Source of the DNA: Candidatus Harrisonbacteria bacterium CG10_big_fil_rev_8_21_14_0_10_40_38
GTDB taxonomy: Bacteria > Patescibacteriota > Minisyncoccia > UBA6257 > 1-14-0-10-40-38
Length of the DNA: 64,000 bases
Reading direction: 5' to 3'
Assembly: GCA_002773535.1 (NCBI GenBank)
Contig: PFAZ01000001.1
Location: forward strand, 89,273 to 153,272
In this document: piece after piece, positions 1 to 64,000 of the stretch
Position numbering within the stretch: position 1 is the stretch's first letter
Layout: every line of letters begins with the position of its first letter
The notes under the pieces: generated by a model
Database searches by the model: none
Seen by the model: only the letters and a program-made list of their open reading frames with translations
Told to the model about the DNA's origin: nothing
Translations under genes and position numbers: made by a program

Positions 1-273
1 AAAATATCCTGAGCCAAGCCGAAGGATAACCTTTAAAAATAAAAAATAATACACTGACATTTTAAGACACATACTCTGTATGTGTCGTAAAATGTATATT
101 GTACGACAGGTAGTATTTTGGTTTAAGCACCCACGTGGATATGCTCTTCCCTAGTTTTAATTGCAAGTCATCAGTCGTCAGTCTTAAGTTGTTAGTTGCT
201 TAACCCACTCACATTCACTATGTCGCATTCTATATTTCACAGCCTTAAGTTGTCAGTCATTGGTCTTCAGTTA

Positions 274-1281
274 TCAGTTCTTCAGTTTTTTACTCGCCCT
301 ATAAAGCCCATACCAGAGCTTATTTAGCGGTAAATCCCACGTACCAGGATATGTAACTATAAAACCGCCAAAACTCTTCTTATAAGCCGTTATACCGCTC
401 CATCTTGGGTTTTGCTCGCTAACACCCCAAAAATCAAATACAGAGCATCCTCGTCGCTTTGCATCCATTATCGCCTGCCATAGTAATAGCGTCGGTGCAT
501 TATACCTTCCAAACCCGCTTGCAGAGGCCGAATATAGATATATTGCCGTCTTTCCGAAGTAAATTATTATCGCCGAAGACAAAACCTTTCCATCTTCCAT
601 TTTCGCAACAAAAAGATCCGCTTCGATACCTCCGCTAAGTTCAAGCACCGATTCGTAGTAAGCTTTTGGATAAGCTTTTAATTTATGTCGCGTGTTTGTC
701 TCGCGAAAAAGTTTCCAGAACTCATCAAAACTTTTTTTCTGGTTGGAAGAAGAAACTGTTTCAATAGTTATATTTCTTTTAAGAGCGGTCTTAATCGCAT
801 ATCGTGTCCCCTGCTCCATTTCCTTAAATAAAACTTTTTCTGATTTTGTCAAATCAATTACAAGAGTATGTTCTGGTTGTGCTTCGATAGATTCGACAAA
901 CCCAAGCGAGCGAAGAGTCTTTATTGCAAATGTCACATTTCCCAAATCAGAAGGAACCGGTTCAAGTCTCAAAAAAATTGTTTCTTTGGATAATTCTTTT
1001 TTTACAAAATCAACAAGCCTCTTTAGGGTTTCTGGGTATTCATTTATTAAAACTGGTCCACGCGGCGCGTAGAGATATCTTTTTTCATAAGGAAGCTTGT
1101 GCTCAGTAATAAGCGCCGCCATCTGTGAACTACCTATTCGCCAGATTTTTCTTCCACGCGCCTCCTGAAAATCTCCCCATTCCCAACTTTGCAAAAAAGA
1201 ACCGCCGTTTTCAGTTACGAACTTGTTCCAGTTATTTTGTTTAGCCGAATCGACATAATAGTGTAAAGATCGTCCCTCCAT
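274..1281 (-). CDS. FemAB-family peptidoglycan interpeptide-bridge transferase (aminoacyl-tRNA dependent)
   Basis: 335-aa ORF with the FemAB/MurM-like fold signature in the translation (WEWGDFQ, YLYAPRGPV); sits in a cell-wall gene block. Confidence 0.7.
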   Translation of the reverse strand: MEGRSLHYYVDSAKQNNWNKFVTENGGSFLQSWEWGDFQEARGRKIWRIGSSQMAALITEHKLPYEKRYLYAPRGPVLINEYPETLKRLVDFVKKELSKETIFLRLEPVPSDLGNVTFAIKTLRSLGFVESIEAQPEHTLVIDLTKSEKVLFKEMEQGTRYAIKTALKRNITIETVSSSNQKKSFDEFWKLFRETNTRHKLKAYPKAYYESVLELSGGIEADLFVAKMEDGKVLSSAIIIYFGKTAIYLYSASASGFGRYNAPTLLLWQAIMDAKRRGCSVFDFWGVSEQNPRWSGITAYKKSFGGFIVTYPGTWDLPLNKLWYGLYRASKKLKN

Positions 1282-1289
1282 GAAAAAAA

Positions 1290-2582
1290 TTAAAGTGGTC
1301 GCGAAACGTACTCAAGCGGGTTTACATCACCACCAACCGGCATAGGACCGCAAACTCTTGTGCCCTTAACTAAGTATGTACTCGTCTCCCAAACAGTAAA
1401 GTGTATATGTGATCCGGTTGCCCAACCGGTTTTACCCATTCGCGCTATAAGCTGTCCACGTTCCACTTTTTGCCCAACAGTTACAAGATACTGTGAAAGA
1501 TGACCATAAAGCGTGGTAAGACCGTTATTGTGTTTTACCACGATGACTTTACCGTAAGCACCTCTTGGACAATAAGCGTCTTGATTTGTTGCAAATATGA
1601 CTTCGCCCGCCTCAGCTGCGTATATATCAGTACCAAGCGGAGCCGCGATGTCTATACCGTTATGCCAATGACCCTTGTAAGTCTGCAGCGCAAAAGCTGT
1701 CTGCCCATATCCTTGACTCAATATGCCGCCATTTACAGGCCACAACAAAACTCCCGGCCTCGGTATTGGCAAAAGATCGGTATCTATTTTTGATCGTAAT
1801 TCCTTTTCATAAGCTTCAATCTCTTTTGCGATTGCCTCTTGTTGTTCAGCAAGCTCTTTTAATTGAGATTGATATTGTTGCTCTTGTGATTTTGTAAGTG
1901 AAAGAAGTTGTTTATGTTCAGTTTTTTGATCCACTACAAGATCTTGTTTGTATTTTAATCCTCGCGTCTCTTGTTCCACATCCTGCTTTTTCTTATTTGT
2001 AAGAGAAAGACTGTCAGCAAGCGCCGTTCTTGCGTCTTCTAGATCACTGATTTCTTTACTCAATCCTTCGTTTATATTTGTAAGTGATTGCACCTCAAAA
2101 ACACTTTCAGCAAGGCTCACATTACGAAGAAATATTGTCAGGTTATTATCGTGATCTCTTTCCTGTAGCTCCCGAAGAAAATTTACAACCGCCTCGCGCT
2201 TTCTTGCCATCTCTTCTTCTTTAGCTGAAATATCAAAAGACAAAAGCTCTATCTCACTCCCAAGTTTATCTATTTTAATCTCGCTGGATCTTATTGTGAG
2301 GGATAGCTGATTAATCTGATAGTCAGATTGTTTTATGGCCTTGTTAAGCGACTGACCCTGTTGTTCTAGTTTGCTTATATTTTCCTGTGTTTTTTGAATC
2401 TGTTTATTTACCTCCTGTAGAGCAGATGTTTTGTCCTCAATATTTTTACGCAAATTTACTACCTCAGGAGAATCTTCTGAAACAGCAAAAACAGGCGCAC
2501 TTACTAGAACAAGTGACAAAATAACCGAAAAAGCCAAAAATATCTTAAAATATGAAAGTTTCATTTTTAGAAATTGATACAT
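1290..2582 (-). CDS. M23 family metallopeptidase with N-terminal signal/TM and long coiled coil (EnvC-like)
   Basis: 430 aa; N-terminal hydrophobic segment, ~250 aa of Q/E/K-rich coiled coil, C-terminal HxxxD and HIH M23 motifs (HWHNGIDIAAPLGT, GSHIHF). Confidence 0.8.
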   Translation of the reverse strand: MYQFLKMKLSYFKIFLAFSVILSLVLVSAPVFAVSEDSPEVVNLRKNIEDKTSALQEVNKQIQKTQENISKLEQQGQSLNKAIKQSDYQINQLSLTIRSSEIKIDKLGSEIELLSFDISAKEEEMARKREAVVNFLRELQERDHDNNLTIFLRNVSLAESVFEVQSLTNINEGLSKEISDLEDARTALADSLSLTNKKKQDVEQETRGLKYKQDLVVDQKTEHKQLLSLTKSQEQQYQSQLKELAEQQEAIAKEIEAYEKELRSKIDTDLLPIPRPGVLLWPVNGGILSQGYGQTAFALQTYKGHWHNGIDIAAPLGTDIYAAEAGEVIFATNQDAYCPRGAYGKVIVVKHNNGLTTLYGHLSQYLVTVGQKVERGQLIARMGKTGWATGSHIHFTVWETSTYLVKGTRVCGPMPVGGDVNPLEYVSRPL

Positions 2583-2617
2583 ACCAATTTAGCAAACGAA
2601 AGACCAGCTGACTAGTT

Positions 2618-4147
2618 TCAAAGTCCAAGATCGCCGCCAATAGACCCTAGTTTTTTAATAGCCACACCAATTCGCGATAAAGTCTCATTCTTTCCCAATA
2701 CATCCATTATCTCAAATGGCCCAGGGGAAGCTTCCTTTCCCGAAAGCGCAACCCTAAGAGGCCACAATACTGCTCCCCTGCCCACTCGATCCGAAATCTC
2801 GGACAAAACTTCTAAAAGTCTATTGGCATTAAACGAATCATCGGAAACATTAGAAATAATTTTCTCAACCGATTCCAATGTTTCGGCAACAACAGATGCT
2901 GGCGCATCCTGCCATATAAGCATCTTAGGCTCATAATCCGGCAGTTCAAAAAAGAAATCCGAAAGCTCTATAAAATCGGTTAATTTTTTCATCCGTTCCA
3001 TGCTAAAAGACAGGAGCCTGTCTATCTGTGATTCAGAAAGACCATCTGGAATAGTTGAAACATTTTTTATAGCCACAAGGAGATCTTTTTGAGAAAGCGA
3101 TTTTATATACTGTGCATTCATCCAATCAAGTTTTTGCCCATTAAACACAGCTCCGGCCTTCTGTACCCTTTCAATTTCAAAAAGTTTTACAAGTTCATCT
3201 TTGGTAAAAATCTCTCTTTCTTCACCGTTTTCATCAGCCGACTGTTCAGCGCTTGGATGCCACCCTAAAAGCGCCAAGAAATTAAATAAAGCCTCAGGAA
3301 GGTAGCCGTCTTTTTTATATTCCGACACCGCGGTGTCAGAAAATCTCTTAGACATCTTTGTTTTGTCCGGATTTAAAATTAGCGGCATGTGGGCATAATG
3401 TGGCACATGAAATCCAAGCGCCTCAATGAGCGCCACTTGTTTTGCGGTATTCGAAAAATGCTCCTCACCACGTATCACATGAGTTATCTGCATTTCAGAG
3501 TCATCAATAACAACAGCAAAATTATAAAGCGGATCATCGAGTGATCTTGCGATAACTATGTCACCGGAAAGTGACAAATCAAAAACGGTTTTTCCACGTA
3601 TCATGTCATTAACCGAAACTTTCGCCTCAGGCATTTTAAATCTAAGAACGGCAGATTCCCCATCTGACATTCTTTTCTCTGCTTCTGATGTAGGAACCCC
3701 TCTACACCTGCCACTATATTTTGGCGGCTGCCCTTGGGTCATCTGGCTCTGCCTCATCGCTTCAATTTCCTCCTTTGTACAAAAACACCAGTATGCATGT
3801 TTTTCCTCGATAAGTTTTTTTGCATACTTTTCATAAATCTCGCTTCTTTCACTCTGTCTATATGGCCCAAATTTTCCCAACTCGTTTTCAGTTTTTAGTT
3901 CCAAGTTTTTAGTTAATTGTGGTCCTTCATCCCAATCAATCCCGAGCCATTCCAAATTTTCCAAGATATTCTCTTCGTATTCTGGAAGAGAGCGTTCCTT
4001 ATCGGTATCTTCTACTCGCACAACAAAAACACCTTCATGTTTTCGTGCATAAAGCCAGTTAAATAAAGCAGTTCTAGCGCCTCCAATATGCAGATTTCCC
4101 GTAGGGCTTGGCGCAAAACGCACTCTTGGTGGCTTACTGGGAGTCAT
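2618..4147 (-). CDS. gltX: glutamyl-tRNA synthetase
   Basis: HIGH motif (PTGNLHIGGART) and KMSKR motif present; 509 aa; carries an ~18-aa LKTKN-type insertion encoded by the heptad repeat (see findings). Confidence 0.9.
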   Translation of the reverse strand: MTPSKPPRVRFAPSPTGNLHIGGARTALFNWLYARKHEGVFVVRVEDTDKERSLPEYEENILENLEWLGIDWDEGPQLTKNLELKTENELGKFGPYRQSERSEIYEKYAKKLIEEKHAYWCFCTKEEIEAMRQSQMTQGQPPKYSGRCRGVPTSEAEKRMSDGESAVLRFKMPEAKVSVNDMIRGKTVFDLSLSGDIVIARSLDDPLYNFAVVIDDSEMQITHVIRGEEHFSNTAKQVALIEALGFHVPHYAHMPLILNPDKTKMSKRFSDTAVSEYKKDGYLPEALFNFLALLGWHPSAEQSADENGEEREIFTKDELVKLFEIERVQKAGAVFNGQKLDWMNAQYIKSLSQKDLLVAIKNVSTIPDGLSESQIDRLLSFSMERMKKLTDFIELSDFFFELPDYEPKMLIWQDAPASVVAETLESVEKIISNVSDDSFNANRLLEVLSEISDRVGRGAVLWPLRVALSGKEASPGPFEIMDVLGKNETLSRIGVAIKKLGSIGGDLGL

Positions 4148-4601
4148 AATTACCCTTTATTTTATAGGGCAAAAGCCATAAATACCATATTGACAAATAT
4201 ATTAAATTATAGTAATATGCAAACAGTTCCAAATCTCACAAATCGACTGGAGATTAAAAATGAGCATCACCGGCAGTATTATTTTTGCCGTTGTCCTGAT
4301 TGCAAGTTATGCTATCCCAATCAGCTTTACTGGATCCCTCTTTTTTAGGATCGGTAAGGCTGAAGAATACAGATCGCTTGAGTTTTTTCTTAAGTTGAAC
4401 CACCGGCAAAAAAAGCAGCAAATGCCCTCAAAAGCGACTCACGTCGCATGGGGCATCGCAATACTGGTTATCCCCTTTATTGCAGCGATTGTTCAGTTAT
4501 ACCTCCTCGGCTTTCAATTTCCTATCTAATAGGAATGGATCCACCTCTTCGACGATCACCCAGTTCCCCCTCTCGTAGGGGGACACTTTTTTATGCCACA
4601 G

Positions 4602-5765
4602 TTAGCCTGTCGCTTTTTGCATTCCACTCACGCTAAGTAAATCACTTGCAATCAAATTTGCCGAATCCGCAATAAAAAACTTTTTACCAGCCGCTTCCAT
4701 AGAGCTCCGCTTTTCTTGATTGGAAATAATCCCCTGAACCTCACTCATCAAAAGCGCCGGTAAAATATTTTCTTCCTCAATAACTATCGCCGCCCCAGCT
4801 CTTTCATACTGATAAGCATTTTGAACCTGATGATTATTTGCGGAAGTTGGGAGCGGTATGAGGATCGCCGGCTTACCAAGAGCCGCGAGTTCAAAAATCA
4901 CTCCCGCCCCCGCTCTCGAGATAACTACATCAGCCGATGAATATGCAGAAAGAATATTATTCGTAAAAAATGGGAAAAATTTATATCTCGCCTTGGTTTT
5001 ATCTAAAAATCTTGCGCTTAAAAACTCATATTGCTGAACATATTGCGTATAATTTTTTGACCCAATCTGGTGAAGAACCTGAAATTTTGATGTTAAAGTC
5101 TCAATGTTTTCCAAAACAAATTCATTTATATGTTCCGCTCCCTGAGATCCGCACAAAAAAAGCACCACAGGTTCGTTCGAATCAAAGCCAAACTCTATCT
5201 TCGATGCCTTGCTTTCCGAAACATTTAACAAATCAGATCTCACAGGATTACCAACTAAATGAGTTTTTTCTTTTGGCAAATACGCGGCAGCTTCCGAAAA
5301 AGAAAGCTCTATAAGTTTTGCAAATTTTGAAGAAAGTTTTGTTGTTAAACCGGGAATAGCATCCGATTCATGAACCACGATCGGCACAGTATAAAATCTA
5401 CACACAGCAACAACAGAAAAAGCTCCCGGGCCGCCTTTTGAAAAACAGACATTGGGCATAAACCAAAATATCTTCCACAATCCCTGAACAACGCTCATCA
5501 AAAAACGGAAAATATCAAAAAAGTTTTGTATATCAAAATACCTCCTCCACTTACTCGGGGTTATGTGAATTACTCTAACACTGGCATTTTCCAGAACTTC
5601 TCTATACTGCTTTGGATCTCCAAAATATCTTATATCCGGCTCATATCCACTCCCGGCTATTTGTTTTTGAAGCGCTTCAGCAACAGCGGCAAGAGGATAA
5701 ATATGTCCGCCGGTTCCCCCACCGGTCAAAAGCACTCTTATTTTTTTCAACTGACTTCTCGCCAT
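4602..5765 (-). CDS. murG: UDP-GlcNAc:undecaprenyl-PP-MurNAc-pentapeptide GlcNAc transferase
   Basis: N-terminal GGGTGGHIYP glycine loop typical of MurG; 387 aa; adjacent to ftsW and mraY. Confidence 0.85.
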   Translation of the reverse strand: MARSQLKKIRVLLTGGGTGGHIYPLAAVAEALQKQIAGSGYEPDIRYFGDPKQYREVLENASVRVIHITPSKWRRYFDIQNFFDIFRFLMSVVQGLWKIFWFMPNVCFSKGGPGAFSVVAVCRFYTVPIVVHESDAIPGLTTKLSSKFAKLIELSFSEAAAYLPKEKTHLVGNPVRSDLLNVSESKASKIEFGFDSNEPVVLFLCGSQGAEHINEFVLENIETLTSKFQVLHQIGSKNYTQYVQQYEFLSARFLDKTKARYKFFPFFTNNILSAYSSADVVISRAGAGVIFELAALGKPAILIPLPTSANNHQVQNAYQYERAGAAIVIEEENILPALLMSEVQGIISNQEKRSSMEAAGKKFFIADSANLIASDLLSVSGMQKATG

Positions 5766-5861
5766 AAAATTTTATTTTTTTACCTGTTTTTTACCTGATA
5801 GACTTATTTATTTAGATTAATTAGTCTCTAAAATTTTAAATTTTGATTTTTTAATTTTAAA

Positions 5862-6974
5862 TTAAGTGTATCTCGATATATTAACAGAAATACCCATCAT
5901 CGTAAGCATTATCGCGAGAGATGTTCCTCCATAACTTATAAAAGGAAGAGGAATTCCAGTGATCGGCACAAGCCCCGATATCGCTGCTATATGAAAAAAA
6001 ACTTGAAGCGATATCAATGCAGAAAAACCAATAAGTAACAACGACCCAAACTGATCTGGTGCGCGCTTTGATAAAATAATTAGTCGAAAAACAAGTACTG
6101 CAAAAAGGATTATCACAAAAGCTGAACCAAGGAACCCAAACTCCTCCGCAATAACTGCAAATATCGAATCCCCCTCCGGCTCCGGCAGATATCTAAGTTT
6201 TGTTGTCGATTGTCCATATCCAACACCTGTAAGACCACCTGATCCTATAGCGTTTAAGGCTTGGGTTAGATGAAATCCTGATGTCTGTGCGTTTTCTTCT
6301 GGATGCAAAAAAGTGAGTACGCGTTCAAGCCTATAAGGTGTCGAATATATAACAGCTGCAAAACCTATAGCAGCCAGAAGTCCAAGCAAAGCAAGATATT
6401 TCATCTTCGCCCCACTCATAAAATACATCGTTATAGCTACAACGAATAAAATAGTCGTCGTGCTGGTTGCGGGTTGTTTTAAAAGAAGTCCGACTATAAC
6501 AGCAGTCACAATCAAAAAGGGTATAAATCCCCTTTTCAGATCCTTTGTCCGGTTTTTATCAGCGCTAAGCCACGCGGCAAGATAAATTATCAAAAAAATT
6601 TTTACTATCTCTGATGGCTGAAAATTAACCGGACCTATCGAAACCCATCTTGTTGCGCCTTTTGCGGTAAGCCCCAACGGGGTAAATACAAGAGATAAAG
6701 CCACGATAGAAGTAATTAAAAAAATTAAAGCAAACTTTGCGTAATATTTGTAATAAATAACGCTCGCCAAAAGGAATCCCAATATTCCCACAGATAAACC
6801 GTTAATAATTTGTCTCTTCAAAAAAAAGTTTGCATCACCAAATTGTGATTTCCCAGTATTAGAAGATGCGCTTGAAAGCATGGCTAAGCCAAAAAGAACT
6901 AGTAGTACAGTGCATACCACTATCACGTAGTCAGGATTCTTCGGTTTTCTATGTCTAATCTTAAACTTAAACAT
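5862..6974 (-). CDS. ftsW: SEDS-family peptidoglycan polymerase FtsW/RodA
   Basis: Polytopic membrane protein of FtsW/RodA/SpoVE type; I place the start at the internal Met (6974) to avoid a 77-nt overlap with the upstream ORF; the tracked ORF extends to 7052. Confidence 0.75.
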   Translation of the reverse strand: MFKFKIRHRKPKNPDYVIVVCTVLLVLFGLAMLSSASSNTGKSQFGDANFFLKRQIINGLSVGILGFLLASVIYYKYYAKFALIFLITSIVALSLVFTPLGLTAKGATRWVSIGPVNFQPSEIVKIFLIIYLAAWLSADKNRTKDLKRGFIPFLIVTAVIVGLLLKQPATSTTTILFVVAITMYFMSGAKMKYLALLGLLAAIGFAAVIYSTPYRLERVLTFLHPEENAQTSGFHLTQALNAIGSGGLTGVGYGQSTTKLRYLPEPEGDSIFAVIAEEFGFLGSAFVIILFAVLVFRLIILSKRAPDQFGSLLLIGFSALISLQVFFHIAAISGLVPITGIPLPFISYGGTSLAIMLTMMGISVNISRYT

Positions 6975-6975
6975 T

Positions 6976-8514
6976 TTATTTAGTTTTTCTAAGAACCATT
7001 CCAGATCTGCCACTTCCAACGAGATCCCCTTTGGACACCTCAACCCTTCCATTTACCAAAACATGTCTTATCTCGCTATCCTTAAAAACTGCAATATCAG
7101 CGAAATAGGTCGGCTTAAGAACACCACGATTATCTATTCCCAAAAGTGAAGCAGGTGTATAGGTTATTTTTTTAATAGCATCCTCGATCGGAACAAGTTT
7201 CATATTTGCAACAATTTCCAAAAAATAAGGAAAAGTCCTCGAGAGCCTGTCGTGTTCCAAAAACCCGTGATCAGTAACACTCGGAGAATTTGATACAATT
7301 ATCGATTGAGAATGTCTCAATCGATGAATTGCAAAATCAATATTAATATCCCTATACAATACAACAGCTTTCATTTTCGTTTCTTTCATCAAGAAAACCA
7401 GAGCCTCTGCGCAAGAAACCCCGTGATTTTTTGCTATCTCACCCAATTTTTTATGAACTAAATATGGAGCGCTCGGAGCATAAGCCACAATAAGACTTCC
7501 GCCATCAAGATATGGAAAGTTTTCTACTAGTTCGTCCTTTATATGGGGTGAAGAAATAGCCGAAAGCATATCTTCCAGTTTTCCTGTCTGTGCAGACAAA
7601 GGCAAAAGACGATAAATAGGGTAAAGACTGAACGGAAACGGATATAAATCAAAATAAATTGGTAAAGTCGCTCCAGCCCCCTCAATAAGCGATATCCCCG
7701 CTTCATATTCCTGTTCAAATCCCAAAATAGGGCGGAAGTGACTTATTAGAGTTCGCGCACCGGTATCTCTAGTGATCTGGATAGTTTCTTTTACAGATTC
7801 CTCTAACTCATTTGTTTCACTTCGGAGATGTGTTGTATAAAGCCCATTATTCTTTGCAGTTACAGCCACAAGTTCTTTTAATTCTCCATACGGAGTCATT
7901 TTTGCGTGAGAGTAACCAAGTCCCGTAGAAAAACCAAACGCGCCCTGAGACATAGCGCGCGAAAGAATATTCTTAAATGAATCAATCTCTTCACGCGTAA
8001 GATCACGCTGCTCACCTCTTGTGATAGCCCTCCTAACTGTAGAGTGACCGACAAGAGTGGCAAAATTCACTCCAATTCCATTAACTTGCAAAACATCAAA
8101 AAACTCGCCAACTGTATGCCAGTTAACATTCACTATTTGAGAACTCATCCACTTTCTCATTGAGATGAGAGATCCGTCTATAAGTGGTGCAAGCGAACCC
8201 CCACACATCCCACCAACAATAGTCGTAACACCTTGTTTCAAAAAACTGCTCTGCGAAGAGTCAGAAAAAATCGTGCCATAATGATCAGAATCGTTATTAA
8301 TATCTATAAATCCGGGCGCAACATATGCACCCATTGCATCAATTACCGTGTGCGCTGATTTTGTAGAAAAAGATCCAATCGCAGATATTCGGTCACGCTT
8401 TATAAGGACATCGGCACGATATGGTGGAACACCGGTTCCATCAACAATTAATCCGTTCTTTATAAGTACCATAAAAAGGGCAAAAAAACTAAACGCCACT
8501 ATGTATTGTAGCAT
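6976..8514 (-). CDS. amidohydrolase-superfamily protein (N-acyl-D-amino-acid deacylase-like)
   Basis: N-terminal LIKNGLIVDGTG...ADVLIKRDRI and metal-binding amidohydrolase pattern; 512 aa. Confidence 0.55.
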   Translation of the reverse strand: MLQYIVAFSFFALFMVLIKNGLIVDGTGVPPYRADVLIKRDRISAIGSFSTKSAHTVIDAMGAYVAPGFIDINNDSDHYGTIFSDSSQSSFLKQGVTTIVGGMCGGSLAPLIDGSLISMRKWMSSQIVNVNWHTVGEFFDVLQVNGIGVNFATLVGHSTVRRAITRGEQRDLTREEIDSFKNILSRAMSQGAFGFSTGLGYSHAKMTPYGELKELVAVTAKNNGLYTTHLRSETNELEESVKETIQITRDTGARTLISHFRPILGFEQEYEAGISLIEGAGATLPIYFDLYPFPFSLYPIYRLLPLSAQTGKLEDMLSAISSPHIKDELVENFPYLDGGSLIVAYAPSAPYLVHKKLGEIAKNHGVSCAEALVFLMKETKMKAVVLYRDINIDFAIHRLRHSQSIIVSNSPSVTDHGFLEHDRLSRTFPYFLEIVANMKLVPIEDAIKKITYTPASLLGIDNRGVLKPTYFADIAVFKDSEIRHVLVNGRVEVSKGDLVGSGRSGMVLRKTK

Positions 8515-8551
8515 TCTATATCTACAAATTTATCCCCAAAAAACAAAGCTA

Positions 8552-9595
8552 TTAGAAAAATCTATTCAGGAAAAATAAAGCCAATCCAAGCGCGCTAAAA
8601 ATTGCCGAAATTATCCAGAACCTCATAGTAACTTGGCTCTCGGGCCACCCTAAAGCTTCAAAGTGATGATGTATAGGGGCGGAATAAAATATTTTTTTAC
8701 CCCTAACTTTTTTTGATAAAAGCTGAACAATGACGGACGCAGATTCAAGTACTAAAATTGGCGCAAAAAATGGCAAAAAAAGAGTTGTGTTTGTTAGCAT
8801 CGCGATAACACCCATGGTTATTCCAAGCGCCATTGAACCGGTATCACCCATAAAAAATTTCGCAGGATTAATATTGAACCACAAAAATGCTAGCAAAGCC
8901 CCTATGACTACACCACCAAAAGTAGCAAGGTCGTATCTCCCAAGGGCAAATGCCACCACGGTAAGCGCAATAAATGCAAAAAGTAATACACCACCGGCAA
9001 GTCCATCCAGCCCATCGGTAACATTAGCCGAGTGAGCGCTTGCAGTGATAATAAAAATAAATAACGGAATATAGAACCACCCGATACTCACCTGTCCTAT
9101 TAATGGCACAACTAATACATCCCAATCAAGTCTATAGAAAAACCAAAGCGCGCCTACGAATGCGAGAGCAAGGTAGAGCACCAACTTATCTCTCATACGA
9201 AGTCCTCCGCCATTTGGTCCAATTCTTTTAATTCCTAAAACATCATCAACCGCTCCAAGAGTCCCTGCAATAACCATAGCCGCAAGCGGCAGATATGTCT
9301 GAGCTCTATCGATAAAATTTAGATAATCCCAAAAACCGCCAAAAATTGCGCTCATCGCCCACAAAAAAAGAGCGATAACCACAACCGTCCCCCAAATCAA
9401 AACCCCACCCATCGTCGGCGTACCCTCTTTCTTTTGGTGTAGTTTGGCAAAAACAGGAGCTTTATCACTGGATCTTATTTGTTTCCCAGCTCTTAAATTG
9501 TTTAGATATTTGATTAAAATAGGCGCAAAAGTAAAAGCAGTCACAAACGCCACCATTGTAAGGGTTAGGATTTTTATTGCCGACAATAAAATCAT
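8552..9595 (-). CDS. mraY: phospho-N-acetylmuramoyl-pentapeptide transferase
   Basis: Polytopic membrane protein with conserved MGDTGSMALG and HHHFE motifs. Confidence 0.9.
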   Translation of the reverse strand: MILLSAIKILTLTMVAFVTAFTFAPILIKYLNNLRAGKQIRSSDKAPVFAKLHQKKEGTPTMGGVLIWGTVVVIALFLWAMSAIFGGFWDYLNFIDRAQTYLPLAAMVIAGTLGAVDDVLGIKRIGPNGGGLRMRDKLVLYLALAFVGALWFFYRLDWDVLVVPLIGQVSIGWFYIPLFIFIITASAHSANVTDGLDGLAGGVLLFAFIALTVVAFALGRYDLATFGGVVIGALLAFLWFNINPAKFFMGDTGSMALGITMGVIAMLTNTTLFLPFFAPILVLESASVIVQLLSKKVRGKKIFYSAPIHHHFEALGWPESQVTMRFWIISAIFSALGLALFFLNRFF

Positions 9596-9597
9596 GT

Positions 9598-10611
9598 TTA
9601 ATAAATTTCAGAAGCCCAATTATAAAGCGCCCGTGTCTCTCCAAACCTATCGTCCGTGCCAAAAACTATTATTAAAAACAAATTATCCCCTTCCCTGAAA
9701 AGTGAAATTAGATTTCCATTTGCATCATCGGTGTAACCTGTTTTTCCACCAACAAAATCAGGTTGACCGACAAATTCATTATTACTCGGTATTGTCCTTT
9801 GAGCTCCAGAAACTATTTCATTTATAGAAACAGATTTATTCGTCGTGTATTCAAATAGTTCTGGGTATTCGCTCAAGATCGTCTGAACTAATTTTGTCAT
9901 ATCGCGAACCGTAGACTGGTTTAAAACAGAAAGCCCCGTCGGATCAGCAAAAGAAGTCTCATTCATTAATAATTCTTTCGCTCTAAGGTTCATGTCATTG
10001 ATAAAACTTTCTCCATCAGAAGAAAGCGCAAGAGCGGAAGCCGCGTCATTACTAGAAATAAGAAGAGAAGCCTTAATGAGATCCTTCACAGAAAAAATCT
10101 CACCGGTACTAAACCCTCCTGCTTCGCCATAAGCCACAATCATCTCGCTTGTAATAGTCACCTGTTTTTCTGGTTGAAATATTTCCAATGAAACAAGTGT
10201 TGTCATTAGCTTTGTAAGAGATGCGAGTGGCCAGTGCTGTTCCGGGCTTTGTTCAAAAAGAACAATGCCATGATTTAGTTCTTTTACAATCGCAGATTTT
10301 CCGTGAAATATCGGTGGGAGATTTGAAGGCAGTATCGGCTGAGGTTTTGCAAATGCAAGAACCCTCGCGCCCGCAGAAAGCTCATAGTTTTTTGGCGGCA
10401 GTAGAGAAAGGACCGGCTCAGGCGTTATATATACCGGCGATGGTGTTTGTAGAGCAGTGTTTATAGTGAGACTTGTCTGTGATACAACTCCCCTCCCATC
10501 AGGGTCAACTCTCCTAGAGTCGCCATTGCTCCCCACTGGACCGAAAGCAACAAGTAAAAAAACGACAAGAACGAAAGCTAAACTTTGTAGATGGAAACGG
10601 CTTAATTTCAT
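9598..10611 (-). CDS. D-alanyl-D-alanine carboxypeptidase (S11 penicillin-binding protein)
   Basis: SxxK (SLTK), SxN (SSND) and KTG (KTGYT) motifs in order; N-terminal signal peptide. Confidence 0.75.
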   Translation of the reverse strand: MKLSRFHLQSLAFVLVVFLLVAFGPVGSNGDSRRVDPDGRGVVSQTSLTINTALQTPSPVYITPEPVLSLLPPKNYELSAGARVLAFAKPQPILPSNLPPIFHGKSAIVKELNHGIVLFEQSPEQHWPLASLTKLMTTLVSLEIFQPEKQVTITSEMIVAYGEAGGFSTGEIFSVKDLIKASLLISSNDAASALALSSDGESFINDMNLRAKELLMNETSFADPTGLSVLNQSTVRDMTKLVQTILSEYPELFEYTTNKSVSINEIVSGAQRTIPSNNEFVGQPDFVGGKTGYTDDANGNLISLFREGDNLFLIIVFGTDDRFGETRALYNWASEIY

Positions 10612-10615
10612 AATT

Positions 10616-11218
10616 CTATTGCGCCTGTTGTGGTGAATTAAAATTTGCTACCACATCACGATATTTTGAATAATCCGGTAAATCTTCAAGTTTTTCTAAA
10701 CCAAGGTGACGAAGAAGATCAAAACTTGCTCTATATGCGTACGCATTGCTTCGCTTCTCATTAGATACTCTCTCTATAAGCCCTCTTAAAACAAGCATTC
10801 TTAAAATAAAACTTGAATTAACACCTCTTATGTATTCGATTGCAGCCCTAGAGATCGGACCTGCATAAGCAATAATAGAAAGCGTCTCAAGTGCCGCAGG
10901 TGTTAGCGTTTCGCTCATCTCATCTGTGACAATCGCTTTTAAAACATGATTAAGTTTTGGTTTGGTTGCTAATTGAATTCTTTCATCGGAAACAAGAAGG
11001 TTTAACCCACGCTCTTGAGATTCATAAATTTTTTGAAGGTGTTCTATTGCAGAATCAACATCTTCCTTAGAAAACCGCATTCCATCTGCAGAAAGTGACT
11101 CATTTAAAACAGATAATATTTTTTTCCGCGCTATTGGTTCACCATACGCAAAAAGGAGCGCTTCAAGCGCCGCCGCAGTGTCCTGTGGGGATTGATTTAT
11201 ATTGGTCTCTTCTGGCAT
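10616..11218 (-). CDS. scpB: segregation and condensation protein B
   Basis: 200-aa tandem winged-helix ScpB-like sequence directly downstream of scpA. Confidence 0.75.
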   Translation of the reverse strand: MPEETNINQSPQDTAAALEALLFAYGEPIARKKILSVLNESLSADGMRFSKEDVDSAIEHLQKIYESQERGLNLLVSDERIQLATKPKLNHVLKAIVTDEMSETLTPAALETLSIIAYAGPISRAAIEYIRGVNSSFILRMLVLRGLIERVSNEKRSNAYAYRASFDLLRHLGLEKLEDLPDYSKYRDVVANFNSPQQAQ

Positions 11219-11271
11219 AGATGCTTATAAAAGTATTGTAACAAAAATACAAAATTCGTGAAGACGCAAGT

Positions 11272-12030
11272 CTAATTTTCCGTTTTTTGCTCTTTTCTCT
11301 TTAAAACGATATCTCCAAAGTGTTCTTCCTGTTCAATATGAATTGAGTGCTCTCTAAAAAGATGAAGCACGGCTAAAAAGAGCGCGATTACCTCCGAGCG
11401 GGTTTTCTGCATCGTTATTGATGCAAAACTGTGCTGTGCCGCATCACGAAATCTCGTCAAAAGCTCCTGAATCTTTTCTTTAAGGCTGATTATTTTAGAT
11501 TTTACTTTTTCCGGCTCGGGAGGAGCTATAACCGATATCATCTCGGCGATCTTGTTTATGTGCAAAGAGAGGTTTGCAATGCTTATATTTGTTGCAGGAA
11601 CAAAAAAAGTCTGTTGACCAAAAAGCGCTAAAAACGATCTCACATGCGCCGCCTCGCCATTAGCCCACATCGAACTTATGTTATTACTTGCCGATTGTTC
11701 AGATGTTTCTTTTCCACCCCTCGCTGAAAATTCTTTATAGATAAGAAGACGCATCTCAAGATCCTTGATGTCTGCCTCCTCGTCTTCATTTAACGAAAGA
11801 GACGGAAGCAGAACTTTTGACTTTAAAAGCACCAACTTTGCCGCCACAACCAGAAAATCAGCAAGGATAGAAGGGTCGATATCCTCTTCGGATTTTTGGA
11901 GGTGATCAATAAAATCCGCCGTCACTGACGCAATGGTGATAGCCGTTATCTCGAGTTCTTTTGTCTCGATTAACTCAAGGAGCTTATCAAGCGGCCCCGT
12001 ATATTCTCGAAGTGATATTTCGTAAGTCAC
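11272..12030 (-). CDS. scpA: segregation and condensation protein A
   Basis: 252-aa kleisin-like ScpA, adjacent to scpB. Confidence 0.75.
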   Translation of the reverse strand: MTYEISLREYTGPLDKLLELIETKELEITAITIASVTADFIDHLQKSEEDIDPSILADFLVVAAKLVLLKSKVLLPSLSLNEDEEADIKDLEMRLLIYKEFSARGGKETSEQSASNNISSMWANGEAAHVRSFLALFGQQTFFVPATNISIANLSLHINKIAEMISVIAPPEPEKVKSKIISLKEKIQELLTRFRDAAQHSFASITMQKTRSEVIALFLAVLHLFREHSIHIEQEEHFGDIVLKRKEQKTEN

Positions 12031-12056
12031 GGATATTTTTTACCCAATTATTAAAT

Positions 12057-13547
12057 TTAAGGCAATGGTAATAGTGAATTCCTCTGATAAATATTTGAAG
12101 GGCTCCACAACATCCAACCGGTTACAGGCGCGCACGGATACAGGTCGTCAACAGTAATCGGTGGCATTGATGTTGATTCCGGTTTTGGAAATTGCGTTGC
12201 GCAAGTAGCAGCATCTCTCCCCGCATCATAAGTCGCCTGCATTTGTTTCCTTATCGTTTCAGGTGTGTATATCGCTCCCAAGTCAAAGCTTTGCAACCAT
12301 GGCCTTAACGTCGCCAAGCGAACTTTTGGTTTCGGCTCTTCGGTCGGTGTCGGGGTTGGTGTTGGAGTCGGAGATGTTGAGCTTGATGGAGACGGAGTCG
12401 GTTCCATGAATTCATCAGGAGTAGGAGTTGGAGAAAGTGTTGGTGTCGGAGTTTGAATTGGGGTAGGAGTTGGCGGCGCGAGCGCTATATATAATTTCCT
12501 AATTCTCTCAACAGCGCCGGAAATAGATTCATACACAACTTCATAAGGATGATCCGCTGGGTTTTTAAAACCTCTAAATCCTGACTGATAATGTGACGGA
12601 TAAACCATGGGAGCAATGTAATCAAAATACGGAAGAGCCGCTTCAAGATACTGCCCTATCCCCAAGTCGTCATAAGCCACAGTAACCAGACCAAACAAAT
12701 CCGCAGAAATGATATCGCTAGAAAGTGTTTTTCTAAGGTATGCAAAAAAAGATTCGATTGTTTTCTTTCTTGCGGTTTTCTGATCCCAAAATGGATATGT
12801 CGCATCAGCGAGATCTCCATCAGAAATAAATCGAATATAATCAAAATTCACTTCATCGATTCCTCTGTCAAAAACCTCTTTGGCAATAGACGCATTATAG
12901 GCCCACGCATCCTCCGAGGCAGGGTCAATCCATGAAAGGCCTTTTCTATCTTTCCATACCCCTCCGGTAGAGAGGCTCTTTATTGCCAAATCAGGCCTCG
13001 CAAGAGAGAGTCTCGGATCCTGAAAAACCGAAAGTCTTCCTATTACATATATACCCTCGTCATGAAACTGTTTTATCAAGCTATTTAAATGAGGTATTCG
13101 CACATCAACTGCGTGATATTTTATTGGCGCCTCAAGTTCAGTGTTGTATAAAACATAACCGGAGTAATCCTTTATATCGATAACAATTGCATTAAGTTCG
13201 GTTTTTTTAATAAGGTCAATAAAATATTGCACCTTTTGCTGATTTCCAGCTGACCATCCGGTCGCATATATAGCCTTTATTATTTTTGGCGGGTCAGAAA
13301 GTTTCTGTTGTGGTTCTATATCGGGTCCGCCCCTACTCCCTAAAACCTGCTCGGCAGGTGATGGGCTTGGACTAGGCGTTGGAGTTGGAGACACCGTTAC
13401 TTCAGGAGATTTTTTAGGCGTTTTTGATGGTATTACATTTTCCGTAGGAAAAACCTCGGTCGTATGTGCCGGAACGTTTGCGTTCGCCAAAAAAAACCCG
13501 CCCAAAACGATTAATGGAAAAAACACAAATACAAAAACCGAACGCAT
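12057..13547 (-). CDS. secreted glycoside-hydrolase-like TIM-barrel protein (DUF4015/GHL-type) with Pro/Thr/Ser-rich linkers
   Basis: Signal peptide; two PTPTPSPSP low-complexity linkers flanking a central domain resembling putative glycosyl-hydrolase-like families. Confidence 0.5.
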
Positions 13548-13611
13548 TACACAAAGTGTAGCGGAAAACCGTTATTCGCTCTATAGGAAAAAAACCTGTG
13601 AAAAACTTTAT

Positions 13612-13641
13612 TTGACAGCAACCGAAAATAAATTGTATGCT
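13612..13641 (+). promoter_or_regulatory. sigma70-type promoter (TTGACA-N17/18-TATGCT)
   Basis: Consensus -35 hexamer with correctly spaced -10-like hexamer upstream of the GC-rich ORF. Confidence 0.5.
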
Positions 13642-13716
13642 ACACTCCAGTTCGTTAATTGAAGAAGAGTGCCACGCGGTTGTGGTATCGAGTTACCCTG
13701 CAAAAGGAGCAGTGTT

Positions 13717-14325
13717 GTGGCGAATCAAGCAAGCGCGACCATCGAAAGCCTCATCCCTCACATCAGCGCAGAAGAAGACTCAGAAATGAGAGATCAGGTG
13801 ATGGAAGTTCTCGCTCCGATTGAGAATCTCGCCGATTCGGAATATATACTCGCAAAAAAGAAGAGTTTCAAAGCCACGCGAGTCAAGGAAGCTATTGAAG
13901 GGTTTAGGGGGGAAACCCTCGACAAGGTTCATGTCATTTCTGTAGGTCAGCGCGCCTTTCATAGAATTATAAGACCGAGATATCTTCTGCTTGTTCGCGA
14001 TAGTGATTATATGAATACAAGGCAGTCCCTAAAAAAGTCAAAAGGCCCAAATGCGCTTTCGCACGTAAACGGTCCACTTCAGGCTCTTATAGATAATTTG
14101 TGGGAGGCCTTTCTAGACCGCTACCAGAAACCACTCGGGGGCAGTACGCTCACCCCAGCTGTCAAATCAACTATCACCCACGTGGTCACCAGCTATGTGC
14201 TGTCTGCAAACGCATGCGACACGAGGAACATGATGCGGTTCGCGCCTCTTCTAGAGGTCATCACGCAATGCATCCCGGTCGCTCATGAAGGCAACTCCAA
14301 AACATGGCATCTCCTGGTAGACTAG
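13717..14325 (+). CDS. hypothetical protein, compositionally GC-rich
   Basis: ORF with RBS AAAGGAG 7 nt upstream of GTG at 13717 (the tracked ORF starts at 13669); GC visibly higher than flanks; terminator hairpin 14349-14376 plus T-run. Confidence 0.5.
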   Translation: MANQASATIESLIPHISAEEDSEMRDQVMEVLAPIENLADSEYILAKKKSFKATRVKEAIEGFRGETLDKVHVISVGQRAFHRIIRPRYLLLVRDSDYMNTRQSLKKSKGPNALSHVNGPLQALIDNLWEAFLDRYQKPLGGSTLTPAVKSTITHVVTSYVLSANACDTRNMMRFAPLLEVITQCIPVAHEGNSKTWHLLVD

Positions 14326-14379
14326 GCACAGCGCCTAGGTTTCACCGCCCCGCCGGCTCGCCTGTATAGCGAGTCGGCA

Positions 14380-14530
14380 TTTTTTTACTAATTTTTCATA
14401 TTTCATGTCGCATTCCACATGCCACATTCCACATTTTACATTCACTATGTCGCATTCCACATGCCACAACCTTAATTAGAAATTAGATTAATTAGTAATT
14501 TTCTCATTCCCCATAATTCATATTTTCGCG
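14380..14530. repeat. intergenic repeat block: two copies of ATGTCGCATTCCACATGCCACA core plus ATTAG hexamer array
   Basis: Core motif at 14404-14425 and 14446-14467; aattagaaattagattaattagtaatt follows; related copies at 215-245 and 59960-60290. Confidence 0.7.
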
Positions 14531-14571
14531 CCATTTTACTTTTTGACATTTAAACCGTAAATTGAATCTGT

Positions 14572-15675
14572 ATGTCAGTAGCCATTTATCGCAAATACAG
14601 ACCAAAAAGCTTTGGAGACCTATTAGGTCAGGAACATATAATAGAAATCCTCAAAAACGCCGCCATAAGAGACCGTATTGCGCACGGCTATCTTTTTTAT
14701 GGCACGAGAGGTAGTGGTAAAACGACAGTGGCGAGAATTTTGGCAAAAGTGGCAAATTGCGAAACTCGCGCAAAAGACAAAAAATTTCACGACAAAGGAG
14801 AACCATGTAACACCTGTCCAAGATGTATCGAGCTAGACGAAGGTCGCGCGCTAGATGTTGTCGAGATTGATGCCGCCTCAAACAGGGGCATAGACGAAAT
14901 CAGGTCACTAAAAGAAAGTGTACGACTCTCCCCCACAGTAGCAAAGCACAAAATTTATATAATCGACGAAACTCATCAGCTCACCAAAGAGGCATTTAAC
15001 GCTCTTTTAAAAACTCTTGAAGAACCACCTGCTCACGCCATTTTTATTCTGGCTACTACAGAATTTGAAAAAGTCCCCGCCACTATCAGTTCTCGCACCC
15101 AAAGATTTCATTTTAAAAAACTCCCAATAGAATCAATCATCAAAAAACTTGAGACTATTTCCAAAACCGAAAAAATGGATATAGAAAAAGATGCCATTGA
15201 GCTTATTGCGGCAGTTGCAGATGGCTCATTTCGTGATGCAGAAACTCTTATTGACCAGATAACATCACTCGAAGACAAAGTCACGGTTGAAAGCGTGGAG
15301 AAGATTATCGGTAAAGTCGGTTTTACAAGAATAGCCGAGCTCGCAGGATTTATTCTCGAAAACGATCTTAACAAATCTCTTGAATACATTGCCACTTTTC
15401 AAAATAACGGATTAAACATTGTAGACCTTGCAAAAGAGCTTATTCACTATCTCCGCCGCGCGCTTGCCCTCAAAGCAGACCCAAAACTCGAAGAAATATT
15501 CAAAAATGACCTCACAGAACGTGAGCGCGAAACCTTAAAATCCCACAGCGAAAAAATAAACCCCGAAAAACACATATCGCTTATACGAGACCTTATTCGC
15601 AGCTATTCGGATATGCGATATTCCCCTTTCGCGAGTATTCCTCTCGAAGTAACCCTCATTGAACATTTGAAGTAA
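14572..15675 (+). CDS. dnaX: DNA polymerase III subunit gamma/tau (short form)
   Basis: Walker A GTRGSGKTT, zinc-module CxxC...C, clamp-loader AAA+ N-terminal domain; 367 aa. Confidence 0.85.
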   Translation: MSVAIYRKYRPKSFGDLLGQEHIIEILKNAAIRDRIAHGYLFYGTRGSGKTTVARILAKVANCETRAKDKKFHDKGEPCNTCPRCIELDEGRALDVVEIDAASNRGIDEIRSLKESVRLSPTVAKHKIYIIDETHQLTKEAFNALLKTLEEPPAHAIFILATTEFEKVPATISSRTQRFHFKKLPIESIIKKLETISKTEKMDIEKDAIELIAAVADGSFRDAETLIDQITSLEDKVTVESVEKIIGKVGFTRIAELAGFILENDLNKSLEYIATFQNNGLNIVDLAKELIHYLRRALALKADPKLEEIFKNDLTERERETLKSHSEKINPEKHISLIRDLIRSYSDMRYSPFASIPLEVTLIEHLK

Positions 15676-15750
15676 AAAACTTGCTCTTTTTAAAATTTTA
15701 TTGTAGAGTATAAAGTAGTACATTAGGTTTTTAAGAAACGGAGGACTCCA

Positions 15751-16074
15751 GTGTCTAATCTTGACTGCGTCAAATGCTCAAGCAGAGGCAATGATCATGT
15801 TTTATGTGTGAGTTGTACTATTGAATTTTTTTCTGCATGGCAAACTCAGCCAATTGCTATTTCTTGTCCAAGTTGTGGAATACATCCCATCGAAGATGAG
15901 CAATTTGAGAAGATATTTCCTACTCACAAACATGACCAAGGAACGCGCATCGCGATTATCTACAAAAAAATTTGCTGTCTGTGTAGTGACTATCCGGAAG
16001 CAAGGTACATTATTCGTGTTTCAAGTCCACGCTTCAAACTATTGAAAAAATCCTCCGAAGAATCCGCTGTTTGA
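15751..16074 (+). CDS. small Cys-rich zinc-ribbon protein (hypothetical)
   Basis: Multiple CxxC pairs (CVKCS, CVSC, CPSC); RBS GGAGG upstream; terminator hairpin 16059-16090. Confidence 0.45.
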   Translation: MSNLDCVKCSSRGNDHVLCVSCTIEFFSAWQTQPIAISCPSCGIHPIEDEQFEKIFPTHKHDQGTRIAIIYKKICCLCSDYPEARYIIRVSSPRFKLLKKSSEESAV

Positions 16075-16107
16075 CAGCGGATTTTCTATTTGAAAAAATA
16101 AACCTAT

Positions 16108-16656
16108 ATGAAAGGAGGTGGTTTCGAAACATATAGGGGTCAGGATCTCGAAATGGATATTTTGGGCGAAAATGTAAAACCCGAAGCAAAATACGACGGC
16201 AAGTATAAACAATTCAAAGAATCCCTTGATTTAGTAAAAGAAAATCAACCGGAAGGTTGGGATCCGAAAGACCCACCTGTAGCACCTACTTCATTTCCTA
16301 GTGATCTTCACTTATTTGTTACTGAAGCTCTGGAAGCTGATGGAGAAAAAGAAGGTAGTTTAAAATTTTTTGATGCGCTTGGTAGTCATTTAGATAAACT
16401 TCACGGCATAGACGCATTTTTTACATACGAAGTTGAAGTAAAAAAGGGACCAAGAAAGGAAGCAGTCGTAACTCTCGATCTTACAGAAAATCCTAAAAAA
16501 GCAGACCGTGGCGCAAAAGCAGACGTTATTTTATATATTCCGGAAGGCGTAAATTACGAAGCAATGACATCAGAAGAAAAAGAAGCTTTTCTGGATAGTT
16601 ATGCAAAAGCCATAGCCGCAGGACTCGAAAGCCAGCTAAAATCTCATGCCGCCTAA
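16108..16656 (+). CDS. hypothetical acidic protein
   Basis: 182-aa ORF; ends at bidirectional terminator 16667-16695 (cccctcgcga...tcgcgagggg). Confidence 0.45.
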   Translation: MKGGGFETYRGQDLEMDILGENVKPEAKYDGKYKQFKESLDLVKENQPEGWDPKDPPVAPTSFPSDLHLFVTEALEADGEKEGSLKFFDALGSHLDKLHGIDAFFTYEVEVKKGPRKEAVVTLDLTENPKKADRGAKADVILYIPEGVNYEAMTSEEKEAFLDSYAKAIAAGLESQLKSHAA

Positions 16657-16716
16657 AAAACAAAACCCCTCGCGATTCTCTCGCGAGGGGTCAGGAAAAA
16701 CACATGGCTTTTCTAC

Positions 16717-17082
16717 CTACATATCTCCGCTTTTAAAAGTACCTCCACCAAAACAATCACCCTTGTCTTCGTCGCCCTTCTCTCCTTTAGAGTCCCTTGT
16801 TTCAGGAAAGTAGTGGATTTCTAGCCGAGTTGTACGGTCCCTGAAAATCTCCGGATAGTACTCGACTATTGCATACTGTTTATTCTTTGATATAACGTTA
16901 TTGAAGATTGAGAACCGTCCATGTTCTGGAACAGCCACTGTCCTTGAAGTCGTGAATTCATCATCATAAGTAAATACACACACACCTTCCGTTTTGTTGT
17001 ATACAAACGAAGTAAACGGAATCCTCTCCTCCACCGCGCAACCGGAAACAACAACAAAGACGAGAACCAGAAGAGTACGCAT
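16717..17082 (-). CDS. putative lipoprotein
   Basis: Signal peptide with lipobox-like VVSGC. Confidence 0.45.
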   Translation of the reverse strand: MRTLLVLVFVVVSGCAVEERIPFTSFVYNKTEGVCVFTYDDEFTTSRTVAVPEHGRFSIFNNVISKNKQYAIVEYYPEIFRDRTTRLEIHYFPETRDSKGEKGDEDKGDCFGGGTFKSGDM

Positions 17083-17173
17083 CTATCGCCTCCTTCAGAA
17101 AGCTTATGTAAGTGCCAAAGTAACTGCCAAGATAGTATCCTATTTTACCAAATTTGTCCAGCCTATTTTTCTG

Positions 17174-17755
17174 TTATAAAAATTTCCTTCGCAAAACTAT
17201 CATCCCCGTAAGTGAGGTGTTCATAAGAACCATCGATACAGGATATAGATAAGTTACCGGGTTAAATGCCCCAAGAGCCGCAAATGCCACAGCAAATTTC
17301 AAACCATTTAAAAAATAAGTTGTAGCAGTTTCCTCATAAGGTCTATAAAAAGCTTTTTTAAATGTAGGGATAAAGCCCAAGATTCCAATTCCTATTGCTA
17401 TCAAAACCGTGAAAAGCGGGTCCTCGGTATATTGCCAGATTCCAATCCCCGAAAAAGCGCCAACAAGACTTACCTGATCAATTACTTTTATCGAGCTCTT
17501 GTTCCAAAAAAAAGCTACAACAGCGATCACAAAGCAAACAACCGCCGTAAGCGCAGTAGCCCAAGTTCCTGTTCCCCCGCCTCGAGACAGTTGTGCAAAA
17601 AATATCGTCCCTGCGAGTATGCTCCATATAAGCCACGAAAAAGGATCTGGCCTTGTTTTTCCTTTAAATAAATCACGAAAATAAAATGAATAGCTGATAA
17701 GCCCTATCGCAATAGTCGAAAAACCCAAGATAGTCGCATATTGAAACATATACAT
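17174..17755 (-). CDS. integral membrane protein (hypothetical)
   Basis: Multi-TM hydrophobic ORF; start placed at internal Met; the tracked ORF extends to 17830. Confidence 0.45.
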   Translation of the reverse strand: MYMFQYATILGFSTIAIGLISYSFYFRDLFKGKTRPDPFSWLIWSILAGTIFFAQLSRGGGTGTWATALTAVVCFVIAVVAFFWNKSSIKVIDQVSLVGAFSGIGIWQYTEDPLFTVLIAIGIGILGFIPTFKKAFYRPYEETATTYFLNGLKFAVAFAALGAFNPVTYLYPVSMVLMNTSLTGMIVLRRKFL

Positions 17756-17815
17756 AGAATAAATTAAGCAAAAAAAAGACGCCACTCTCACGAAGAGGCT
17801 AGGCGTCAAAGAAAG

Positions 17816-18034
17816 GACGGTACACGGCAAGTGAAGTTAAGAAGTGTCTCTTGAAAGAGCGGACGGAGAAGGGCGAGAAACAGGTTGGGTCGTCTCGGGC
17901 CAACTTGGGTCACCCAATAACGCTCCACAAAAGAAATAAGCTGAAATGAGATGGGTTTGAAGTCGAATTAGCCTCAAATCAGCAAAGTGTCTGAAGAAGA
18001 CACAAATACCTCAAAATCCCCTGCCGTGTACCGA
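17816..18034. ncRNA. candidate structured RNA (class unassigned)
   Basis: 12-bp perfect long-range stem CGGTACACGGCA / TGCCGTGTACCG enclosing ~195 nt of GC-enriched sequence with several local hairpins; 380-bp non-coding gap. Confidence 0.3.
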
Positions 18035-18138
18035 ATGTGAAAGTCAAAGAACAGTTCATGAAGTATATTTTCCCCTTAACAAAAAGTCAAATAAAAAACC
18101 AAAGAAACCCAAATACATAATTTCTGGTTTTAGATAGC

Positions 18139-18435
18139 ATGAACAAAAACCCAATCATAAACGCGTTCGCCGCGTCAGCCTATATAGTAGGCATCGTTTT
18201 ATTAATCAATCACATAACGAAAGTACTAAGCGATAATGGTGACAAGCTCATTATTCCAATCCTCATGCTTTCCCTATTCACGCTCTCTGCCGCTGTTATG
18301 GGTTTTATTTTTCTTTTTATTCCAATTCAAATGTACCTCGATGGCAAAAAGAAAGAAGGCGGCATGCTTTTAATAAAATCCGTAGGTGCTTTCGCAGTTA
18401 TCACTTCAATAATTCTTATTGTAGCCCTGGTTTAA
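18139..18435 (+). CDS. small membrane protein (hypothetical)
   Basis: 98 aa, three hydrophobic helices. Confidence 0.45.
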   Translation: MNKNPIINAFAASAYIVGIVLLINHITKVLSDNGDKLIIPILMLSLFTLSAAVMGFIFLFIPIQMYLDGKKKEGGMLLIKSVGAFAVITSIILIVALV

Positions 18436-18453
18436 AAGTGGTATAATTATCTC

Positions 18454-19020
18454 ATGAACCCAAAAAGATTTTTTATCGGCAGAACAATCGGATTATTAGT
18501 TGTATTAGCATTGGTTGGTATTTTTTTTCTCATAAAACCAAGCACAAAAACACCGGACAATACAGACAAAACTGGTATCCAAGGTTATAAAGATGCCACT
18601 TACAATATTGATGGCTTATCAGTAAAACTCGTAAATGGATATGCGGAAGATGAAGCCGCTCCAGATTCTGCTGAAAAAATCATCACAAAATATTTTGGCA
18701 ATGAAGCCAAGGGTGACCTAAATGGCGATGGTCTTGAAGATGTTGTATTCCTACTGACGCAAACATCAGGCGGCACAGGAACTTTTTACTATGTTGTTGT
18801 CGCCACACAAATTCCCGTTAAAAGTATGGGTTACATCGGCACAAACGCAGTCCTTTTGGGCGACCGCATAGCACCACAAACAACAGAAATAAGAGACGGG
18901 AAAATTATCGTAAATTATGCAGATCGCGGCCCAAGTGAACCAATGTCCGCAAAGCCAACAATCGGAGTTTCTAAATATCTCATTATCGAAAACAACCGCC
19001 TCGTAGAAACTCAGCAGTAA
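18454..19020 (+). CDS. secreted/anchored hypothetical protein
   Basis: N-terminal TM anchor, DGxxDxD-like Ca-binding-like motif (GDLNGDGLED). Confidence 0.45.
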   Translation: MNPKRFFIGRTIGLLVVLALVGIFFLIKPSTKTPDNTDKTGIQGYKDATYNIDGLSVKLVNGYAEDEAAPDSAEKIITKYFGNEAKGDLNGDGLEDVVFLLTQTSGGTGTFYYVVVATQIPVKSMGYIGTNAVLLGDRIAPQTTEIRDGKIIVNYADRGPSEPMSAKPTIGVSKYLIIENNRLVETQQ

Positions 19021-19024
19021 AAAA

Positions 19025-19363
19025 TTACTTTATCCTGTTAATCTTCGCCGCTAAGATAAAATCATTTTCCGTTAAGCCACCAATCGCATGAGTCGAATTA
19101 ATAAGCCTTACTTTGTTATAAGAAATATGGATATCGGGGTGATGTCCCTCCTCTTCTGCTAACTCGGCAACAGAGTTTACAAACTTCATAGCCGTCTTAA
19201 AATCATCAAACTTAAAATCTCTCGAAATCTGTTTCGAATTTATTCCAATCTCCCACCCCAACACTTCAGCCATATAGGGTAAAGACTGTTCTCGTGTAAG
19301 CGGCATTACCCCACCCTCACACGGCACGCACTTTTTCTTTAATAAATTATTTTTCACAAACAA
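19025..19363 (-). CDS. pterin-4-alpha-carbinolamine dehydratase
   Basis: E-x-x-HHPD...W signature of PCD/DCoH (EEEGHHPDIHISY). Confidence 0.7.
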   Translation of the reverse strand: MFVKNNLLKKKCVPCEGGVMPLTREQSLPYMAEVLGWEIGINSKQISRDFKFDDFKTAMKFVNSVAELAEEEGHHPDIHISYNKVRLINSTHAIGGLTENDFILAAKINRIK

Positions 19364-19383
19364 ATTTTACCACAATTTCCAAT

Positions 19384-19728
19384 TTACAATTCATAATTTC
19401 TAATTTTTAATTCACGTCTTAATTTCCTATAATCCGGAAAAACCCTCGAAACTAAACCCCAAAACCTCGGCGAATGATTAAACTCTTCGAGGTGACAGAG
19501 CTCATGGACGATTACGTAGTCTCGGAGAATTGCCGGCAGAAAAAATAATTTATAGTTAAAATTCAAATTCCTTTTTTCACTACAACTTCCCCAGCAGGTT
19601 TTTTGATTTTTAATAAATATCCGATTAAAAGAGTGATCATAAATCTGGTTAAAATAGCCAACCCTCTCATGAATCAACCTCCTCGCATCTTCCTTGTATT
19701 TCTTATAATGAAACTTCGTAAGCCGCAT
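19384..19728 (-). CDS. YgjP/DUF45-like metal-dependent hydrolase (HExxH)
   Basis: WGSCS...VHELCHL motif arrangement typical of DUF45. Confidence 0.5.
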   Translation of the reverse strand: MRLTKFHYKKYKEDARRLIHERVGYFNQIYDHSFNRIFIKNQKTCWGSCSEKRNLNFNYKLFFLPAILRDYVIVHELCHLEEFNHSPRFWGLVSRVFPDYRKLRRELKIRNYEL

Positions 19729-19834
19729 ATAACTAAATTTTAAATTATTTTTCTATTTTTATCCCCTGTTGTTAAGTTTTGAAAAAATTCTTTTGCTATA
19801 ATCAATATGATATTACCAACTAACAAATTTTTTT

Positions 19835-20221
19835 ATGTTCAAAATAAAAAAAGAGACAGTCGTTGTAACAACCTCCGCCCTCCTTACAGTTGTTGCCGCG
19901 ATGCATTTATTGAGAATTATTTTTAACGTCGACATTAAGATAAACGGCACAAGTCTCATGATCTGGCCGAGCTACGTTGCTGTTTTAGCTCTAGGATTCC
20001 TCGCAGTTCTAAATCTTGAATCAATAGAAAGAAGGAATAAGACCACTTGGATAAAGTTTATTATGTGGCTCTTTGTACTCGACGCCATCGGGGTCTTCTA
20101 TTCATGGATGAGCAATCTTAGCTACTGGGGCATTTCAAGGAATGGATTCGGAGTAATCACACTTTTTGATGTTTTAATTGTCATCATTCTCGCGACAAGC
20201 ATAAGAAAAGCCAATCGATAA
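19835..20221 (+). CDS. membrane protein (hypothetical)
   Basis: 128 aa, 4 predicted TM helices; followed by terminator. Confidence 0.45.
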   Translation: MFKIKKETVVVTTSALLTVVAAMHLLRIIFNVDIKINGTSLMIWPSYVAVLALGFLAVLNLESIERRNKTTWIKFIMWLFVLDAIGVFYSWMSNLSYWGISRNGFGVITLFDVLIVIILATSIRKANR

Positions 20222-20240
20222 ACAATAACATATCAAAAAA

Positions 20241-20278
20241 CACCTCATATGCCATTAAATATATGAGGTGTTTTTTTA
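20241..20278 (+). terminator. rho-independent terminator
   Basis: acacctcatat...atatgaggtg hairpin followed by T7. Confidence 0.7.
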
Positions 20279-20311
20279 GGAAAAAACCAATAAAGTAAAG
20301 GAAAATTAACT

Positions 20312-20340
20312 ATTGACATAAACAGTATATTATGATAATA
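20312..20340 (+). promoter_or_regulatory. strong sigma70 promoter with extended -10 (TTGACA-N17-TGaTAATAT)
   Basis: Perfect -35, 17-nt spacer, TG-extended -10. Confidence 0.65.
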
Positions 20341-20344
20341 TATC

Positions 20345-20812
20345 CAAGCTCAATAAGAGCACAAATTTGTAAAGTACTTTTTGGAGGAGAATCATGCGCA
20401 AGTCCTGCCCCGTCCCCTTTTGCGACTCTCACACCGATTCGCGACTGAAGCGCCGGCTCCGTGGAAACCACGGAGAACGTCACCGTCGTCGCATCAATCG
20501 CGAGCTGGAAAAATTCATCTCCCTCGCGACGGCCAGGTCGACAGTGCCAGAGGGGGCGAGACGAGTCGCCCCCACACCTCCACCCGCAAGGACGAGAGTC
20601 GCTCGTCTCTTCTCGGGGTTGCGCAGGGTCTTCGCCCTGAGCTAGCCACTACCCCACCAAACCGCCCTACACACTGCAAAGTGTGTAGGGCATTCCATTT
20701 TAAAAAGACTTCAAAATCAGTTATAATCAAAAACAGCGAGATAGATTTTGGGTACTAAACAACCCTCCCCAAGGGGGATAAAGCGCCCATAAATCTATCT
20801 CGGTTTTTTTTG
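20345..20812 (+). ncRNA. candidate novel structured RNA (GC-rich, ~470 nt); alternative reading: 83-aa Arg-rich ORF 20394-20645
   Basis: ~60% GC core in a ~38% GC genome; all three overlapping frames on both strands are open (expected for GC-rich RNA); many hairpins (ccgtgg-aaa-ccacgg, gggggcga...tcgccccc, gccctacacac...gtgtgtagggc); ends at a compound terminator 20737-20811. GGAGGA plus ATG at 20394 keeps a basic-protein reading possible. Confidence 0.4.
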
Positions 20813-20838
20813 ACAAGAATTAAGAAACAAGCTATCAT
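20810..20838 (+). promoter_or_regulatory. sigma70-like promoter (TTGACA-N17-TATCAT)
   Basis: Motif and spacing. Confidence 0.5.
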
Positions 20839-20844
20839 ATCAAA

Positions 20845-21167
20845 TTGTTAGATCTTTGAAAAAAACCGAGGCAGTTGTTTTTAGGTCGTGGATGAATGGC
20901 CTCTTTCACCACCAAGTACTAACTGCCTCGGTTTCCAATGAATCCATAGCACTCTTTCTGTGCTGCCCGTTGTCCTCCCCTCCTCGTAGCGGCGCAGGAA
21001 AAGTGTCTATGGAGTCATACAAGGTCGACAAATAGTTTTCTACGCAGTCCTTAGCACACTCCTCATCTCAAAAGAAGTGCGCAAGAAGATCCTCCGGCGC
21101 AGAATAACCAATTGTTGACCCAGTCCCTCGGTGAATCTCGCCCTTCACCGAGGGGCTCTTTTTTTTC
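20845..21167 (+). ncRNA. candidate structured RNA (~320 nt) ending at terminator 21125-21167
   Basis: Long-range 12-bp stem accgaggcagtt (20865-20876) / aactgcctcggt (20921-20932); GC-rich middle; canonical terminator ccctcggtgaa...ttcaccgagggg plus T9; no credible ORF. Confidence 0.35.
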
Positions 21168-21529
21168 GACAAATATTTGTAAAGATGCTTTAATAAAAAA
21201 AATAGGCTCTGGGCTGGGTTTCGAGCAGCGAATATGGACGATATTCGCCTGCTATAAGAAGCCCGGTCTGGAGCCACCTATCCTTAGACATATTTCCATA
21301 ACAACCAAACCACGGATTTTCACCCCGTGTTTTTTTTGACAAATTATTTCTCTCCCCTTATCAATGCAGAAAAGTTAGGATCATCTGCATATTTTAGAGC
21401 CCTGTCATTTATAAAAAATCTTTCTCTAGCTTCTTCAAAAGTAATGTCCGTATCAATTAGTCCAAGATCATACGCCAACTTATCTGAATCAGCTTAAACC
21501 TCTGCGAATATATAGCTTCAATATAAATA

Positions 21530-21760
21530 TTGTTTTGTAAACATTTCGATGGTATATTGCAAATAGCAAAAATTGACTCTGGGCTGGTCCGTGGTGAACC
21601 TCTAAGTAGAGATTCGTAGCCGTGATCTACCAGCCCAGAGTCACTACATAGTTCCTTTCCATAGCTCGGGGGCAATCAAATGTGTTTATCCAGTGAGGGG
21701 TCTGGCAGAACCCGAAAATAGCTAAATACATATGACCTGTCCCCGGGTCATTCTTTTTTT
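21530..21760 (+). ncRNA. candidate small RNA with 14-bp perfect inverted repeat (promoter TTGTTT-N17-TATATT; terminator 21732-21760)
   Basis: gactctgggctggt (21575-21588) pairs with accagcccagagtc (21629-21642); the arm motif ctctgggctgg recurs at 21205-21217; hairpin plus T8 terminator. Confidence 0.35.
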
Positions 21761-21814
21761 AGAAAACAAAAACGTGACCTACAAAGGCCACGTTTTTTGC
21801 TTATCTACACAACA

Positions 21815-22018
21815 CTAGTTTTCTGGGGTTTCTTCCCACAACTTATCAAACATCGCATTCCATTCGGTCATACTTTCCGGTGTAGCTTTTTCTACCATAT
21901 CTTTATGAGCTTCTTTTGCGTGTTCACTCATTTTTCCGCGTACTTCATCAACTGTTTCGCCGGAAGCTTCAAATGTGCATTCGCCTCCTCCAACTTGAGA
22001 ACATTTAATTGTTTTCAT
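21815..22018 (-). CDS. DUF1059-like small protein
   Basis: 67 aa with MKxxxCxxxGGxCxFEAxGET...HAKEAH pattern; bidirectional terminator hairpins at 21773-21798. Confidence 0.5.
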   Translation of the reverse strand: MKTIKCSQVGGGECTFEASGETVDEVRGKMSEHAKEAHKDMVEKATPESMTEWNAMFDKLWEETPEN

Positions 22019-22159
22019 TTTTATAAATTAGGTTAATCTTTCGACCGGGCAAACATAGCACGAATCAAGTAGATAGTCTATAAAGATATTTTTTTATTGA
22101 CATCGCAAAATTTTCTTTTATTCTTACAACCAGATCATATCCCAAGAAGGAGGTGTGTT

Positions 22160-22816
22160 TTGACAACAGGTCATTTCAGTAGCTGTATTACTCACGATGA
22201 CTGCTGGTGCGAAGCCAAGCGATATTGGCTCTTACTTGCTATAGCTACAGTCATTTTGTTTACCGAAGTGGTTGGAGGTGTTCTGTCGCATAGTCTTGCA
22301 CTTCTTGCAGATGCCGGGCACGTATTAGCAGACACAGGGGCAACCGTTGTCGCAATCATAGTAGCCTATAAGGTAAAAAAGAGTCCGCATGTCGAGTCAA
22401 AAACACGAAAAATCGGCGGTTATATAAACGCCATATTCCTCGGAGTCATTGGGATTTGGATTTTCATTGAAGCAATTGAGCGCTTCTTTAATCCTCATCC
22501 AATTGTAAGCATGACTATGATAGTCGTAGCAATTCTCGGCACCATCGGTAACTATATCCAGCATGCGATAATGGAGTCCGCAAATGCAGAACACGTCACG
22601 CACGAATCCATGAAACTCCATATCCTCTCCGATCTTCTGCAAAGTATTGGAGTTGTACTCGGTGGAGTGATTATATGGGCAACAGGGTGGGATCCACTCG
22701 ACCCAATAATCTCAGTGGTTATCGCAATTTTAATGGCGCGCTGGTCTTGGAGTCTTTTGCTCAAACTGCGATCCGGCAAATATGACAATGGCAGCCACTG
22801 CCACCATCACCACTAA
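22160..22816 (+). CDS. cation diffusion facilitator (Co/Zn/Cd efflux, CzcD-like)
   Basis: CDF TM signature HSLALLADAGHVLAD, C-terminal His-rich tail (HCHHHH); RBS AGGAGG then TTG start at 22160 (the tracked ORF begins at 22097). Confidence 0.75.
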   Translation: MTTGHFSSCITHDDCWCEAKRYWLLLAIATVILFTEVVGGVLSHSLALLADAGHVLADTGATVVAIIVAYKVKKSPHVESKTRKIGGYINAIFLGVIGIWIFIEAIERFFNPHPIVSMTMIVVAILGTIGNYIQHAIMESANAEHVTHESMKLHILSDLLQSIGVVLGGVIIWATGWDPLDPIISVVIAILMARWSWSLLLKLRSGKYDNGSHCHHHH

Positions 22817-22902
22817 AAGTGGTACTTCAAACCTCTAAACCCCCTACCCCCGACACAACCTCGTCGGGGTATTTTTTAACAATCGTTTTACTTTACTATG
22901 TG

Positions 22903-22973
22903 CTGCGGGACCTGGATTCGAACCAGGATACTCGGCTTCAAAGGCCGATGTCCTACCATTAGACGATCCCGCA
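22903..22973 (-). tRNA. tRNA-Gln (anticodon UUG), CCA not encoded
   Basis: Hand-folded cloverleaf: acceptor TGCGGGA/TCCCGCA, D-arm GTCT/GGAC, anticodon stem TCGGC/GCCGA with loop CTTTGAA, T-arm CCTGG-TTCGAAT-CCAGG. Confidence 0.75.
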
Positions 22974-23014
22974 ATAAATTGTTCAACTACTCTACATATA
23001 ATTCTACAAGAATA

Positions 23015-23085
23015 ATGTCCTACTTGCCTCGCCGAACCCAGCTTTGCGAGGGTAGGCGGGCCATTAGACGATCCCGCAATAAATT
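23015..23085 (-). pseudogene. partial duplicate of the tRNA-Gln 5' half plus 5' flank, interrupted by a 37-nt structured insert
   Basis: 25 nt (23061-23085) identical to 22956-22980 and atgtcctac (23015-23023 = 22948-22956); insert 23024-23060 forms nested stems; anticodon/T arms absent. Confidence 0.6.
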
Positions 23086-23160
23086 TATTTTAAACTCTGA
23101 TTTTCCAAAAAAATCTATCATAAAAATTAAGAATCCACAAACAAAAAACTAAACATAAAA

Positions 23161-23198
23161 CCCCACAAACGCTTCGCGCGCTGTGGGGCTTTTTTCAC
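23161..23198. terminator. bidirectional rho-independent terminator
   Basis: ccccaca...tgtgggg hairpin flanked by T-runs on both strands. Confidence 0.6.
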
Positions 23199-23878
23199 CT
23201 TCCAGCATAGAGTCGCCATCTGTAAGAGGGCGTTCCTCTTTTTTCTTCAGTAGACGACATCTCTCTACTGAAAAGTGTCGCCTGTCTCGATATGATATCC
23301 GTACTAAGTACAGGTACGCAATTGTCATGCAGCGTTGTACCAGCAAAACACAGGTTATGGAGGGACGCATGAAAAATCGAAATCGCCGCAATCAATCCTT
23401 CCCAAATATCAAATGGACACCTCTCTTGGTCATTTAGTTTTTCGAGATCATGAGTTACGGTATTCCCCTTCAACGTTCGTCCATCCAGAACATCTACGAG
23501 TATATATGCCTTATTATATGTAGTGGGAGAAACAGTCGAAGAGTAAGACTTATGCTCTGAAGTTTCAGGGAGTGTCGACGTTCCATTAGCCTCGCCTCTT
23601 GTCACTTTATTCATTAAACTCTTTGCAACTTTACCATTTACAACATCAGGGCGAGGCGGCACTAACAGAAACAACCCAGGGAAAAGTTTTTGTCGCAAAA
23701 AACGAATATCTTTGTCAGGAATATGAATATCCGCACCACGCAACCTCTCAACCTGTTCATCAAACAATCTCGTGGGATCAATTCGATTATTTAAAACAGT
23801 CATCCGCTCATTGGTAAGAATCGTTGTCTCGCCTTGCTTTACAACAGTCCCCGATTCTTCCATTGAGTTTTCCTCCAC
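23195..23878 (-). CDS. hypothetical protein
   Basis: 227-aa ORF, no recognisable motif; slightly GC-enriched. Confidence 0.4.
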   Translation of the reverse strand: MEENSMEESGTVVKQGETTILTNERMTVLNNRIDPTRLFDEQVERLRGADIHIPDKDIRFLRQKLFPGLFLLVPPRPDVVNGKVAKSLMNKVTRGEANGTSTLPETSEHKSYSSTVSPTTYNKAYILVDVLDGRTLKGNTVTHDLEKLNDQERCPFDIWEGLIAAISIFHASLHNLCFAGTTLHDNCVPVLSTDIISRQATLFSREMSSTEEKRGTPSYRWRLYAGR

Positions 23879-23954
23879 TTATGTACGTGACAAGGAACAA
23901 AACACTCACACAAAAATGCGAGCAACCAAAATATAACCACTTACCAAAAAAACA

Positions 23955-26900
23955 TCAAGTCGTAAAATCTGTTAGCAAGTCATCTTCAAATTTAATAATC
24001 CCCTTCAAATCTTTTGAGTACGATGAAACATCAGGAAAATCCAAGTTTAGGATTTTTTTGTGCACCGCCGAAATAAGTTTTCTCACTCTTTGAACGTCTG
24101 CGTCTTGCACCATATAAGTCAGAGAAATCATTTTTTTCTTATGTGGTTCAAAGAAATCTATTATTCCTTTTTCTACAAAATGCCGGCCTCCAAAATCTCT
24201 CGAGTTTTCAATAAGTAATTTATAAAATATTAGCTGATATTTAAATCTATGTAGTTTGATCCGTGAATATGGTTCTTTGTCGTCCCAAGACTCAACAGCC
24301 TTTCCAGTTTTAAAATCATGCACTTCAAATGTCCCGTCCTCTTTTTGAACCACTCTATCCAGCTTTCCGGTAAGGTGTGTTTCATCAACCAAAACTCCCT
24401 GATTCTTAAAATCAAGTTCAATCTTGTCGCTAAAATTAAAACTCTTGGCATGCTCTGAATAAAAAGATAAAAGCGCCTTATTTCCTTTTTCTAAAAATCC
24501 CGAAAAATCATGATCCGCTAGCCGCTCTTTCTTGAGAGCATTTTCATAAAGTTTTAAAAGAAGTCCCGAAGACGGAAGCTCTTGTTTCTGTCTGAAGTTC
24601 ACAAAAAACTTTGCCACTGCCTCATGCATTGCCGATCCATAAGAACCCGATGGCGTCTTCGCTTGCGGAAATCTCAAAAAATTAACCAAGAAAAATTTTT
24701 GAGGCCCTCCATCTGAAACATCAAGAAAATTATTAAAGTGAGTAACACTCATCTGATAATCAGTAAGCAAAGCCGATAGCATAGCTTTTTCCTGTGAAAC
24801 AAAAGGAATACGCGTGTAATGAAGCTTCCACTGCGTCTCAAGTATCTCCTCGCTATTTTGTATTTCAGCCGATTCAAAAGAAAGGTTCTCCGGCGTTTCC
24901 TCCTCATCTTCATTTGCTAAAAATCTCAAACGAGAAGAAGCTCGCCCGACATCATTTTTTTCATAAGAAGTAAGATAAAGATTTTTCTTTGCGCGAGTTA
25001 TCGCAACATAAAAAAGACGCAGCTGATCGTCCGTCGTATCCCCCGCCGGTTCAATGGGCAAATTTATCGGGAAAGATATTTTATTTGCCCTACGCGTTCC
25101 CGCCCAAACATCATCTTGGCAGCTCATCACAAAAACTGTTTCAAATTCCAGCCCCTTCGCCTTATGGGCAGTAAGAAGGTGAACCGCCTTTTGTGCCGCC
25201 GCAAAAGGACTCTGATCTGTTATTTGTAGATGATTTTTTTCATGTACATCCACAAACTCAACAAGATCATCGACTTTTAAAAACTGCCCGTGTCGGTACT
25301 CTCGTAACGCGTGGTAAAAAACTCTAAGTCCCGATAAAAATGCGAGATACTCTGATTTTTTCTCATTAAATTTTTCAGCTCCAAAATAATATTTACGAAA
25401 AGGGCTTTTAAATTTTTTCTGCTCACGTTTTTTGTCATGTGTCTCATCATCCTCATCGGTACTGGTAAATGTTCCGTGAGACCCAACAAGGGCGTCCAAG
25501 ATAACTTCAGTCGGTTCATATTTTGCCTGTGCCGCAAGTTCAACAAAAAAGTCGGCAATATTCTGTATTTTTTTATCATCACAATTTTTCATCTCATGGA
25601 ACCACGAGGAATGGTTTTTGTGCTTAGCCACCGAAAGCTCCCACACCGAAAACCTGTCTATTTCCCAAAAAGGAAAACTCAAAATTTCCGGTAAAAGATA
25701 ATCAGACTCCTCCATGTCTTTCCGAAGAAGCAAAGAGACAAATCTCGCCATCACGATAAGCTGGCGTATGTGCGGCTCTATGAGAACGTCTCTCTGCCGC
25801 TCATATGCAACAGGTATAGAAATATCACTCAAATGCGGTTGAAGGGCCTGTAAATCGCTGTGGTGGCGCGCAATGACCGCTATAGAGTCAGGAGACGCTC
25901 CATTCTTCAAAAGTCCCTCGATTTCCTTGGCAATAAAGTCATATTCATGAGAGCTCGTAGTAAGCGATTTACTGACAATATTCCCAATGCCCTTGTCGTC
26001 GCCTGCAGCTACAAGTTCTTTGCTTATTCCCAAAACTTTGTCCTCGAGGCGTTGAGAGCCTTTTTTTATTATGTATCGCGCAAGATCAAGTATGTCCTGT
26101 CTTGAGCGATAATTGTGTGTCAGAGTCACAATCTCCGGATCTCGAAAAAGTTTTTTAAAATTCAAAATATTCGAAACATCAGCCCCCTGAAATTTATAAA
26201 TCGCCTGATCATCATCCCCAACAGCCATGATGTTTGGCCTGCCCTCATGAACTGGCGCGTCAGTTAAAAACTCTATAAGCCGCATTTGCGCATCATTGGT
26301 GTCCTGAAACTCATCAACTAAAATATATTGATACTGTTCCTGAAGTTCATACCTAAGAGACGGGTTTGCCTCGAGTGAAGTAATGACTTCAAGAAGCATA
26401 TCCTCAAAATCATAAAAACCTTTTTCATGTAACGCTTCCCTATATGCGCGATAAACTTCAGCAAGCGCAAAAAGTTTTTCCATATTTACCGAATCTCTCC
26501 ACACACGCGCCCCCTCATCATTTTTTTTCGTCCATGTCTGTTTCCATTTCGAAAGAGGCGCAGTTTTCCCAGTCTCCCGCGCTTCCTCAATTACCCGCCT
26601 TAAGGACTTCGAAATAGAAACCCCTATCGGCTCATATCGAAAATCTGTCTCCGTCTCACCATTCTCTAAAAGCGAATCACACAAAGAAACAAGCGAATCA
26701 ATCTGTTTCATACTAAGCCGTTCATCAAAAACAGAAATATTTTTATTTATCTTTTTTAGGGCATCTTCATCAGCTTTCAATATCTCAAAAAAAATATCCG
26801 GCTCGAGCCCCGCCTTTTTCAGGTTTGAAATAGCCTTGATTGCAGGGTTTAAAAATATAAAACCTTGCGAAGCGTGATACGCTCGGAGCGGATTATCAAA

Positions 26901-27296
26901 AGGAAGGTTTTCAAAAATTTCCTGCATTATCTCGATCTGCGTCAGGGTGTCCGCCGGAGAAAACGAAGCGCCGTTATAAAAATATTCTGGAAACCTTCCA
27001 ATCACATCAACACAAAAACTATGAAAAGTATAAATCGCAGTTGAGTATGCCTTCCTCCCGATAAGTCCGGATAATCTCTCTCGCATTGTGACAGCGGCAG
27101 AATCTGTAAATGTAAGACACAAAATATTGCTGGGGTGAGTGTCCGTCTTGTCGAGTATATTAGCCACTCTCAAGCTCAATATTTCCGTCTTGCCGCTCCC
27201 AGGACCCGCGATAACAAGCACCGGCCCCTCGATAGCTGAAACAGCCTTTTTCTGCGCCTCGTTTAAATTCGCAAACCTTGTCTCAAAGTTTTTCAT
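23955..27296 (-). CDS. UvrD/PcrA-family helicase fused to C-terminal PD-(D/E)xK (RecB/Cas4-like) nuclease domain
   Basis: Walker A AGPGSGKTE, helicase motifs (TFH, DEFQD, VGDDDQAIY, TAHKAKGLEF), C-terminal D...EVHDFKTGK nuclease-like motif; 1113 aa. Confidence 0.8.
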   Translation of the reverse strand: MKNFETRFANLNEAQKKAVSAIEGPVLVIAGPGSGKTEILSLRVANILDKTDTHPSNILCLTFTDSAAVTMRERLSGLIGRKAYSTAIYTFHSFCVDVIGRFPEYFYNGASFSPADTLTQIEIMQEIFENLPFDNPLRAYHASQGFIFLNPAIKAISNLKKAGLEPDIFFEILKADEDALKKINKNISVFDERLSMKQIDSLVSLCDSLLENGETETDFRYEPIGVSISKSLRRVIEEARETGKTAPLSKWKQTWTKKNDEGARVWRDSVNMEKLFALAEVYRAYREALHEKGFYDFEDMLLEVITSLEANPSLRYELQEQYQYILVDEFQDTNDAQMRLIEFLTDAPVHEGRPNIMAVGDDDQAIYKFQGADVSNILNFKKLFRDPEIVTLTHNYRSRQDILDLARYIIKKGSQRLEDKVLGISKELVAAGDDKGIGNIVSKSLTTSSHEYDFIAKEIEGLLKNGASPDSIAVIARHHSDLQALQPHLSDISIPVAYERQRDVLIEPHIRQLIVMARFVSLLLRKDMEESDYLLPEILSFPFWEIDRFSVWELSVAKHKNHSSWFHEMKNCDDKKIQNIADFFVELAAQAKYEPTEVILDALVGSHGTFTSTDEDDETHDKKREQKKFKSPFRKYYFGAEKFNEKKSEYLAFLSGLRVFYHALREYRHGQFLKVDDLVEFVDVHEKNHLQITDQSPFAAAQKAVHLLTAHKAKGLEFETVFVMSCQDDVWAGTRRANKISFPINLPIEPAGDTTDDQLRLFYVAITRAKKNLYLTSYEKNDVGRASSRLRFLANEDEEETPENLSFESAEIQNSEEILETQWKLHYTRIPFVSQEKAMLSALLTDYQMSVTHFNNFLDVSDGGPQKFFLVNFLRFPQAKTPSGSYGSAMHEAVAKFFVNFRQKQELPSSGLLLKLYENALKKERLADHDFSGFLEKGNKALLSFYSEHAKSFNFSDKIELDFKNQGVLVDETHLTGKLDRVVQKEDGTFEVHDFKTGKAVESWDDKEPYSRIKLHRFKYQLIFYKLLIENSRDFGGRHFVEKGIIDFFEPHKKKMISLTYMVQDADVQRVRKLISAVHKKILNLDFPDVSSYSKDLKGIIKFEDDLLTDFTT

Positions 27297-27301
27297 AAAA
27301 A

Positions 27302-28000
27302 CTAAAGCCCAATTTTCTTCTTAAAAGTTTCAAGTTCCTTGCCCTCGATTTTTCGATAGCTTCCTTCTTTAAGTCCGCCAAGATTGATGTTTAATATTCT
27401 TATCCTCTTTAAGTCAGCAAGCTCAACTCTTAGGGCAGAACACATTCTCCTTATCTGATGTTTCTTTCCTTCAGTTAAAATAATTTTAAATGAATAACTT
27501 CCAATCACAGACACAGTACATGGTTTTGTCACATACCCCTCGATATTCACTCCTGTCTCCATTCTTCTTTTAAAATTCGAAGGAAGCTTTGTGCTCGTTC
27601 TCACGACATATTCCTTGTCGTGTGTGTATTCCGGATTCAAAAGCCTATCAGTCACCCGCCCGTCATTTGTGAGTATGATAAGCCCGTGAGAGTCTTTATC
27701 GAGTCGTCCCACAGGAAACACTCCTCTTATAGGGAAAACGCCGCCTATATCCTCCTGATTTTCTTCTGCAGAATGAGTAACTATCCCGATAGGCTTATTG
27801 TATGCAAAATAAACAAGCGAGCTTGTATCCACTCCGCCCTTCACGTGTACATCATCATCTTCGTTCACCTTGTCACCTAAAACCGCCTCGCGTCCATTTA
27901 TAAAAACACGCCCTGCTTCTATAAGTTCATCAGCGCCTCTTCTCGTAGAATATTTCTTCCACGCCAGATATTTATTTATCCTCATCGGAAACTTTTCCAT
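27302..28000 (-). CDS. rRNA pseudouridine synthase (RsuA/RluB family)
   Basis: S4 domain N-terminus plus catalytic GRLDKDSHGLIILTNDG motif. Confidence 0.8.
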   Translation of the reverse strand: MEKFPMRINKYLAWKKYSTRRGADELIEAGRVFINGREAVLGDKVNEDDDVHVKGGVDTSSLVYFAYNKPIGIVTHSAEENQEDIGGVFPIRGVFPVGRLDKDSHGLIILTNDGRVTDRLLNPEYTHDKEYVVRTSTKLPSNFKRRMETGVNIEGYVTKPCTVSVIGSYSFKIILTEGKKHQIRRMCSALRVELADLKRIRILNINLGGLKEGSYRKIEGKELETFKKKIGL

Positions 28001-28036
28001 AGTGATAATTATGCATCAAATCCGTACTTTTTATAC

Positions 28037-28283
28037 TTGACAAAATAGTAACATATATGATAAACTACATATCAGAAAATTCATCAAAAAACAGCGTCAT
28101 ACCTGAGGTTTTTAGCGAAAGCCAACTGCGATAACTCTTGATTAGACTATAGCTAATCAAGAGTCGCAAAAAGCAACCTTTCAGGGAGTCGCTGTAGAGG
28201 CCCGCTCCAAGGTGAGTGGGCCCAACTTCTTTATTGCCAAAAAATTCGAGAAATGTTTAAATAGACTCTCGTGCGGAAAAAAT
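28037..28283 (+). promoter_or_regulatory. promoter (TTGACA-N18-TAAACT) plus ~200-nt structured 5' leader of typA
   Basis: 11-bp hairpin ctcttgattag/ctaatcaagag (28136-28164) and ggccc...gggcc hairpin in leader. Confidence 0.4.
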
Positions 28284-30077
28284 ATGAGCAACATAAGAAA
28301 CATAGCCATCATAGCCCACGTCGACCACGGAAAATCAACACTGGTCGACGCTCTTCTTAAACAGACTAAAACCGATCTCGGAAAGTCTGCCGGAGGAGAA
28401 CTTATCATGGACTTTAACGAGCTCGAAAGAGAGCGCGGTATTACGATTTTTTCAAAAAATGCATCCGTTGAATACAACGGCGTAAAAGTAAACATTATAG
28501 ACACTCCCGGTCACGCTGATTTCGGTGGTGAGGTTGAGCGTGTTTTAAATATGGCCGATGGCTCACTCCTCCTCGTAGACGCGCAGGAAGGCCCAATGCC
28601 ACAAACTCGTTTCGTTTTAAAAAAAGCTCTCGAGCTAGGGCATAAGATAATCGTAGTCATAAATAAAATCGATAAACCAAGCTCCAGAGTCAATTATGTT
28701 TTAGAAAAAGTCATCGAGCTCTTTGTTGAACTTGGAGCCACAAACGATCAGCTCGACTTCCCTATCCTCTACGCCGCAGGAAAACTTGGCATAGCGGGAA
28801 CTACGCCTGATATAAATGAAATGAAAGGCATCGAACCGGTTTTGGAAACCGTTATAAAACACGTCCCCGCCCCAAAGGCAAATAAAGAAGAACCGTTTCA
28901 AGTTATGGCAGTTTCAATCCAATACGATAACTACAAAGGCCGTCTCGCAATCGGCAGAATCATAAGAGGGACAATCGCAACCGGCTCACAAGCAGTTCAC
29001 ATCACGCGTGATGGCAAAAAGAAAAATTTTAAAATCACGAGCATTATGACTTTCCGTGGTCTCCAAAAAATGGAAATCGAAAAATGCGAAGCGGGAGACA
29101 TCGTCGCCATCTCTGGCGTAGATGACATCATGATCGGCGACACTATTGCAGATCCCACAAATCCGGAACAGCTCACTCCCATAGCCATAGAACGTCCGAC
29201 AGTCAAAATGATTTTCAGCGTAAATAACTCTCCTTTTGCAGGTCAGGAGGGAGAATTTTGCACTTCACGGAACATCCGCGAGCGTTTAAACAAAGAACTC
29301 GACAATGATGTCGCTTTGGATATTCTAAGCGGTTCATCCCCTGACGAATTCATCGTAGCCGGACGCGGAGAACTTCACCTTTCAATACTTATCGAAAAAA
29401 TGCGTCGCGAAGGATACGAGCTACAGGTTTCCCGACCAGAAGTTATTTTTAAAGAGGAAAACGGCAAAACCCTCGAGCCATATGAAGACGTATGGATCGA
29501 AGCTTCCGAAAAATATTCTGGCATGATTATCGAAAAAATGAGCATGCGAAAAGGAGAAATGAAAAACATGAGTGTAGAAAACAGCATGGTCTCATTTCAC
29601 TTCTTTATTCCTACACGCGGACTCATCGGTTTCAGAAACGAGTTTATGATTGAAACAAAAGGAACCGGACTTGCGAATACACTCTTTTCTGGATATTTCC
29701 CAAAAAGAGAAGACATCATCACAAGCCCCCACGGTTCACTTATTGCCCACGAAACAGGCACGACAACCGCCTACGCTCTTTTAGGCTCACAGGAACGCGG
29801 TGTAATGTTTGTCGAGCCGGCGGAAAAAGTATACGAGGGGCAGATAGTTGGTCAAAACGCAAAAGCGGAAGACTTAGTCGTAAATGTCTGCAAAGCAAAA
29901 CAGCTCACAAACTTCCGAGCAAAAACAGACGCAGTTACAGACGACCTCGTTCCAAAAAGAGAAATGTCCCTCGAACAGGCGCTCGAATACATCGGTGATG
30001 ACGAGCTTGTAGAAGCAACGCCAAAAAACATCCGCCTCCGCAAAAAAATCCTCAAAAACTCATTGAGAAAAAAGTAA
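28284..30077 (+). CDS. typA: translational GTPase TypA/BipA
   Basis: G1 [22 protein letters not shown]; EF-G-like domain order; start at [10 protein letters not shown] (the tracked ORF begins at 28212). Confidence 0.9.
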
Positions 30078-30095
30078 GCGTGATATAATAGCGTC

Positions 30096-30368
30096 ATGAG
30101 TACAAGATATAAAAAAGTTTTTTTTATCGGTTTTGCGATAGGTTTCTTCGGATTTTTTATCATGACCCTCGGGCTTATAAATCGCCCTATCGAAATAATA
30201 GCTAGTGTTTTTCTCGCTCCGACAAGATTTGTTTTAAGCCCAATAAGAGACTCGCTCGCAAACGTCGAGGGAATAATCAACGTCATAACCTTTGCTGTCA
30301 TGACAGGCGGCATTTATGGGCTCCTCGGTATCGGTCTAAGTTACCTTTCGCAAAAAATTAAAAAATAG
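30096..30368 (+). CDS. small membrane protein (hypothetical)
   Basis: 90 aa, two TM helices. Confidence 0.4.
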   Translation: MSTRYKKVFFIGFAIGFFGFFIMTLGLINRPIEIIASVFLAPTRFVLSPIRDSLANVEGIINVITFAVMTGGIYGLLGIGLSYLSQKIKK

Positions 30369-30623
30369 AAAATGAAAAAATTTTTAATCATATTTTTTAT
30401 ATTAGTTATGATCGTTGTGGCAATATTTGTAATCAATAGATTATCCAGAGAGGCCGGCCCCGTCTTTGAGGACATTCAAGTTAAGCAATAAAAAAAAGTG
30501 CCCCCCGTCTGTCGCTTCTCAACACAAGAAGCTATCTCCACATCTCAACTCCCGGTTCGATCATTGGGAAGCTAACGACGAAAAACAGACAAGGGGCAAT
30601 CCTAAATTAAAACAAATCAAAAA

Positions 30624-31199
30624 ATGAGTAAAGTGAAAAACATCATGCGCTGCCCTTGGGTTCCTGACAAAAATCAGGAATATATTGATTATCATGACAA
30701 AGAATGGGGCGTGCCGGTGAAAGATGACGCAAAAATTTTTGAATTTCTAGTACTTGAAAGCGCGCAAGCTGGGCTCTCGTGGGCGATCGTATTAAAAAAA
30801 CGCGAAAATTATCGCAAAGCTTTTGCAAGCTTCGACCCCAAGAAAGTGGCAAAATTTTCCGAAAAAGAAATAAATAAACTCCTTCAAAACTCCGGCATCA
30901 TACGAAATCGCGCAAAGATAGAGGCGGCAATAACAAATGCAAAAAGATTTTTAGAAATTCAAAAAGAGTTTGGAACATTTTCCAAATACATGTGGCAGTT
31001 CGTAAAAAATAAGCCCATAAAACATAAGTTTAAAACCCTAAGAGATTATCCGGAAAAAATAAAAGAAGCAGAAGTCTTCTCGGCAGACCTCAAAAAGCGC
31101 GGGTTTAAATTTTTAGGACCCGTAATCTGCTACGCGCACATGCAGGCAATTGGCATGGTAAACGACCACACAACAAACTGCTTTAAATATAAAAAATAG
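30624..31199 (+). CDS. tag: DNA-3-methyladenine glycosylase I
   Basis: RCPW...YHDKEWGVP Tag signature and zinc-snap cysteines/histidines. Confidence 0.85.
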   Translation: MSKVKNIMRCPWVPDKNQEYIDYHDKEWGVPVKDDAKIFEFLVLESAQAGLSWAIVLKKRENYRKAFASFDPKKVAKFSEKEINKLLQNSGIIRNRAKIEAAITNAKRFLEIQKEFGTFSKYMWQFVKNKPIKHKFKTLRDYPEKIKEAEVFSADLKKRGFKFLGPVICYAHMQAIGMVNDHTTNCFKYKK

Positions 31200-31242
31200 C
31201 AAAAATCATAAAAACTTGTTAAGGTATATGACGCAATAAAAA

Positions 31243-31923
31243 ATGGATTCTGAAGGGAAAAAATACAGTGGAAAAGAGTTGTGGAGCATTGGCATAGCAA
31301 CTATATTGGTTGTCGCGGCCATATTTTTGGTTGCGCTTTTCAAAACAAACGAAATCCCCAGCGAAAACATAAACACTTCAGATTGGGAAACATACGAAAG
31401 TCCGGAGTTCAATTTTTCTATTCGATACCCTAAAGATTGGCAAATATCCGAGTTTCCCGAAAATCCGATCTCACCAACTTTCAATATTTATCCAAAAAAC
31501 ATTACAGACGATCCCCCATTTAACCACTTCAATTTAATTCCAAATGTTTCAATATTCCCTCAAGGCGTTCCCACAGAAGGCGTCATAGGGACAAATGTTC
31601 CAAGTGATATAATATTTTCTGAAGAAACAAACAGAGCAATAGATTTTCTTATGGAAAACGGCAAAAGCTGGGCCACTTACACCTCTTTTCTTAATCTCCC
31701 AAAAAACTGGAGTTCTGACGGGTTTGTATGGGCAAGAGTAAAAATAACCGACTTTTCAGTAAGTTGTGAAAGAGATGGTAGAGAAATAAATCTTACGGAA
31801 TGTAATACTTTTACAGGCCACGACCACTATATTTATCGAGGTGAAACAGATGAAGAAGTAAGAAAAATCGAAGAAGCGATGCTAAAATCTTTTAAATTTT
31901 TAAAAGAAACAAACAATCAGTAA
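31243..31923 (+). CDS. anchored/secreted hypothetical protein
   Basis: N-terminal TM anchor; no motif recognised. Confidence 0.45.
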   Translation: MDSEGKKYSGKELWSIGIATILVVAAIFLVALFKTNEIPSENINTSDWETYESPEFNFSIRYPKDWQISEFPENPISPTFNIYPKNITDDPPFNHFNLIPNVSIFPQGVPTEGVIGTNVPSDIIFSEETNRAIDFLMENGKSWATYTSFLNLPKNWSSDGFVWARVKITDFSVSCERDGREINLTECNTFTGHDHYIYRGETDEEVRKIEEAMLKSFKFLKETNNQ

Positions 31924-32222
31924 CAAAATAAACTTCTCAAGCGTTATAGAAAGTAGAGAGTGATGGAAACGAGCGATCCGAAATTATTTTCAGAGAATTC
32001 AGAAAAAATTTCCATGCAGCCGGACTGTGGCATAGAATTTTAGTGGGCCTTACCAGAGCTCACTCCTCCCAGGAGTAAAGGGGGAAGTCACGCGGTGACG
32101 CACCGCAAAATTAAACCCACCACCTGGGGAAAAAGGCAAAAAAAGACCACAGACACGCTGAAGGGCGCAGCACATGCGCTCTTTTATATTGGCTAAAAAA
32201 TAAAAGCACCTCATTCCAACAT

Positions 32223-32840
32223 TTAGGAAGAAGTGCTTTTTTTGGGTACAATTTTTGACCGCGGATTCTGCCAACGCGTTCTTGCTCTTCGATTTTCCGA
32301 GATTTTTAAATCATTTTTTTCTAGCCACTTCGGATGCTGTAAGCCTATTCTACGAATCGCCCTCAATCGCACAAAGCTTACATATCGATGAGTCAAAGAA
32401 AGAGAGTGGCCTATCTCGATATCAGAAAGACCGGCAAGTCCAAGTTCGAATACTGCCCTAGCATTCCCTGGTTTTGCTTTTTGAATTAGAGAATTCACTA
32501 AGTCACAATCAATTACATGCTTTTCATCAGAAAAACCACAAGAAATATCAGACCCCCCTTCAAGCGGCTCCGTAACCAGTTTAGCCAAACATTCACTCTG
32601 TCGAAGGTATTCTAATATCCGATTTTTCACAACCCCAAAAACCCAAGCGAAAACTGTTTTCCTGAAATCACCACCTCCGAGTCTCTCAAGAAATCTTGGA
32701 AGAGATTTAGTAATCTGCAAAAAAATATCTTGAAAGACATCATCGCGGTCACAAGGTGTTGTAGACTTATTGATCCTTGACCAGACAAAATCAGTATGAT
32801 TCTCCCAGATAAACTCAAAAACCTCATCACGCGTCGCCAT
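32223..32840 (-). CDS. RNA polymerase sigma factor, sigma-70 family (likely ECF-like)
   Basis: Region-2-like DVFQDIFLQI and region-4 HTH (LSDIEIGHSLSLTHRYV); bidirectional terminator at ~32200-32245. Confidence 0.6.
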   Translation of the reverse strand: MATRDEVFEFIWENHTDFVWSRINKSTTPCDRDDVFQDIFLQITKSLPRFLERLGGGDFRKTVFAWVFGVVKNRILEYLRQSECLAKLVTEPLEGGSDISCGFSDEKHVIDCDLVNSLIQKAKPGNARAVFELGLAGLSDIEIGHSLSLTHRYVSFVRLRAIRRIGLQHPKWLEKNDLKISENRRARTRWQNPRSKIVPKKSTSS

Positions 32841-32917
32841 TTCTACCCCTCCTCAAATTGTCAAAGAAAAACGCCTATAAAATAGAAAACTTTAAAGCGA
32901 ATTAAATTGTAACAAAA

Positions 32918-34114
32918 CTATTTTGCTCTTTTCAAATAAGACCCCCTAATAGCTCTATGATACGATATTGCAAACCTATGCGCCTCATCGCGTACTGCGA
33001 CAAGATTTTTTTCAGAAAAACCGGAAGGAATACTCCCAACAAATTCATTCTTCTTTCGTTTTGGGCCTTTTGCTATGCCAATAATAGGCACTTTAACACC
33101 CGCCTCCCCGATTATCTCCCGAGCCGCATTTACCTGTCCTATCCCACCATCTATCAAAACAAGATCAGGTATAGGCCAGTCAGAATGAGAAAATCTTCTT
33201 CGTAAAACTTCTTTAAGCATCCCGACATCGTTCGACTGGCGTATAGTTCTTATCTTAAATTTCCTATATTCGTTTTTGTTAGGTTTCCCACCGCTAAAAA
33301 CAATCATAGACCCGACCGCAGAAGTTCCAGAAATATTCGATATATCATAACCCTCGATTCTGGCATTAGAAAGCTCTTCTCCCGTATCCAGGCCATCCTC
33401 ATTTATAAGAGCAACATCCTGAATGTGCCTTAGCGCAAATATTTGTTTTCGCAACTCCCCCGCTTTTTCAAATTCGAGGCTGTCACTCGCTACTTTCATA
33501 TCCTTTTCAAGACTGGTTATAAGCCTTCGTTTTTTGCCCTGAAAAATAAGTTTTATATTCTCAATATTTTTCTTGTAGTCTTTTTTAGAAATAGCGCCGA
33601 CACACGTCCCTGGGCAAAGCCCTATTTGATAATCAAAACACGCCTTTCCGTCGCCGGCTTTGTGCATAGAATACGGAAAAATTTTTCGTAGCATGTGAAG
33701 TACAAGTCTTATGCTCCTACCAGAAAGAAACGGACCAAATCTAGTTCCTGTAGCTAGACTCTTTCCTCTCACAAGTAAGATTCTCGGAAAATCCTCACGT
33801 GTAAACTCGACATACAAGAAACTTTTATCATCCTTTTCCAAAACATTAAATGGTGGCTGATATTTTTTGATAAGATTCGCCTCCAGTATGAGCGCCTCAA
33901 GAGCCGTATCGGTTTCTTCAAAATCAATAGACTTTATTTGAGAAACCATTTTCTCAATTCGCGCAGACTGTGGGCGCGAAAAATAACTGGATACTCTTCT
34001 TCTTAGGTTTCCAGCTTTACCAATATACAAAATCCGTCCTTTGGTGTCCTTCATAAAGTACACCCCGGGGTTTTCGGAAATATGAGAATAAATTTTTTTC
34101 TTATCTTCTTTCAT
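32918..34114 (-). CDS. uvrC: excinuclease ABC subunit C (short form, 398 aa)
   Basis: GIY-YIG motif (GVYFMKD...ILYIGKAGNLRRRVSSY), UVR coiled coil, RNase H-like endonuclease region; no C-terminal HhH region is evident in the 398-aa ORF. Confidence 0.7.
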   Translation of the reverse strand: MKEDKKKIYSHISENPGVYFMKDTKGRILYIGKAGNLRRRVSSYFSRPQSARIEKMVSQIKSIDFEETDTALEALILEANLIKKYQPPFNVLEKDDKSFLYVEFTREDFPRILLVRGKSLATGTRFGPFLSGRSIRLVLHMLRKIFPYSMHKAGDGKACFDYQIGLCPGTCVGAISKKDYKKNIENIKLIFQGKKRRLITSLEKDMKVASDSLEFEKAGELRKQIFALRHIQDVALINEDGLDTGEELSNARIEGYDISNISGTSAVGSMIVFSGGKPNKNEYRKFKIRTIRQSNDVGMLKEVLRRRFSHSDWPIPDLVLIDGGIGQVNAAREIIGEAGVKVPIIGIAKGPKRKKNEFVGSIPSGFSEKNLVAVRDEAHRFAISYHRAIRGSYLKRAK

Positions 34115-34177
34115 AAAACCTCTCCACGATTATAACAACATACCCCTCCGAGCAGCACTGCTCAAAGGGGTACTAGA

Positions 34178-34537
34178 TTACGTTCGAAATTGTCTTCGGT
34201 CAATCCAAGAACGGAAATCCATTTCTCGCTTCGATAAATCCGCAGATATAAATGAATAAACATGACAATCAATTGCGCGATCCAAAGCAACATTCTCTCC
34301 GTAACAAATAGCGAACTCATGCTCTTTCTGAAAAACATAACAGCCTGAACACTCAAGAATATGAGTTCCGATAACAACACGTTCATCGTCAAGATTTATT
34401 ATGCAATGCTCAATCGTCAGTAAATATCCTGCGACATTTACATTGTGATTCAACCCCTTGGCAATCACACTAATTTCACAAAGATTGGCTTCGGCGCACA
34501 ACCTGCTAAAAGCTTCAAAGTTAGGATTCTCGTCCAT
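34178..34537 (-). CDS. hypothetical protein
   Basis: 119-aa ORF, Cys/His-containing, no motif. Confidence 0.35.
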   Translation of the reverse strand: MDENPNFEAFSRLCAEANLCEISVIAKGLNHNVNVAGYLLTIEHCIINLDDERVVIGTHILECSGCYVFQKEHEFAICYGENVALDRAIDCHVYSFISADLSKREMDFRSWIDRRQFRT

Positions 34538-34885
34538 GCGAGTTCTCCAAAAGTGGGTTTGAAAAGAACAACGGCAGTCTACATAAAATTAAAAACATTG
34601 TAAATATCCACACATAAAAATTTGCGATAATTTAGTAAAAAAGTTAATCTGAAATCAGCATTCGGACATAAGGGAGGCGGTCTCAAAAATCTAAAAGCAG
34701 CAAGAAGGAACCCCTCCTTTATCGATACCCTCGCCGAGACATGCTAGATCTCGGCGAGGGGTTTTCTTTTTTTAAAAAAACCGCGCCCATATTTTCAGTT
34801 ATTAGTCGTCAGTCGTAAGTTCCTAGTCGCTACCCACTAACCCATCTAATTCCTAGTGGCTTAAATTAGTTTTCAGTTTTCTGTT

Positions 34886-37468
34886 TCAAGTCTTTAGTAT
34901 CCTCCTAAGATATTCCCCCGTAAAACTTTTCCCTGTTTTAGCTATCTGCTCTGGCGTCCCTTCCGCAATTATTTTTCCTCCCTTGTCTCCTCCTTCGGGC
35001 CCAAGGTCAATGACCCAATCAGCAGATTTTATTACATCAAGATTGTGTTCGATAACAACAACGCTGTTTCCACGCTCAACAAGCCTGTTTAAAACATCAA
35101 GGAGTTTTTGAACATCGGCAAAATGAAGTCCGGTAGTCGGTTCATCAAAAAGATAAATTGTTCGGTGCGTATCACGCTTTCCAAGTTCCGCAGAAAGCTT
35201 AATGCGTTGCGCCTCACCGCCAGATAATGTCGTCGCAGATTGTCCAAGTTCAAGATAGCCCAAGCCAACTTCTTCTAAAATTTTAAGCCTGTCGTGCAAC
35301 CAAGGAACATCATAAAAAAAAGTTACAGCCTCCTCAACGGTCATTTTAAGAACCTCATGAATATTTTTCCTATTCTTATCTTTCCCTCTTCGATCAAGAC
35401 CGGAAGTAGTCGATGGGCCATAAGTAACTTCTAAAGTCTCGCGGTCAAATCTTTTACCACGGCAAACATCACACTCAACATAAACCGTTGGTAAAAAATG
35501 CATTTCAATCGCGATTACTCCATGTCCCTCGCAGTTTTCACATCGCCCTCCTTTTACGTTGAAGCTAAATCTCCCCGGTTTATATCCTCTCACTCTCGCC
35601 TCTTCAGTAGAAGCAAAAAGATCACGAATATACGTCCACGCGCCTACGTAAGTTGCAGGGTTTGATCTAGGCGTCCTTCCGATCGCCGACTGATCAATGT
35701 TTATAACCCGATTCAAATTCTCCAGACCGGAAAGTGAGCTCATCTCCGCTGTCTTATATTTTGTATAGTTAAATTTGTTTGAAAGCGAACGATAAAGAAC
35801 GTCATAAAGAAGAGTGCTTTTCCCAGAACCAGAAACACCCGTTATAGCCACAAATCTTTTAAGAGGTATCTTTGCGGTAACTCCTTTCAGGTTATTTATA
35901 TTAATATTTTTCGCTACTAAAAACGGATGATCTTTCTTTAGCTTCCTCCTTTCAGACGGAACAGCTATCATCTGTTTTCCACGAAGATAATCAAGTGTCG
36001 GTGAATGTTGCTTCGTATCTTTCAAAAGCGCTGGCATCGGCCCAGCAGCAACCACGTGTCCTCCGTGAACACCAGCTCCGGGCCCGATATCTACTAGATA
36101 ATCAGATGCCCTGATTGTATCTTCGTCGTGTTCAACGACAAGGATTGAGTTCCCAAGATCACGAAGTTCTAGAAGCGTATTTATTAGTTTTGCGTTATCT
36201 CTTTGGTGTAGGCCAATGGTCGGTTCATCAAGAACATAAAGCGCTCCAACAAGTCGGGAGCCAATCTGCGATGCCAACCTTATTCTCTGCGCTTCACCTC
36301 CAGAGAGAGTCCCCGCCTTTCGGTTTAAAGTAAGATACTCAAGCCCAACATCGTACATAAACTTAAGTCGGCTCTGAATCTCGCGAAGCGGAACCTCTGC
36401 AATAGCGAGTATATTTTGCGCATCCTGCTGCCTCTTCAATGAAAACTTCTTTTTAAAAGATTCAAAAAATTCAGTCGCCTCCGATATAGAAAAACCCGTA
36501 ACCGAAGCAATATTTTTTCCATCAATTAAAACATTTAACGCTTCAGGCTTTAGTCTTCGCCCCTCGCATGCTTTACAAATATTATCCGAAAAAAGATCTT
36601 CAGTCCCAAGACCGTGGCAAGTTTCACATGCTCCAAATGGACTATTAAATGAAAAAAGTCTCGGTTCGATTTCCGGAAAAGAAAATCCATCTCTAGGACA
36701 AGTAAACTTTGTCGAAAAAGACGCTTCGCGATCAGTCACGATTGTCGCAACTCCTTTGCCATATTTGAGCGCATTCTCAACTGCCTCCGAAACGCGCAAA
36801 CGACTATCCTTACTCGAAAAGTCGAGCATGCCGGGCATCCTATCTACCACAAGCTCAATCGTATGCATTTTATATCGCGCGATATCTATCCTGTCATGAA
36901 GCGAAATATATTCCCTATCAATCCTCGCTTCCGAAAAACCGGCATTCAAAAGATCATACAAAAGCTGAAAGTGTTCACCCTTTCGGCCCTGAACAACCGG
37001 CGCCAAAATAACAAGATTTTTTCCTTTGCCGGTTTTTGCAAAATCAATCGCAATATCCACTATCTCCTCGTTTGTAAGCCGCCTTATCTCTTCTCCGCAA
37101 TCAGGGCAGTGTGGAACACCGGCGCGAGCAAAAAGTACCCGAAGATAATCATATATCTCGGTTATCGTAGCAACTGTAGAACGAGGATTTGCGCTATGAC
37201 TTTTTTGGTCAATGGAAATTGCAGGCGAAAGCCCCTCAATCTCATCAACATCGGGTTTATCAAGCTTTCCTAAAAATTGCCTCGCATACGCAGAAAGCGA
37301 CTCAATATATCGCCTCTGCCCTTCGGCAAAAATTGTATCAAACGCAAGTGAAGACTTCCCAGAACCAGAAAGACCCGTAAACACAACCAGTTTATCCCTC
37401 GGAATCTCGAGTGAAATATTTTTCAGGTTATGTTGCCGCGCTCCTTTGATTTTGATTTTATTTTGCAT
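34886..37468 (-). CDS. uvrA: excinuclease ABC subunit A
   Basis: Two ABC ATPase modules ([18 protein letters not shown]), LSGGE signatures, zinc-finger CxxC pairs; 860 aa. Confidence 0.9.
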
Positions 37469-37635
37469 ATCACTTATTCGTTAATTCATTATTCTTAATT
37501 CATAATTCAAAAAACTTAATCTACTAAATTAAGAACAAAAAATATAGATTTTATTCCTTTACACCACAGAATGACCCCAATCCGTCTTTAGGGGTTGTCA
37601 CAAAAAGTAACACAAAATCCGCTTATCGTAAAACC

Positions 37636-38403
37636 CTACAAAACAAAAATCAAAAACAAAATCGCAACCAAAATGCGATAAACTCCAAACGCCTTAAAGT
37701 CGTGTATCCGCACAAATTTTAAAAGAAATCTTACCGAAATAAGCGCGAATACAAACGAAACCACAAACCCGACCCCAAGCATCAAAAACTCATTAAAACT
37801 AAAATCAAACCCGCTCTTCAGTAAATCAAATCCCGTCGCCGCCGCCATAGTGGGTACCGCAAGGAGAAACGAAAACAAAACCGCCGCCTCACGTGAAAGC
37901 CCTAAAAACCTCGCGCCTATTATTGTAGCGGCGGATCGTGAAACCCCTGGCACTATAGCGAGCGATTGAATAACCCCAATCAAAACCGCGTTTGGATATT
38001 TCAGTTTTTCAATCTCCTCGCCTACTTCTTTTTTCTTCAAAATATTTTCAAGAAATATTAAAACCACTCCACCAATCAAAAGCGCAAAAACAACTACATA
38101 AGCACTGCCCAATAAAAATCCTTTTACAAAAGGATATAAAATAAACCCAATAATAGCAGTCGGCAAAAATGCGAGCGCAATTCTCACAATCGTTTTTTTA
38201 TCCTGAAAAAGATATTTTGGAAACAAAACCACAACTGCGAGGATGGCTCCAAGCTGTATCGCTATTTCAAATGAACTCAAAAACTCGCTTGAGGGAATCG
38301 TCAAAAGTTTTGAAGCAAGTATCAGGTGTCCCGTAGAAGATATCGGCAAAAATTCCGTAAACCCTTCGATAATCGCCAAAACAATCGTATAAAAAATATT
38401 CAT
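37636..38403 (-). CDS. uppP: undecaprenyl-diphosphate phosphatase
   Basis: EGFTEFLPISSTGH BacA signature, polytopic membrane protein. Confidence 0.85.
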   Translation of the reverse strand: MNIFYTIVLAIIEGFTEFLPISSTGHLILASKLLTIPSSEFLSSFEIAIQLGAILAVVVLFPKYLFQDKKTIVRIALAFLPTAIIGFILYPFVKGFLLGSAYVVVFALLIGGVVLIFLENILKKKEVGEEIEKLKYPNAVLIGVIQSLAIVPGVSRSAATIIGARFLGLSREAAVLFSFLLAVPTMAAATGFDLLKSGFDFSFNEFLMLGVGFVVSFVFALISVRFLLKFVRIHDFKAFGVYRILVAILFLIFVL

Positions 38404-38532
38404 AACTAAATTATAACCAAATTAAAATCATAAAAATAACTAACTCTACACAGAAAGCGCATCTCGCCCACACTCACCTATCACTCACTTTTTTTATCAC
38501 CTTTTTCACCAACCATTATCCATTTCCACTCA

Positions 38533-38568
38533 CCTAACAATTTTTGACGATCGTCAAAAATTGTTAGG
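38533..38568. promoter_or_regulatory. 36-bp perfect palindrome CCTAACAATTTTTGACGATCGTCAAAAATTGTTAGG upstream of uppP
   Basis: Perfect dyad symmetry; near-identical copy at 39980-40015. Confidence 0.7.
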
Positions 38569-38679
38569 TAAATTATTAAGTAAGCAGTAAAAGATTAAAA
38601 ATCTAAAGTTGGCAAAATAAAAAAAGAATCGCCCCCTAAATCGGGGGCGTCCTAAAAGCGAGTAAGTGATTTTTCCGAA

Positions 38680-38877
38680 TCAGTGGGTGGTTCCTCGAGA
38701 CCGAGCATCCTCTCTACACTTTTTGCGAAGAAATCTGAAAAAATCTTTCTCCTCGCTTTCGTCAAGATCAACAGCTATTCGATCAGCTTCGTCTATCAAA
38801 GCCTCCGCATCAATATCACTTCTCTTCATAAAAGCATCGATTTCCGCACAGGCATCTTCTAGTCTATTGCTTGACAT
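38680..38877 (-). CDS. small acidic hypothetical protein
   Basis: 65 aa; terminator hairpin 38625-38665 after stop; shares C..ID..D pattern with upstream small ORF. Confidence 0.4.
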   Translation of the reverse strand: MSSNRLEDACAEIDAFMKRSDIDAEALIDEADRIAVDLDESEEKDFFRFLRKKCREDARSRGTTH

Positions 38878-38908
38878 ATCAAGCTCCTTTCGGCTTTGAG
38901 GAAAATCA

Positions 38909-39115
38909 CTATTTTCCTTTTGGCTTCGGAAATTTTTCTGACATCAGTTTTTTAAAGGTTTGGAAAACAATTTCTTCATATTTCCCAAACTTTTTCATAA
39001 TTGCATCAATACCATCAATACATGAATCGCGAGTAGCACCCACTTTTTCAAACATTGCGTGAACCGCGTGAATCGCTCTTTTCTTCATAGAATCACCCAT
39101 CAAAAACCTCCTCAT
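38909..39115 (-). CDS. small hypothetical protein
   Basis: 68 aa; operonic with flanking genes. Confidence 0.4.
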   Translation of the reverse strand: MRRFLMGDSMKKRAIHAVHAMFEKVGATRDSCIDGIDAIMKKFGKYEEIVFQTFKKLMSEKFPKPKGK

Positions 39116-39220
39116 CTCCTTTCATTGAGTGCTATCCGTTTCTCTTTCATCCTTTTCTCGAGAGACGGAATGTAGTAGGAAAGAATCTCAAGTGGAGTGG
39201 CAACGAGCCACTGCCACAAC

Positions 39221-39661
39221 TTATCCCTGAAGCTCCTCTTGAAAGTCAAAGGGAATCACAGCAACTCTTATTCTCCCAAACACACGCCTTGCAAGAAACT
39301 CCACCTTAAAAGCACGAATGCTATCACAAAAAATCAATACACAGATATCGTCTGGGACGAGATATTTTTGAGCAATCGCCGCCCTCACAATCACGTTTGA
39401 GCCGGTCAAGTTACCCAACGTTGTTACCGCTCCTACCTCCTCAACAATCTCATTACTAACGCCGCAACGCTGAAGAACATTCTTCATCAGTCCTGCTTCA
39501 GAAACACTCGATGTTGCAATATTCGTAAGCCCGCCGGATACAACAACAAAGTCAATTTCACTTTCATTGTATTTGATTATATCGCCGGCATTCCTCAAAT
39601 ATGCTTCATATTTCTCAGTAAGATGACACCCGTATCCGCAGACAATCACGACTTTTGACAA
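39221..39661 (-). CDS. DUF218 (YdcF/SanA-like) domain protein
   Basis: VVIVCGYG...VVSGG pattern typical of DUF218; TTG start. Confidence 0.45.
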   Translation of the reverse strand: MSKVVIVCGYGCHLTEKYEAYLRNAGDIIKYNESEIDFVVVSGGLTNIATSSVSEAGLMKNVLQRCGVSNEIVEEVGAVTTLGNLTGSNVIVRAAIAQKYLVPDDICVLIFCDSIRAFKVEFLARRVFGRIRVAVIPFDFQEELQG

Positions 39662-39744
39662 GACTCTCTCCCTTCAGGAAAGAAGAAAATGTAAAAACTG
39701 CTAATTTGAAAATAAAATAAATCAAAACATTTGTAAATAATACA

Positions 39745-39949
39745 AAAACAAAAAAAGCCGCTGCTAGAAATTGAAACGCCAGTCCCCAAAACAAGCTCGG
39801 CACTCACTTTGAGGTGTTTCAATCTCTAGCAACGACGGAGCTATTACAAGTGACAGTTCGCGACCCCGTTTAGGCGCGGAATTACCTAACAGAGAAACTA
39901 TCACCTGTAACAACAAACACCATACTAATCAATAGAAAAAAATTGTCAA
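39745..39949 (-). promoter_or_regulatory. minus-strand promoter (TTGACA-N17-TAGTAT) plus leader containing a 19-bp-stem hairpin followed by a U-run (attenuator or small RNA)
   Basis: -35 TGTCAA at 39944-39949 and -10 at 39922-39927 on + coordinates; stem 39759-39777 / 39816-39834; U-run 39745-39757. Confidence 0.45.
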
Positions 39950-39979
39950 CTACCCCAAAAAAACCACACCCAAACACCA

Positions 39980-40015
39980 CCTAACAATTTTTGACGATCA
40001 TCTAAAATTGTTAGG
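39980..40015. promoter_or_regulatory. second copy of the 36-bp palindrome (34/36 identical)
   Basis: CCTAACAATTTTTGACGATCATCTAAAATTGTTAGG, immediately upstream of the DUF218-operon promoter. Confidence 0.7.
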
Positions 40016-40018
40016 TAA

Positions 40019-40050
40019 AGAAAAACGCCTCAGAACAAGTCCGAGGCGTG
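40019..40050 (-). terminator. rho-independent terminator of the 40077-40631 gene
   Basis: gcctcggacttgttctgaggc hairpin plus U-run on minus strand. Confidence 0.6.
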
Positions 40051-40076
40051 AAGGCCATCGCAGAAAAAACCAAAAA

Positions 40077-40631
40077 TCAAGAATTGAGATCAACACACTC
40101 TTCTGGAACAAAATACCAAACATCATCCTCACATGATCCAACCAAGAGTAGTCGCCCGCCATTGATGGTAACTATGAGTCCGGGATCAGTATCGCATTTA
40201 CTTTTATCACCAACCGAGCCATTTTGCACTTGAATGTACAACTCTGGGGGCGCTACCAACGAAAACATACCCTCCGCACCATCATCAGATGAAAAACCCG
40301 CCCTGAAACAAACAATGGGAATAGACAAACTAACACACCCACGATCCCACATATAACGTGCAAGTTCTCGTTCATCCTCTTCAGATTCTTGATTCCCTTC
40401 ATGTTGCTGATTTGAACTATGTATATCATTGAACGCCGCTTCAATCAGAACCGATTTCGAAATCGACTCACAAGGCGTATCCGTAAAAAGATACGGCATT
40501 GCAAGTTTGATTGTTTCCAAAATAACCTGATCAGTTTCGGTCATAAGAAGCAGACCCAATTTTGAATTACGTTCATCTCGCGCAAGACGGGCAATGGCCG
40601 GCCAGTTCTTGTAAAGTTTTTGCCACGACAT
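40077..40631 (-). CDS. hypothetical protein
   Basis: 184 aa, acidic, no motif. Confidence 0.4.
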   Translation of the reverse strand: MSWQKLYKNWPAIARLARDERNSKLGLLLMTETDQVILETIKLAMPYLFTDTPCESISKSVLIEAAFNDIHSSNQQHEGNQESEEDERELARYMWDRGCVSLSIPIVCFRAGFSSDDGAEGMFSLVAPPELYIQVQNGSVGDKSKCDTDPGLIVTINGGRLLLVGSCEDDVWYFVPEECVDLNS

Positions 40632-40867
40632 GTCTCTCTCCTTCGTATTTCTGGTTTTTCAAACAACAAACAACCAAAAAATTATACACAAATAAAAATT
40701 CTTGTAAATCCCTCATCCTTCTCCCAATCTCTCAAAGCATTAAGAAAAGCCCAACCTTTCTCGATAACAAAACATATATTTTAAAACCTCGGGCTGGCAA
40801 CGGGGTCAAATATCTCGATCGGAACGATCTTTTATAAATAGAGGAGGGTTTTAAAATATATGTTTTG

Positions 40868-42955
40868 TTACAAACCTCTCCCTTTGCTTTTCTTAATCAA
40901 AACTCTCATTTCGTCTCTCAAAATCGCAGCTAGCTCAAAGTCCAGTTGCTTCGCCGCCTCCTTCATTTCCAATTCTTTTTCTTTGATTAGTTTTTCGATA
41001 GCAGTTTTTGATTTCGGCATCGGTTTCATTTCAAAACGAAGCACATCTTCCGCCAACTTACCCTTTTCATCATATTCAGGAAGAATATCCTTAACAGCTT
41101 TAATAATTGTTTTCGGCGTAATGCCATGTTTCTTGTTATATTCCATCTGCAATTTTCTCCTTCTATCGGTTTCTCTTACAGCTCTTTCGATTGAACCGGT
41201 TATACGATCAGCATAAATCACCACTTCACCGGCAACGTTTCTTGCCGCGCGCCCAATAGTTTGAATGAGCGATGTTTCACTCCTCAAAAATCCTTCTTTG
41301 TCAGCATCTAAAATCGCCACCAGTGAAACTTCTGGCAAGTCTAATCCCTCACGAAGCAGGTTTACACCAACAAGCACATCAAAATCCCCTCTTCTAAGCG
41401 CGGTTAATATTCTTATCCTATCGAGTGTTTTCACGTCACTATGTAAATAAGCAACCTTCGGCTTCAAGTTTTTAGTTTTTAGTTTTAAGTTCGCAAGATA
41501 TTCCGAAAGATCTTCAGCCATCTTTTTTGTAAGCGTCGTAACTAAAACTCTTTCTTTTTTTCCAACCCTCTCTACGATCCTTTCGATCAAGTCATCTATC
41601 TGACCCAAAACCGGCCTCATGGTAATTTTTGGATCAACGAGCCCGGTCGGCCTGATAATCTGCTCAACAACCTGACCCGTTCGCGTGTTGCTTGTCACTT
41701 GCCGCTCGTAAGGTCCCGGTGTAGCCGATGTATACACAATATTCGAAACTCTCTTTAAAAACTCATCAAATTTCAAAGGCCTGTTATCCGCCGCAGAAGG
41801 CAGTCGAAACCCATATTCTATTAAAGTCTTTTTACGAGAAGCATCGCCTGCGTGCATTCCCTGGATCTGCGGCACAGTTACGTGAGATTCATCAATAACA
41901 GTCAAAAAGTCGGGTTTTCCGTCCTTTGTTTTTGGAAAATAATCCAAAAGCGTATCTGGCGGCGCTCCGGCAGCTCTCCCTGAAAGGTGACGCGAATAGT
42001 TTTCAATTCCATTACAATAACCAATCTCGTTTATCATCGCGATATCAGCCTTAGTTCTTCTTTCAAGTCTTTCTGCTTCAAGATATTTTTTTTCTTTCTC
42101 AAATTTTACGAGCTGCGCTGAAAGCTCCTTTCGTATAGCAGCAACAGCTCTTTGCCTATCATCTTTTTGAGTAATAAAATGCTTTGCGGGAGAAATTATG
42201 AGTTCTGGTATTAATGGAGTTTTACCGGGTTGAAAACCAGCAACAGGATCAACCTCAAAAATTTTCTCAATTACGCCATCGTGAGTTTTCACAAAATAAA
42301 TCAACTCTCTGTCAGGAGGCATTATTTCCCATTGATCACCCCTAAGACGAAAACTTCCACGTTTTAAGTCGGCAGATGTCCTCGTAAAATGAAGCTCGAT
42401 AAGTTTGCGGGCAAAAGACGCTCTATCAATCTTATCGCCCTCTTTAAAATGAAAAATGTTTTGCGCATAAACTTCCGGCGCGCCAAGTCCGTATATGCAC
42501 GAAACCGAAGCGACAACTATCACATCACGTCGCGTGAGAAGCGCAGTCGTAGCCGCATGTCGCAATTTATCAATCTCATCGTTTATCATCGCCTCTTTTG
42601 CGATATATGTGTCCGACATCGGCATGTATGCCTCCGGCTGATAGTAGTCGTAGTATGAAACAAAATAATGAACCGCGTTATTCGGAAACAATTCCCGAAA
42701 CTCATTGGCAAGCTGTGCCGCCAAAGTTTTATTGTGAGCGATTACAAGAGCCGGTTTATTTATTTCCGCTATCACGTGCGCCGCAGTGAAAGTTTTTCCG
42801 CTTCCGGTAACACCAAGAAGGATCTGATTTCGCAGATTTTTTTTGATACCAGAAACCAAAGCGGATATCGCTTTAGGCTGATCCCCAGCCGGTTTGTTTT
42901 TTGATTCAACACGAAACATAAGGAGAAGAATACTGATATTACTGAATAATATCAA
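40868..42955 (-). CDS. uvrB: excinuclease ABC subunit B
   Basis: Walker A GVTGSGKTF, helicase motifs, beta-hairpin region, C-terminal UVR domain; contains NLKLKTKNLKPK heptad-repeat insertion. Confidence 0.9.
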   Translation of the reverse strand: MILFSNISILLLMFRVESKNKPAGDQPKAISALVSGIKKNLRNQILLGVTGSGKTFTAAHVIAEINKPALVIAHNKTLAAQLANEFRELFPNNAVHYFVSYYDYYQPEAYMPMSDTYIAKEAMINDEIDKLRHAATTALLTRRDVIVVASVSCIYGLGAPEVYAQNIFHFKEGDKIDRASFARKLIELHFTRTSADLKRGSFRLRGDQWEIMPPDRELIYFVKTHDGVIEKIFEVDPVAGFQPGKTPLIPELIISPAKHFITQKDDRQRAVAAIRKELSAQLVKFEKEKKYLEAERLERRTKADIAMINEIGYCNGIENYSRHLSGRAAGAPPDTLLDYFPKTKDGKPDFLTVIDESHVTVPQIQGMHAGDASRKKTLIEYGFRLPSAADNRPLKFDEFLKRVSNIVYTSATPGPYERQVTSNTRTGQVVEQIIRPTGLVDPKITMRPVLGQIDDLIERIVERVGKKERVLVTTLTKKMAEDLSEYLANLKLKTKNLKPKVAYLHSDVKTLDRIRILTALRRGDFDVLVGVNLLREGLDLPEVSLVAILDADKEGFLRSETSLIQTIGRAARNVAGEVVIYADRITGSIERAVRETDRRRKLQMEYNKKHGITPKTIIKAVKDILPEYDEKGKLAEDVLRFEMKPMPKSKTAIEKLIKEKELEMKEAAKQLDFELAAILRDEMRVLIKKSKGRGL

Positions 42956-43160
42956 AAACCTTTTCCCTGCTTGTAAAACCAGATACTAGCTGAACAGATG
43001 ATTTAGAAACACCAAAAAAATCAGCAAGCGCGGCAGCTATTGCCCTATTCGCCATTCCCTGACGCGGAGGTTCTGATACATAAACAGAAAAATGCGTGTC
43101 GTCATTTTTAACCACACGCTCATTTTTTGAATTCGGAGTTGCTCTTACAAATATTCTCAT
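42939..43160 (-). CDS. DUF167 (YggU-like) protein
   Basis: 73-aa sequence with ...A.PRQG.AN.A......FGV pattern of UPF0235. Confidence 0.55.
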   Translation of the reverse strand: MRIFVRATPNSKNERVVKNDDTHFSVYVSEPPRQGMANRAIAAALADFFGVSKSSVQLVSGFTSREKVFDIIQ

Positions 43161-43588
43161 CAGCGTATACCCGTATCACACTCTAAAACCAAATCGTCTA
43201 TAGGAGAGGCTTCTTCGACCAATATTTCTTTTGGTCTACAAAGAGGAAGTACAGCCCCACCAGCAGGTGTAAAGACATATCTACCAGGTTCAAGCTTTAT
43301 AGAAAACCTCCCACGGTAATCAGAAAATATTTCTTGTGAAAAATTATAACAGCTATCATCCCTGACACACGAAATGCTTCCAGTAACCAAGATAGATGTC
43401 TCATACGCCTCATCAGCACAATTTGTCTCGTCGCCCGCTCTTTGAACTGGGCACGATGGTCCTAAAACAATCTCACCCGAAACAGAAATCAGAGAGGAGG
43501 TTGGCGCGACAGTTTGCTTTGGAAAAAAGAAATACAAAAGAAATCCGCAAACAACAACTAAAAATAAAATTATAAAAAACTTATTCAT
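43160..43588 (-). CDS. secreted hypothetical protein
   Basis: N-terminal TM/signal; Cys-containing. Confidence 0.4.
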   Translation of the reverse strand: MNKFFIILFLVVVCGFLLYFFFPKQTVAPTSSLISVSGEIVLGPSCPVQRAGDETNCADEAYETSILVTGSISCVRDDSCYNFSQEIFSDYRGRFSIKLEPGRYVFTPAGGAVLPLCRPKEILVEEASPIDDLVLECDTGIR

Positions 43589-44004
43589 AAATCACTCTTT
43601 TTAGAAGAAGGATCAAATGAAAGACAAACGGAATTTATGCAATATCTTTTCCCTGTTTTAGTCGGACCATCGTCAAAAAGATGCCCCAAATGACTTCCGC
43701 AGTTCTTACAAATAACTTCCGTTCTATGCATCCCGTGACTATTATCTTCCCGAAGCTCAACATGTTCGAGATTTGCCGGTTCATCAAAGCTCGGCCAACC
43801 GGTTCCAGAATCAAATTTTGCACCAGATGAAAAAAGCTCCGCTCCGCATGCAGCACACTTATACATTCCAGTTTCATGCACGTTCCAAAATGCACCAGAA
43901 AAAGGACGTTCGGTTCCTTGTTTGCGCATCACTTCATACTGATCAGGTGATAATTTCTTTTTCCACCCTTCTTCGGTTTTAGGAAGTTTTTCCTTTTCTT
44001 CCAT
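43585..44004 (-). CDS. msrB: peptide-methionine (R)-S-oxide reductase
   Basis: Two CxxC zinc pairs (CAACGAE, CKNCGSH) and GWPSF / RTEVxC catalytic motif; start at MEEKEK (the tracked ORF extends to 44154). Confidence 0.8.
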   Translation of the reverse strand: MEEKEKLPKTEEGWKKKLSPDQYEVMRKQGTERPFSGAFWNVHETGMYKCAACGAELFSSGAKFDSGTGWPSFDEPANLEHVELREDNSHGMHRTEVICKNCGSHLGHLFDDGPTKTGKRYCINSVCLSFDPSSKKSDL

Positions 44005-44006
44005 AA

Positions 44007-44210
44007 TTACTTTTTTGGTCGATTTGCCACCATAAAAATGTAAATAATTTCCAGGACACCCAAAGTATTCACAAGAAGAAGAGCCACAAACCATGCGAGA
44101 TCTTTTCTTCTTCCTGCTTTCCATAAAGCGACACCCTTCCACGGCAAAGTCCACACAACCAAAGCTGCTATTAGAAACGGATGAGACGCCAAATATTGCC
44201 CAATAAGCAT
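44007..44210 (-). CDS. small membrane protein
   Basis: 67 aa, two TM helices. Confidence 0.4.
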   Translation of the reverse strand: MLIGQYLASHPFLIAALVVWTLPWKGVALWKAGRRKDLAWFVALLLVNTLGVLEIIYIFMVANRPKK

Positions 44211-44254
44211 ATCCTTATTATGGCACTAAACCATGAAATTAACAATAAGAAAAA

Positions 44255-46435
44255 TTACGGACTCCAAGCACAATCATAAGTAGTATATGTATCATCTTCA
44301 GGGGTCGCAGTATTATTGTCGCACTTAAACGTACATGTATCATTTTGCGTACATACAAGTTCATCATCTGCTCCACATCCATCAACAATCTTGCAGTCAG
44401 CAGTAATCGCAGCAAGGCATTTACAAGGCTTTGGAGTTGGAGAAGAATCGGGTCGTCGCCACCCCTCTATGTCATCATCAGGTCCAACCGGTGGAAGATC
44501 CCCATCGAGATCAATCGCCCAAGAACAACCGGGGATATTAACATCTGGTTGATGACCCCTAGTCTCACTCACGCACGCATCATATCCATCACCAAATCTT
44601 TTCCAACTATCTGGCACGGAAAAATCGCATACCTCATGTTCTCTCGTGCTTCCGGTTTTTAAATCAATCTGCTTATTACCACAGTTGCTGGTTGAGAAAC
44701 AGAAATTATCAAACCTCGCATCACCGCTAAAATTCGCATTATAGTAACAATGATTTACAGAATCGGAATGCGGATATTCATATGCGAACCCGCAAGTACT
44801 TCCCACGGGTGGAGGATCATCACGATAAACAACATCTACGCATCCGTTTGCCGGATCATGATTATCGAGACAAGAAAGATACGTCCCGCCCTCCTCACTA
44901 AACTTATTTTGAAAACTCCCTCCGGATAAAGGTATGTCATTAAAACCTTGCCAGAAAAAAAGTTCACACTTCTCATCCAGCCTTACAGGATATTTCGTAA
45001 CATCTCTTTCAAGTTGAGCATCACCACACCTGTCTCCAGGGTTCGATCCACCTTCTGGTGGGCTTACAAAAAAGCCAGGTAAACCCAAAAATTGAGGGAA
45101 ATCCCAAGCAGCATAAGCTTTTAATCTACACGCTTGTTCTCTTACAAGCGTAGGAAAAGGCGAGGGATAAAGTGGATAACTCGGATAAAGCATGTTATTT
45201 ACATCAAGTCCGTGAGTATATAGAGAAAAATCTTTCCAATGCTGCAGACCTAAGCCATGAGATATTTCATGAGCTAAAATCGTGCTTCTTCCTATCAGAT
45301 ATTGATCCTCATCATCAATATAGCCACCTTCGGGTGGATAAAAAACAAAATTATGAACACCTGAATTTTCATCAACCAAGCGCGCGCTATCATATTCCAA
45401 GGCATCAAAAGAAATTATGCCAACATTTTTAAGCGGAAAATAATATCCATAAATCGAAAAATCTCCACGAGAATTAAGAATGTCATCAACAACAAAAAAT
45501 GGCACTGATGGATAAAGGTCAAAACCAGATCTAATCAACGAAGCATCCGGTATAAACGGCTGAGTAACTCCGACTCCATGATATCTACTCGAGTCATTAG
45601 CATACATTACTGGTCCAAAGCCGGTATCAAACGACTGTATTGGTGGTATAGGCCCCATGTCCACTAGTCGTATATTTGTAATCTCAACATCAATTGGCCT
45701 TTGGTTAAATCCATACGGCTCAAGAGACCTCCTAAAAATTTCGGTCACACGTTCAACAACACTCTGCATTTTCGAAACTTTTTCTCGAAACGTATACTCT
45801 CCCAAATCAGGTGTTCCATAGTACGGAAACAAAAGTGAAATAGGTATAGTGATTCTAGTTCGTGAGTCGGAAGTAAGATCAAATTCTTTCTCAGAAAAAC
45901 CATTCATTTTCGACACGTCCTTAACGAGCGAAAACAAATCTCGCGGTTCCGTGTACACAAACCGCTCAGGATATTGAGAAGGATCTTTTTCGCCAGTAGC
46001 GGTAAAATTTGTAGAAGCCCTGCAATACCCACTCGATGTCTGAAGAGTCGTAGAAATTGTGTGTTTCCCTATCGGCCAACCGATATTCGACAATTTTGAA
46101 AAATTAACAGACGAGAAAAGATCATCTACCAGCTCTTCAAACGGATAGAATGTCCCATCAATAGAAATATTTACTATTTTTGAGATAAGTGGGTTTGATC
46201 CAGATCGAGAAATTGCCGAAACAGAAAACTCGCCAACAACATCTGTGTCTTGATTAATTTCCGCGCCAGAATGTGGCGAAGAAAATATGCATTTTACAGG
46301 AGGTGATATTTGAGCAAGTAATGTCAAAGAATCAGGTGCATTAAATCCAAAACCGTTAAAAAAAACAAAAACACTGGACAACAAAAACAAAATCCCTACA
46401 AAAACATATCCGACGCCAAGTGCCCGATTTCTCAT
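44255..46435 (-). CDS. secreted metzincin-type zinc metalloprotease with Cys/Asp-rich C-terminal region
   Basis: Signal/TM N-terminus; HEISHGLGLQH (HExxHxxGxxH); C-terminal ~200 aa rich in C and D. Confidence 0.55.
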   Translation of the reverse strand: MRNRALGVGYVFVGILFLLSSVFVFFNGFGFNAPDSLTLLAQISPPVKCIFSSPHSGAEINQDTDVVGEFSVSAISRSGSNPLISKIVNISIDGTFYPFEELVDDLFSSVNFSKLSNIGWPIGKHTISTTLQTSSGYCRASTNFTATGEKDPSQYPERFVYTEPRDLFSLVKDVSKMNGFSEKEFDLTSDSRTRITIPISLLFPYYGTPDLGEYTFREKVSKMQSVVERVTEIFRRSLEPYGFNQRPIDVEITNIRLVDMGPIPPIQSFDTGFGPVMYANDSSRYHGVGVTQPFIPDASLIRSGFDLYPSVPFFVVDDILNSRGDFSIYGYYFPLKNVGIISFDALEYDSARLVDENSGVHNFVFYPPEGGYIDDEDQYLIGRSTILAHEISHGLGLQHWKDFSLYTHGLDVNNMLYPSYPLYPSPFPTLVREQACRLKAYAAWDFPQFLGLPGFFVSPPEGGSNPGDRCGDAQLERDVTKYPVRLDEKCELFFWQGFNDIPLSGGSFQNKFSEEGGTYLSCLDNHDPANGCVDVVYRDDPPPVGSTCGFAYEYPHSDSVNHCYYNANFSGDARFDNFCFSTSNCGNKQIDLKTGSTREHEVCDFSVPDSWKRFGDGYDACVSETRGHQPDVNIPGCSWAIDLDGDLPPVGPDDDIEGWRRPDSSPTPKPCKCLAAITADCKIVDGCGADDELVCTQNDTCTFKCDNNTATPEDDTYTTYDCAWSP

Positions 46436-46503
46436 ATAAAAATTATAGCAAAAAGAGCACTACCCAAACTGTGGAATAGTGCCCTTTTTGTAAAACAAAT
46501 GTC

Positions 46504-46740
46504 TTAATGAGGCATTGGAGAGCCCATTCCGGAGCCCTGCCCCTTCCCGCACATCTTGCAGTCTTTCTTATGAGTAAAGAGCATTACAAGCGCAGAAAGA
46601 CCAACTAAGATATAAATGATTGTAGCAACTGTTGAACCAAGAATTGATGCGAGATCCCAACTGCTAAACAAACCAACTAGAAGCCAATTTAACCCTCCAA
46701 TTACAAGAAGGATAAAGGCTACCATGTGAAGACCTTTCAT
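46504..46740 (-). CDS. DUF378 membrane protein
   Basis: GGLNWLLVGLF...DLV motif; start at MKGLHM (the tracked ORF extends to 46869). Confidence 0.5.
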   Translation of the reverse strand: MKGLHMVAFILLVIGGLNWLLVGLFSSWDLASILGSTVATIIYILVGLSALVMLFTHKKDCKMCGKGQGSGMGSPMPH

Positions 46741-46851
46741 AGATGATAAAATGAAAAAGTTAACTATATCGACCTTGATGGTTTTATCTATTAATTGTAA
46801 ACCACAGCGCGAATCGTTACAAAGAATTATCCACAGTGATATAATAAAATC

Positions 46852-47256
46852 ATGACAAGTCTCTGGCACGTAAAAGTGGGCATACTTCTCTTAAAGATAG
46901 GTATCGCATCGGTATTTTTTTATGCGGGCATCGCTTCCTTCCTAGATCCTCTTTCATGGGTTGGATACTTCCCTCACTGGCTTCGCGATCTTTTTCCAGA
47001 AGCTCTTTTGTCTACTGGCTTTTCAATTTTTGAGATCGCGCTTGCGCTTTGGGTTTTATCAACTTGGAAAACAAAATACGCCGCTTTAGTTTCAACTTTT
47101 ACTCTAGTTGGAATCATAATCGCTAACATGAATCTTATCGATATCCTATTCAGAGACTTGGCAATCCTCTTTAGCTCGCTCGCGCTCTTTATGCTCTCAC
47201 CAACCCAAAAAACGATAAGCCATGAACACGCAGGAGAAAAAGTCAGCGAAGCCTAA
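46852..47256 (+). CDS. DoxX-family membrane protein
   Basis: Four TM helices, DoxX-like. Confidence 0.5.
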   Translation: MTSLWHVKVGILLLKIGIASVFFYAGIASFLDPLSWVGYFPHWLRDLFPEALLSTGFSIFEIALALWVLSTWKTKYAALVSTFTLVGIIIANMNLIDILFRDLAILFSSLALFMLSPTQKTISHEHAGEKVSEA

Positions 47257-47286
47257 AGGTCGCACAAAAAATCTTTTAAAATAAAT

Positions 47287-47751
47287 ATGTCTACACGCTT
47301 TTGGACACTCTTCGGAATCATAATAGTTGCAGTTGTTGCAATTATCGCGTTAAGCGGAAACACCACGCCAAAAAATAACGAATCAATGGAAGAGATTTTA
47401 AATAATACCGTTCTGGTAAATCTCGCAACGCAAAATAATTCAGGTGAAACTGGTACGGCAGCAATTGTTGAAGAAAATGGAAAAATCAAAGTACTGGTGA
47501 ATATTTCAGGATCACCGGAGAATGACCAACCGATGCACATACACGAAGGCACATGTGAAAGTTTAGGACCAATTAAATGGGAATTAAACCCGATAAAAAA
47601 TGACGCATCGGAAACCATGCTCCCTATTTCAAAAGAAGAAATAAAAACTAATCTGCCACTCGCCATAAACGTTCACAAATCACAATCTGAACTCAAAGAA
47701 TATGTAGCATGCGGAAACATATCATCTGATATGTTCATGATGGAAAACTAA
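47287..47751 (+). CDS. anchored protein with Cu/Zn-superoxide-dismutase-like or CHRD-like domain (uncertain)
   Basis: HIHEGTC and VHKSQSELKEYVACGNI resemble SodC copper-site and C-terminal motifs. Confidence 0.35.
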   Translation: MSTRFWTLFGIIIVAVVAIIALSGNTTPKNNESMEEILNNTVLVNLATQNNSGETGTAAIVEENGKIKVLVNISGSPENDQPMHIHEGTCESLGPIKWELNPIKNDASETMLPISKEEIKTNLPLAINVHKSQSELKEYVACGNISSDMFMMEN

Positions 47752-47818
47752 TTTTTTTAAAAAAGAAAAAAGGCGGTACCAAAAACTTGGTACCGCCTTG
47801 CCATTTGGCAAAAAAGAA

Positions 47819-49285
47819 CTAAAACGCTACAGGCCAGACCACCCTCGCATCACCCTGCTTATCAATGATGAAAAGGCTATCCACTCCGCTACCGACACGC
47901 TGTTCGGGAAATTCTACCCTGCCGTCTTCATTTGTCACACCATCGACAACAAAAATCTCCTCTTGAGCCCCAGGACGTACGACATACATCCGAAGCTGGA
48001 GGTTTTCGATCGACGGATGCGACTGCACAGCGACGGAATAAAACGAGTCTTTTTGATCGATTTCCAGTTCAAGCCCGTCGATCCCCGAAGCAGGAATTCC
48101 AAATATCGGCAGATATCCTCGAATATATGCGTTTTCGATGTCACCGCCGACAAAATCTCTCACCGCGCGAACTCCCTGCGCTATTCCATATCCATCACTG
48201 GAAAAAGATCCGTACAACTCACCACTCCTATCGGAGAGCAAAAAGTGGTTACATGTCTTATCCTTCAGACTCGACACGAAATCACGCATTTCATCCCACA
48301 CAGTCCAAAATTCCTGCGAACCTTTTGTAGCCTGACCGATAGGCAGAGACAATGAAAGCACTTCGCTTGCCCATGCGAGAGAAAGCGCGCTCATCATATA
48401 TCCGCCAATCCAGGCAGAATTAAGTACACCACCGGGCGTGTCCCGCACGTATTCACGAACAGTGTCCATCATAAACATCGTCGCGCTGTACACAACGAAA
48501 TAAGAATCAATGACATATTCCTGAAAAGGGTTGTGGCCCAAATTGGAATAAAATGCATCAAGTCCTTCAATTGTAGGCGGGTCTCTGCCCAGTACCAATG
48601 CTAATGAATCGTTCATTGCAAGAAACGCACGATCCACTTGAGTGAGATTGAAACTCCAAAAACTTGGAGACCAACCATTGTACCTCCCAAACCGAGTCGG
48701 TGAACCAGACATCGCCGCAATGATCACACCATCCAAGTACTGAGCTATCTGAACACCCTCAGCCAATCGGACAAGAGTGTTTTCCGAATGGAGATCGCGA
48801 TCAGTCGCGATTTCCAACTGGCTCGTATCCGAAAGTGCTTCGAGTGCTGCAAGCTGCAAACCGGTCACTGCGGCAAACGACGGAAATCCATCCCCCCACT
48901 CATTGATCGTTTCGCCTTCAGTTATACGAAGCGTCATCCGTTCAGAAAGACTTTCTCTGTCACCGTCATGTCGAACAACTCTAAGAAAAGCATCTCCAGG
49001 AAGAAACCCGTAGTCCAGAGTCAATCTACCCAAAGGTGCGATTGCCTCCAGTCGATCACGCCGGGAGTCCACTCTCGTGGGCACCCGCACCGAGATGTCG
49101 CCGAAGTCGTACTCAACTTCGTATTCTCGGTTCGGATCGAGGTTCTCAACCTTGATCTGAATCAGAGAGAAAGGCCCTGCCTCTCCTGTAATGAGTTGTG
49201 ACTTCAGAGTAGCTTCAGGAGAGCTTGATCTCCCGCTCTTGCATCCAGAAGTCAAAACAACCAAAAATATCAAGAAAAATCTCAC
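47819..49285 (-). CDS. lipoprotein, hypothetical, GC-rich
   Basis: Lipobox LTSGC; GC visibly ~50% against a ~38% background; terminator after stop at 47772-47800. Confidence 0.5.
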   Translation of the reverse strand: MRFFLIFLVVLTSGCKSGRSSSPEATLKSQLITGEAGPFSLIQIKVENLDPNREYEVEYDFGDISVRVPTRVDSRRDRLEAIAPLGRLTLDYGFLPGDAFLRVVRHDGDRESLSERMTLRITEGETINEWGDGFPSFAAVTGLQLAALEALSDTSQLEIATDRDLHSENTLVRLAEGVQIAQYLDGVIIAAMSGSPTRFGRYNGWSPSFWSFNLTQVDRAFLAMNDSLALVLGRDPPTIEGLDAFYSNLGHNPFQEYVIDSYFVVYSATMFMMDTVREYVRDTPGGVLNSAWIGGYMMSALSLAWASEVLSLSLPIGQATKGSQEFWTVWDEMRDFVSSLKDKTCNHFLLSDRSGELYGSFSSDGYGIAQGVRAVRDFVGGDIENAYIRGYLPIFGIPASGIDGLELEIDQKDSFYSVAVQSHPSIENLQLRMYVVRPGAQEEIFVVDGVTNEDGRVEFPEQRVGSGVDSLFIIDKQGDARVVWPVAF

Positions 49286-49398
49286 CTCTCACCTCCTCGT
49301 ATTTTGCGAAGCATTCGCTTTGTTAACGACCAAACTGGTATATATAATACATTATTTTATATGGATTTGTCAATATTAGAAAAAACAACCGCATTTGA

Positions 49399-49427
49399 CA
49401 AGAATCTCAATATCTATTACTATATAC
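49399..49427 (+). promoter_or_regulatory. sigma70-type promoter (TTGACA-N17-TACTAT)
   Basis: Motif and spacing upstream of the surface-protein gene. Confidence 0.5.
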
Positions 49428-49473
49428 AAGCTAACAAAAACCCCAAAAAAAGGTTATATATTAATGAAAAGAC

Positions 49474-52023
49474 ATGAAAAAAACTAATAATTTATTCACA
49501 AAATTAGCTGCTATATCCCTCGCGATAGGGGTATTGGGAAGCGCTATCCCAGTAGTAGCAATCGGCCTTCCGGAGGTTCAAACCTTGCCAGCAACAGGCA
49601 TTACTTCAGATAGCGCAACACTAAACGGTCACGTACATCAAACAAGAGCCAGCGACCTCTTGGTTTGGTTTGAATATGGCGAAACAGAATCACTTGGGAA
49701 ATCAATTGGCGACAAAACAGTTAACTGGCCCGATTCCGAAGACGCCAACTGGAGCGCATTAATTTGGAATCTAAAACCAAACACAACCTACTATTTCAGA
49801 GCAGTTGCTCAAAACGACCTTGGAACTAGCAGAGGAAGCTTAATGTGGTTTACGACTGGTGCGGGATCTCCCCCATCAGGTGATAAGCCAAATGTAAATA
49901 CAAAATCAGCAACCAATATTACAACTTCAGCCGCAACACTTAACGGTGAAGCAAAACCAAACGGCTCATACACAGACGGTTGGTTCGAATGGGGTACAAC
50001 TTCAAACCTTGGAAATACAACAAATAGTCAATCGCTCGGAAATGGTTCATCTTTCGTTCCCTTTTCATTCAGATTAAATAATCTTCAAAGCAATAAAACA
50101 TATTACTTCCGCGCCGTAGCAAGAAATTCCCATAGCACATCTCATGGAACAACTTTCGAGTTTAATACAAATAACGATGGCGGAGGTAGTTCAAGAACAC
50201 CAACCGTAGAAACTCTTTCTGCGGATAACATCACCGGACACGAAGCAAGACTAAATGCCGACGTAAATCCAAACGGTAGCAGAACTTATGTTTGGTTCGA
50301 ATGGGGTGAAGTCGCAAAAAACAACCACTCACAGGAAAGAGATATCGGAAGTGGCACAAGTTTCGAACGTGTTTCTGAAACAATCACAGGTCTTAAAGCA
50401 AATACAAATTACAACTTCCGCGCAGTTGCAAGAAACAGCAACGGAACAACTTACGGCAATACAAAATATTTCACAACAAACAATGACGGGAATATCGACA
50501 AGCCAACAGTCAGAACAAATCCTGCAACAGATATATCAAGCTATTCAGCCCGCCTTCAGGGAACAGTAAATCCTAACGGAAATCAGACAAACGTTTGGTT
50601 CGAATATGGAAAAACCAGTTCATTCGGAAGATCAACCGGATATCAATCAGTAGGCTCTGGTAGATATGACATCGATGTTTCCTCATATGTTTCTGACTTG
50701 GAAATAAACACAGTTTATTATTTCAGAGTTGTCGCTTCAAACAGCTACGGAACAAGTTATGGTCAAACACGAACATTTGTCACAAATCAGGACGGAGGAG
50801 AAAGTTATCGCGCTCCAACTGTCTACACAACAAATGCAACTGGCGTAACCAGAGATTCAGCCATACTTAACGGATCCGTAAATCCAAACGGAGCCACTAC
50901 AAGAGCATGGTTTGAATGGGGTTATACAGCTTCACTCGGCAACAGAACTTCTTACCAGAATATTGGTGGAGGTACTAGTTCATTTACCGTAAGCGCGCCA
51001 ATATATAATCTCTCCGACAATACAACTTATTATTTCAGAGTTGTTGCAGATAATAACTACGGAACAAGCTATGGAAGTATTTATAGTTTTACAACCGGAA
51101 CTGGATCAAATTCCTTAGCTCCATATGTAACAACGCTTTCACCATATAGCGTCCTTACAAATATCGCAGGAGTAAAAGCGAACATTAATCCAAACGGCTC
51201 TTACACAGACGGTTGGTTCGAATGGGGTACAACGCAGTCTCTCGGTCAGAGAACAACAAGAGTTTCTGTTGGAAGTGGAAATTCATATACAGAATTAACC
51301 TCTGTACTGTTAAATCTCTCCCCTAATACCACATATTACTTCCGAGGTGTTGCACAAAATTCATACGGCACAGGATATGGCGCAATTATTTCCTTCACAA
51401 CACAAGGCGGAGGTACAACTCCTCCCCCATCAGGTGGTGGAACGGGAAGCGGTATCATTGGCCCAACACTTACACTCACATCATCTCTCGATAAGAGCGA
51501 AGTAAAAGTTGGAGAAGAGTTGATCTATAAACTCATGCTCAAAAATACAAGCTCAACTCACTCTCTTCGAAATGTAAAAGGAACGATTAAAGTACCGGAA
51601 ATTGTAAGCTTCCTTTCAGCAAACGCAATGATGATGATAGAAAATCCTGAAGAAATATCATTTAACATCGACAGATTAACTCCACTCGGGGAAAACGAAA
51701 TCCAGATAAAATTCAGAGTAAACGAAAAATCCAAAAACAATGACGATTTAACAATCCAAACCGAGATCAAATATTCAGACGCGCTCGGAAGAAGTTATAA
51801 TGTCAGCACATTTGCTACAGCAAAGGTGCACGGAGGTATCGGCCTACTCGCATCAATCAGCGATCTTTTCACTGGAGCAAGTATTTCCCTCGGATGGTTC
51901 CTAGTAATCCTCTTGTTACTCATCATCCTCGGGATAGCATACAGCCAGTGGAATAGACGCAAACTTGAATCAATTCTCTATCAAAACCCCCCGCCTCCTC
52001 CTCCACCTATTCGTGAAGCATAA
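49474..52023 (+). CDS. cell-surface protein: signal peptide, ~8 fibronectin-III-like repeats, DUF11/CARDB-like domain, C-terminal TM anchor and poly-Pro tail
   Basis: Recurring NPNG...WFEWG...YYFRAVA.N..G.S.G motif (FN3-like Y.FR.VA.N signature) about every 100 aa; TM WFLVILLLLIILGI; ends PPPPPPPIREA. Confidence 0.7.
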   Translation: MKKTNNLFTKLAAISLAIGVLGSAIPVVAIGLPEVQTLPATGITSDSATLNGHVHQTRASDLLVWFEYGETESLGKSIGDKTVNWPDSEDANWSALIWNLKPNTTYYFRAVAQNDLGTSRGSLMWFTTGAGSPPSGDKPNVNTKSATNITTSAATLNGEAKPNGSYTDGWFEWGTTSNLGNTTNSQSLGNGSSFVPFSFRLNNLQSNKTYYFRAVARNSHSTSHGTTFEFNTNNDGGGSSRTPTVETLSADNITGHEARLNADVNPNGSRTYVWFEWGEVAKNNHSQERDIGSGTSFERVSETITGLKANTNYNFRAVARNSNGTTYGNTKYFTTNNDGNIDKPTVRTNPATDISSYSARLQGTVNPNGNQTNVWFEYGKTSSFGRSTGYQSVGSGRYDIDVSSYVSDLEINTVYYFRVVASNSYGTSYGQTRTFVTNQDGGESYRAPTVYTTNATGVTRDSAILNGSVNPNGATTRAWFEWGYTASLGNRTSYQNIGGGTSSFTVSAPIYNLSDNTTYYFRVVADNNYGTSYGSIYSFTTGTGSNSLAPYVTTLSPYSVLTNIAGVKANINPNGSYTDGWFEWGTTQSLGQRTTRVSVGSGNSYTELTSVLLNLSPNTTYYFRGVAQNSYGTGYGAIISFTTQGGGTTPPPSGGGTGSGIIGPTLTLTSSLDKSEVKVGEELIYKLMLKNTSSTHSLRNVKGTIKVPEIVSFLSANAMMMIENPEEISFNIDRLTPLGENEIQIKFRVNEKSKNNDDLTIQTEIKYSDALGRSYNVSTFATAKVHGGIGLLASISDLFTGASISLGWFLVILLLLIILGIAYSQWNRRKLESILYQNPPPPPPPIREA

Positions 52024-52121
52024 ATAATTCACATAGCGCGAGGATAGGAAAAATGTGATAACATAAAAAAGATTAATCACAAAAGGTCAAAAACACAAAA
52101 GGTCAAAAAAATAAAAAAAAT

Positions 52122-52607
52122 ATGCAGCAAAAAACAGTAATAACAATGGTCATCGCTGTCTTAGCCGTAGGAGCAGTCGTATTTTTGAGCAAACAAAGCC
52201 CGGAAGTCGCAACTACAGGTGATAGTAATAACGAAGCAAACATTGTGGATATATACAACACAGCAACAGAATTAAAAGTAGAAGATATCACAGTCGGAAA
52301 TGGAGCAGAGGCCACCAACGGATCAACTCTCACAGTTAACTATGTCGGAACACTCGCAGACGGATCAAAGTTTGACAGTTCATATGACAGAGGCGTTCCA
52401 TTCGAGTTTACACTCGGAGCCGGCCAGGTTATCCCAGGATGGGATCAGGGCATGGAGGGCATGCACGTTGGCGGAAAAAGAAGACTCACGATTCCAGGAT
52501 CACTCGCATATGGTCCAAATGGAGTCCCAGGAGTCATTCCCCAGAATGCAACTCTCATCTTCGAAGTTGAATTGATTGATGTATTAGCTGAGCCAAAAGC
52601 TCTCTAA
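52122..52607 (+). CDS. FKBP-type peptidyl-prolyl cis-trans isomerase
   Basis: FKBP core [39 protein letters not shown]...LIFEVELI; N-terminal TM. Confidence 0.8.
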
Positions 52608-52624
52608 ACACACGCAAAATAAAA

Positions 52625-52993
52625 ATGGAGACACCCGAAAGAAAAGAAGAAAAAACATCTTCACACGTATCTTTTGAAAGGTGGAAATCTCTAGACATCC
52701 GCGTCGGAAAAATTTCCGGCGCGGAACGCGTTTTAGGCTCTGAGAAACTTATAAAATTAGCAGTAGAAACAGGGGAAGACGAATTTCCGTCTGGTCGCTG
52801 CATCGTAGCCGGCATTGGTTTAAAATATGAACCGGAAAATCTTATCGGCAGAGAGGTAACAATTATAGCCAATCTCGAACCAAGAAAACTCATGGGCATA
52901 GAAAGTCAGGGAATGCTTCTTGCGGCGAACGACGACGGGCCAGTGCTTCTTATACCAGAAAGAGAAGTTCCCCCTGGTTCAAAAATCTCGTAA
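52625..52993 (+). CDS. tRNA-binding domain protein (CsaA/Myf/EMAP-like)
   Basis: OB-fold tRNA-binding signature (LDIRVGKI...ERV.GS.KL..L.V.TG...R.IV.G). Confidence 0.65.
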   Translation: METPERKEEKTSSHVSFERWKSLDIRVGKISGAERVLGSEKLIKLAVETGEDEFPSGRCIVAGIGLKYEPENLIGREVTIIANLEPRKLMGIESQGMLLAANDDGPVLLIPEREVPPGSKIS

Positions 52994-53862
52994 TGACGAA
53001 CTTTTTAAAAAAACTTTTTTTTATAATCTTTATTGCCGTCTCAATCGGCGTTTTTTTATTTATTCTCAAAAACACAGATGATGTTGCAAAAAATGTAAAT
53101 GAAAAAGTAATCCCAGAAATAAAAAATATCACAACTAACGTTGAAGAAAGAATTAAATCAGCTCCCCCGCTCCGCGCAATCAAAGAAGCGATTTCAAAAA
53201 CAGAATTAACGATAAATGGTGTAATACAATTTACAAATGACGCAAGAACAAATGATAGAAAGAAAATCCTTGAGGAAAACCAACTGCTAGACTTAGCAGC
53301 CCAAAGTAAAGTAAATGACATGTTTGAAAAACAATATTTTGAACACGTCGGACCTGATGGACGCGATGTTTCCGATTGGACACATGATGCAGGTTACGAA
53401 TACATATCAATTGGCGAAAATCTCGCTCTCGGTAATTTTGAGGGCGACAAGGATCTAGTAGATGCCTGGCTTGCAAGCCCCGGTCACAGAGAAAATATTT
53501 TAAACAGCGGGTTTACTGAAATAGGAGTTGCTGTTAAAGAAGGTTTTTATGAAAGTAAAAAAACATGGCTGGCAGTACAGGTTTTTGGACGCCCCGCATC
53601 TGATTGCGCAAAACCAAGCGATGATAAAAAAGAACAAATAGAAAGCAATGAAAAAAAATTAGATAATATCCAAATTCAAATCAATTCAAAACGTCAGGAG
53701 ATAGAAAATTCATCAAGAAAATGGGGTGCCTCCTATAATGAACTCGTCAAAGAGTATAACAACCTTGTAAACGAATATAATTCCATTTTAGACGACCTAA
53801 GGATATTAATAGATACATATAACACAGAGGTAAACACATTCAATACTTGTATTAAATCGTAA
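52993..53862 (+). CDS. CAP/SCP (PR-1-like) domain protein with N-terminal anchor and C-terminal coiled coil
   Basis: DLVDAWLASPGHRENIL and GVAV CAP motifs. Confidence 0.6.
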   Translation: MTNFLKKLFFIIFIAVSIGVFLFILKNTDDVAKNVNEKVIPEIKNITTNVEERIKSAPPLRAIKEAISKTELTINGVIQFTNDARTNDRKKILEENQLLDLAAQSKVNDMFEKQYFEHVGPDGRDVSDWTHDAGYEYISIGENLALGNFEGDKDLVDAWLASPGHRENILNSGFTEIGVAVKEGFYESKKTWLAVQVFGRPASDCAKPSDDKKEQIESNEKKLDNIQIQINSKRQEIENSSRKWGASYNELVKEYNNLVNEYNSILDDLRILIDTYNTEVNTFNTCIKS

Positions 53863-53898
53863 TAGAAATTTACCTCATAAATCTTGTAATATTAAAAA

Positions 53899-55107
53899 AT
53901 GAACAAAAAATCAACTGCAATTTTTATATCATTGTCGATTTTGATTTTACTTGGTCTTGCGGGAGGTTTGTTTTGGGAAAAAATAAAAGGTCTCGTTCCC
54001 GCCATACTTCCAAGTCCAGAAGATATTACAAAACTTGAAACCCTTCCCTTAAATATTCCTAATAGATTTCAAATTTCTATTTTTGCAAAAAATCTCAATG
54101 AACCACGAGATATATATATAAACCAAAATATTCTTCCAAACACGATCCTCGTAAGTGACACAAAGGATGGAAAAATTATCGCTCTTAAAGACACAAATAA
54201 AGATAACGTAGCAGATGAAAAAATCTTTATCCTTGAAAATTTAAAGAGTCCCCACGGCATCGAAATACAATGTAACAATGAGAAAAACTGCCTGCTTTAC
54301 ATTGCCGAAAGCGGAAAACTGACAGAGTACACATTCGACCCAAATTCTTTGAAAGCAATCTTTAAAAGACAGCTTGCAGAATTACCCGATAGTGGCATTC
54401 ATTTCACGCGATCACTTCTATTTTTACCGACACCAAATAATAACCGCTTACTGGTTTCAGTCGGCTCCTCATGTAACGTTTGTAATGAAAAAGACGACAG
54501 GCACGCAAAAATTCTAGTAATAAACGTAAACAATAAAACCCCAAAACTTGAACCTTATGTAACAGGTCTTAGAAACAGTGTTTTTATGATTACTGACAGC
54601 AAAACCAAAAAAGTCTATGCAACCGAAATGGGACGCGACCTTCTAGGCGACATTACGCCACCAGATGAAATAAATATAATTACCGAATCAAAAAACTATG
54701 GCTGGCCAACATGCTATGGAAAAAACATACACGATACAGAGTTTGATAAAAACACTTACATTAGAAACCCATGCATGGAACCATTTGAAACCGAAAGCTT
54801 TATAGACATTCCGGCCCACTCTGCGCCCCTAGGCTTGGAATTCACCCCAAAAAACTGGCCAAAAGAATATGAGGGACTACTTGTTTCCTATCACGGCTCA
54901 TGGAATAGATCTGTTCCAACTGGCTATAAAATCGTTCTTTTTGATATAAACAACCCAAATAAACCATCAATCGATATAGTAGGCGGTTGGCTAAAAGACA
55001 ATGGAGCTATCGGCAGGCCAGTGGATATTGAAAAATATGATGATAACTCCGTACTTGTATCAGATGATAAATCGGGCGTAATCTACAAACTGACATATGG
55101 AAAATAA
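53899..55107 (+). CDS. PQQ-dependent soluble sugar dehydrogenase-like beta-propeller (YliI/SGDH family)
   Basis: NYGWPTCYG motif and propeller-like repeat organisation; N-terminal anchor. Confidence 0.55.
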   Translation: MNKKSTAIFISLSILILLGLAGGLFWEKIKGLVPAILPSPEDITKLETLPLNIPNRFQISIFAKNLNEPRDIYINQNILPNTILVSDTKDGKIIALKDTNKDNVADEKIFILENLKSPHGIEIQCNNEKNCLLYIAESGKLTEYTFDPNSLKAIFKRQLAELPDSGIHFTRSLLFLPTPNNNRLLVSVGSSCNVCNEKDDRHAKILVINVNNKTPKLEPYVTGLRNSVFMITDSKTKKVYATEMGRDLLGDITPPDEINIITESKNYGWPTCYGKNIHDTEFDKNTYIRNPCMEPFETESFIDIPAHSAPLGLEFTPKNWPKEYEGLLVSYHGSWNRSVPTGYKIVLFDINNPNKPSIDIVGGWLKDNGAIGRPVDIEKYDDNSVLVSDDKSGVIYKLTYGK

Positions 55108-55813
55108 CCCGAAAACAACAATTGTTATCTGCACATATAACGAATCAAAAAATATCGTCCCTCTCATAGAAGAAATCGAAAAGCTTAATGTCGTAAATCA
55201 CGATTATGTGATTATAGACGACAATTCACCTGACAAGACAGGAGAAATTATAGAAAACCTGAAAACCAAATACCCAATCACCCCAATACACCGCAAGAGC
55301 AAACTCGGCCTCGGTTCCGCATACATCGAAAGTTTTAAAAAAATTATCGAAAAAAATGAAGCAAACTATATAGTCCAGCTCGATGCTGACTGGTCACATG
55401 ACCCAAATACCATTCCCAAACTTATCGAAAAAATGACGGACTTTGATCTGGCTCTCGGATCCAGATATATTCCGGAAGGAAAAATAGAAAACTGGAATTT
55501 TATTCGCCGCACAATCAGCTCGTTTGCAAACTGGGGCGTAAGAAAAGTTTTAAAAGTTCCATACCACGACTTAACAGGAGGTTTCAAATGTTACAAAAAA
55601 GAGGTTTTAAAAAAGATCGATTTAAACTCCATAAGCTCTACCGGATACAATTTTCAAATCGAAACCACATACCTTGCTCATTTGGCAGGATTTAAAATAT
55701 GCGAAATCCCTATCACATTTACAGAACGCCGCGATGGAGAATCAAAATTTAATATTGGAATAATGCTTGAAAGTTTTATCAAAGTTCTAAAGCTAAGGAA
55801 AAAGCATGAGTAA
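55097..55813 (+). CDS. family-2 glycosyltransferase, polyprenol-phosphate mannose/glucose synthase-like (DPM1/ArnC type)
   Basis: VICTYNE...DYVIIDDNSPD...QLDADWSHDP DxD-containing GT-A fold. Confidence 0.7.
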   Translation: MENNPKTTIVICTYNESKNIVPLIEEIEKLNVVNHDYVIIDDNSPDKTGEIIENLKTKYPITPIHRKSKLGLGSAYIESFKKIIEKNEANYIVQLDADWSHDPNTIPKLIEKMTDFDLALGSRYIPEGKIENWNFIRRTISSFANWGVRKVLKVPYHDLTGGFKCYKKEVLKKIDLNSISSTGYNFQIETTYLAHLAGFKICEIPITFTERRDGESKFNIGIMLESFIKVLKLRKKHE

Positions 55814-57530
55814 AAAATTTCATAAATACGCACTAATCAGCATTCTTGTAGTTTCAGCAATACTTCGAATATGGAACTTAGGACTCGGTGATCCAATAAA
55901 CGACGAAGTTCTCATTGCTTTTAGAGCTCTGGGCCTTATTGATTTTGATGCGGCAGAATTTCAAACAACTCCTTTCGAATGGTTCGATATAGCAAACGGA
56001 ACCATATCTCACTCTGGAATCCCATCTTGGGCAAAATTTTCTTTTCATGACCACCCACCATTTGCCTTCTGGATTCAACACATATTCCTAACAATTTTCG
56101 GTACGGCTGTATGGGCCTTCAGGCTCCCTTCAGCGCTATTTGGTATTGCATCGGTATACTTACTTTATAAATTAGGAAAGTCTCTTTTCAACAAAAACAT
56201 AGGCCTTCTATCAGCCCTTTTTATAGGTATTACAGTAAACCATGTTCACATGTCTAGGGTTGGCATGCAGGAAGCATATGTCATATTTTTTATCATCCTC
56301 ACAGCTTATCTCTATACGCTTTCCATAAATAAAAACCCAAAGTGGTTTATTGCCGCAGGTATTTCAATGGGATTCGCATTTCTTACGAAATATACAGCTT
56401 TCCTTCTTATTCCGTGGCTTATTATCCATCTTGCGATCTCGAAGCCAAGACTTTTTAAAAACAAAAATCTCTGGATAGGAATTCTTTTATCAATCACTGT
56501 TTTTTCGCCGGTGATTTTGTACAATCTCGCTCTCTACAACGCTACAGGGCACTTTGATTTCCAGTTTTCATATCTTTTTGGACAGCATCCGGAAGTTTGG
56601 CAAAAAGCGCCGGGAAAAGAAATTGGCTCTGTTGGCAATCGTTTTTCCAATTTCTTTGCGTGGATAAAAGACATCAATTCCCTCCCCTATCTCATCTTAG
56701 GTTTTTTGAGTTTTCTCTGGATTGGTTTTGAATGTGTAAAAAAAAATAAACGCGCCCCCAAAGAAAAACTTTTTATCCTTTTAGGCGCCCTGATAACATT
56801 TCTATATATTATTTTTATCACCGGCCCCGCATATAGATTCCTATCAATGCTAACCCCATTCTTCGCCATATTTATCGCGCTCGGAATAGAAAAACTACAA
56901 ACGCTGATAAAAAAAGAGTTTCTATTTAAAGGCATTTTGGGAATTTTTATTGCATTTGAATTATTAAACACAGCAAACAGCCAACTACTCGCCTACCCAA
57001 AAGAATCAAACATACTTTTTACAACTAAAATCCGTGACGATAAATACAGTTGGGGCTATAACGAACTCGAAACTTTTCTAAAAACCGAACTACAGGAAAC
57101 CTACCCCGCAGTGATCTTTAATAAAAAATATGCATTTTTGGAAAACTTGCAGAAAATCGGTGTAACTAGAGCAAAAGTAAAAAACTATAAATCCTACCCC
57201 GCTCTCTTCATATACGACCACGACATTTTTAATTTTGCCCAACTTTGGAGCTATGACAGAAGATTTATGTATGAAGGCTGGCCGTTCATTCCCACAGAAG
57301 AGTATTACAAACTCCTCGAACAATACGGACAGGATTATCTTAAAAAATCAGGATTTCATAATTATTATTTTATTATTCCAACAAAAGCGCTCGAACTTCG
57401 ACGCATGACCCCGATTACAACGCTCGGCCCCGCCCTCGAGGACGAACTTATCTCACAAGGAAAAGAACCAATAGAAATAAAAGATCCTAAGGGAGATACG
57501 GTTTTTCATGTGTATAAATGGTCTGATTAG
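55806..57530 (+). CDS. PMT/ArnT-family (GT39/GT83-like) membrane glycosyltransferase using polyprenol-phosphate sugar donors
   Basis: Polytopic N-terminal domain with first-loop DE motif (DPINDEV), large C-terminal soluble part; overlaps the GT2 gene by 8 nt. Confidence 0.65.
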   Translation: MSKKFHKYALISILVVSAILRIWNLGLGDPINDEVLIAFRALGLIDFDAAEFQTTPFEWFDIANGTISHSGIPSWAKFSFHDHPPFAFWIQHIFLTIFGTAVWAFRLPSALFGIASVYLLYKLGKSLFNKNIGLLSALFIGITVNHVHMSRVGMQEAYVIFFIILTAYLYTLSINKNPKWFIAAGISMGFAFLTKYTAFLLIPWLIIHLAISKPRLFKNKNLWIGILLSITVFSPVILYNLALYNATGHFDFQFSYLFGQHPEVWQKAPGKEIGSVGNRFSNFFAWIKDINSLPYLILGFLSFLWIGFECVKKNKRAPKEKLFILLGALITFLYIIFITGPAYRFLSMLTPFFAIFIALGIEKLQTLIKKEFLFKGILGIFIAFELLNTANSQLLAYPKESNILFTTKIRDDKYSWGYNELETFLKTELQETYPAVIFNKKYAFLENLQKIGVTRAKVKNYKSYPALFIYDHDIFNFAQLWSYDRRFMYEGWPFIPTEEYYKLLEQYGQDYLKKSGFHNYYFIIPTKALELRRMTPITTLGPALEDELISQGKEPIEIKDPKGDTVFHVYKWSD

Positions 57531-57653
57531 GGCATGTTATAATACACAAATAATGCTATTCAAAACCAAGGGTTTAAAAACGCAACTAATAATATTAGTT
57601 GTAATTTATTTGATTTTGATAGGCATTTACTACTACGTAAGACATCTATAAAA

Positions 57654-59384
57654 ATGCCAAAGAAAAAGACACCAAAATTCATCTTCATAACAGGCGGCGT
57701 AATGTCCGGAGTCGGCAAGGGCATAGCCGCCTCTTCTATTGGCAAGATAATGCAGGCGAGGGGTTTTAAAGTAACCGCTTTAAAAATCGACCCTTACGTA
57801 AACGTAGACGCCGGCACAATGAATCCCACAGAGCACGGAGAGGTTTTTGTATTAAGCGACGGCACAGAGTGCGATCAGGACATGGGAAATTACGAAAGGT
57901 TTCTCGAGTGTGAACTCACAAGCGCAAACTATATAACAACCGGTAGTATATACCAGCGCGTTATCGAGAAAGAAAGAAATCTCGAATATCAGGGAAAGTG
58001 TGTTGAGGTTGTTCCACATATTCCACTCGAAGTTATTGATAAAATTGAGAACGCAGCAAAACTTGCCGGAGCAGATATTGTCATTACAGAAATTGGCGGA
58101 ACAATTGGTGAATACCAAAACATTCTATTTTTGGAAGCTGTAAGGATGATGAAATTAAAAAGTCCCGGCCACGTTGCGACAGTTCTTGTCAGCTTCCTGC
58201 CTCTACAAGGAAAAGACAGCGAGTTAAAAACAAAACCAACCCAATACGCAGTAAGAAGTCTAAACAGCGCCGGCATACAGCCAGACATTATTATAGCAAG
58301 AGCATCCGTTGCGCTTGATAAAAAACGAAAAGAAAAAATTGCTTTTAACTGCAACATGGAAGAAGCCGACGTTATATCAGCCCCAAACGTTGAAAATATT
58401 TACGAAGTTCCTCTAAATTTTGAACGTGAGAAATTAAGCGCGAAACTGGTTAAAAAACTAAATCTAGAATCAGATAAAACTGATTTAAAATCATGGAAAA
58501 CTCTTGTTCGAAATACAAAAAATCCTAAAAAAACACTTCAAATAGGAATTGTTGGAAAATATTTCGGTACGGGCAATTTTACTCTAGCCGATTCATATAT
58601 TTCAGTCATCGAGGCCATACGCCATGGAGCGCAAGCAAAAAAAGTAAAAGCAGAAATCACTTGGGTTGATTCCAGCAGCTTTGATCCAAAAGAAAATAAA
58701 TCATGGCGCAGTAAAATTAAATCTCTAAATAAATTTGACGGTATCCTCGTACCGGGAGGTTTTGGCAGCAGGGGTGTTGAAGGGAAAATTAAGACGATAC
58801 AGTTTGCCAGAGAAAATAAAATCCCATATTTGGGACTTTGCTATGGAATGCAGCTTGCAGTCGTAGAGTACTCACGAAATGTTGCCGGGTTAAACAAAGC
58901 GCACACCGTAGAAGTTCACGAGAATACCCCACATCCCGTCATTGCGGTTCTTCCCGAACAGGAATTAAACATAGAAAAAAAACGCTATGGCGGAACCATG
59001 CGCCTAGGAACATATAAAGCGGTTTTAAAAGAAAAAACACTTGTTCACGGAGCATACAAAAAATCACACGAATCAAAATCTTCAACCCTTAAATCAAAAG
59101 TTTTCAATTCAATTATTGATGAACGACACAGACACAGATATGAAGTTAATCCGGAGTATGTCGAGATACTCGAAAAAAACGGTCTCACTTTTTCAGGAAC
59201 ATCAGAAGACAAGCGCCTCATGGAAATCATCGAACTCCCAACAGAAATACACCCATTCTTCGTAGCCACACAATTTCATCCCGAATTCAAATCAAAGCCA
59301 TTATCACCACACCCAATATTCGAGTCATTCATAAACGCCAGCATCGAATCAAACAAGATAAAATTGCACAAGACAAACAAATAA
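57654..59384 (+). CDS. pyrG: CTP synthase
   Basis: N-terminal synthase domain (FITGGVMSGVGKG) and C-terminal GATase (GLCYGMQ, HPEF). Confidence 0.9.
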   Translation: MPKKKTPKFIFITGGVMSGVGKGIAASSIGKIMQARGFKVTALKIDPYVNVDAGTMNPTEHGEVFVLSDGTECDQDMGNYERFLECELTSANYITTGSIYQRVIEKERNLEYQGKCVEVVPHIPLEVIDKIENAAKLAGADIVITEIGGTIGEYQNILFLEAVRMMKLKSPGHVATVLVSFLPLQGKDSELKTKPTQYAVRSLNSAGIQPDIIIARASVALDKKRKEKIAFNCNMEEADVISAPNVENIYEVPLNFEREKLSAKLVKKLNLESDKTDLKSWKTLVRNTKNPKKTLQIGIVGKYFGTGNFTLADSYISVIEAIRHGAQAKKVKAEITWVDSSSFDPKENKSWRSKIKSLNKFDGILVPGGFGSRGVEGKIKTIQFARENKIPYLGLCYGMQLAVVEYSRNVAGLNKAHTVEVHENTPHPVIAVLPEQELNIEKKRYGGTMRLGTYKAVLKEKTLVHGAYKKSHESKSSTLKSKVFNSIIDERHRHRYEVNPEYVEILEKNGLTFSGTSEDKRLMEIIELPTEIHPFFVATQFHPEFKSKPLSPHPIFESFINASIESNKIKLHKTNK

Positions 59385-59450
59385 TCTAAATCTGCCAGCC
59401 CAAACAAAAACCCCATAGCGAAACGCATGGGGTTCTGCAAACGTACGACA

Positions 59451-59636
59451 TCATCGTAAAAAGTTTGTTGAAAAAAGGAACAATGAAGCAGACAAAACAA
59501 AAATACAAAAAACAAGAAAAAGGAAAGACACTGTTTCAGAAAAACGTTTACTAGAATAATCAGAAGCTCCGAAATACCAAACACCGATCACTGCCAACGC
59601 CGCTACAATCGCTTCAATCAAATATTCCGTTTTCAT
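59451..59636 (-). CDS. small membrane protein
   Basis: 61 aa, two TM helices, RBS AAGGAGAG upstream, terminator 59405-59440 downstream. Confidence 0.45.
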   Translation of the reverse strand: MKTEYLIEAIVAALAVIGVWYFGASDYSSKRFSETVSFLFLVFCIFVLSASLFLFSTNFLR

Positions 59637-59659
59637 TTTTCTCTCCTTCTTTAATCAAC

Positions 59660-59900
59660 GAAAAAAATAAAAAAGAGTCTAGTCGGGACCTTAGCACACA
59701 CCACAAGGGAGCCCAAATCCTCCGTCAATGTGCGCGTTACCCGACTAGACTCAGCTAACCAAATATTACCACGCAGAAATCTTATGTCAATTAAAAACCC
59801 CTCGTCTCCGCAAACGCAGAAACGAGGGTGTGGCCTGACGTGCTTTGGCTAGACTTTCCAGTCTCAAGAGACTGGTCTCGGCAGGTCACGCACTTATAAT
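59660..59900. ncRNA. candidate structured RNA (class unassigned)
   Basis: 13-bp perfect stem gagtctagtcggg (59675-59687) / cccgactagactc (59740-59752); further GC-rich hairpins to 59890; 650-bp gap before pgk. Confidence 0.3.
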
Positions 59901-59939
59901 AATAGCAATTTAAAATATATTGTCAATACCTGTTTTTTT

Positions 59940-60285
59940 TCATTAACTAGATCAATTAGTCGTTACATGTCGCATTTAACATTCCACAATCTTCAGTATT
60001 TAGTTTTCAGTTTCAAGTTTTCGGTTTTTAGTTGTAAGTCTTAAGTCTTAAGTTTTCGTCTTCGGTCATTAGTATTTGGAATTTATTTGTAATTTGGGAT
60101 TTGGAATTTAATTAGGTCAATTAGATTAATTATCATGCCGAAGGCAGATCCTCCTCCGGAGGAGCAATTAGAAATTAGTCGTTAGTCTTCAGTTATTAGT
60201 TTTTAGTTGCTAGTTGCTAGTCTTTAGTTGTAAGTTGTAAGTCACATTGTTTTACATATAACATTTCACATGCCACAATATTGTT
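59940..60285. repeat. intergenic repeat block: AGT-heptad arrays, ATGTCGCATT...CCACA core copies, ATTAG array, 14-bp palindrome CTCCTCCGGAGGAG
   Basis: Runs of 7-nt units tagtcgt/tagtctt/cagttat/tagtttt/tagttgc...; core motif at 59964-59990 and 60255-60285. Confidence 0.7.
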
Positions 60286-61404
60286 ATGAACTTTCTAAGC
60301 AAAGCAAAACAATCAGCTATAAAAAATAAAACATGCATCCTTCGTGCTGGCTTCGACATACAAAATAAAAATGAAACACTCCGTCTCGAAGCCACTCTTC
60401 CCACACTCAACCTTCTTTTAAAAAATGATGCAAAAATTATTATTATCGCTCACCGTGGCCGACCAAAAAAAACATACTCTTTAGGAAAAAAAGTAAAAGC
60501 AAATAAAGACGAAACCCTCGCTGTAACACTTCCCTACTTTAAAAAAAATCTTAAAACCCAAATAACCCTCGTTTCAGATTTTAATCTCAAAACCCTTAAA
60601 GAAAAAATCAAAAAATCAAAACCTAAAACAATCTTCCTTCTCGAAAATATCCGACTTATTAAAGGCGAAGAAAAGGCAGACCCAAAGCTCGGCAAAGCCC
60701 TTTCAGAACTTGGAGATTTTTATATAAATGACGACTTTGCCGCAGCACACAGGTCAAACTCCTCAATAACAGAGATTCCAAAACACATACCATCCTATGC
60801 AGGTCTTCTTCTCGAAGCTGAAATAAACGCACTCAGAAGAGCAACCAGTAAACCCAAAAAACCGTTTGTTGTAATCGTAGGCGGAGCCAAAGTGCCGGAA
60901 AAAATTTCCGTTGTCGGAAAGCTACTGCCAACAGCCCAAACATTCCTCATCGGCGGCATAGTGGCTACAACATTTCTAAAAGCAAAAAACCTTGATATCG
61001 GCAAGTCAAAATTCGATAAAGAAATGATACAAGCCGCTCAAACTCTCGAAAAAAGTAAAAAAATAATTTTACCCGCAGATTATGTCGTTCACAATGACGA
61101 GATTCAGGACATAGGTCCCGGAGCAATAAAAATCTTCAGCACAGAAATTAAAAAAGCATCAACAATCCTCTGGAATGGCCCCATGGGACACTTTGAAGAT
61201 AAAAGATTTAGAAAGGGTTCGGAAATGATTGCGAGAGCAATAGCAAAGAGTAAGGCATTTTCACTGATAGGCGGCGGGGAAACAACAGAATTAATTAGGG
61301 AATTAAAACTTCAAAAGAAGGTTGGCTTTCTCTCAACTGGAGGCGGAGCTATGCTCACCTATCTCGGAGGCGGAGCTATGCCAGCGCTAGAAGCTCTTGG
61401 ATAA
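60286..61404 (+). CDS. pgk: phosphoglycerate kinase
   Basis: N-domain RAGFDIQ...AHRGRP and C-domain nucleotide-binding motifs; 372 aa. Confidence 0.85.
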   Translation: MNFLSKAKQSAIKNKTCILRAGFDIQNKNETLRLEATLPTLNLLLKNDAKIIIIAHRGRPKKTYSLGKKVKANKDETLAVTLPYFKKNLKTQITLVSDFNLKTLKEKIKKSKPKTIFLLENIRLIKGEEKADPKLGKALSELGDFYINDDFAAAHRSNSSITEIPKHIPSYAGLLLEAEINALRRATSKPKKPFVVIVGGAKVPEKISVVGKLLPTAQTFLIGGIVATTFLKAKNLDIGKSKFDKEMIQAAQTLEKSKKIILPADYVVHNDEIQDIGPGAIKIFSTEIKKASTILWNGPMGHFEDKRFRKGSEMIARAIAKSKAFSLIGGGETTELIRELKLQKKVGFLSTGGGAMLTYLGGGAMPALEALG

Positions 61405-61441
61405 AAGGACAAATTTCTAATTGATCTAATTAACCTAAAAA

Positions 61442-61798
61442 ATGAACAAGAAATTTGATCTTGAAGAAAGAACTGCAAGGTTTGGGGAAAATGTTATTAA
61501 ATTCTGCAAAAAAATTCCCAAAACCCCTATCACAACACCACTGGTTACACAATTAATAAAATCCGGAACAAGTGTTGGCGCAAATTATTGTGAAGCAGAT
61601 GACGCAGAAAGAAGAACGATTTCCGACATAAAATAGGAATCTGCAAAAAAAAAGCTAGGGAAAGTAAACATTTTTTAAGAATGATAAACACTACAAATCC
61701 AGAATTAAAAGATGAGCTAGTAATATTATGGCCAGAAGCAAAAGAATTAAATCTTGATTTCAATAAAATTTATCAACGATTAAAAGAAAAAAAGTAGT
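61442..61798 (+). pseudogene. four-helix-bundle protein (23S rRNA intervening-sequence protein family), frameshifted
   Basis: N-terminal half in frame to 61636 (ends EADDAERR); the C-terminal half (KNDFRHKIGICKKKARESKHFLRMI...) continues in the -1 frame to 61798; the shift falls in the A-rich run gaaagaagaac. Confidence 0.5.
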
Positions 61799-61849
61799 TT
61801 AGAAATTGGTTATTAGAAATTAGGTCAATTAGAGCAATTAGATTAATTT

Positions 61850-62689
61850 ATGAAAAAAATTATCATTCTCTTCCATGGAAATTGTCACGATGGTTTCGGA
61901 GCCGCATGGGCAGCATGGAAAAAATTCGGCGCCAAAGCAGAATACATTCCAATCCTTCACAACGATCCTCCACCAAAAGGATTAAAAAACAAAAAACTAT
62001 TTTTTCTTGATATCACCTATAAAGGTGAGATATTGGACAAAATAATAAAAGAAAATGACGTTACGATTATAGATCACCATGTAAGCGTAAAAGAAGAAAT
62101 TAAAAAAGCTCCTAATCATGTCTATGGCGAAAAAAATTCCGGATCAGTTCTTGCGTGGCAATATTTTCATCCAAATAAAAAAGCACCATGGCTTCTTCGC
62201 TATGTTGAAGCAGGAGATCTCTGGGATTTTTCACTTCCAAATTCAAATGAGGTTCGTGTCGCTATAGAAACAAATCCTATGGAATTCAAAAAATGGAACA
62301 GGATGCAAACAGAAATCGAAAATCCGCAAAAAAGAAAGACATATATTATTCAGGGAAAAGCGATTCTTACATATAGAGATTCAGAGGTAAACGAACTCGC
62401 AAAAAACGCAGATGTAGGCATTTTCGATAAAAGAAAAATTTGGATTGTAAATTCAGCAACAGAAAGATCAAAAACAGGCGCAGTGCTCGCAGCAAAAAAA
62501 TTTCACATAGCTCTAATCTGGAACAGAGTTGGAAACCAAATCAGAGTTTCTCTTCGATCAGATAGTCATGTTGACGTCTCAAAGATAGCTCAAAAATATG
62601 GCGGCGGGGGCCACAAACAGGCAGCAGGGTTTACCCTAGACGCCTCAAAACCCCTCCCGTGGAGATATGTCAAAAGAGAAAAGAGATGA
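61850..62689 (+). CDS. DHH/DHHA1 phosphoesterase (NrnA-like nanoRNase/pAp phosphatase)
   Basis: DHH-type motifs (HGNCHDGFGAA, IIDHH) and DHHA1 GGGGH. Confidence 0.65.
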   Translation: MKKIIILFHGNCHDGFGAAWAAWKKFGAKAEYIPILHNDPPPKGLKNKKLFFLDITYKGEILDKIIKENDVTIIDHHVSVKEEIKKAPNHVYGEKNSGSVLAWQYFHPNKKAPWLLRYVEAGDLWDFSLPNSNEVRVAIETNPMEFKKWNRMQTEIENPQKRKTYIIQGKAILTYRDSEVNELAKNADVGIFDKRKIWIVNSATERSKTGAVLAAKKFHIALIWNRVGNQIRVSLRSDSHVDVSKIAQKYGGGGHKQAAGFTLDASKPLPWRYVKREKR

Positions 62690-62813
62690 GCGAAAAAAAG
62701 AAAAAAGGAATTTGATCATTATTTAAATTAATTTTAAACTTTACAATGTCATTTTCCATTTTGATTTTTCCATTTTAAACTATCCCTAATTCATTCTTCA
62801 TAACTCATAACCC

Positions 62814-63239
62814 ATGATTCACAATTCCCCTCTCATCATCTATACAGACGGCGGCGCCAGAGGTAATCCCGGTCCTGCAGCGATTGGATATGTTATTGGC
62901 GAAAAAACCTATGGCGAAGCAATAGGCTCCGCAACAAACAATATTGCCGAATACAGCGCAGTAATAGCAGCCCTCAAAAAAGCAAAACTTCTAATCGGAA
63001 AAGACAAAGCAAAAAAAACCGATGTTAAAGTCAACATGGACAGCGAGTTAGTTGTCCGCCAAATGAACGGAGAATATAAAATCAAAGAACCAGAACTCCA
63101 AAAACTATTCATTGAAATCTGGAACTTAAAACTCGACTTTAAGTCTGTCTCCTTTTCACATATCCCAAGAGAGCAAAACCGCGAAGCAGACAGACTTGTA
63201 AACGAAGCTCTAGATAAAGAAAAATCAAAGTTGTTTTAA
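62814..63239 (+). CDS. rnhA: ribonuclease H (type 1)
   Basis: DGG...NN.AEY...D...REQN..AD catalytic DEDD arrangement (TDGGARGNPG, NNIAEY, MDSELVV, REQNREADRL). Confidence 0.75.
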   Translation: MIHNSPLIIYTDGGARGNPGPAAIGYVIGEKTYGEAIGSATNNIAEYSAVIAALKKAKLLIGKDKAKKTDVKVNMDSELVVRQMNGEYKIKEPELQKLFIEIWNLKLDFKSVSFSHIPREQNREADRLVNEALDKEKSKLF

Positions 63240-63244
63240 TAAAA

Positions 63245-63432
63245 TACTGCCTACGTCATAAGACGCAGGCAGCACTACCTCTCTCGCCGAGAGGCAAGGC
63301 TGAAGCGGGTTAGGCTTCAACGAGACGCTGGATCACCTCTCTTTCAACGAGACCAAGGTTGCTTTTTAGACGAACCATAGGCGTCTCCTTGTCAAGAAGC
63401 GAATCCACATTTCTGTTTGAGCAACAGAAATG
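63245..63432 (-). ncRNA. candidate small RNA (~185 nt) with own -10 box and intrinsic terminator
   Basis: Minus-strand TATAAT (+63444-63449) then 5' hairpin (63408-63432), GC-rich stems (cctctc/gagagg, gaagc/gcttc, gagacgc/gcgtctc), terminal hairpin 63248-63273 followed by U-run. Confidence 0.35.
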
Positions 63433-63450
63433 CTTCAAACAAAATTATAG

Positions 63451-63505
63451 CATAAAATAAAAAATCACCTCGTCTTCGACTTTTTCAAGTCAAAAACAAG
63501 GTGAG
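63451..63505 (-). terminator. rho-independent terminator of the small peptide gene
   Basis: tcacctcgtcttcgac...gtcaaaaacaaggtga hairpin plus U-run on minus strand. Confidence 0.55.
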
Positions 63506-63530
63506 TATTCCGTTTGACTGCTTTAAAAAG

Positions 63531-63632
63531 CTAATCAAACCGATTTATCAAAAAACGAATCAAAAAAAACAGAGTCACTACCAAAACTGCAAACAAAAGA
63601 AAAACGAGAACAAAAACCATTCCGAAAGACAT
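63531..63632 (-). CDS. tiny hydrophobic peptide (33 aa)
   Basis: RBS GAGGAG 7 nt before ATG; MSFGMVFVLVFLLFAVLVVTLFFLIRFLINRFD; terminator follows. Confidence 0.3.
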   Translation of the reverse strand: MSFGMVFVLVFLLFAVLVVTLFFLIRFLINRFD

Positions 63633-64000
63633 CGATTTTTCTCCTCAAAAAAAGCGAGACATACACCTTCACTCTATGTGTGAATCTTCCTCCCAATATT
63701 TATCCTTTAAAGAGTTAAGGAGCCAAAGAACAATACCCATCAAGACCACTAAGACTGAACCTACAACAAACTCCATAAGACACCTCCAAAAAAACCAATC
63801 AACAATATAATGAATAGAAATATATAAAAAGTAAAGTAAATAACAAAAAACCGCTGGAAATTCCAGACGGTTCTTTGTTGTCGGTAGCCTATAAGCCGGA
63901 TTCTGTTTTACCTCGCCGAAGATCTAGCGAAGGCGGATTTTATCTCGCCCGCAAAACTTGGATAGATAAACGATAGCCATCTATCTAGCCCTGCAATTAC

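Follow-up and report, generated by a model that had tools for sequence, protein, structure and literature searches.

Heptanucleotide repeat arrays between genes and in frame within gltX and uvrB of a Candidatus Harrisonbacteria genome

We found that tandem 7-nt repeats of one degenerate family, TNAGTYN, lie both between genes and in frame within gltX and uvrB in a 64,000-nt stretch of DNA (the window) from the genome of an uncultured Candidatus Harrisonbacteria (Patescibacteria/CPR). The 7-nt repeats pointed out in an earlier, sequence-only reading of the window are real, and array scans bear out its claim that a single heptad family occurs intergenically as well as in frame in these two genes. 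We regard the arrays as microsatellite-like heptanucleotide simple-sequence repeats whose AGT-core unit is the reverse complement of the TAACTGA type. Slippage combined with selection for reading frame and against stop codons is the best explanation, and we put its probability at about three in four.

Heptad arrays in the window

The window holds eight arrays of TNAGTYN heptads at five loci, in one orientation throughout, where shuffled sequence has practically none. Period-7 AGT chains of at least four units lie at 166-196, 3890-3913, 34797-34827, 41467-41490, 59995-60018, 60030-60053, and 60177-60242. These seven chains have 4-10 units and on the + strand all read AGT and none ACT, against a maximum of one 3-unit chain (0-1 per shuffle) in 30 dinucleotide shuffles. 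A mismatch-tolerant scan at score thresholds of 13-14 returned eight arrays on the + strand and zero on the - strand (Markov null, 0.025-0.075), and Tandem Repeats Finder reported period-7 tracts at 3884-3914, 41467-41491 (94% matches), and 60175-60242 (9.7 copies). Period-7 segments of any family number 14 in the window, compared to 0.3 under the null. Intergenic autocorrelation is 0.315 at lag 7 versus 0.286-0.289 at adjacent lags, with echoes at 14, 21, and 28; in the window's coding DNA overall, the lag-7 signal is absent and only period 3 is seen. Of the eight AGT arrays, six lie between genes or at their ends, and just two segments in ~54.7 kb of coding DNA reach an array-level score. 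Units are degenerate within arrays, and no two loci agree in array length and unit order.

Contig look-ups lengthened the window by 7.4 kb on the left and 9.2 kb on the right. The window agrees, without indels, with assemblies made independently from other samples, at identities of 99.99% (10,379 nt) and 100% (11,187 nt). Therefore, the arrays are not an assembly artefact. Unit-step copy-number variation was not found, as arrays A, gltX, and C are identical in the independent assemblies; since these may represent the same clonal population, this identity is weak negative evidence on length variation. We therefore infer ongoing slippage rather than observe it.

All intergenic arrays are given here as read on the + strand. 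Array A1 (160-202; five TNAGTYN units, caagtca tcagtcg tcagtct taagttg ttagttg) lies downstream of femAB (274-1281, - strand; Pfam FemAB). A spacer at 203-242, built of a second heptad family of the NCATKCC type (cacattc actatgt cgcattc tatattt), separates it from array A2 (243-296), whose five units cover the femAB stop codon (274-276) and the last residues (...KKLKN). Downstream of uvrA (34886-37468, - strand), array B1 (34793-34831; tcagtta ttagtcg tcagtcg taagttc ctagtcg) and array B2 (34866-34902; ttagttt tcagttt tctgttt caagtct ttagtat) enclose a non-heptad core of ~47 nt, GTCGCTACCCACTAACCCATCTAATTCCTAGTGGCTTAAAT (34827-34868), and B2 covers the uvrA stop codon (34886-34888) and last residues. 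The core has a second copy with three differences at locus D, just outside the window (L133 17297-17339) and ~47 kb from locus B, and both copies are flanked by AGT heptads. Upstream of pgk (60286-61404, + strand) is array C1 (59988-60072), with ~12 heptads of which eight have an exact AGT, followed by ATTTGGA-type (60074-60109) and AATTAGR-type (60105-60135) modules that occupy 60073-60135, and then by the longest array, C2 (60172-60247), with 10 consecutive TNAGTYN units. C2 ends ~40 nt and C1 ~215 nt from the pgk start. The end of C1 together with the following modules (60035-60125) forms a 93-nt composite block that recurs at L133 17408-17499 with 90% identity.

Five other heptad families co-occur in the intergenic regions of the AGT arrays. 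Upstream of dnaX, a mosaic at 14389-14500 (+ strand) consists of ~10 NCATKCC units and then AATTAGR, which shows heptad periodicity to be general in the intergenic DNA of this genome. AATTAGR and TAATTCA modules directly precede the start codons at 14572, 61850, and 37468. The AATTAGR module also forms 23-nt inverted repeats, 91% complementary, around a frameshifted 23S-rRNA-IVP gene (61442-61797), and it has solo copies at 14470-14500 and 60105-60135. The picture of one simple-sequence element expanding between genes needs revision: several heptad families and dispersed non-heptad blocks take the place of a single expanding unit.

In-frame arrays in GluRS and UvrB

Glutamyl-tRNA synthetase (GluRS; 509 aa) is encoded by gltX at 2618-4147 on the - strand. 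Its array (3886-3918) reads tcagttt ttagttc caagttt ttagtta on the + strand and AACTAAA AACTTGG AACTAAA AACTGAA on the coding strand, where the codons caa tta act aaa aac ttg gaa cta aaa act gaa aac gag give QLTKNLELKTENE. The array encodes TKNLELKTEN, residues ~79-88, in the loop between WDEGP and GPYRQS. The repeat stops near 3918; the end at 3950 proposed earlier is too far, as 3919-3950 is ordinary gltX coding sequence. An insertion of ~18 aa relative to E. coli had been suggested, and there is one at that place, but alignment makes it 19 aa; relative to Thermotoga GluRS and to the canonical 10-aa Paceibacteria loop, the insert is 11 aa.

The uvrB ORF spans 40868-42955 on the - strand (database protein, 683 aa; probable true start, 42916). 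Its array (41463-41496) reads caagttt ttagttt ttagttt taagttc on the + strand and AACTTAA AACTAAA AACTAAA AACTTGA on the coding strand, and the codons aac tta aaa cta aaa act aaa aac ttg aag ccg encode NLKLKTKNLKP. Structure and ortholog alignment agree with the ~7 aa of extra length first estimated: relative to B. subtilis UvrB (PDB 2d7d) and to 98 of 120 Paceibacteria orthologs, three units have added exactly 7 aa, or 21 nt. This exact 21-nt insert upholds the idea of selection on the reading frame. The narrower rule that units survive in threes fits uvrB but not gltX, where the insert is no multiple of 21 nt against any reference. Stop codons leave a trace as well. The three coding units with AACT at a codon start are all the stop-free AACTT, and the remaining five are AACTA or AACTG, which at codon position 1 would read AAC-TAA or AAC-TGA; the chance of the observed partition is 1/56.

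Both inserts are predicted to be coil, in keeping with the suggestion that they are tolerated as loops. In the GluRS model, residues 81-86 are coil with pLDDT below 50 inside a structure with a mean pLDDT of 90.9. The UvrB insert is placed at a helix-to-strand turn of domain 3, with predicted coil at 478-488 between a helix (465-477) and a strand (489-492). In the GluRS and UvrB comparisons, the inserts were absent from solved bacterial structures outside CPR. Both in-frame arrays are located in the catalytic-core region of essential enzymes.

We compared the same loops in other Paceibacteria. The GluRS loop is 1 to 46 aa long across 120 orthologs; of the 120 UvrB orthologs, 98 have a 5-aa loop, and the commonest insert is 7 aa, in eight orthologs. 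Relatives carry other heptad units at these sites, including AAAGTTN (26/28 lag-7 matches), AAATCTC, AAATATC, AGAATTN, and TCAAAAC in the GluRS loop, and AGTGACA (L121), NAAAAAT (L122), and AACNNNN followed by inverted NNAGTYN (L123) in the UvrB loop. These different units in the same two loops point to recurrent or long-lived hot spots and not, as had been proposed, to one lineage-specific insertion. LKTKN segments in distant orthologs had been named as evidence against that proposal, and this is partly what we see, with the peptides NLKTQN and NLKSQK at the GluRS site of other Paceibacteria. Similarity clustering of the 120 GluRS orthologs intersperses long and short loops, and in shallow, UPGMA-like trees, the insert-bearing UvrB or GluRS proteins form no single clade and are mixed with insert-free proteins. 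A single origin followed by many losses may be compatible with such shallow trees. Furthermore, relatives carry in-frame heptad arrays in lepA, uvrC, serS, trmD, Mur ligases, and an M23 peptidase. The array downstream of uvrA is absent at the corresponding position in the relatives examined.

Origin of the arrays

Replication slippage or unequal recombination would grow, shrink, and homogenise the arrays in 7-nt steps. Between genes, arrays reach 10 units, abut or overlap the femAB and uvrA stops, and mix with other heptad families. Inside genes, the changes that survive restore the frame, as with the three units gained by uvrB, and bring in no new stop, so that a unit at codon position 1 has to be AACTT and not AACTA or AACTG; the surviving arrays are confined to two tolerant loops, the WDEGP-GPYRQS loop of GluRS and the helix-to-strand turn in domain 3 of UvrB. 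The K/N/L/T-rich insert peptides are most likely passengers without function. Because relatives hold different heptad units in the same two loops, each loop would be an in-frame microsatellite, either long-lived or seeded again and again, whose units turn over. The uniform orientation of the arrays is not what simple slippage predicts, nor does slippage account for the 7-nt unit or the AGT core. In viral contigs, a composition-matched control for the AGT unit (TNGATYN x4) matched as well, among the matches listed.

The recurrence of the 47-nt core and the 93-nt block at distant loci shows that slippage alone is insufficient, and the repeats might instead travel as small mobile or dispersed elements, or along with them, making the coding copies element insertions rather than in-situ expansions. 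Miniature elements and the small dispersed repeats embedded in Nostoc heptamer arrays are comparable cases, and the AATTAGR inverted repeats with their solo copies fit as well. However, both coding arrays consist of heptads only, with no core, inverted termini, or target duplication; array length and unit order differ between all loci; and the different units in orthologous loops fit turnover in place. We did not find the core in viral contigs, and it had zero matches in the scanned metagenome collection, though JGI contigs of the host organism exist. We consider element insertion unlikely as the origin of the coding copies; such spread probably contributes to intergenic dispersal without replacing slippage. 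As for a miniature inverted-repeat or REP-like element, no inverted repeats flank any AGT array and the core recurs only once, and we rejected this candidate. A regulatory role, with the coding copies as incidental spill-over, is suggested by the BOGUAY repeats, most of which lie a few nt upstream of start codons and for which S1, Csp, or CsrA binding has been proposed (MacGregor 2015, PMC4679880), by the altered output of the Nostoc recO promoter upon deletion of heptamer repeats (bioRxiv 10.1101/2022.06.06.494920), and by the AATTAGR and TAATTCA modules that precede start codons here. The AGT arrays themselves are not beside start codons: A and B coincide with the femAB and uvrA stops, and C1 and C2, which do precede pgk, run opposite to the published "forward" orientation. 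Their units are degenerate, the uvrA-downstream array is missing at the matching site in relatives, and RNA folding of the arrays gave no structure signal (z between -1.1 and +1.1). An Rfam gathering search of the whole window returned tRNA-Gln only, and an E-value search of 59380-60300 returned nothing; therefore, the arrays do not belong to any known RNA family. We judge a regulatory role decidedly unlikely.

The shared orientation could also mean that the arrays are replication-oriented architectural signals, strand-polar motifs whose uniformity is their function. The six AGT loci, spread over ~80 kb, and every copy of the other modules have one orientation, flanking genes lie on both strands, GC skew is uniformly negative, and same-orientation repeats are described in a Microcystis sample (MacGregor, PMC4679880). 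With n = 6 loci, however, the two-sided probability is ~0.03, TNAGTY outside arrays is not strand-skewed (85 vs 106), origin and terminus are not in view in ~80 kb, and tandem heptad arrays are not among the known polar motifs, which leaves this reading very improbable. Finally, the coding repeats could be chance-like, Lys/Asn-rich low-complexity loops of an AT-rich genome. Their K/N/L/T-rich composition, a genome GC of ~40%, and the variability of both loops in many orthologs would agree with this. But both coding segments draw on precisely the units of the intergenic arrays and run in the same genomic direction, where the Markov null expects 0.025-0.075 arrays per window; period-7 matches reach 94% in the uvrB array; the lag-7 signal is missing from coding DNA as a whole; and orthologous loops are period-7 at the DNA level, which peptide-level selection would not yield. 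Chance was thereby already disfavoured, and we give it almost no weight.

Building on slippage plus selection, a wider proposal concerns the Paceibacteria as a whole, and we hold it tentatively, as somewhat short of an even bet. Here, 7-nt slippage would be a dominant, persistent indel process that keeps orthologous in-frame microsatellites in essential housekeeping genes (for example, the GluRS WDEGP-GPYRQS loop, the UvrB domain-3 turn, LepA, UvrC, SerRS, TrmD, Mur ligases, and NadE). Periodicity would be kept while units turn over by concerted evolution in lineages whose proteins are ~55-77% identical, and the process would be strand-polar and linked to replication direction. If so, part of the CPR protein-length hypervariability would be a mutational by-product rather than the result of selection.

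Relation to known heptamer repeats

TAACTGA (= TCAGTTA) heptamer direct repeats have been described in Beggiatoaceae, Cyanobacteria, and Bacteroidetes, where they are mixed with other heptamers, show 7-nt indels between close strains, and occasionally lie in ORFs (MacGregor 2015, PMC4679880). This family is the precedent of our repeat in other phyla. The Harrisonbacteria arrays share the 7-nt period, the AGT/ACT core, a mostly intergenic location, admixed heptamer families, occasional ORF-internal copies, and the uniform chromosomal orientation seen in Microcystis. In both, "forward" copies supply stops and overlap upstream ORF ends, as at femAB and uvrA. However, our host belongs to CPR, and runs of exact direct TAACTGA units do not occur in the window: units are degenerate TNAGTYN, and exact TCAGTTA is found as single units only, within arrays A2, B1, and C2. 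The common core and period place the arrays in the same broader family rather than under the strict motif. Unlike the BOGUAY repeats, with "forward" copies a few nt upstream of starts, arrays A and B abut stops and C is "reverse"; nor are the arrays concentrated just upstream of starts. The in-frame copies are in the "forward" AACT orientation as stop-free variants, and instead of occupying protein ends or hypothetical ORFs, they lie in the catalytic-core region of essential enzymes.

Heptamers are the most over-represented class of long simple-sequence repeats in bacteria, and polymerase slippage has been proposed for them, according to the accounts of Mrazek 2007 given in PMC4679880 and PMC4692102, the latter of which also mentions Calothrix heptamer repeats. 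As that class is defined, the 7-nt copies here run head to tail for longer than chance and are predominantly intergenic. So far as those accounts go, slippage origin and the disfavouring of non-triplet units in coding DNA are shared too, and what sets our arrays apart is that non-triplet units survive within genes, in stop-free blocks of three, and turn up again in orthologous loops across one bacterial class.

Cyanobacterial STRR units are said to include CCCCAGT, TTGGTCA, and CAACAGT (Mazel and colleagues, 1990), and an STRR reportedly lies inside the RNase P RNA gene (Vioque, 1997). They resemble our arrays as tandem heptamers, abundant intergenically, with an AGT core in two of three and tolerated at a variable loop of a functional gene. 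We rejected them as the identity of our arrays: the units differ, the host is Candidatus Harrisonbacteria rather than a heterocyst-forming cyanobacterium of another phylum, and the intragenic case on record concerns an RNA gene instead of an in-frame protein insertion. Small dispersed repeats are reportedly nested in Nostoc heptamer arrays (Elhai and colleagues, 2008), much as a short non-heptad core of 47 nt lies between heptamer arrays at more than one locus here; with two core copies seen, the likeness is one of layout. Phase-variable contingency loci also have a non-triplet tandem unit within coding sequence. In contrast, the hosts here are essential cytosolic enzymes with arrays fixed in frame, and the GluRS and UvrB ORFs are intact and identical in two independent assemblies, so on/off logic is implausible and we rejected this candidate.

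We found no paper on heptamer repeats in CPR. The host phylum is new and the in-frame case is unusually clear, while the repeat type is known and the mechanism is not new; frame-keeping blocks in loops of two essential enzymes are out of the ordinary for such repeats. The two genes offer a clean natural case of the genetic code filtering a non-triplet microsatellite, by steps of three units and by stop-free variants specific to the codon phase. Annotators of CPR housekeeping proteins should allow for K/N/L/T-rich insertions that are by-products of repeats and not functional domains, and heptamer repeats are a likely source of assembly breaks and indel errors in metagenome-assembled genomes. 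If the hot-spot reading is true, the GluRS and UvrB loops would be tractable markers of slippage rate and strand polarity in uncultured bacteria. Furthermore, our genome scan matched TAACTGA-type heptamer arrays in Acidobacteriota, Planctomycetota, Chloroflexota, Verrucomicrobiota, and CPR, among the matches listed, and the family thereby reaches well beyond its three original lineages.

Heptad arrays in the window

AGT trinucleotides at exact 7-nt spacing form chains of 4–10 units in the window. These chains lie on the + strand at 166–196, 34797–34827, 59995–60018, 60030–60053 and 60177–60242, as well as within gltX (3890–3913) and uvrB (41467–41490). The sequence-only reading had placed heptads both between genes and inside gltX and uvrB, and the chains were located where it had put them; its end coordinate of 3950 is too far, and the gltX repeat stops near 3918. 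Every period-7 chain reads AGT on the + strand, with no ACT chains on that strand. Dinucleotide shuffles (n = 30) gave at most one chain, of 3 units. Using a mismatch-tolerant score, we found 8 arrays at 5 loci on the + strand and 0 on the − strand, where a Markov null expects 0.025–0.075. Tandem Repeats Finder reported period-7 arrays at 3884–3914, 41467–41491 (94% matches) and 60175–60242 (9.7 copies). The unit consensus is T-N-A-G-T-Y-N, and position 2 in the 37 intergenic units is T 14, C 12, A 11 and G 0 times. The AGT heptad arrays are a real, statistically solid feature.

Proteins of Candidatus Harrisonbacteria bacterium CG10_big_fil_rev_8_21_14_0_10 (Patescibacteria/CPR), encoded on a 443-kb contig, match the window GluRS and UvrB at 100% identity, and the next-best GluRS match is only 55% identical. 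Assemblies made independently from other samples align to the window at 99.99% across 10,379 nt and at 100% across 11,187 nt, with 0 indels; therefore, the arrays are not an assembly artefact. No copy-number polymorphism was visible between the window and these assemblies.

Earlier work described the family as direct repeats of TAACTGA, which is TCAGTTA read on the opposite strand; the hosts were Beggiatoaceae, 15 Cyanobacteria and 5 Bacteroidetes, and the repeats were interspersed with other heptamers and showed 7-nt indels between close strains (PMC4679880). In the "forward" orientation every reading frame contains stops, and copies internal to ORFs are found mostly at the ends of proteins (PMC4679880). 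According to Mrazek 2007, as quoted in PMC4679880 and PMC4692102, no class of long simple-sequence repeat is more over-represented in bacteria than heptamers, with a polymerase-footprint slippage hypothesis proposed for them. Our scan for (TNAGTYN)x4, with one genome per species, returned at least 120 matches; among the matches listed are Cyanobacteria, Bacteroidota, Acidobacteriota, Planctomycetota, Chloroflexota, Verrucomicrobiota, Beggiatoaceae and two CPR genomes. Cyanobacterial STRR and Nostoc small dispersed repeats are related as well. No published description of such repeats in CPR was found in the literature searched. Heptanucleotide simple-sequence repeats in the TAACTGA/AGT-core family are a known kind, and the arrays place them in a new host phylum.

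In-frame copies in gltX, uvrB and their orthologs

The gltX and uvrB arrays give an unusually clear view of heptad repeat survival inside essential genes. On the coding (−) strand, gltX reads AACTAAA AACTTGG AACTAAA AACTGAA AAC, encoding TKNLELKTEN between WDEGP and GPYRQS, and uvrB reads AACTTAA AACTAAA AACTAAA AACTTGA, encoding NLKLKTKNLKP. Aligned with B. subtilis UvrB (2d7d), the window UvrB has exactly 7 extra aa, or 21 nt, an in-frame gain of three units. The GluRS loop is 11 aa longer than that of Thermotoga (2o5r) and 19 aa longer than that of E. coli (8i9i). The earlier proposal that units come in threes to keep the frame holds for uvrB and fails for gltX, where the insert is no multiple of 21 nt. 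Stop avoidance is phase-specific: all three coding units with AACT at a codon start are AACTT (Asn-Leu), and all five in the other two phases are AACTA or AACTG, which at codon position 1 would read AAC-TAA or AAC-TGA. The probability of this exact partition (3 A-type among 8 units) is 1/56.

In the GluRS model (mean pLDDT 90.9), residues 81–86 score under 50, and the insert has neither helix nor extended strand in the DSSP assignment. The predicted UvrB structure has the insert as coil (478–488) in domain 3, after a helix (465–477) and before a strand (489–492). Together with the alignment gaps, the models place both inserts in predicted flexible loops.

Among 120 Paceibacteria UvrBs, 98 have a 5-aa loop; inserts of +7 aa are commonest (8 proteins), and others range from +8 to +25. 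GluRS loops span 1–46 aa, with long and short forms intermixed among near neighbours in similarity clustering. The UvrB loop DNA is period-7 in all three relatives examined, each with other units: AGTGACA (L121), NAAAAAT (L122), and in L123 (11500–11560) four AACNNNN followed by three NNAGTYN in opposite orientation, an in-frame inverted pair. Period 7 also marks the GluRS loop DNA of the window and of five of seven relatives examined, with units AAAGTTN (26/28 lag-7 matches), AAATCTC, AAATATC, AGAATTN and TCAAAAC. The remaining two carry a GCGGAYNNNN-type repeat of period 10–12 nt, encoding ADERG/LDADKRG. At the GluRS site, proteins sharing only ~55% identity with the window GluRS carry NLKTQN and NLKSQK. 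Period-7 DNA built from other units recurs at these loops in relatives, which points to hot spots and not to the single lineage-specific insertion first envisaged.

The repeat of about 10–12 nt lies within the GluRS genes at L125 10001–11518 and L126 10001–11551, from two Paceibacteria named Liptonbacteria (P0045, P0053), with types GCGGAYNNNN and AGCGTAAATC; ADERG/LDADKRG-like peptides also occur in several other orthologs.

In relatives, in-frame heptad arrays were also found in lepA, uvrC, serS, trmD, Mur ligases and an M23 peptidase. Of 27 period-7 segments in the Paceibacteria DNA examined, 11 sit well within coding sequence (6.4 per 100 kb coding), versus 18 of 356 (2.8 per 100 kb) in array-selected loci of other phyla, a comparison in which intergenic counts are biased and coding density is unbiased. 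Of nine AGT arrays in long ORFs outside the clade, only three are in Pfam-recognised genes, one being NadE of another CPR genome (Magasanikbacteria). A tentative reading, at somewhat under even odds (about 0.4), is that Paceibacteria proteins are shaped in general by in-frame heptad microsatellites that have persisted for a long time at orthologous positions.

Mosaic structure of the intergenic loci

Every intergenic locus has two AGT arrays in the same direction with other sequence between them. A2 extends into the femAB 3' end and B2 into the uvrA 3' end, and the arrays provide both stop codons. The locus C arrays (C1 and C2), upstream of pgk, are flanked by + strand genes and oriented like those flanked by − strand genes. 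Non-coding lag-7 identity is 0.315 versus 0.286–0.289 at the adjacent lags, and the signal recurs at lags 14, 21 and 28; in coding DNA the only period is 3. Heptad periodicity is general in the non-coding DNA of this Harrisonbacteria genome. The window holds 14 period-7 segments versus 0.3 in the null, and five heptad families besides AGT (NCATKCC, AATTAGR, ATTTGGA, TAATTCA and TTTNCAA types).

A 93-nt composite block (60035–60125) has a second copy, at 90% identity, at locus D, a further AGT locus just right of the window on extension contig L133. A 47-nt non-heptad core lies between B1 and B2 and also at locus D, where AGT heptads of like orientation again flank it; no copy was found in viral contigs or in the scanned metagenome collection. 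By folding, the AGT arrays gave no RNA-structure signal, and no inverted repeats were found flanking them. The intergenic DNA had been read as a single expanding element; the loci are mosaics of AGT arrays, core, block and other heptad families, not pure microsatellites. The sequence-only interpretation otherwise largely stands, apart from the lineage-specific event and the gltX multiple of 21 nt.

The two core copies (34827–34868; L133 17297–17339) are ~47 kb apart with 3 differences, and read GTCGCTACCCACTAACyCAyCTAATTyCTAGTGGCTTAAAT with a CCACTA/TAGTGG stem. Further non-AGT families (NCATKCC, TTTNCAA, TAATTCA, ATTTGGA, NNNTCAT) occupy 14389–14500, 19369–19416, 37473–37520, 60074–60109 and 62781–62827. 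Several of these arrays lie immediately upstream of start codons (dnaX 14572, uvrA 37468), one spans the start of an RNase H-like gene (62814), and one covers the stop of a YgjP-like gene (19384..19728). The sequence separating C1 from C2 includes a perfect 14-nt palindrome, CTCCTCCGGAGGAG, at about 60150–60163. The stretch from locus B to the next − strand gene contains a 12-bp perfect hairpin followed by a T-run (34728–34760, +), with no upstream + strand gene.

Proposed turnover of the arrays, and neighbouring candidates

We infer that the arrays originate and turn over through replication slippage or unequal recombination, with variants probably spreading across arrays by concerted evolution. 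Selection would let through only frame-restoring, stop-free states in tolerant loops, and the encoded peptides would be passengers. Because the 47-nt core and 93-nt block are duplicated between loci, some additional dispersal process beside slippage is suggested. Slippage leaves the 7-nt period, the AGT core and the single orientation of all loci unexplained. The arrays might instead be regulatory binding sites, replication-polar signals or a mobile-element insertion, and those in genes might be chance low complexity; the coding copies fit each of these less well than they fit slippage under selection.

Of the thirty-two 2-kb bins (64 kb), all but two have a negative GC skew, despite several gene-orientation switches. 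The + strand is heavily enriched in CAAAA/AAAAA-type words, and the heptad arrays have their T- and G-rich strand on +.

Left of locus C lie two strongly structured candidate small RNAs on the − strand, at 59795–59895 (MFE −46.2, z −4.8) and 59660–59765 (MFE −43.0, z −5.6), each with a sigma-70-like promoter. The former has a terminator hairpin by scan, and the latter ends in a long stem and then a U-run; neither matched Rfam at E<=1. A frameshifted 23S-rRNA-intervening-sequence protein gene lies at 61442–61797 (+; PF05635, E 6e-10 with the two frames joined). Around it are 23-nt, 91%-complementary inverted repeats (61416–61438 / 61820–61842) composed of an AATTAGR heptad-like module. A small cassette may have decayed here, its ends giving rise to one of the intergenic repeat families; solo copies of the module lie at 14470–14500 and 60105–60135.

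What the first reader, a model, noticed from the sequence alone, without database searches (positions are those of the whole stretch)
20230..21800. 1.5-kb non-coding island with several promoter/terminator-bounded, GC-rich, highly structured transcripts next to tRNA-Gln
In a genome where most genes abut, 19835-21815 holds no convincing ORF. It contains three consensus promoters (20312-20340, 20810-20838, 21530-21558), at least four hairpin+T-run terminators, and segments whose GC (~55-60%) greatly exceeds the surrounding sequence. Long-range perfect stems of 12-14 bp (20737-20748/20791-20802, 20865-20876/20921-20932, 21575-21588/21629-21642) argue for folded RNAs, not decayed coding sequence. 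I could not match tmRNA, RNase P RNA, SRP RNA or 6S RNA: the P4 AGGAAAGUCCGG motif, the SRP GGAAGCAGCC motif, a tRNA-like CCA end and any tag-peptide ORF are all absent. The island ends at a tRNA-Gln with a partial duplicate, a classic landmark for acquired DNA.
Basis: seen in the sequence. Interest (0 to 1): 0.8.

Follow-up and report, generated by a model that had tools for sequence, protein, structure and literature searches.

The report
Orphan cluster of hairpin-rich small RNAs
A 1.6-kb unannotated gap in a Candidatus Harrisonbacteria (CPR) genome is packed with promoter- and terminator-flanked long hairpins that most likely encode several lineage-specific small RNAs, but no relatives could be recruited, so their function stays a guess.

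Summary
Window 20,222-21,814 has no convincing native gene. It holds 13 of the 40 most over-folded 150-nt windows out of 1,278. Promoter-like sites number 9 against 2.4±1.3 in shuffles, and terminator-like sites 11 against 1.9±1.9. The putative transcripts fold with z-scores of -4.7 to -9.1.

Several details are wrong:
- The 128-aa ORF at 19,835-20,221 is a real gene.
- The third "consensus" promoter matches only 8 of 12 positions.
- Only 20,400-20,700 is about 60% GC.
- tRNA-Gln lies 1.1 kb away behind two genes and does not bound the island.

No Rfam family matches even at E≤10, and the RNase P RNA sits elsewhere (63,876 onward). The 83-aa ORF has a good ribosome-binding site but no homologue and no host-like codon use. 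A 44-aa minus-strand ORF looks weakly coding.

My best reading is a tandem cluster of orphan small RNA genes, mostly on the plus strand. U4 and U6 are paralogues whose shared stem keeps pairing through one compensatory change and four G·U changes.

Conservation could not be tested. All 13 recovered contigs are clonal. In the one related species found, homology stops exactly at the island's edge. Interest is moderate: these are new members of a known kind.

The parts
20235..20277 (.). Bidirectional intrinsic terminator of the 128-aa gene. It has a perfect 16-bp stem flanked by an A-run and a T-run, and marks the left edge of the island.
   Evidence: repeat I7 (16 nt, 100% complementary); sequence.
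20313..20341 (+). Promoter P1: TTGACA-17-TAATAT with an upstream TG.
   Evidence: 10 of 12.
20346..20700 (+). U1: GC-rich (0.60-0.64) multi-branched RNA of about 355 nt. It ends at a 12-bp GCAA-loop hairpin (20664-20691) with a weak T-tail. It contains an 83-aa ORF (20394-20645) preceded by GGAGG with 6-nt spacing.
   Evidence: Fold -142 kcal/mol, z -6.1 on +, against z -4.0 on -. The ORF is an orphan. Codon signal is flat (-0.79/-0.75/-0.49) and GC1/2/3 is 0.61/0.60/0.70. AF2 pLDDT is 63.
20699..20727 (+). Promoter P2: TTTAAA-17-TATAAT.
   Evidence: 10 of 12.
20733..20810 (+). U2: a single long hairpin (about 24 bp) with a CCCUCCCC apical region and a T8 tail. An A-run on the 5' side lets it act as a terminator on either strand.
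   Evidence: Fold -30.9, z -4.65; repeat I3; both strands fold equally.
20810..20838 (+). Promoter P3: TTGACA-17-TATCAT. Its -35 box overlaps the T-run of U2.
   Evidence: 11 of 12, one of four sites at 11/12, the top score, in the window.
20845..21166 (+). U3: about 322 nt with three long hairpins and a terminator.
- Hb (20860-20936).
- Hc (20936-21022), whose apical loop reads GUUGUCCUCCCCUCCUCGUAG.
- Hd (21020-21122).
- Terminator 21122-21157 (14 bp plus T8).

The strand is ambiguous for Hd.
   Evidence: + strand -123.9, z -9.1; - strand -134.7, z -9.4. Hd gives -44.5 with 8 G·U pairs on -, against -25.7 on +. Hc gives -37.6 on + against -31.4 on -. Terminator.
21166..21194 (+). Weak candidate promoter P4: TCGACA-17-TTTAAT, lacking the invariant A2. 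Read by eye only.
   Evidence: Sequence. The scans do not report it.
21200..21336 (+). U4: about 137 nt. It has a 30-bp hairpin (21204-21278), a C/U-rich single-stranded stretch (CCACCUAUCCUUAGACAUAUUUCCAUAAC), and a small terminator (21311-21329 plus T8).
   Evidence: Fold -53.5, z -6.8. The hairpin gives -46.9 with 5 G·U on +, against -27.4 with 0 G·U on -.
21344..21478 (-). 44-aa ORF with a TTG start and a poor ribosome-binding site, showing coding-like codon use. It could be a small gene or a gene remnant lying between the U4 and U6 paralogues.
   Evidence: Codon score 0.11 against -1.06 and -1.30. No family, PDB or phage match. The only SNP found in any recovered contig is here (21411 A>G, I23T).
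21530..21558 (+). Weak promoter P6: TTGTTT-17-TATATT with a TGn extended -10.
   Evidence: Sequence. It scores 8 of 12 and is not listed.
21564..21760 (+). U6: about 197 nt. It has a 5' hairpin (21572-21645, perfect 15-bp outer stem), the single-stranded stretch CUACAUAGUUCCUUUCCAUAG, and a second hairpin (21660-21752) ending in a terminator (21732-21751 plus T7). It is a paralogue of U4.
   Evidence: Fold -73.1, z -5.5. 26 nt at 85% identity shared with U4, including CTCTGGGCTGG (repeat D3, 24, 25). Stem comparison.
21768..21797 (.). Bidirectional terminator of the DUF1059 gene. It marks the right edge of the island and is the last base of homology with the related species.
   Evidence: repeat I21. 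The L086 alignment runs 22102..21768 at 79% identity and stops there.

Best explanation
The gap between the convergent 128-aa and DUF1059 genes holds a tandem cluster of lineage-specific small RNA genes. There are five or six compact units, mostly on the + strand. In each, a sigma-70-type promoter sits directly on the T-run of the preceding terminator. The transcript starts within about 2-18 nt of a long, G·U-containing hairpin of 25-40 bp, and ends at an intrinsic terminator.

- Shown: the signals and the folds exist, are far above chance, and match no known family.
- Inferred: the units are transcribed, and they act as RNAs.
- More speculative: at least some act in trans by pairing C/U-rich, anti-Shine-Dalgarno-like loops or single strands with GGAGG ribosome-binding sites of mRNAs, as CU-rich Gram-positive sRNAs do. 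The candidate stretches are UCCUCCCCUCCUC in the Hc loop, CCCUCCCC in U2, CACCUCC in U1, and CCUAUCCUU and UUCCUUUCC in U4 and U6.

U1 may instead, or also, be the mRNA of an orphan Arg-rich 83-aa peptide.
For: Enrichment and folding
- Promoter-like sites: 9 against 2.4±1.3. Terminator-like sites: 11 against 1.9±1.9.
- Three sites at 10 of 12 or better, all on the + strand, P=0.004.
- Terminator T-runs abut a -35 box at three places: 20802, 21159 and 21328 (repeats D1 and D7).
- Folding z-scores run from -4.7 to -9.1. The island holds 13 of the top 40 structured windows.

Strand-specific folding through G·U pairs, which argues for selection on RNA rather than on a DNA palindrome
- U4 hairpin: -46.9 on + against -27.4 on -, with 5 G·U pairs against 0.
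- Hg: -35.3 against -26.8. Hc: -37.6 against -31.4.

Paralogue comparison
- U4 and U6 share an outer stem of 13 pairs. Eight are invariant, four switch between Watson-Crick and G·U, one is fully compensatory, and none is broken.

Composition and coding
- GC of 0.46-0.62 resembles the genome's tRNA (0.56) and RNase P RNA (0.50), against 0.40 overall.
- The large ORFs have no coding signal and no homologues.

Similar units elsewhere
- Same genome: 39748-39945 on the - strand, z -8.5, with 8 G·U pairs per hairpin.
- Related species: two long hairpins in the L086 spacer.

Precedent
- LhrC sRNAs form a multi-copy locus (lhrC1-4). Each copy has its own promoter and redundant CU-rich target-binding sites in a loop, a single strand and the terminator (PMC4132741).
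Against: - No expression data and no orthologues exist. All 13 recovered contigs are 100% identical apart from one SNP. The nearest AddA homologue is 57% identical and not syntenic. So there is no real covariation test; two paralogues give no statistical power (260 of 500 shuffles reach the observed value).
- Strand assignment is inconsistent. Hd folds much better on the - strand (8 G·U pairs). The whole U3 region folds equally well on both strands. Hb and U2 could terminate minus-strand transcripts.
- Promoters for U4 and U6 are weak, and P5 fails the scan.
- CCUCC enrichment is modest and confounded by GC: 3.5 per kb in the island against 1.4 per kb on the + strand overall.
- Target scans in 64 kb gave nothing beyond what is expected from the extremes of the distribution.
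- In the related species nothing equivalent lies in this position.
Confidence: 0.5

Rival explanations
1. The island is non-functional or merely insulating intergenic DNA at a rearrangement breakpoint. A pile-up of long, often bidirectional, intrinsic terminators and fortuitous AT-rich promoter-like sites sits between two convergent genes, with no dedicated RNA products.
For: - Several hairpins carry an A-run on one side and a T-run on the other (T0, U2, 21768-21797). Hb is a terminator only for the minus strand.
- Structure is similar on both strands for Hb, Hf, U2 and the whole U3 region.
- Synteny with the related species ends exactly at the island edge.
- Nearby genes are rearranged: the tRNA-Gln is inverted and the cation-efflux gene is absent in L086.
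- Other intergenic regions of this genome also contain strong hairpins.
Against: - A reduced CPR genome keeping 1.6 kb of junk is unusual.
- One of the four 11/12 promoter matches in 64 kb, together with two more at 10 of 12, all point the same way and sit at a fixed distance before hairpins.
- G·U-driven strand asymmetry of U4, Hg and Hc, and the pair-preserving differences between U4 and U6, are not expected for neutral palindromes.
- U1 is a 300-nt multi-branched GC-rich fold, not a terminator.
Confidence: 0.2
2. The island is partly protein-coding. U1 is the mRNA of an 83-aa Arg-rich orphan protein, and 21344-21478 (-) encodes a 44-aa protein. The hairpins are their UTRs, terminators and antisense regulators.
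For: - A GGAGG lies 6 nt before the ATG at 20394. There is a consensus promoter about 50 nt upstream and a hairpin 19 nt after the stop.
- JGI gene callers called both ORFs.
- The 44-aa ORF has a codon signal like real small genes: 0.11 against -1.06 and -1.30, compared with DUF1059 at 0.06, -0.59 and -1.23.
Against: - The 83-aa ORF has no homologue among 5.8 billion proteins by word search, nor among 1.84 billion representatives by full HMMER. The only other hit is a low-complexity repeat protein.
- All three + frames are open in that stretch. Codon scores are flat and GC is flat across codon positions.
- AF2 gives pLDDT 63 with one confident helix.
- The 44-aa ORF has a TTG start, no ribosome-binding site at a proper distance, and no family, PDB or phage hit.
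- NCBI PGAP annotated neither ORF.
- Even if both are real, they cover only 390 of 1,590 nt.
Confidence: 0.12
3. The hairpins are palindromic mobile or repeat elements (MITE, REP or BIME-like), or the remnant of an integrated element next to tRNA-Gln.
For: - U4 and U6 share terminal stem sequences (GRCTCTGGGCTGG) with unrelated interiors.
- Assemblies break at the hairpins: contigs end at 20933, 21582 and 21640/21641.
- A 25-nt copy of the tRNA-Gln 5' end exists.
Against: - No other copy of any island segment occurs in the 64-kb window or in 20 kb of flanks.
- The hairpins are not similar to each other apart from U4 and U6.
- There are no target-site duplications, and no integrase or transposase within about 6 kb.
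- The tRNA is 1.1 kb away, and its partial copy is a 5' piece on the far side.
- No match was found in phages, plasmids or viral contigs.
- The metagenome pattern scan gave only chance hits in high-GC DNA.
Confidence: 0.05
4. The island is a guide-RNA array of an RNA-guided system, such as a TIGR-Tas stem-loop array or an IS110-type bridge RNA. Both occur in CPR bacteria.
For: TIGR stem-loop arrays are tandem hairpins with variable palindromic stems, and they are reported from CPR genomes (PMC12045711). The island is a tandem run of unrelated hairpins.
Against: - No Nop-domain, RuvC, HNH or DEDD protein is recorded within about 6 kb.
- The neighbouring unknown proteins have no PDB sequence match to Tas or Nop proteins.
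- The interiors of the hairpins are themselves base-paired, rather than forming open loops with two 8-12-nt spacers.
- The units are irregular (66-103 nt), not alignable, and individually flanked by promoters and terminators. No tandem repeat is present.
Confidence: 0.03

Closest known systems
Clustered, independently transcribed CU-rich sRNAs of Firmicutes (Listeria LhrC1-4 locus; PMC4132741)
   Same: Several small RNA genes sit side by side. Each has its own promoter and intrinsic terminator, and carries C/U-rich stretches in a hairpin loop, a single-stranded region or the terminator that could pair with GGAGG ribosome-binding sites. Part of the cluster is paralogous (U4 and U6).
   Different: LhrC copies are nearly identical 111-114-nt RNAs, conserved across a genus and experimentally shown to bind mRNA. 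Here only two of five or six units are related, sizes run from 75 to 355 nt, the hairpins are much longer (25-40 bp), and no conservation, expression or target is shown.
Candidate structured ncRNAs found as long GC-rich intergenic regions in AT-rich genomes (Breaker-lab GC-IGR/DIMPL approach; PMC8723152, PMC6429828, listed)
   Same: The signature is the same: an unusually long intergenic region with GC above the genome's average, strong predicted folds, and no ORF support.
   Different: Those candidates are accepted only after covariation in alignments of homologues. Here no homologue exists in any searched collection, and only U1 is truly GC-rich.
Bidirectional intrinsic terminators between convergent genes
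   Same: The island edges (20235-20277, 21768-21797) and the U2 hairpin are A-run/stem/T-run structures between convergent genes.
   Different: Six to eight extra hairpins, three near-consensus co-oriented promoters and a 300-nt GC-rich domain go far beyond what termination of two genes needs.
TIGR-Tas stem-loop guide arrays (PMC12045711)
   Same: Both are tandem hairpins with non-repetitive palindromic stems in a CPR genome.
   Different: There is no adjacent Nop-domain Tas protein, no regular unit, no open dual-spacer loop with box C/D motifs, and each unit has its own promoter and terminator.

Membership tests
Known RNA families (Rfam 15: RNase P, tmRNA, SRP, 6S, riboswitches, ribozymes, OLE/ROOL/GOLLD/HEARO etc.) | A covariance-model match at or near the family's gathering score | tested here: not met
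   - No match at gathering score.
- At E≤10 only chance-level hits of 16-27 bits to miRNA and sRNA hairpin models.
- ARAGORN finds no tmRNA.
- The relaxed search is sensitive enough in this lineage: it recovers the divergent RNase P RNA at 79.3 bits, E 5.5e-24, elsewhere in the genome.
Independently transcribed bacterial sRNA gene | Own promoter upstream and intrinsic terminator downstream on the same strand | tested here: met
   - U1, U2 and U3 have promoters at 10-11 of 12 and hairpin-plus-T-run ends.
- U4 and U6 have good terminators but only weak promoters (sequence).
Independently transcribed bacterial sRNA gene | No protein-coding capacity | tested here: inconclusive
   - Most ORFs lack a coding signal.
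- The 83-aa ORF has a ribosome-binding site but no homologue and flat codon statistics.
- The 44-aa minus-strand ORF has a weak coding-like signal.
Independently transcribed bacterial sRNA gene | Detected transcript of defined ends | not testable with these tools
   No transcriptome data are accessible.
Conserved structured ncRNA | Structure supported by covariation among homologues | tested here: inconclusive
   - No orthologues were recoverable.
- Only the U4/U6 paralogue pair is available. Of 13 stem pairs, 4 change on one side only, 1 is compensatory and none is broken, but with two sequences the shuffle control is uninformative.
CU-rich anti-Shine-Dalgarno sRNAs (LhrC/RsaE/RNAIII-like) | C/U-rich motifs exposed in loops or single strands, complementary to ribosome-binding sites of target mRNAs | tested here: inconclusive
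   - The motifs are present: the Hc apical loop reads UCCUCCCCUCCUC, and U2, U1, U4 and U6 also carry them.
- Enrichment is modest: CCTCC at 3.5 per kb against 1.4 per kb on the + strand.
- No convincing target was found in 64 kb.
tRNA-linked genomic island | The island abuts a tRNA gene and is bracketed by a direct repeat of the tRNA 3' end, usually with an integrase | tested here: not met
   - tRNA-Gln is at 22902-22973, 1.1 kb away behind two genes.
- The repeat is a 5' piece at 23061-23085 on the far side.
- The 3' end is single-copy.
- No integrase is recorded.
MITE / REP-type palindromic repeat | Many dispersed copies of the same element | tested here: not met
   - No further copy occurs in 64 kb plus 20 kb of flanks.
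- The rest of the 443-kb contig could not be read.
TIGR-Tas stem-loop array | An adjacent Nop-domain Tas protein | tested here: not met
   - Pfam records for all genes from 13.8 to 28 kb show no Nop, RuvC or HNH domain.
- Four neighbouring unknown proteins have no PDB sequence match.
- A fold-level test was not done.
TIGR-Tas stem-loop array | Regular stem-loop units whose loops carry two 8-12-nt spacers flanked by box C/D motifs | tested here: not met
   - The hairpin interiors are base-paired, and the units are 66-103 nt and not alignable.
- No periodicity is present.

The most novel reading that the evidence does not exclude
This Harrisonbacteria lineage encodes a class of long (70-100 nt, 25-40 bp), G·U-rich, strand-specific hairpin RNAs, made from their own promoters at several loci:
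- five to seven in this island;
- two at 39748-39945 on the - strand;
- two in the tRNA-Gln/DUF1059 spacer of the related species.

These would not be classical base-pairing sRNAs. They would be substrates or ligands of a double-strand-RNA-recognising machinery, for example RNase III-processed guides, or protein or phage-nuclease decoys. That would be a hairpin-RNA system without precedent in bacteria.
Probability: 0.1. Interest if true: 0.75.

Novelty: new member of a known kind. Interest (0 to 1): 0.4.

Why it matters
Non-coding RNAs of CPR/Patescibacteria are almost unstudied. These organisms have small, tightly packed genomes, so 1.6 kb given over to five or six promoter- and terminator-bounded hairpin RNAs suggests that RNA-based regulation, or something more unusual, matters to them.

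The case also shows a practical limit of annotation. Rfam's gathering scores miss even this genome's RNase P RNA, and PGAP left the island blank.

If transcription is confirmed, the island offers a compact set of candidate regulators for a lineage with no genetic system. The unusually long G·U-rich hairpins could then be tested for processing. Without homologues or expression data, it remains a well-supported prediction of ordinary kind (orphan sRNA genes), not a discovery.

Tried and rejected
Known RNA families
- Rfam at gathering score and at E≤10, plus ARAGORN, found nothing in the island.

Recruiting homologues
- Exact-protein look-ups of both flanking genes returned 13 contigs from several samples. 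All are the same clone: 100% identity with one SNP.
- The genome-contig scan with the 128-aa protein gave one unrelated alphaproteobacterial hit.
- Word searches with the 83-aa and 128-aa proteins found only themselves.
- AddA homologues are at most 57% identical, and their loci are not syntenic.
- The single metagenome scan used the U4/U6 hairpin pattern. It gave 67 hits, all chance matches in high-GC or eukaryote-like DNA, and did not contain the source contigs, so it says nothing about copy number.
- Three viral-contig scans gave nothing related: two found nothing, and one gave a single chance hit.
- Phage and plasmid blastn found no match.
- The only useful relative came from the 90% cluster of DUF1059. 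It shows that homology stops at 21768.

Coding hypotheses
- Pfam, PHROGs, NCBIfam and PADLOC on the 83-, 44- and 128-aa products gave nothing meaningful.
- Full HMMER of the 83-aa ORF found itself plus one low-complexity repeat protein.
- AF2 of the 83-aa product was inconclusive.
- PDB and phage tblastn of the 44-aa product found nothing.

Target prediction
- Exact or near-exact complements and RNAduplex scans of the loops against 64 kb gave top hits (z -4 to -6) no better than the extremes expected from 12,800 windows.

Other ideas
- An invertible-segment explanation for the contig breaks at hairpins was rejected. The contig ends match the reference exactly up to the break.
- TIGR arrays and tandem repeats were rejected.
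- A first whole-window shuffle scan timed out. It was replaced by a GC-regressed MFE scan.
Full report
ORGANISM AND SETTING

The flanking proteins are exact matches to a Candidatus Harrisonbacteria MAG from Crystal Geyser (CG10_big_fil_rev_8; locus tags COU07_00620 to 00645). The window averages 40% GC.

Gene order around the finding:
- YgjP-like gene (19384-19728, -)
- a 128-aa membrane-like gene (19835-20221, +)
- the gap
- DUF1059 (21815-22018, -)
- a cation-efflux gene (22160-22816, +)
- tRNA-Gln (22902-22973, -)
- a 222-aa unknown gene
- an AddA-like helicase

NCBI tags 00625 (128 aa) and 00630 (DUF1059) are consecutive, so the public annotation has nothing in the gap.

Mostly yes.
- Inside 20230-21800 the scan finds 9 promoter-like sites against 2.4±1.3 in shuffles, and 11 terminator-like sites against 1.9±1.9.
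- Across the 64 kb there are only 25 distinct sites at 10 of 12 or better. Three of them lie on the + strand of this 1.57 kb (expected 0.31, P=0.004) and none on its - strand. One of them, 20810-20838, shares the top score of 11/12 with three other sites in the window.
- The putative transcripts fold far better than dinucleotide shuffles: U1 z -6.1, U2 -4.7, U3 -9.1, U4 -6.8, U6 -5.5.
- In a GC-corrected scan of 1,278 windows the island supplies 13 of the best 40.
- It also supplies 4 of the 8 single hairpins at or below -35 kcal/mol that my scan caught. The minus-strand hairpin at 21020-21122 would be a fifth; that scan missed it.

- The 128-aa ORF has an in-frame codon signal like other genes (0.05 against -0.87 and -0.56) and is annotated by NCBI. 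The gap therefore begins at about 20222, not 19835.
- The 'consensus' promoter at 21530-21558 is TTGTTT/TATATT, 8 of 12, helped only by a TGn extended -10. The scan does not report it.
- GC of 55-64% applies only to about 20400-20700. The rest is 0.42-0.50.
- tRNA-Gln does not end the island. It lies 1.1 kb away with two genes in between. Its 25-nt duplicate (23061-23085) is a copy of the tRNA's 5' end plus 7 upstream bases, and it lies on the side away from the island. The 3' end of the tRNA is unique in the window.

ANATOMY

The stretch resolves into co-oriented units in which the T-run of one terminator runs straight into the -35 box of the next promoter. This TTTTTTTTGACAA-type junction occurs at 20802, 21159 and 21328 (repeats D1 and D7).
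- U1 (20346-20700) is a 355-nt, 60-64% GC, multi-branched fold that ends in a 12-bp GCAA-loop hairpin.
- U2 (20733-20810) is one long hairpin with a T8 tail.
- U3 (20845-21166) has three long hairpins (Hb, Hc, Hd) and a 14-bp terminator with T8.
- U4 (21200-21336) has a 30-bp hairpin, a C/U-rich single strand and a small terminator.
- U6 (21564-21760) has a 5' hairpin with a perfect 15-bp stem, a C/U-rich single strand and a second hairpin that ends as a terminator.
- Between U4 and U6 lies an AT-rich, unstructured 190 nt with a 44-aa ORF on the minus strand.
- The predicted starts fall 2-18 nt before the first hairpin of each unit.

RNA OR DNA, AND WHICH STRAND?

Folding both strands of each hairpin gives a mixed but informative picture.
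- The U4 hairpin is -46.9 kcal/mol on + (5 G·U pairs) and -27.4 on - (no G·U pairs).
- Hg is -35.3 against -26.8, and Hc is -37.6 against -31.4.
- Such asymmetry is what selection on an RNA, not on a DNA palindrome, produces.
- A clearly minus-strand unit elsewhere in the window (39748-39945, with its own promoter and terminator, z -8.5) shows the same habit, with 8 G·U pairs per hairpin on its transcribed strand.
- Against a simple all-plus model, Hd (21020-21122) is -44.5 with 8 G·U pairs on the minus strand and only -25.7 on the plus strand. The whole U3 region folds equally well on both strands (z -9.1 and -9.4). Hb carries a U7 tail on the minus strand.
- I found no acceptable minus-strand promoter upstream of Hd, so its orientation is unresolved.

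PARALOGY

U4 and U6 share 26 nt at 85% identity spanning the start region and the 5' arm, including CTCTGGGCTGG. Their interiors are unrelated. I extracted the two arms by hand to compare the 13-bp outer stems:
- eight pairs are identical;
- four differ on one side only, Watson-Crick against G·U;
- one differs on both sides, G-C against A-U;
- none is broken.

This is what structure-preserving evolution looks like. With two sequences the shuffle control cannot separate it from chance (260 of 500 shuffles reach the observed value), so I treat it as suggestive.

CODING POTENTIAL

The 83-aa ORF in U1 has a consensus promoter, a GGAGG 6 nt before the ATG, and a hairpin after the stop. That is why it cannot be dismissed. 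Several results count against it:
- All three plus frames are open there because of the GC content.
- Its codon score is no better in frame than out of frame (-0.79, -0.75, -0.49), and GC is flat over codon positions (0.61, 0.60, 0.70).
- It has no homologue by word search in 5.8 billion proteins, nor by full HMMER in 1.84 billion representatives. The one extra hit is a repeat protein matching a low-complexity stretch.
- AF2 gives pLDDT 63.

The 44-aa minus-strand ORF does show a coding-like signal (0.11 against -1.06 and -1.30). However, it has a TTG start, no well-placed ribosome-binding site and no family, PDB or phage match. It may be a small gene or a remnant.

KNOWN FAMILIES

No Rfam 15 model matches, even at E≤10 with relaxed filters. 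That relaxed search does work in this lineage. It finds the genome's RNase P RNA at window 63876 and beyond (543 nt, with the GAGGAAAGUCCGG P4 motif; 79.3 bits, E 5.5e-24). That score is below Rfam's gathering score of 100, so the default scan missed it. The island is therefore not RNase P RNA, and no hit suggests tmRNA, SRP or 6S RNA.

I also considered TIGR-Tas stem-loop arrays, which are tandem hairpins with variable palindromic stems found in CPR genomes (PMC12045711). I rejected them for these reasons:
- The defining Nop-domain protein is absent from the Pfam records of all neighbours and from PDB sequence matches.
- The hairpin interiors are paired rather than open dual-spacer loops.
- The units are irregular and individually bounded by promoters and terminators.

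COMPARATIVE EVIDENCE

This is the weak point.
- Thirteen contigs from at least eight samples carry the flanking genes, and all are identical to the window apart from one SNP in the 44-aa ORF.
- The nearest AddA homologue in the large protein collection is 57% identical, and its neighbourhood is unrelated.
- The metagenome pattern scan returned only chance matches and evidently does not hold the source contigs.
- Viral, phage and plasmid searches found nothing related.
- One related species surfaced through the 90% cluster of DUF1059 (P0125; L086 and L087). It aligns at 79-80% nucleotide identity from 22102 to 21768, that is, through the DUF1059 gene and its bidirectional terminator. The alignment then stops. 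Downstream is a protein gene, not an island.
- There the tRNA-Gln is inverted and directly adjacent, and the 345-nt spacer again holds two long hairpins (z -5.3 and -6.8).
- So the island is specific to this lineage in this position, the neighbourhood is rearranged, and long hairpins in intergenic DNA are a habit of the clade.

INTERPRETATION

The best-supported reading (confidence about 0.5) is a cluster of orphan small RNA genes.
- Shown: the signals and folds, their enrichment, strand-specific G·U pairing in several hairpins, the lack of any known family, and the lack of host-like coding signal.
- Inferred: transcription, and function as RNA.
- Suggested mechanism: pairing of exposed C/U-rich stretches with GGAGG ribosome-binding sites. 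These stretches are the 21-nt Hc loop with UCCUCCCCUCCUC, and the corresponding stretches in U2, U1, U4 and U6. The proposal is by analogy with LhrC-type sRNAs (PMC4132741).
- That mechanism is weakly supported. CCUCC is only 2.5-fold enriched in a GC-rich stretch, and no target stood out in 64 kb.

The rivals are:
- insulating or junk DNA at a rearrangement breakpoint (0.2);
- partial protein coding (0.12);
- palindromic repeat elements (0.05);
- a guide-RNA array (0.03).

VERDICT

This is a genuine, unannotated, strongly structured non-coding island. Several details of the first description are wrong, and the 'acquired at a tRNA' idea fails. It is probably a new set of members of a known kind (orphan sRNA genes). 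Interest is moderate (0.4). The long G·U-rich hairpins recurring at other loci leave a small chance of something more unusual.

Noticed in passing
window 63876-64000 (-), continuing to about 64418 (L088 12027-12569): The genome's RNase P RNA (bacterial type A) is cut by the window end. It is 543 nt long with large insertions and carries the GAGGAAAGUCCGG P4 motif. It scores 79.3 bits (E 5.5e-24), below Rfam's gathering score of 100, so default scans and probably annotation pipelines miss it.
   Followed up: yes
window 39748-39945 (-): Another unit of promoter (GTTGACA...TAGTAT), two long hairpins and a terminator. It is about 170 nt, z -8.5, with 8 G·U pairs per hairpin on the minus strand only. 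The style matches the island's units, but there is no sequence similarity.
   Followed up: partly
window 38532-38569 and 39979-40016: Two copies (95% identical) of a 38-nt perfect palindrome, ACCTAACAATTTTTGACGATCGTCAAAAATTGTTAGGT. They bracket 1.4 kb that holds three small ORFs (146, 68 and 65 aa) and the hairpin unit above. This could be an operator pair or the ends of a cassette.
   Followed up: no
window 63225-63470 (-): A structured unit of about 225 nt (z -7.7) with a TATAAT-like box upstream and a 14-bp terminal hairpin. It lies in a 1.27-kb non-coding gap that also holds the RNase P RNA. No Rfam match.
   Followed up: partly
window 163-279, 3879-3921, 34794-34898, 41441-41498, 59976-60243: Intergenic runs of 7-nt-periodic repeats of the form NNNAGTN, for example TTCAGTTATTAGTCGTCAGTCGTAAGTT. 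They recur at several places in the window (repeats D1-D3).
   Followed up: no
window 22981-23085 (-): Upstream of tRNA-Gln lies a second copy of its first 18 nt plus 7 upstream nt, followed by GC-rich sequence that ARAGORN does not call a tRNA. It may be a decayed tandem tRNA or a duplicated promoter. In the related species only one copy is seen.
   Followed up: partly
L086 1-1117 and L087 (ENA ERZ28563803, ERZ4903055): A related species has about 80% nucleotide identity in DUF1059. There the tRNA-Gln is inverted and lies directly next to DUF1059. The cation-efflux gene is absent from that spot, two long hairpins sit in the spacer, and a different gene follows the DUF1059 terminator. This points to local rearrangement around the finding.
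   Followed up: partly
window 20933, 21582, 21640/21641: Short contigs from other assemblies of the same clone end exactly at the edges of the strongest hairpins (Hb and Hf). The sequence is identical up to each break. This looks like an assembly or coverage effect of the hairpins, not an inversion.
   Followed up: yes
window 21411: The only SNP among all recovered contigs (A>G in ERZ27293412) falls in the 44-aa minus-strand ORF and would change Ile23 to Thr.
   Followed up: partly

Follow-up and report, generated by a model that had tools for sequence, protein, structure and literature searches.

A GC-rich, strongly promoted unit of a Candidatus Harrisonbacteria genome: a candidate structured RNA, possibly also translated

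Results

A stand-alone unit at the head of a long non-coding gap

The locus lies in a genome of Candidatus Harrisonbacteria (CPR/Patescibacteria), within the 64-kb stretch of DNA that was analysed as a whole (hereafter the window), and forms a stand-alone transcription unit at positions 20313-20810 of the forward strand. It is separate from the upstream gene, which has its own terminator at 20235-20276, and PGAP annotates nothing there, the locus tags passing from COU07_00625 to 00630. The features of the unit are as follows:

20313-20318, forward: -35 hexamer TTGACA, a sequence motif
20333-20341, forward: extended -10 element TGaTAATAT (TG at 20333-20334, TAATAT at 20336-20341), after a 17-nt spacer
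20348-20393, forward: AU-rich 5' leader of 46 nt, 35% GC
20348-20360, forward: 5'-terminal stem-loop of the leader, GCUC-AAUAA-GAGC, pair probability 0.99
20383-20389, forward: Shine-Dalgarno (SD)-like GGAGGAG, with GGAGG 6 nt before the AUG (GGAGGAG-N4-AUG)
20394-20645, forward: ORF83, 83 codons, ATG to TAG, with 18 Arg, pI 12.0 and GC3 0.70
20457-20475, forward: hairpin A, perfect 8 bp, CTCCGTGG/CCACGGAG, reading CUCCGUGG-AAA-CCACGGAG
20500-20527, forward: hairpin B, GCGAG/CUCGC with an 18-nt A/U-rich loop, pair probability at least 0.93
20552-20573, forward: hairpin C, perfect 8 bp, GGGGGCGA/TCGCCCCC, reading GGGGGCGA-GACGAG-UCGCCCCC
20577-20582, forward: anti-SD-like CCUCCA, predicted partner of the 5' SD (probability 0.62, plus 0.26 in a shifted register)
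20591-20607, forward: hairpin D, GACGAG-AGUCG-CUCGUC
20624-20639, forward: hairpin E, CAGGGU-CUUC-GCCCUG
20646-20663, forward: C-rich stretch CCACUACCCCACCAAACC, predicted single-stranded, between the stop codon and the 3' hairpin
20664-20691, forward: 12-bp GC-rich hairpin GCCCTACACACT/AGTGTGTAGGGC with a GCAA (GNRA) loop, then a weak U-tract, AUUCCAUUUU
20729-20810, no strand assigned: 82-nt compound hairpin flanked by A5 and T8, folding z -6.4

The original prediction had called this promoter, TTGACA-17-TGnTAATAT, the best of the window. The motif is exactly as described, but its score in the promoter scan (10/12 plus TG) places it among the top six or so, and two promoters, at 59926(-) and 20810(+), score 11/12. 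From the promoter spacing, the transcription start is predicted at about 20346-20349. Within the leader, AAAG follows the palindrome ACAAAUUUGU, and this motif is also found in the promoter of the unit at 21170-21184. At the other end, the compound terminator that had been proposed is present and consists of the 12-bp hairpin with its poor U-tract, followed by the 82-nt hairpin between A5 and T8. The former resembles an intrinsic terminator weakly and could be either a leaky terminator or a 3' stabiliser; the latter, with its T8, has the complete signature, is a strong and probably bidirectional intrinsic terminator and is the likely 3' end of the unit. From these motifs we infer both the transcription of the unit and the ends of its RNA.

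The unit heads the longest non-coding gap of the window (1593 nt), in which it is followed by further promoter-hairpin-terminator units without coding capacity (folding z -5 to -9), each carrying its own consensus promoter. The T-run of the 20729-20810 terminator overlaps the -35 of the next unit, and there are three such exact T-run/TTGACA terminator-promoter junctions in the 1.6-kb region. The same style of unit recurs on the minus strand at 59926-59668. We found no paralogy between the unit and its neighbours. Of the flanking genes, one encodes a 128-aa orphan that is nevertheless clearly coding, and another, YgjP-like, is conserved; identity to the nearest relatives of the latter does not exceed 69%, and synteny is absent at the two of their loci that were examined.

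An extreme GC island that starts at the AUG

The GC-rich part of the unit had been put at ~350 nt with ~60% GC. The body, 20394-20691, measures 298 nt at 62.8% GC, so that the enrichment holds and the length is nearer 300 nt. Its GC content peaks at 0.68 over 150 nt, where the window as a whole averages 0.40 (sd 0.056); it is the most extreme GC island of the 64 kb, and the GC rise starts at the AUG, 20394. Treated as a gene, the body has a GC content 8 sd above that of the 55 genes of the window, and the GC3 of ORF83 (0.70) is 6.4 sd above theirs, of which the maximum is 0.53. The same peptide back-translated in native codon usage would have GC 0.50 and GC3 0.36. Its arginines are written with 13 CGN and 5 AGR codons, whereas native genes use AGR for 58%. 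The known or putative RNAs of the window range from 0.42 to 0.58 GC (tRNA, 0.57; RNase P fragment, 0.46; neighbouring hairpin units, 0.42-0.58); since the body, at 63%, exceeds them, structure alone may not explain its composition. The motif GCGAC/GUCGC recurs in differing frames.

Hairpins in excess of composition and codon usage

Every one of the stacked hairpins listed in the original prediction was found in the sequence, the last stem having 12 bp instead of 11. Hairpin A is bordered on one side by GCGAC at 20442-20446 and on the other by GUCGC at 20488-20492, with which GUCGUCGC ends. Both perfect 8-bp hairpins, A and C, lie inside the 83-codon frame, and two or more such hairpins occur in just 0.6% of dinucleotide shuffles (P = 0.006); among 328 segments of real GC-rich genes the share is 0.3% (P = 0.003). 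Against shuffles of dinucleotides, of synonymous codons and of codon order, the minimum free energy (MFE) of the ORF region has z = -3.3, and none of 300 synonymous-codon permutations reaches a value as low, which means that the peptide and its codon usage do not by themselves give rise to the structure. Thus, folding and hairpins in the ORF region go beyond what composition-matched sequences lead one to expect.

Other folding results count against the RNA reading: (i) the two halves of the ORF, folded separately, are no better than shuffles (z -1.2 and -1.6); (ii) the absolute MFE of the ORF is ordinary, with 34% of GC-matched real genes equally stable; and (iii) no confident long-range architecture is predicted for the RNA of the unit. 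The whole-unit folding score (z = -6.6) was down-weighted as evidence because it is inflated by the inclusion of the terminator and by the mixing of an AU-rich leader with a GC-rich body. In the predicted ensemble the SD is paired, mainly with CCUCCA at 20577-20582, and CCACUACCCCACCAAACC has an unpaired probability of 0.77-1.00 from 20648 onwards, positions 20646-20647 being predicted as paired.

An initiation signal before a frame that lacks codon periodicity

The GGAGGA ribosome-binding site claimed 5 nt before the ATG at 20394 is present at 20383-20388, and its GGAGG-N6-ATG spacing is that of the verified SD-led starts at 49285, 22160, 17082 and 15751. This genome is mostly SD-less, and SD-led genes are a small minority in it. 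This signal counts against the RNA reading, and so do further observations: the chance of such an SD/AUG site within a 50-nt leader is estimated at only ~0.2-1.6%, the frame that follows it spans the GC-rich body, ending 18 nt before the 3' hairpin, and the GC content rises at its AUG. As predicted, three overlapping frames (of the six) are open over 20394-20645. The 83-aa length of the product was also correct; its arginine share was overstated at ~25%, since 18 Arg amount to 21.7%. Segments of the peptide include FISLATAR, STVPEGAR, VAPTPPPAR and SCPVPFCDSHTDSR.

Codon periodicity is absent from ORF83 (chi-square of base by codon position 5.0, P = 0.54), and its codon usage is not host-like. 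A chi-square as low as this was seen in none of 128 native and in 0.6% of 328 GC-rich 84-codon gene segments, and most of the small real genes tested show periodicity (P <= 0.034), the gene of the 128-aa orphan next door among them; two hypothetical ORFs in that set gave no significant result. However, 18% of back-translations of the ORF83 peptide with GC-rich codons score as low as the observed value, which weakens the test as a decisive one: its power is low if GC-rich codons are allowed. Structure prediction with AlphaFold was dropped as a coding test because an alternative frame scored alike (AF2 pLDDT 66, against 63 for ORF83). Gene callers report ORF83 on one of the four identical contigs that cover it.

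A single-genome orphan

In the whole window, only a tRNA-Gln passes the Rfam 15 gathering threshold. Permissive Rfam scans of 20000-22200 and 20340-20815 returned only sub-threshold chance matches on the terminator hairpin (best, 23.8 bits against a threshold of 63), and ARAGORN found no tmRNA. For ORF83, HMMER run exhaustively on 1.84 billion representatives and a word-indexed search covering 5.8 billion proteins retrieved only the query itself and one spurious match, P0003, which was rejected as a homolog because it consists of nine weak matches to a 71-aa tandem repeat. There was no significant match to ORF83 in Pfam, PHROGs, NCBIfam or the PDB, the sub-threshold Pfam match being Adeno_VII (E = 0.052; 14.5 bits, cut-off 21.2), and protein and domain searches with the other frames of the body also gave no match.

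Six other metagenome contigs, independently assembled, carry the locus, and all are 100% identical over the unit; the only SNP among the copies, at 21411, lies outside it. JGI 3300004209 and 3300025850 and run SRR6240789 are among the metagenomes in which the locus occurs. No non-identical homolog was found in public assemblies. Likewise, nothing was obtained by scanning viral and metagenome contigs with the back-translated peptide, by blastn and tblastn against phages and plasmids, or by looking for the exact hairpin sequences in viral contigs. A metagenome scan with the hairpin arm common to the neighbouring units gave 54 chance matches in unrelated GC-rich or plant-like DNA, and the 128-aa neighbour, used to scan genome contigs, had a single weak match of no relevance. 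The literature on CPR structured RNAs and leaderless translation that we searched held nothing relevant.

Discussion

Here we have described a unit whose intrinsic evidence, namely the excess of hairpins, the GC content of synonymous sites and the absence of periodicity, leans towards RNA. We consider it to be a structured RNA that functions as such and that is possibly translated too, as occurs with dual-function sRNAs, and we give this reading a probability of about one half. The functional product would be primarily a hairpin-rich, GC-rich regulatory RNA of ~345-465 nt, laid out as a 5' stem-loop, an AU-rich leader, a 300-nt body with five local hairpins, C-rich single strands (CCUCCA and CCACUACCCCACCAAACC), a GNRA-capped hairpin and a U8 terminator. 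Near the 5' end of this RNA, the canonical SD/AUG probably binds ribosomes, so the 83-codon frame may be translated in the manner of RNAIII, SR1 and SgrS; alternatively, the SD might serve only to stabilise the RNA, in the manner of a STAB-SD. The C-rich, anti-SD-like unpaired segments could pair with G-rich ribosome-binding sites, and the targets would be either the RNA's own SD (self-occlusion) or the minority of SD-dependent mRNAs of this genome.

The known features of RNAIII, SR1 and SgrS make dual-function sRNAs (S. aureus RNAIII/hld, B. subtilis SR1/SR1P, E. coli SgrS/SgrT) a natural reference: by its sequence motifs, the unit shares with them a strong promoter of its own, an intrinsic terminator, multiple stable hairpins, a size of several hundred nt, a small SD-led ORF inside a structured RNA and C-rich unpaired segments that could potentially pair with an SD. 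In contrast, there is no sequence or covariance-model similarity to them, and the ORF spans almost the whole RNA, with 83 codons versus 26-43. The Breaker laboratory's approach by GC content and length reportedly finds structured ncRNAs as GC-rich intergenic regions in AT-rich genomes, OLE, HEARO, raiA, ROOL and GOLLD being the examples that we have in mind. The unit is like these in being a sharp GC island (63% versus 40%) that is confined to an intergenic, unannotated stretch and has strong predicted structure; it differs in that it matches none of them in Rfam 15, has a canonical ribosome-binding site and an open frame, and lacks non-identical relatives, whereas those classes are defined by covariation across many genomes. 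As for the STAB-SD of B. thuringiensis cryIIIA, a site of this type could bind 30S subunits and shield the RNA against decay from its 5' end even if no productive translation takes place. In the unit, too, a perfect SD-like sequence lies close to the RNA's 5' end, but here an AUG follows it at ideal spacing, and the stabiliser role is one that we purely infer.

In the main rival reading, which we regard as a real possibility though a less likely one, the unit is an ordinary monocistronic gene, made up of promoter, 46-nt 5' UTR with SD, 83 codons and terminator, whose product is a small, very basic, largely disordered protein that binds nucleic acids (pI 12, 22% Arg); the hairpins would then be mRNA stabilisers, autoregulatory sites for the Arg-rich segment, or incidental. 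This would account for a canonical SD/AUG spaced as in real SD-led genes, for an ORF that fills the space from the ribosome-binding site to the 3' hairpin, for a GC increase exactly at the AUG, for a mini-repeat (RRV.A / TRVA / RRVFA) encoded with differing Arg codons and for a helix predicted at residues 26-49 with pLDDT ~90. The periodicity test is weak for a sequence of this composition, and orphan status is uninformative, the clearly coding 128-aa neighbour being equally an orphan; moreover, as ORF83 often goes uncalled, homologs could be absent from protein databases. Against it stand several findings: (i) a GC3 far above that of the window genes and CGN-rich arginine codons in a genome that prefers AGR mean that, as a gene, it would need either very recent transfer or additional selection at the RNA level, and very recent transfer fits poorly with signals and boundaries that look native and with a donor homolog that was not found; (ii) two perfect 8-bp hairpins are a rarity among real GC-rich gene segments; (iii) periodicity is absent; (iv) no homolog appears among 15 billion proteins; (v) AF2 models a control frame equally well; and (vi) the SD is predicted to be occluded.

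The original prediction had offered a novel ncRNA or a protamine-like protein, and in this general form both readings survive, with no known family matching either. An evolved protamine-like protein, however, is not supported. ORF83 does resemble protamines, adenovirus core protein VII, chlamydial Hc1/Hc2 and lambda N/Rev-type ARM peptides in its arginine content and pI 12, and Arg-rich nucleic-acid-binding proteins in being predicted as mostly disordered with one helix. But it has no significant similarity to any protein, two other frames are equally open, and real Arg-rich genes show a strong codon periodicity where ORF83 shows none. Its arginine content is largely a consequence of a CpG-rich sequence, of which this is one frame out of three that are open alike.

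It is improbable, in our view, that the unit is a non-functional or decaying fragment of foreign GC-rich DNA or of a palindrome-rich mobile element, inserted in a variable region near the tRNA-Gln gene (2 kb away), with signals that are fortuitous or left over. Its composition is indeed unlike that of the host, elsewhere there is no counterpart of the region 19835-21814, which comprises the orphan 128-aa gene and the hairpin units, and in a relative whose copy of the nearby DUF1059 gene is 79% identical the neighbours are different. However, the GC boundaries match transcript features and not a repeat or target-site duplication, the window contains no second copy, there are no matches in viral, plasmid, phage or metagenome sequences and no integrase or transposase in the neighbourhood, and the sequence is identical across the six independently assembled contigs. 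Since CPR genomes are compact, 1.6 kb of junk with three exact terminator-promoter junctions is unlikely to be accidental.

Far less probable still is a lambda-N-like antiterminator, a disordered ARM protein (residues 16-41, SRLKRRLRGNHGERHRRRINRELEKF) that would bind an RNA hairpin and enable terminator read-through: the small, basic, mostly disordered product with an ARM-like stretch near its N-terminus (a resemblance that we take to be one of low complexity) and the at least four hairpin plus U-run terminators within the 1.1 kb downstream fit it, and we reject it on its defining features, as there is no boxB-type hairpin (5-bp stem, GNRA-like pentaloop), the loops being AAA, GACGAG, AGUCG, CUUC and GCAA on 6-12-bp stems, and no phage genes lie nearby; the downstream units have their own consensus promoters, so read-through is not needed, and the evidence against a coding frame applies equally. 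Also rejected were a type I toxin-antitoxin system (the peptide is hydrophilic and Arg-rich where a small hydrophobic toxin would be expected, and the ORF is not covered by any convincing antisense promoter) and an integron cassette or attC array (in place of RYYYAAC ... GTTRRRY core sites, the hairpin bases are terminator-like A-run/T-run, AAAAAC...GTTTTT, with no integrase nearby).

As a more speculative extension, which we think rather unlikely, the unit would be the first of at least 4-5 consecutive, strongly promoted, hairpin-rich non-coding RNAs in 1.6 kb of a minimal CPR genome, a tandem 'sRNA island' in which the T-run of each terminator is the upstream edge of the next promoter, and the GC-rich lead RNA would represent a new class of large dual-function or anti-SD regulatory RNAs that controls the few SD-dependent genes of an organism with mostly leaderless or SD-less mRNAs.

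To our knowledge, the regulatory RNAs and small proteins of the CPR are essentially unexplored, and because CPR genomes are very compact, a gene-free stretch of 1.6 kb is conspicuous. As a single-genome orphan, the unit will be of limited general importance until relatives or expression data emerge. If it encodes a real 83-aa Arg-rich protein, this would be a lineage-specific nucleic-acid-binding protein with a codon usage wholly unlike that of its host. If, by contrast, it proves to be a structured RNA with high expression, it would belong, together with its neighbours, to the first candidate riboregulators of the CPR, and these would hint at an RNA-based control over the SD-dependent minority of genes.

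A self-contained, predicted transcription unit in the longest gap of the window

The unit lies inside the longest non-coding gap in the window (20222-21814, 1593 nt), in a MAG of Candidatus Harrisonbacteria (CPR/Patescibacteria) from the Crystal Geyser site, with COU07_00620, COU07_00625 and COU07_00630 as flanking genes. The gap is bounded by an orphan gene for a 128-aa membrane protein and by a DUF1059 gene on the minus strand; PGAP made no annotation between COU07_00625 and COU07_00630, and ORF83, an 83-codon frame inside the unit, is called as a gene on one of the four identical contigs that cover it.

Features of the unit and its upstream border
20235-20276, A-run/T-run terminator of the 128-aa gene, separate from the unit's own
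20313-20318, +, -35 box TTGACA, 17-nt spacer to the extended -10
20333-20341, +, extended -10 TGaTAATAT
about 20347, +, predicted transcript start
leader, +, 46 nt, 35% GC, 5'-terminal stem-loop GCUC/GAGC (p = 0.99)
20383-20389, +, Shine-Dalgarno-like GGAGGAG
ORF83, +, start ATG 20394, stop TAG 20643

The promoter, which the original prediction ranked as the best in the window, is indeed a strong sigma-70-like match, among about six of the best and not the single best. The compound terminator proposed there was also found: a 12-bp hairpin at the 3' end of the GC-rich body runs into the poor U-tract AUUCCAUUUU, and 37 nt beyond it comes an 82-nt compound hairpin flanked by A5 and T8 (folding z = -6.4), which is the more convincing terminator of the two and is probably bidirectional.

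Structure of the GC-rich body

From the ATG to 20691 the GC content is 62.8%, in a window of 40.3%, and the 150-nt maximum of 0.68 stands about 5 sd above the window mean; this GC island is the strongest in the 64 kb and is beyond chance. All five hairpins described previously are present, the 3'-most having 12 bp rather than 11, and three of the six frames stay open across 20394-20645, as had been claimed. At this GC content any given 83-codon frame stays open about 10% of the time, and an open frame of that length alone is not significant. The frame does encode an Arg-rich product of 83 aa (pI = 12.0), with 18 Arg, or 21.7% instead of about 25%.

The hairpin content of ORF83 exceeds chance: two or more perfect 8-bp hairpins (loops of 3-8 nt) occur in 0.6% of its dinucleotide shuffles and in 0.3% of 328 real 252-nt coding segments from metagenomic loci of 58-70% GC. 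The folding z of the whole unit (-6.6) is overstated, since the terminator is counted in and an AU-rich leader is pooled with the GC-rich body. ORF83 alone gives z = -3.3 (window gene segments: mean -0.35, sd 1.06, minimum -3.06), and its fold is more stable than that of any of 300 permutations of its synonymous codons; taken singly, its halves do not stand out (z = -1.2 and -1.6), and its absolute MFE is ordinary against GC-matched genes. Taken together, the excess of hairpins and the comparison with synonymous permutations imply that the RNA is under selection. The pairing motifs GCGAC/GUCGC repeat in differing frames within the unit.

Signals for translation

Most genes in the window lack a Shine-Dalgarno (SD) sequence, and in many a TATAAT-like box stands 6-8 nt upstream of the ATG, a sequence pattern that suggests leaderless mRNAs. 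GGAGG at 6-8-nt spacing precedes about 6-8 of 52 starts (among them 49285, 22160, 17082, 15751, 32840 and 23863), and an SD-led 63-aa ORF (GAGGAGG-N6-ATG) starts at 39100 on the minus strand, in the 817-nt gap 38404-39220. The ribosome-binding site proposed for ATG 20394 holds up, as GGAGG-N6-ATG, the arrangement of this SD-led minority. With 48 sites combining GGAGG and a start codon in 128 kb (both strands of the window), we estimate the chance of such a site within a 50-nt leader at roughly 0.2-1.6%. Furthermore, the frame covers the entire GC-rich body and stops 18 nt short of the 3' hairpin, and the rise in GC starts at its AUG. Together, these signals are the strongest argument for a protein, or at the minimum for the binding of ribosomes. 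The SD itself is predicted to be base-paired nearly all the time in the thermodynamic ensemble, chiefly to CCUCCA at 20577-20582 (p 0.62, plus 0.26 in a shifted register); ribosomes that load during transcription could evade this predicted occlusion.

Arguments against a protein gene of the usual kind

A bona fide small basic protein encoded on an unusually structured mRNA is a possibility that we take seriously, at somewhat less than even odds, and several observations speak against a gene of the ordinary kind: (i) Compared with 55 window genes, its GC lies 8 sd and its GC3 (0.70) 6.4 sd above them, their maximum GC3 being 0.53. (ii) Its Arg codons comprise 13 CGN and 5 AGR, native genes using 58% AGR, and its peptide back-translated with native codon usage has 50% GC and a GC3 of 0.36. 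(iii) The chi-square of codon position by base is 5.0 (P = 0.54), a value as low being found in 0 of 128 native and 0.6% of 328 GC-rich 84-codon gene segments. Periodicity at P <= 0.034 is shown by most of the small window genes tested, the orphan 128-aa neighbour among them; in two unnamed hypothetical ORFs it is not significant. Since the same peptide back-translated with GC-rich usage is equally flat in 18% of cases, this test speaks against a typical protein and not against a protein as such. (iv) AlphaFold was as confident of an alternative frame as of ORF83 (pLDDT 66 vs 63). (v) The excess of hairpins, the synonymous-permutation result, the GCGAC/GUCGC motifs in differing frames and the predicted pairing of the SD count on this side too.

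Recent transfer would explain the composition of ORF83. However, promoter, leader and terminators have a native look, the composition boundaries match transcript features and no donor homolog exists. We consider a functionless foreign remnant improbable, and a lambda-N-like antiterminator very improbable indeed.

Searches for relatives

The unit belongs to no described family. Rfam 15 gave no family at gathering thresholds, and permissive scans nothing but sub-threshold noise on the terminator hairpin. ORF83 matched no Pfam, PHROG or NCBIfam family and no PDB chain, its top family match being Adeno_VII (E = 0.052, below the cut-off). A word-indexed search of 5.8 billion proteins returned ORF83 itself only, and exhaustive HMMER against 1.84 billion representatives added a single spurious score, built up from nine weak matches to a tandem repeat. 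Little can be concluded from the absence of ORF83 in protein databases, because it is mostly uncalled and PGAP annotated nothing here.

At the DNA level, the locus was also found on six other metagenomic contigs, all identical across the unit; no non-identical homologs were found in the searches made, which included viral, phage, plasmid and metagenome collections (back-translated peptides, blastn/tblastn and exact hairpin sequences). The 128-aa upstream neighbour is likewise an orphan. For a conserved YgjP-like neighbour, the nearest relatives reach no more than 69% identity, and neither of the two loci fetched is syntenic. A relative that is 79% identical in DNA across the DUF1059 gene (ENA ERZ28563803 scaffold_518627, 1-1117) has tRNA-Gln to one side of that gene and a different membrane-protein gene to the other; thus, the region around the unit has been rearranged between related lineages.

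A head-to-tail array of hairpin units

Downstream, the unit is followed by further promoter-hairpin-terminator units without credible coding capacity.

Neighbouring and comparable features
20810-21166, +, next unit; 11/12 promoter TTGACA-17-TATCAT, terminator 21122-21157 plus T8
21203-21338, +, 71-nt near-perfect hairpin (z = -6.8)
21574-21643, +, paralogous near-perfect hairpin of about 70 nt (z = -5.3)
21344-21478, -, 44-aa ORF MAYDLGLIDTDITFEEARERFF..., periodic (P = 0.02), called as a gene in JGI assemblies
59926-59668, -, two tandem promoter-hairpin-terminator units
about 59636, small SD-led membrane ORF downstream of these two units

The unit at 20810-21166 has four long hairpins, a folding z of -9.1 and, at about 20971-20985, the CU-rich apical loop UCCUCCCCUCCUC. 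It contains no credible ORF, gave no Rfam match and looks like a candidate anti-SD-type sRNA. The hairpins at 21203-21338 and 21574-21643 have CUCUGGGCUGG / arm CTCTGGGCTGG in common (3 occurrences vs 0.4 expected), and their units align with z = 5.3; a metagenome pattern scan for this family returned chance matches only. Three times, at 20803-20816, 21159-21172 and 21330-21343, a terminator T-run leads straight into the next TTGACA (TTTTTTTTGACAA), a motif absent in exact form elsewhere in the window, and the units therefore form a head-to-tail array. ACAAAT(AT)TTGTAAAG is common to the leader of our unit (20360-20374) and the promoter spacer of the 21203 unit (21170-21184), and ATTTGTAAAG occurs 3 times in the window vs 0.4 expected; on sequence grounds, a common operator is possible. 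The 44-aa ORF matches no family; within the 'non-coding' gap it could be either a genuine small gene or what is left of one.

Of the two units at 59926-59668, the first has the top promoter match in the window (TTGACA-16-TATTAT with TG) and the second TTGACA-16-TAATAT with TG; their predicted RNAs, of about 100 and 90 nt (z -4.2 and -5.5), have no Rfam match. Compact hairpin RNAs with strong promoters thus seem characteristic of this genome, and an RNA product of our unit becomes more likely a priori. The neighbouring hairpin units have 42-58% GC, as against 63%, so structure alone does not explain the GC content of the unit.

Elsewhere in the window, the direct repeat ATGTCGCATTCCACATGCCACA occurs twice at 14400-14470, upstream of a dnaX-like gene at 14572, and the related CACATGCCACA / ATGTCGCAT at about 59960-59990 and 60262-60285, intergenic and upstream of 60286; they are possibly a common operator. 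At 63876-64000 (-) the window edge cuts a bacterial class A RNase P RNA (ACAGAAUCCGGCUUAUAGG...), of which the 3' end is present (Rfam RF00010, E = 1.2e-5, model positions 292-367); being truncated, it stays below the gathering threshold.

A proposed RNA with a ribosome-binding site

On our weighing, the ribosome-binding site makes translation some two to three orders of magnitude more likely; composition, hairpins and periodicity weigh about as heavily against a conventional gene. Both sets of evidence are accommodated by a structured RNA that is selected at the RNA level and also carries a ribosome-binding site, and we put the probability that the RNA is the primary functional product at about 0.5. 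That such an RNA is also translated we propose tentatively; that it is not is rather more doubtful. The site might allow a peptide with little constraint at the protein level to be translated productively, as in a dual-function sRNA, or alternatively stabilise the RNA at its 5' end. By analogy with RsaE/RoxS/RNAIII-type RNAs, C-rich anti-SD-like single strands could pair with G-rich ribosome-binding sites in cis or in trans.

As far as seen, the unit is confined to one population, which limits its reach. If real, it would be a new orphan bacterial sRNA or dual-function RNA, or else a small protein gene. Its main appeal is that riboregulation in CPR bacteria is unexplored, and that this unit heads an unusual tandem array.
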